Source: an uncultured archaeon (GTDB lineage: Archaea; Asgardarchaeota; Lokiarchaeia; Sigyniarchaeales; Promethearchaeaceae). Taken from it: DNA of 6,200 nucleotides. The first letter of the stretch is position 1, and every line of letters begins with the position of its first letter. Of this stretch, positions 1 through 6,200 are shown in pieces. Location of the stretch: contig CAYRPF010000115.1 of the NCBI GenBank assembly GCA_964426185.1, positions 1 to 6,200 of the forward strand, read 5' to 3'. The notes below the pieces were generated by a model. The model had not been told where the DNA came from, searched no databases, and was given only the letters and a program-made list of their open reading frames with translations. A program made the position numbers and the translations under genes.

Positions 1-197
1 TAAAGATTTAAGCTAAAAGGGAGTTTTATTTTTTTCTTATCAAGAATGTCTTTGATTATTTGGTTATGTACTAATTGAATTTTAATATATTTGCTTGAAT
101 TCCATTGTTCATAACTTTTCTTCAGGCAAATTTCAAATTTATCCGTTGGTTCATTAGGAAAAGGATATTTTTTATTTGATTTTGGATCGAATTGCAT
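1..197 (-). CDS. Partial hypothetical protein (N-terminal 65 codons, runs off the left edge); not in the ORF track
   Basis: ATG at 197-195, then an open frame to base 1: MQFDPKSNKKYPFPNEPTDKFEICLKKSYEQWNSSKYIKIQLVHNQIIKDILDKKKIKLPFSLNL. 65 stop-free codons in very AT-rich DNA. Starts 5 nt after the stop of the 203-361 ORF. No family recognised. Confidence 0.55.
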   Translation of the reverse strand, partial: MQFDPKSNKKYPFPNEPTDKFEICLKKSYEQWNSSKYIKIQLVHNQIIKDILDKKKIKLPFSLNL

Positions 198-202
198 AAT
201 TA

Positions 203-361
203 TTAATCAAATTTCGATTTTTTAAAAAAAATTCGATTTATAAATAAGGTAAATGTGAAATTTCTCATTCCATTAAGTAAATGATGTAAATAAATATAGA
301 ATTCTTCTGCAGAAAGGATCGATTTCCAATCCTTTCCAGTGGATTTTTCCTGCTTACTCAT
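203..361 (-). pseudogene. Short ORF, possibly a 5' remnant of a methionine sulfoxide reductase B-like gene
   Basis: The track's TTG start at 424 is unlikely; ATGs at 370 (MDT) and 361 (MSKQEK). MSKQEKSTGKDWKSILSAEEFYI resembles the MsrB N-terminal helix (W-K-x-x-L-[ST]-x-E-[QE]-[FY]-x-[VI]-L-R), but the expected following GTE motif is absent and the tail is low-complexity and AT-rich. Confidence 0.3.
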
Positions 362-506
362 AGTATCCATAATAACTATTCGGAGTAAAAAACAATTTGC
401 TGAATTCTTGAAACTAAAAAGCAAATGATACTTATTTTTCTAAGGTGAAACTTGAAATTTTTTATTGGGTTGCCCGTCTCGGCGTAAAATCTAACCTAAA
501 CAAATC

Positions 507-566
507 AATCCACAAAAAATTTCACAAACGATTTAACAAAGAATTTCACAAAGGATTTCACGAACG
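507..566. repeat. Imperfect 12-bp tandem repeat, 5 units, consensus ATTTCACAAANN
   Basis: AATCCACAAAAA (507-518), ATTTCACAAACG (519-530), ATTTAACAAAGA (531-542), ATTTCACAAAGG (543-554), ATTTCACGAACG (555-566), followed by a partial ATTG. Confidence 0.9.
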
Positions 567-570
567 ATTG

Positions 571-582
571 AAATAAAAAAAA
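571..582 (-). terminator. Oligo-T terminator-like tract downstream of the DUF4956 gene
   Basis: Minus strand reads TTTTTTTTATTT about 30 nt after the tandem TAA TAA stops (613-608). Archaeal intrinsic terminators are U-tracts, but the AT-rich background lowers specificity. Confidence 0.4.
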
Positions 583-610
583 TTAATAATATTAAATGGG
601 CATTGTTTTA

Positions 611-1372
611 TTAGATTTCAGTGGTATTGGCGCCGCTGATTAATTTTACGTCAAAAATCTTAGCTTCAGCCTGTAAATTCGAGATGAGATCTGTTTTAAC
701 TCCGAAATTATCGCCGTCATCTCCACGTTTTAAGAGACTTATCAACTTGTTTTTCTTTTTAAATGTAACCATAAATGATAAGCGGTTTTGGGTTTCGTTT
801 ACGGCATCAATACCTAAAATGGAATATTCTTTCAGGTTCTTGGTAAAAAGGGGGGATATTATAGGACCATAGTCAAAATTTTTATCCACAGTTAACTCCA
901 AGATATCTTGTTCGAAATTTTTCTGACCGAATTGGGTATAATACATGGCAAATATTAATCCACAACCTATTATTGTAAAAATTATGGCCAATGCATAGAA
1001 GCGAACACCGCACGCCATCCCGATTACCATTACAAAGAAAATAAAACCAACATCCCTGGTTTCTTTTACAGCATTTCTAAACCTGACAATTGATAAAGCT
1101 CCTACTAATGTAAAAGCACGGGCTATGTCAGTTCCTACAATTAGCATTACGATCGATACAATTGCTCCCAAAAGGACCAAAGTTTGGGTAAAAGATTGAG
1201 AATAGGACAACCCCTTATGGGTATACCTATATACAACTGCAATTGAAAATGAGAGTAAAATACTCCAGAACAAACAAATCATACCATCTGCAAAAGTCAG
1301 CGAGACCAATTCTGGATTAAACGTTTGGAACGAATCTTCTATAAATTTCTGTATAAATGTTTCTGCAATCAT
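611..1372 (-). CDS. DUF4956 family membrane protein (N-terminal multi-TM domain plus C-terminal soluble alpha/beta domain)
   Basis: Family-typical motifs YRYTHKGLSYSQSFTQTLVLL, GALSIVRFRNAVKETRDVGFIFF and IGMACG; several hydrophobic helices; adjacent to a VTC gene as is usual for this family. Start reassigned to ATG 1372 because the track's GTG at 1381 lies within the AAGGTG ribosome-binding site. Confidence 0.9.
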   Translation of the reverse strand: MIAETFIQKFIEDSFQTFNPELVSLTFADGMICLFWSILLSFSIAVVYRYTHKGLSYSQSFTQTLVLLGAIVSIVMLIVGTDIARAFTLVGALSIVRFRNAVKETRDVGFIFFVMVIGMACGVRFYALAIIFTIIGCGLIFAMYYTQFGQKNFEQDILELTVDKNFDYGPIISPLFTKNLKEYSILGIDAVNETQNRLSFMVTFKKKNKLISLLKRGDDGDNFGVKTDLISNLQAEAKIFDVKLISGANTTEI

Positions 1373-1378
1373 TTTTAG

Positions 1379-1384
1379 CACCTT
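1379..1384 (-). promoter_or_regulatory. Shine-Dalgarno site for the DUF4956 gene
   Basis: Minus strand gaaAAGGTGctaaaaATG, 6-nt spacer. Confidence 0.65.
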
Positions 1385-1427
1385 TTCATTTCATGTTTAT
1401 TTTTTATTTGAATTTTATCAATACTGG

Positions 1428-1441
1428 AAAAAAAAAGAAAA
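1428..1441 (-). terminator. Oligo-T tract between the VTC and DUF4956 genes
   Basis: Minus strand TTTTCTTTTTTTTT beginning about 17 nt after the VTC stop codon. Confidence 0.4.
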
Positions 1442-1457
1442 GCAATTGGTAAAATTT

Positions 1458-2213
1458 TCATACTAAACTCACAGTATGAGTTTTTTGCAACCCATGAGCG
1501 AATTTAGAGACTTTTTCCGCCCGTACATTCTTCACATTCAAGAATTTGGTTGCCCAAATTGGAATTTTGTTGGTAAATTTTACTTCCATAACTACCACTT
1601 CTGGAGGAAGTATAAAATGTGTCCCCGTTCCATTGTGTAAATCGAAATCACATGAACGAACTTGTACTTTGCTGTCAAAGGTAATGCGAAAACGGGGATC
1701 TTTATTGCCTAAAAATGCCTGTCGCTGGTATACAACAACGCAAACGGGATACAAGTGGAATTTACGGTGGAGAAACCAAATCTCTTCCAAAGTGCGACGT
1801 TCTTTGGGAGATAATGAATTAAAATGTAGTGCTGCTTCATTTGAATTTTCATCCATTATCGATTTCCAATTTTGCATTGGGGCAACAATTCGAGATTTGC
1901 TGACATTTTCTCCGAATTTCCGCTTAATCTCCAGAAATACCATCTCATCATTTCCAAAGCTATTTCCATTCATACTACTATTTGGATAATATCTAACTCT
2001 CAGTTTTTTGCGAACGTTTAAGCCGTTTATCTTCTCCTGTAACGCTTTACGAACCGGAGAATCGTAGTAAACACTTCTTACTTCATAATTTATCCCATTG
2101 GATGTATGAGAATCTAAATGCATGAAGTTTTTCAAATACTGAATCATTTTGTCACGCTGGGCTAAGCTGATTCGATATTTAATTTCATACCGGTTAAAAT
2201 ATGTTTGAATCAT
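1458..2213 (-). CDS. VTC-domain (polyphosphate polymerase, CYTH/TTM tunnel fold) protein
   Basis: Motifs in order: RYEIKY, SVYYDS, EKINGLNVRKKLRVRYY, FLEIKRK, KSR, YQRQAF, RITFD, VMEVKF, P-x-W, SKF. No TM segment and no SPX domain. Confidence 0.93.
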   Translation of the reverse strand: MIQTYFNRYEIKYRISLAQRDKMIQYLKNFMHLDSHTSNGINYEVRSVYYDSPVRKALQEKINGLNVRKKLRVRYYPNSSMNGNSFGNDEMVFLEIKRKFGENVSKSRIVAPMQNWKSIMDENSNEAALHFNSLSPKERRTLEEIWFLHRKFHLYPVCVVVYQRQAFLGNKDPRFRITFDSKVQVRSCDFDLHNGTGTHFILPPEVVVMEVKFTNKIPIWATKFLNVKNVRAEKVSKFAHGLQKTHTVSLV

Positions 2214-2216
2214 TTA

Positions 2217-2223
2217 ATCACCT
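2217..2223 (-). promoter_or_regulatory. Archaeal-type Shine-Dalgarno site for the VTC gene
   Basis: Minus strand TGAaaacAGGTGATtaaATG. AGGTGAT is complementary to the 16S 3' tail AUCACCU. Only 14 nt separate the CotH stop from the VTC start, supporting an operon. Confidence 0.8.
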
Positions 2224-2227
2224 GTTT

Positions 2228-4843
2228 TCAATGTTTTTTTGATTGAAAGGCCAAAATCGTTAGTTTTTTTTGTTTCTGGCGGTATCTTTTTTGGAAAATG
2301 AAAATAAGACCGATTAAACAGCAGGTGCTGAAAAGTACCCCCGCAAATAATGAATCCGCGCTGGAATCTTTACCTTCATCAACAATTTCTACATTTTCAC
2401 CACCAGGAGTAGGAATAGGAAGATAATACATCCAAGTCTCGGATCCATCAGGAATTCGACCTTGGGAATAATCCGTAATTGAATCTGCTAAAAATACATT
2501 ATCAATCACGGTTCTTCCATCTGAAGCTAACAATGCCAGTGCTTCTCCCTTTCCACTGAGTTTGAAGTTTGTTTGAAGGTTCTCGGCTGAATTTAGACCA
2601 CTGGCCCAGATAATTAAATATTCTCCAGCCGATAAAGATAAATTGTCAGGAAAGCGCCACAAGGTTGGATCTTCTAAATTATCTGTTAGATAAAGCCCAT
2701 CTAATTCCACCGTTGAATTACCACGGTTATATATTTCAATCCAATCAGCAGTTAATCCACTTGAATAAGGATCTTCTATTGTTTGACTGTTTTCGGCTAA
2801 AACTTCATTAATTACCAAAGTGGTGGGATAGTTTATTTTTGAATCATCCATCTGATTGGAGCTATTTGGAGAAGGATGATCTGTAAACATATACCACTGA
2901 TTTGCACCATCTGGATAACGTCCAAGTGAGTTGTTTGATTTAAGTTGCGAAATATTTACTTGATCTATTTTCACCTCGTTTTCATTTTCATTTTGAAAAA
3001 ATAGGTATAACATCGATTTTTCTGATTCAATTTCAGAAATTTTTAAGGGTATTTGGAATGCAAGTGGGGCACCTGGTTTAAGTTCATGATTATTCCCTGA
3101 ATAATTTCCCACACGCCATTTTAAAGGCTCTGTTAAATCATCAGTTAGGAAAAAAGAACTGATATTTATTATACCAGGGCTGTTATTATAGAGTTCTACC
3201 CAAATTTCTCCATCTGAATCATTGTAATTATCCTCGATCTTGCTAAATCCTATTTCATTAATAATCACCTCGTTCGGATTAGCATAATCTTGAAGCCAAT
3301 TCCTTAAATATGCTTTACGTGTGGTAACAAAATTCTTTAAACCGTATATCAGCATTCTTTGGCTGGAAAGATCTTGAATCAAGTTCGATTCTGAATCCTC
3401 AATGGTAAACAAGGCATTTGGATCTGCCGCTAAATCCGTTTTAATTAAATTCCAATACTTTTCGACCGAAGATTCCATTATATCCCATGAAAAATGATTC
3501 GTTAGTATTTCTGCCATGAAAGTCAAATATATTCTATTATATTCTGGAATTGAAAGCAAATTCTCAATTAATGGCCGGGCATTGGAAAGTTGACCGAATG
3601 GATCTTCTGGGGGATTAATCGGTGGCATGGGTGGATGATTTTCCCCTGCATTTTCTATAACATCTTCATTTTGTATAAAATCTGTCTCGTTTCTAGCACC
3701 TATTGGGAGATCGTTAGTTGTCGAGGTAGGGGTCCAAAATGGGTCTAAATTTAATGGTGTTTCATTTTCATCCAAACCATACGTAAAAGTTCCGAAAGCC
3801 ATATTTGCATCCCATAGAAGAAAAACAAATTGACCTGTGTCTTGACGATGATAGAGATAATAATTATGTGCTGAACCGATATAGGAATCTAAACTGCTGA
3901 AGATGTTTAAAAGTGCCAATGAATAGAGGGTGGAGTTGATATCCAATATTTTTTCAAGATTTTCTTTATAGTCTTTGGTGATATCTTGGTTTAAAGCCTT
4001 AGTTAATGATATTAGGTCGGAATAATCGTTGAACTCTTCGTTATTTTTTAGTTCATATTTACTCGAATACTGATCTTGGGAGTCTCCGAGATATTCTAAA
4101 GTTCCTGCAGTCTCAGCGCGGTAAAGATTTCCATCTTCATGGGATCCGAAGCGACTTTCAAAAAACACATCATCAATTTGTTCCACCACAGTGTAAAATC
4201 CATAATACTCACCATTAATGAAAACTTTAGCAAAACTGCAACGGATGGTGGGAACATACTCATTTGCTACATCCCAAAATATTTTTTCTCTCAACATTGT
4301 GGGATCTGAGAAGCCATTATTTAGATTTAATTTTTGAAGACCGTAGAAGTTGCAACTTTGGTTATATTCATTAAAATCTAATCTAAAAGATTTTTTGGTC
4401 CCACTTTGTTGGAAACTGGAATGACCTTTCATATTAATTCCTATTTCTGCTTCAAAGTCTTGATATTTGAATGTAACGGGAAAATATGGACCCTCCGCAT
4501 CATTTTGATGGGATTGGTATAGAGTATCGTACCAATTTTCGTCCTCAAATTCCAAGAATATTTCATGAATCTGCTCTGAGGCGAAAAATTCATCACTCTT
4601 TTCGAATAAACTGGTTAAGGTGGTGAGATTTTCGAAAACAGTTTGTGTAGCACTTGATTCAGGAGTTTTTATATACTCCTCGGGGGTATTAGTGTTCCAA
4701 AGGGAATTACTAGTCTCAGAATTGAATCCCAAATATTGAATACTATTTAAAAATTGCAGAAAAAACATGAAAATCATAAATAAGGATAAATATACTGCAA
4801 ATCTCCTTATTTTTCCATTTTCTAAAAATGCTCTCGAAGCCAT
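2228..4843 (-). CDS. CotH kinase family protein with N-terminal signal/TM, two lamin-tail domains (LTD) and a C-terminal membrane anchor
   Basis: N-terminal RRFAVYLSLFMIFMFFLQFL. CotH motifs GINMKGHSS, KKSFRLDF, GLQKLNLNN, DPTMLRE, INGEYYGFYTVVEQID, GNLY, DSY..SAHNYYLY, WDANMAFG. Two LTD repeats (IINEI..WVELYN..FLTDD..SLGRYPDG..PSP at about 3270-2860; VINEV..DWIEIYN..YLTDN..SQGRIPDG..PTPG at about 2820-2394). C-terminal TM LFAGVLFSTCCLIGLIFIF followed by the basic tail QKRYRQKQKK. Confidence 0.92.
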   Translation of the reverse strand: MASRAFLENGKIRRFAVYLSLFMIFMFFLQFLNSIQYLGFNSETSNSLWNTNTPEEYIKTPESSATQTVFENLTTLTSLFEKSDEFFASEQIHEIFLEFEDENWYDTLYQSHQNDAEGPYFPVTFKYQDFEAEIGINMKGHSSFQQSGTKKSFRLDFNEYNQSCNFYGLQKLNLNNGFSDPTMLREKIFWDVANEYVPTIRCSFAKVFINGEYYGFYTVVEQIDDVFFESRFGSHEDGNLYRAETAGTLEYLGDSQDQYSSKYELKNNEEFNDYSDLISLTKALNQDITKDYKENLEKILDINSTLYSLALLNIFSSLDSYIGSAHNYYLYHRQDTGQFVFLLWDANMAFGTFTYGLDENETPLNLDPFWTPTSTTNDLPIGARNETDFIQNEDVIENAGENHPPMPPINPPEDPFGQLSNARPLIENLLSIPEYNRIYLTFMAEILTNHFSWDIMESSVEKYWNLIKTDLAADPNALFTIEDSESNLIQDLSSQRMLIYGLKNFVTTRKAYLRNWLQDYANPNEVIINEIGFSKIEDNYNDSDGEIWVELYNNSPGIINISSFFLTDDLTEPLKWRVGNYSGNNHELKPGAPLAFQIPLKISEIESEKSMLYLFFQNENENEVKIDQVNISQLKSNNSLGRYPDGANQWYMFTDHPSPNSSNQMDDSKINYPTTLVINEVLAENSQTIEDPYSSGLTADWIEIYNRGNSTVELDGLYLTDNLEDPTLWRFPDNLSLSAGEYLIIWASGLNSAENLQTNFKLSGKGEALALLASDGRTVIDNVFLADSITDYSQGRIPDGSETWMYYLPIPTPGGENVEIVDEGKDSSADSLFAGVLFSTCCLIGLIFIFQKRYRQKQKKLTILAFQSKKH

Positions 4844-4925
4844 TAGTCATCTACTCTGAATATTTTCTATATTTCTCGATAATTGAATCGCAGTGATAGG
4901 AAATAATTATCTAATAGTGAAAAGC

Positions 4926-4949
4926 GGAAAAAAAGATATAAATGGTTTC
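4926..4949. promoter_or_regulatory. Putative bidirectional archaeal BRE/TATA promoter core
   Basis: Minus strand GAAAccaTTTATAT (toward cotH); plus strand GGAAAAAAAG-ATATAAAT (toward the wHTH gene). Both use the same TATA element at about 4936-4943. Confidence 0.6.
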
Positions 4950-4987
4950 AGAACTTTGGTATTACCTAATAGAACATTGTTCTGAAA
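4946..4987. promoter_or_regulatory. Candidate operator: nested inverted repeats
   Basis: TTTCAGAAC (4946-4954)...GTTCTGAAA (4979-4987) is a perfect 9-bp inverted repeat; also AGAACA-T-TGTTCT (4971-4983) and GGTA-T-TACC (4958-4966). Confidence 0.6.
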
Positions 4988-5017
4988 GATTTCTTTAAGA
5001 GAAGGGATATAATTACC

Positions 5018-5317
5018 ATGGTGACCTCCAAATATCGCTCATCGAATATGATCATATTATCTATATTAGAAGCGATATTTCGTGCAGAACAAGGGCATTA
5101 TTTGACTAAAAAAGGGATTGTGAAATCCCATCTCTTGAAGAGTTGCAAATTGAAGGCTAGCACGGCAGAAAAATACTTAACTAAAATGGAACAAGCAGGA
5201 TATATAGTATCCAGTAAAGAGCCATGGGGTGAAAGGGAAATTATCATCTACAATTTGACAGAAAAAGGAAAAGAACGCTATAGGTGGTTTATGCAAATTA
5301 ATGCGGAATTAGAATAA
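5018..5317 (+). CDS. Winged helix-turn-helix transcriptional regulator (archaeal COG3432 / HTH_45-like)
   Basis: Pattern YRS..II.SIL ... KSHL...CKL...TAEKYL..M..AGYI ... YNLTEKG; 99 aa, DNA-binding domain only; purine-rich GAGAAGGGA upstream of the ATG. Confidence 0.85.
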   Translation: MVTSKYRSSNMIILSILEAIFRAEQGHYLTKKGIVKSHLLKSCKLKASTAEKYLTKMEQAGYIVSSKEPWGEREIIIYNLTEKGKERYRWFMQINAELE

Positions 5318-5376
5318 ATCGGAGATATCTATGACTATAAAGAGCAAATGTACTGGTTAAAGGAGAGAAATGGTAT

Positions 5377-6060
5377 ATGGTTAATGAAAAAAGTGAAATC
5401 GAAAATAATATCCAGCAGAACAGTTTAAAATATCTGCATAATCAAGAAAGGTACCTCTTTATAAGCATTTTGTTTCCAATATATTCCATTATCGTGCAAA
5501 TAGTAAATATAGTATATATAATTAAAATTTTGAAACGTCCCCCTCCTCCCCAACATCCTCCTTTACCGGTACTTGATATTATTACTCCATTTATTGTGTT
5601 TTTAATGATCTCATTATTTGCCCTCATGAAATTCATCTTTTTGATGCTGTTAAGGAAGAAATCCAAAAACGTTCAAAATTATTTTAAGGGGTTGGAAAAT
5701 CAAAATCAAATGAAGGACAATGAAGAACCCAGTAAAATTCCCTCTTTAATCAAAATTTTATATGATTTAATTAAATACATGAATATAGTTAGATTTTTGT
5801 TTTTACTTATTAATATTACATTTGTGTTTTATCTGCAATGGTCAATTAGATTTATTTTAACTTATCTTCACTTAATTCCTCCCGGACCTCTGCCTCCAAA
5901 CTTGGTATTTCACGTATTAAACAGTATTTCAGAGTTTGGTTTATTTATTTACATGTTTTTTGAGTGGCATCATTTCCTACGGTGGAACAAAAAAATTAGG
6001 AAAATTGAACACTTTGAAAAGCTAGTTTTTGATGAAATCAATATAGAAAAAAATAAATGA
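5377..6060 (+). CDS. Hypothetical 4-TM membrane protein with two proline-rich loops
   Basis: Four hydrophobic segments; loops RPPPPQHPPLP (TM1-TM2) and IPPGPLPPN (TM3-TM4); Lys-rich central loop and C-terminal tail; AAGGAG upstream; 59 nt downstream of the wHTH gene on the same strand. Confidence 0.8.
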   Translation: MVNEKSEIENNIQQNSLKYLHNQERYLFISILFPIYSIIVQIVNIVYIIKILKRPPPPQHPPLPVLDIITPFIVFLMISLFALMKFIFLMLLRKKSKNVQNYFKGLENQNQMKDNEEPSKIPSLIKILYDLIKYMNIVRFLFLLINITFVFYLQWSIRFILTYLHLIPPGPLPPNLVFHVLNSISEFGLFIYMFFEWHHFLRWNKKIRKIEHFEKLVFDEINIEKNK

Positions 6061-6081
6061 AATCTTTATTTAAAGATCGTG

Positions 6082-6178
6082 TTGGTCAATGAATATTCTG
6101 TCCCTCCTAAGCCCAATAAACGGCTAAAAAACGGGTCGGGAAGAACATTTGATTGATACAAATTTAGCGCAAGCTAAA
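6082..6178 (+). other. Putative structured RNA element: long imperfect hairpin plus a GCAA-tetraloop hairpin
   Basis: GUCAAU/AUUGAU (6085-6090/6152-6157), GAAUAUUCU/AGAACAUUU (6091-6099/6142-6150, one mismatch), UCCC/GGGA (6101-6104/6138-6141), inner AGCC/GGCU (6110-6113/6122-6125); then UUUAGC-GCAA-GCUAAA (6163-6178). Confidence 0.45.
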
Positions 6179-6200
6179 GGAAGGTAATGGAAAATTAATA

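Follow-up and report, generated by a model that had tools for sequence, protein, structure and literature searches.

Three co-oriented genes in a 6,200-nucleotide stretch of Lokiarchaeial DNA (the window), encoding a CotH-family kinase with lamin-tail-like domains (LTDs), a soluble VTC-domain enzyme, and a DUF4956 membrane protein, very probably constitute one functional module. Our preferred reading is that the locus is the Lokiarchaeial form of a widespread VTC-DUF4956-CotH envelope module with its own winged-helix (wHTH) regulator and small membrane protein, working by a mechanism that we propose tentatively and rate at rather less than an even chance. In this mechanism, the cytoplasmic VTC enzyme would work jointly with DUF4956 in the membrane, polymerising NTP-derived phosphate on the membrane's inner side. 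The polymer, or phosphoryl groups from it, would feed chemistry at the outer face, where the membrane-anchored CotH-LTD kinase would modify a glycan or protein of the cell surface. It is an open question how enzymes beyond the cytoplasmic membrane come by a phosphoryl donor, and a pair that exported polyP would bring energy and phosphate to cell surfaces by a new route. The triad itself is already published, from Gram-positive pel loci, and is of a biochemically uncharacterised kind.

On the minus strand, the order of transcription is CotH-LTD, VTC, DUF4956, and the genes and their ribosome-binding sites are as follows.

4843..2228, minus strand: CotH-family kinase with two lamin-tail-like domains, 871 aa
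2218..2223, minus strand: Shine-Dalgarno AGGTGA of the VTC gene, 4 nt before its ATG
2213..1458, minus strand: soluble VTC-domain (triphosphate tunnel metalloenzyme, TTM) protein of predicted Vtc4 type, 251 aa, pI 9.9
1379..1384, minus strand: Shine-Dalgarno AAGGTG of the DUF4956 gene, 6 nt before ATG 1372
1372..611, minus strand: DUF4956 membrane protein, 253 aa from ATG 1372

The sequence-only reading had described three co-oriented genes with short gaps and Shine-Dalgarno sites, and this description is confirmed, with gaps of 14 nt (CotH-VTC) and 85 nt (VTC-DUF4956) and with sites that precede VTC and DUF4956; no clear site precedes CotH, the leading gene. The 85-nt gap contains a T-run and an AT-rich stretch, which count against the proposed mechanism as far as co-transcription is concerned. 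The ORF finder had placed the start of DUF4956 at GTG 1381, which was rejected since it lies inside the Shine-Dalgarno AAGGTG and since the length from ATG 1372 fits most close homologues. The domain identities of all three products were verified by Pfam above gathering scores, and hydropathy supports the topology first suggested for them, a soluble VTC protein, a multi-TM DUF4956 protein, and an exported, anchored CotH protein.

The host is a Lokiarchaeial MAG of 155 contigs, 92% complete. The window's contig is just 6.2 kb long, and this, like the number of contigs, would suit neighbours brought together by chance, bacterial DNA binned in error, or a fault of assembly. The probability of any of these is negligible. 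The locus occurs in four independent assemblies at ≥99% identity, and artefact and mis-binning were rejected on a near-identical 9.9-kb contig that runs on into the archaeal genes for S19e, L39e, L31e, eIF6, prefoldin, and SecE (it also encodes an FtsY-like SRP54-family GTPase), and on the closed genomes of L. ossiferum and MK-D1. Both closed genomes have the same five genes as the window, namely CotH, VTC, DUF4956, a divergent wHTH gene, and a gene for a small membrane protein. Given the four assemblies, the two cultured Asgard genomes, and 15 metagenomic Asgard-type contigs with the order CotH-VTC-DUF4956, the arrangement is not due to chance.

VTC and DUF4956 are near-obligate neighbours. 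A VTC ORF lies on the same strand, mostly abutting, in 77 of 80 DUF4956 loci from many phyla, and DUF4956 directly follows VTC in 29 of the 30 Asgard-type VTC contigs with room downstream. Among 14 control genomes, three give profile matches for VTC, and exactly these three also match DUF4956; one single-ORF fusion was found, with VTC followed by the TM part as in Vtc4. A search with DUF4956 at E up to 1e-3 matches 5373 representative clusters. CotH is present in at least 54 of the 80 loci; in Paenibacillus loci a Cthe_2159 carbohydrate-binding protein takes its place, and the third partner is usually extracytoplasmic in the loci examined. The tight linkage and co-conservation expected by the sequence-only reading, as well as its similar triads in bacteria, are thus borne out by the neighbourhood survey. 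Three Lokiarchaeial genomes retain the trio in wholly different flanks, and two L. ossiferum loci retain it in different gene order, the second of them surrounded by glycosyltransferases.

No CotH was seen in about one third of VTC-DUF4956 loci, and CotH-LTD proteins are common in Planctomycetes, Acidobacteria, and Bathyarchaeia (40-44% identity). Together with the glycosyltransferases around the second L. ossiferum locus, these observations favour a reading in which CotH-LTD chiefly binds or has a structural part at the surface, or works as a stand-alone glycan kinase, and adjoins VTC-DUF4956 through a shared surface-polymer island and not through a pathway. This we consider improbable, as it is opposed by the invariance of both catalytic aspartates of CotH, by the retention of the trio despite fully changed flanks, and by the gene order of the 15 metagenomic contigs.

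The closest known systems are the Gram-positive pel loci, in which the same families are contiguous as cotH, polyphosphate-polymerase (VTC), and DUF4956 accessory genes (Whitfield et al. 2020, bioRxiv 10.1101/768473). In S. intermedius (SIR_1594/1593/1592), CotH is exported, the VTC-like enzyme is cytoplasmic and has catalytic residues, and the third product is a TM protein (mBio 2025, PMC12345266). Unlike the pel-locus hosts, the host here is archaeal; its CotH has two LTDs and a C-terminal anchor, whereas pel-locus CotH has FN3, and the attached wHTH and small membrane protein also set the locus apart from the pel accessory module. Neither pel genes nor DUF4832 were found among the flanking genes of the window's locus, L. 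ossiferum, or MK-D1; contiguity with pelDEADAFG was looked for and not found, the flanks being ribosomal-protein genes at the window's locus and unrelated genes in the other two. By the account in mBio, the trio was found only within pel loci (PMC12345266), but in all three Lokiarchaeial loci it stands outside them; the pair or trio was also found here in loci of many bacterial phyla, irrespective of whether pel genes flank them. Deletion of DUF4956 or CotH in S. intermedius causes a loss of aggregation of more than 50%, and no such defect is reported for the VTC mutant (PMC12345266), a difference that counts against the proposed mechanism. An earlier statement that such triads lack functional characterisation therefore holds for the biochemistry, as no biochemical report was found in the literature for any prokaryotic VTC-domain protein, but not for the genetics, given these gene deletions.

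The VTC protein matches PF09359 at 1.2e-39 (136.7 bits, cut-off 23) over profile positions 1-234 of 235 and has no TM segment by hydropathy. A profile built from 33 VTC homologues reaches E 5.8e-21 against 3G3Q, the catalytic domain of Vtc4, and no other TTM is among the solved structures listed at E up to 1. Nine residues, K12, R72, R74, K97, Y162, R164, E210, S236, and K237, correspond to K200, R264, R266, K281, Y359, R361, E426, S457, and K458 of Vtc4, and are invariant or nearly so across the 33 homologues. In Vtc4, mutagenesis showed that K200, R264, R266, K281, Y359, R361, S457, and K458 are needed for polyP synthesis, while E426 binds Mn, and K458 is missing from the inactive Vtc2/3 (bioRxiv 10.1101/2023.01.27.525886). 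The residue comparison supports assignment of VTC to a catalytically competent Vtc4 type, and on balance the protein is likely to make polyP. PPK1, PPK2, and PPX were not found in the 92%-complete genome, which leaves VTC as the sole candidate polyP synthase seen there, and a genome without detected classical polyP enzymes is among the things that the window adds.

It is also conceivable that VTC is a TTM triphosphatase or cyclase-like enzyme, and that the ACT-like domain of DUF4956 senses a small molecule that VTC makes or consumes. The two would then form a signalling pair at the membrane with control over surface enzymes. TTM enzymes share basic tunnel residues and catalyse diverse reactions (PMC4641920); the ACT-like domain adjoins the membrane in DUF4956; and β-strand 1 of VTC reads R-x-E-x-K (R8, E10, K12), retaining one glutamate of the classical ExExK, where Vtc4 has T198. 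Active Vtc4 is the solved TTM that the profile fits best, and the equivalent of K458, which marks the active polymerase subunit, is invariant; both count against this reading, which has a low probability.

The yeast complex Vtc4/Vtc3/Vtc1 (3G3Q, 7YTJ, 8I6V) has a homologous catalytic TTM domain that shares all nine polyP-synthesis residues, and in eukaryotic VTC as in the prokaryotic pair a catalytic tunnel domain is coupled to a membrane component. Eukaryotic VTC moves polyP into a compartment topologically outside the cytoplasm (bioRxiv 10.1101/2023.01.27.525886), which counts in favour of the proposed mechanism. The eukaryotic enzyme differs in having DUF202-type TM helices as its polyP channel together with SPX regulation, whereas a single 251-aa soluble VTC domain is present here, paired with an MgtC-like membrane protein that carries an ACT-like domain. 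A search with the SPX profile gave no match in the genome, but none in the control genomes either. With profiles of equal size, Asgard VTC scores 45 bits and bacterial VTC 65.5 bits against Vtc4. The window thus adds Asgard VTC proteins without special affinity for eukaryotic Vtc4, which argues against the module as ancestor of the eukaryotic VTC complex.

DUF4956 matches PF16316 at 1.1e-17 (64.7 bits, cut-off 30.6). It consists of an N-terminal amphipathic helix, 4-5 TM helices, and a C-terminal ACT-like β-α-β-β-α-β domain, and bears an invariant motif on the cytoplasmic face (R100, R102, K106, and D110 in 256-aa numbering); the AF2 model has a pLDDT of 89 and a pTM of 0.78. The proposal that it supplies the channel missing from a split VTC machine is not supported. 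No match to DUF202 (Vtc1 type) was obtained for DUF4956 at E up to 1, nor for PF02656 (DUF202) anywhere in the 92%-complete genome, and this lack counts against the proposed mechanism. With a TM-only model (pLDDT 89.4), the best structure matches were unrelated helical bundles at Z 9.2, under the quoted noise level for helical proteins, and no VTC chain was among the best 50 matches listed. As judged from profiles and models, DUF4956 appears instead to be a distant member of the MgtC superfamily, with a TM domain and an ACT-like domain, and not of the Vtc1 type. As in the DUF4956 model, members of the MgtC family (PF02308; Salmonella and Mycobacterium MgtC) combine a multi-TM N-domain with an ACT-like C-domain. 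Sub-threshold MgtC Pfam matches occur in 68 of 70 DUF4956 relatives (best E 4.8e-8), and the window's own protein scores 12.5 bits, below the 31.4-bit cut-off. The modelled C-domain resembles the MgtC C-domains 2LQJ/7QA5 at Z 8.3-8.5, a level shared with other ACT/ferredoxin-like folds; NikR is matched at Z 9.4. The invariant R-F-R...K...D motif is a feature of DUF4956 and not of MgtC, which has no link to VTC genes and works by binding other membrane proteins. What is known of MgtC is a regulatory role in the membrane rather than one as a channel, which counts against the proposed mechanism as well.

These features suit an explanation in which an MgtC-like DUF4956 senses a small ligand through its ACT-like domain and tethers or controls VTC, the VTC product buffers phosphate or energy locally and does not leave the cytoplasm, CotH uses another donor outside, and the genes are linked only by regulation and a shared purpose, surface remodelling. 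The MgtC-family signal and the MgtC/ACT-like C-domain agree with it, as does the C-terminal ACT-like domain of SIR_1592, which the S. intermedius authors read as MgtC-like, with MgtC TM and ACT parts (PMC12345266); a preprint by the same authors suggests that polyP may remain cytoplasmic. Tight transcriptional control is indicated by 31 of 80 bacterial loci and by the wHTH here, and the missing report of an aggregation phenotype for the VTC deletion points the same way. What it leaves unexplained is that VTC almost never occurs without DUF4956 and that the identified third partner is extracytoplasmic. Free cytosolic polyP from a VTC-type enzyme is toxic in yeast, and no PPX was found in the genome to mobilise a cytoplasmic store. 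Weighing both sides, we regard this explanation as a real but minority prospect. For the export reading, passage of the VTC product across the membrane with the help of DUF4956 is possible but somewhat unlikely.

The CotH protein is divided as follows.

nt 4745-4801, minus strand: signal/anchor, residues 15-33, hydrophobic, after K11/R13/R14 (hydropathy)
nt 3308-4438, minus strand: CotH domain, residues 136-512 (Pfam)
residues about 523-663, minus strand: LTD-like repeat 1 (internal repeat comparison)
nt 2495-2824, minus strand: LTD 2, residues 674-783
nt 2294-2350, minus strand: C-terminal TM, residues 832-850, followed by a basic tail with 8 K/R in 21 residues

CotH (PF08757) is matched at 4.1e-55 (188 bits) and LTD at 1.3e-19, both above gathering scores, and the predicted topology is type-I export with a C-terminal membrane anchor. 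Against B. cereus CotH (5JD9), the single sequence gives E 2.1e-14 and the profile 1.2e-30. D319 and D345, unchanged in 35 of 35 homologues, align with B. cereus residues that are spaced by 23 residues, as in B. subtilis, where their equivalents are D228 (catalytic) and D251 (metal-binding). The kinase fold family and both catalytic aspartates are therefore shared with Bacillus CotH, a 360-aa protein of the ATP-containing mother cell with CotB/CotG as substrates; the protein here differs in being 871 aa long, exported, membrane-anchored, and LTD-bearing in a non-sporulating archaeon. It is a member of PF08757 but no functional equivalent of spore-coat CotH, given the archaeal chromosomal context and the predicted export and anchor. 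Its ectodomain is strongly acidic (pI 4.2), which counts against the proposed mechanism. No CotH-fold kinase is known to take polyP as donor, and it would be quite unlikely for CotH to take the VTC product as phosphodonor. An equally long shot is the fullest form of the proposal, that VTC-DUF4956 would be a polyP synthase-translocase, the topological counterpart of eukaryotic VTC but with an MgtC-type membrane subunit, feeding phosphoanhydride energy to CotH-type ectokinases at the ATP-free outer face; with PPK1, PPK2, and PPX not found, it would be the only polyP-making system of this archaeon. The module is rare among Asgard species genomes (VTC in 7 of 201), a further count against the mechanism.

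Divergently from CotH, the following features complete the locus.

4844..5017: divergent intergenic (promoter) region between the CotH and wHTH genes
4946-4954 and 4979-4987: inverted repeat TTTCAGAAC / GTTCTGAAA within 4844..5017, candidate operator
5018..5317, plus strand: winged-helix regulator (HTH_45/HTH_34, Sso10a-like; Pfam and NCBIfam), 99 aa
5377..6060, plus strand: membrane protein, 227 aa, 3-4 TM (hydropathy), downstream of the wHTH gene

The regulator has orthologues, 66-68% identical, that are placed alike in locus 1 of L. ossiferum and in P. syntrophicum MK-D1. The 227-aa protein is co-conserved with the module, its orthologues (39-46% identical) keeping their position; it has no Pfam family, and its Atlas match is only an unnamed Promethearchaeota cluster. 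New here is that the wHTH gene, the small membrane protein, and a conserved inverted repeat accompany the triad in both cultured Asgard strains, and the presence of module, regulator, and candidate operator in P. syntrophicum MK-D1 and Ca. L. ossiferum makes study in living cells feasible. The repeat cores, AGAAC...GTTCT, are unchanged in the alignment of the window with L. ossiferum and MK-D1.

The CotH, VTC and DUF4956 genes belong to a unit that, at the window locus, is larger than the triad described by the sequence-only reading and comprises five genes. The region 4843..611 is occupied by three minus-strand open reading frames (ORF finder), and a winged-helix protein and a membrane protein are encoded divergently from CotH. 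The features of the locus are:

4843..2228, minus strand: 871-aa protein, CotH (Pfam, 4.1e-55) and lamin-tail domain (1.3e-19)
2213..1458, minus strand: 251-aa protein, VTC (Pfam, 1.2e-39)
1372..611, minus strand: DUF4956 protein (Pfam, 1.1e-17)
5018..5317, plus strand: 99-aa winged-helix protein (HTH_45/HTH_34, Sso10a-like)
5377..6060, plus strand: 227-aa membrane protein, no family in Pfam or Atlas
4946-4987: inverted repeat with perfect 9-nt arms, TTTCAGAAC-N24-GTTCTGAAA, within the promoter region between the divergent genes
511-569: roughly five tandem repeats of a 12-nt unit, plus-strand consensus CACAAACGATTT, minus strand TTTGTGAAAT-like
424..203, minus strand: 73-aa ORF, no family

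The co-orientation of the triad, its short gaps, Shine-Dalgarno sites and protein topologies, all described earlier from the sequence, are borne out in every detail by the ORFs, Pfam and hydropathy. VTC begins at an ATG 14 nt beyond the CotH stop, and AGGTGA precedes this ATG by 4 nt. The GTG start given by the ORF finder for DUF4956 falls within a Shine-Dalgarno AAGGTG, and the true start is the ATG at 1372, which leaves an 85-nt gap and makes the protein 253 aa long, as are most of its close homologues. This gap contains a T-run (about 1427-1440) and then an AT-rich stretch (together window 1427-1457), possibly an archaeal terminator or promoter internal to the triad; DUF4956 might then be partly transcribed alone. 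By hydropathy, CotH has a signal or anchor near its N-terminus (15-33), a transmembrane segment near its C-terminus (832-850) and a basic tail after that, the VTC protein has no transmembrane segment, and DUF4956 has four to five transmembrane helices. The 12-nt tandem array comes shortly after the DUF4956 stop and its own T-run and upstream of the 73-aa ORF.

The window is an entire contig of 6,200 bp, and its genome (3.26 Mb, 155 contigs, 34% G+C) is 92% complete. Among named organisms, the nearest relatives of each triad protein come from Ca. Lokiarchaeum ossiferum, Promethearchaeum syntrophicum and Promethearchaeota MAGs. Mis-binning of this short contig is ruled out, and the contig is archaeal, because a near-identical 9.9-kb contig in a second assembly runs beyond the right end of the window into an archaeal gene cluster (S19e, L39e, L31e, eIF6, L18Ae, prefoldin, an FtsY-like SRP54-family GTPase and SecE). 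The locus occurs at ≥99% identity in four independent assemblies.

Two closed genomes, those of L. ossiferum (locus 1, NEF87_000436-438) and P. syntrophicum MK-D1, carry all five genes in identical arrangement, and beyond these genes the flanks differ entirely between the three loci. The feature is real and strongly conserved. Among the five, conservation is highest for the winged-helix protein (66-68% identity), and the membrane protein is 39-46% identical. The cores of the inverted repeat are invariant in the window, L. ossiferum (L008:4366-4532) and MK-D1 (L009:4364-4531), and the repeat is a candidate operator for the winged-helix protein, which is conserved alongside it. The regulator and membrane-protein pair is limited to a subgroup of modules, and is missing from the second L. 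ossiferum locus and from 45 metagenomic Asgard-type loci.

Co-conservation of VTC and DUF4956, on which the sequence-only reading depended, was confirmed by a neighbourhood survey. A VTC ORF lies on the same strand, mostly abutting, in 77 of 80 DUF4956 loci from Actinomycetota, Chloroflexota, Myxococcota, Bacteroidota, Gemmatimonadota, Patescibacteria, Bacillota, Planctomycetota, Promethearchaeota and others; two of the three remaining loci are cut by a contig end. In a metagenome scan made with the Asgard VTC alignment, DUF4956 is the next gene after VTC in 29 of 30 Asgard-type contigs with at least 800 nt downstream, 15 of which hold the complete CotH-VTC-DUF4956 order. VTC and DUF4956 were found in the same three of 14 control genomes, and CotH in those three and B. 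subtilis. C. glutamicum and B. thetaiotaomicron have matches to all three families. A single 526-aa ORF (L055:496-2073) fuses VTC (50-271) to DUF4956 (330-489) in the same order, TTM and then transmembrane domain, as Vtc4. This fusion lends weak support to the linkage and may be a frameshift artefact, as it is found on one 2.1-kb MAG contig that is labelled Gammaproteobacteria and groups with Actinomycetota in the tree.

The VTC-DUF4956 pair is the core of the module; wherever a third partner could be identified, it is extracytoplasmic. At least 54 of the 80 loci encode CotH (40 by HMM and 14 as divergent CotH-beta-helix or LTD-CotH forms), a Cthe_2159 carbohydrate-binding protein replaces it in Paenibacillus loci, and in nine Bacteroidota loci there is a protein of 370 aa whose Pfam matches to HlyD-like adaptors are faint and non-significant. 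In 31 of the 80 loci the module adjoins genes for a histidine kinase and an OmpR-type response regulator. In a concatenated VTC and DUF4956 tree (midpoint rooted, branches without support values), the loci group largely by phylum and the Lokiarchaeial loci form one clade, with the two paralogous L. ossiferum modules in different sub-branches. Locus 1 (L008:4533-8768) is window-like and has the winged-helix gene; locus 2 (L006:10001-14505) has the order VTC-CotH-DUF4956 and lies inside GT2, GT4 and beta-helix/NosD genes. The module is rare within the Asgard sample of 201 genomes (VTC in seven, DUF4956 in six, CotH in three), and VTC and DUF4956 are always co-located where both are seen. In a further Asgard genome of the same order, VTC and DUF4956 lie side by side with four CotH paralogues around them, each about 430 aa long (G141:C2:288413-303655), and a fifth paralogue lies elsewhere.

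Both enzymes look competent as judged by their catalytic residues. The single VTC sequence had no phmmer match in the PDB and a profile was needed; built from 33 homologues, it matches the catalytic domain of Vtc4 (3G3Q, E 5.8e-21) better than the inactive Vtc2/Vtc3. According to mutagenesis, polyP synthesis needs K200, R264, R266, K281, Y359, R361, S457 and K458 of Vtc4, of which K458 alone separates active Vtc4 from Vtc2/3, and E426 binds Mn (bioRxiv 10.1101/2023.01.27.525886). The window counterparts are K12, R72, R74, K97, Y162, R164, S236 and K237, with E210 for E426, and all nine are invariant or nearly so in the 33-homologue alignment. Strand 1 reads R-x-E-x-K, and Vtc4 has a threonine at the position of that glutamate. 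A 35-sequence CotH profile matches B. cereus CotH (E 1.2e-30), and the invariant D319 and D345 of the window protein align with the residues that correspond to B. subtilis D228 and D251, substitution of which inactivates the kinase (Freitas et al. 2020).

DUF4956 had been proposed as the missing channel of a split VTC machine. The linkage strongly supports, at the genomic level, a role as the membrane protein that partners VTC; the channel itself is without direct support. The AF2 model (pLDDT 89) consists of an N-terminal amphipathic helix, a helical membrane domain and a C-terminal beta-alpha-beta-beta-alpha-beta domain. The full model had no Foldseek match in the PDB at E up to 0.001, and a wider fold search matched its ACT-like C-domain only, which resembles ACT/ferredoxin-like folds (MgtC C-domains, Z 8.3-8.5; NikR, Z 9.4). 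Sub-threshold Pfam matches to MgtC occur in 68 of 70 family members (best E 4.8e-8), one Atlas cluster mixes DUF4956 and MgtC annotations, and the published reading of S. intermedius SIR_1592 as MgtC-like agrees (PMC12345266). The protein has no DUF202 (Vtc1-type) signal, nor was DUF202 found in the 92%-complete genome; SPX had no match there either, in a search that also matched none of the control genomes and therefore says little. The transmembrane domain modelled alone matches only generic helical bundles (best Z 9.2), with no VTC-complex chain among the matches listed, and so its structure speaks neither for a channel nor against one. A DUF4956-VTC complex prediction scored 0.00 without control runs and counts neither for nor against binding. 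The invariant R100/R102/K106/D110 motif sits in a loop that would lie on the cytoplasmic face under both the four- and the five-helix reading.

Searches of the 92%-complete genome for PPK1 (PF02503), PPK2 (PF03976) and PPX/GppA (PF02541) found none of them, which leaves VTC as the sole candidate for a polyP enzyme seen there. This absence, the competent polymerase residues and the pattern of a pair plus an extracytoplasmic partner make it most economical to suppose that VTC and DUF4956 form a membrane-bound, polyP-making unit that would serve chemistry on the outer face, a reading we hold tentatively. The more specific proposal that CotH uses exported polyP as its donor is very doubtful. Against the outer-face unit stand the CotH ectodomain's pI of 4.2, the kinship of DUF4956 to MgtC and the point that no kinase of the CotH fold is known to use polyP. 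The main rival draws on the kinship to MgtC: the product would stay in the cytoplasm and DUF4956 would be an MgtC-like sensor or tether, which we consider only slightly less likely. Also counted against an outer-face unit is the deletion pattern in S. intermedius, where loss of DUF4956 or CotH lowers aggregation in artificial sputum by more than 50% and no such defect is reported for VTC (PMC12345266).

The gene set is already known, and the window adds an archaeal representative to it. The trio has been described among accessory genes of Gram-positive pel loci (bioRxiv 10.1101/768473; PMC12345266) and is listed in C. perfringens NELoc-2; no paper was found in the literature that treats CotH together with L. 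ossiferum in substance. The Asgard genes were also considered as a source of the eukaryotic VTC complex and rejected: against Vtc4, an Asgard-only VTC profile scores 45 bits and an equal-sized, more diverse bacterial profile 65.5 bits, and therefore nothing suggests an Asgard origin. The most useful new aspect is the five-gene form in cultured Asgard strains.
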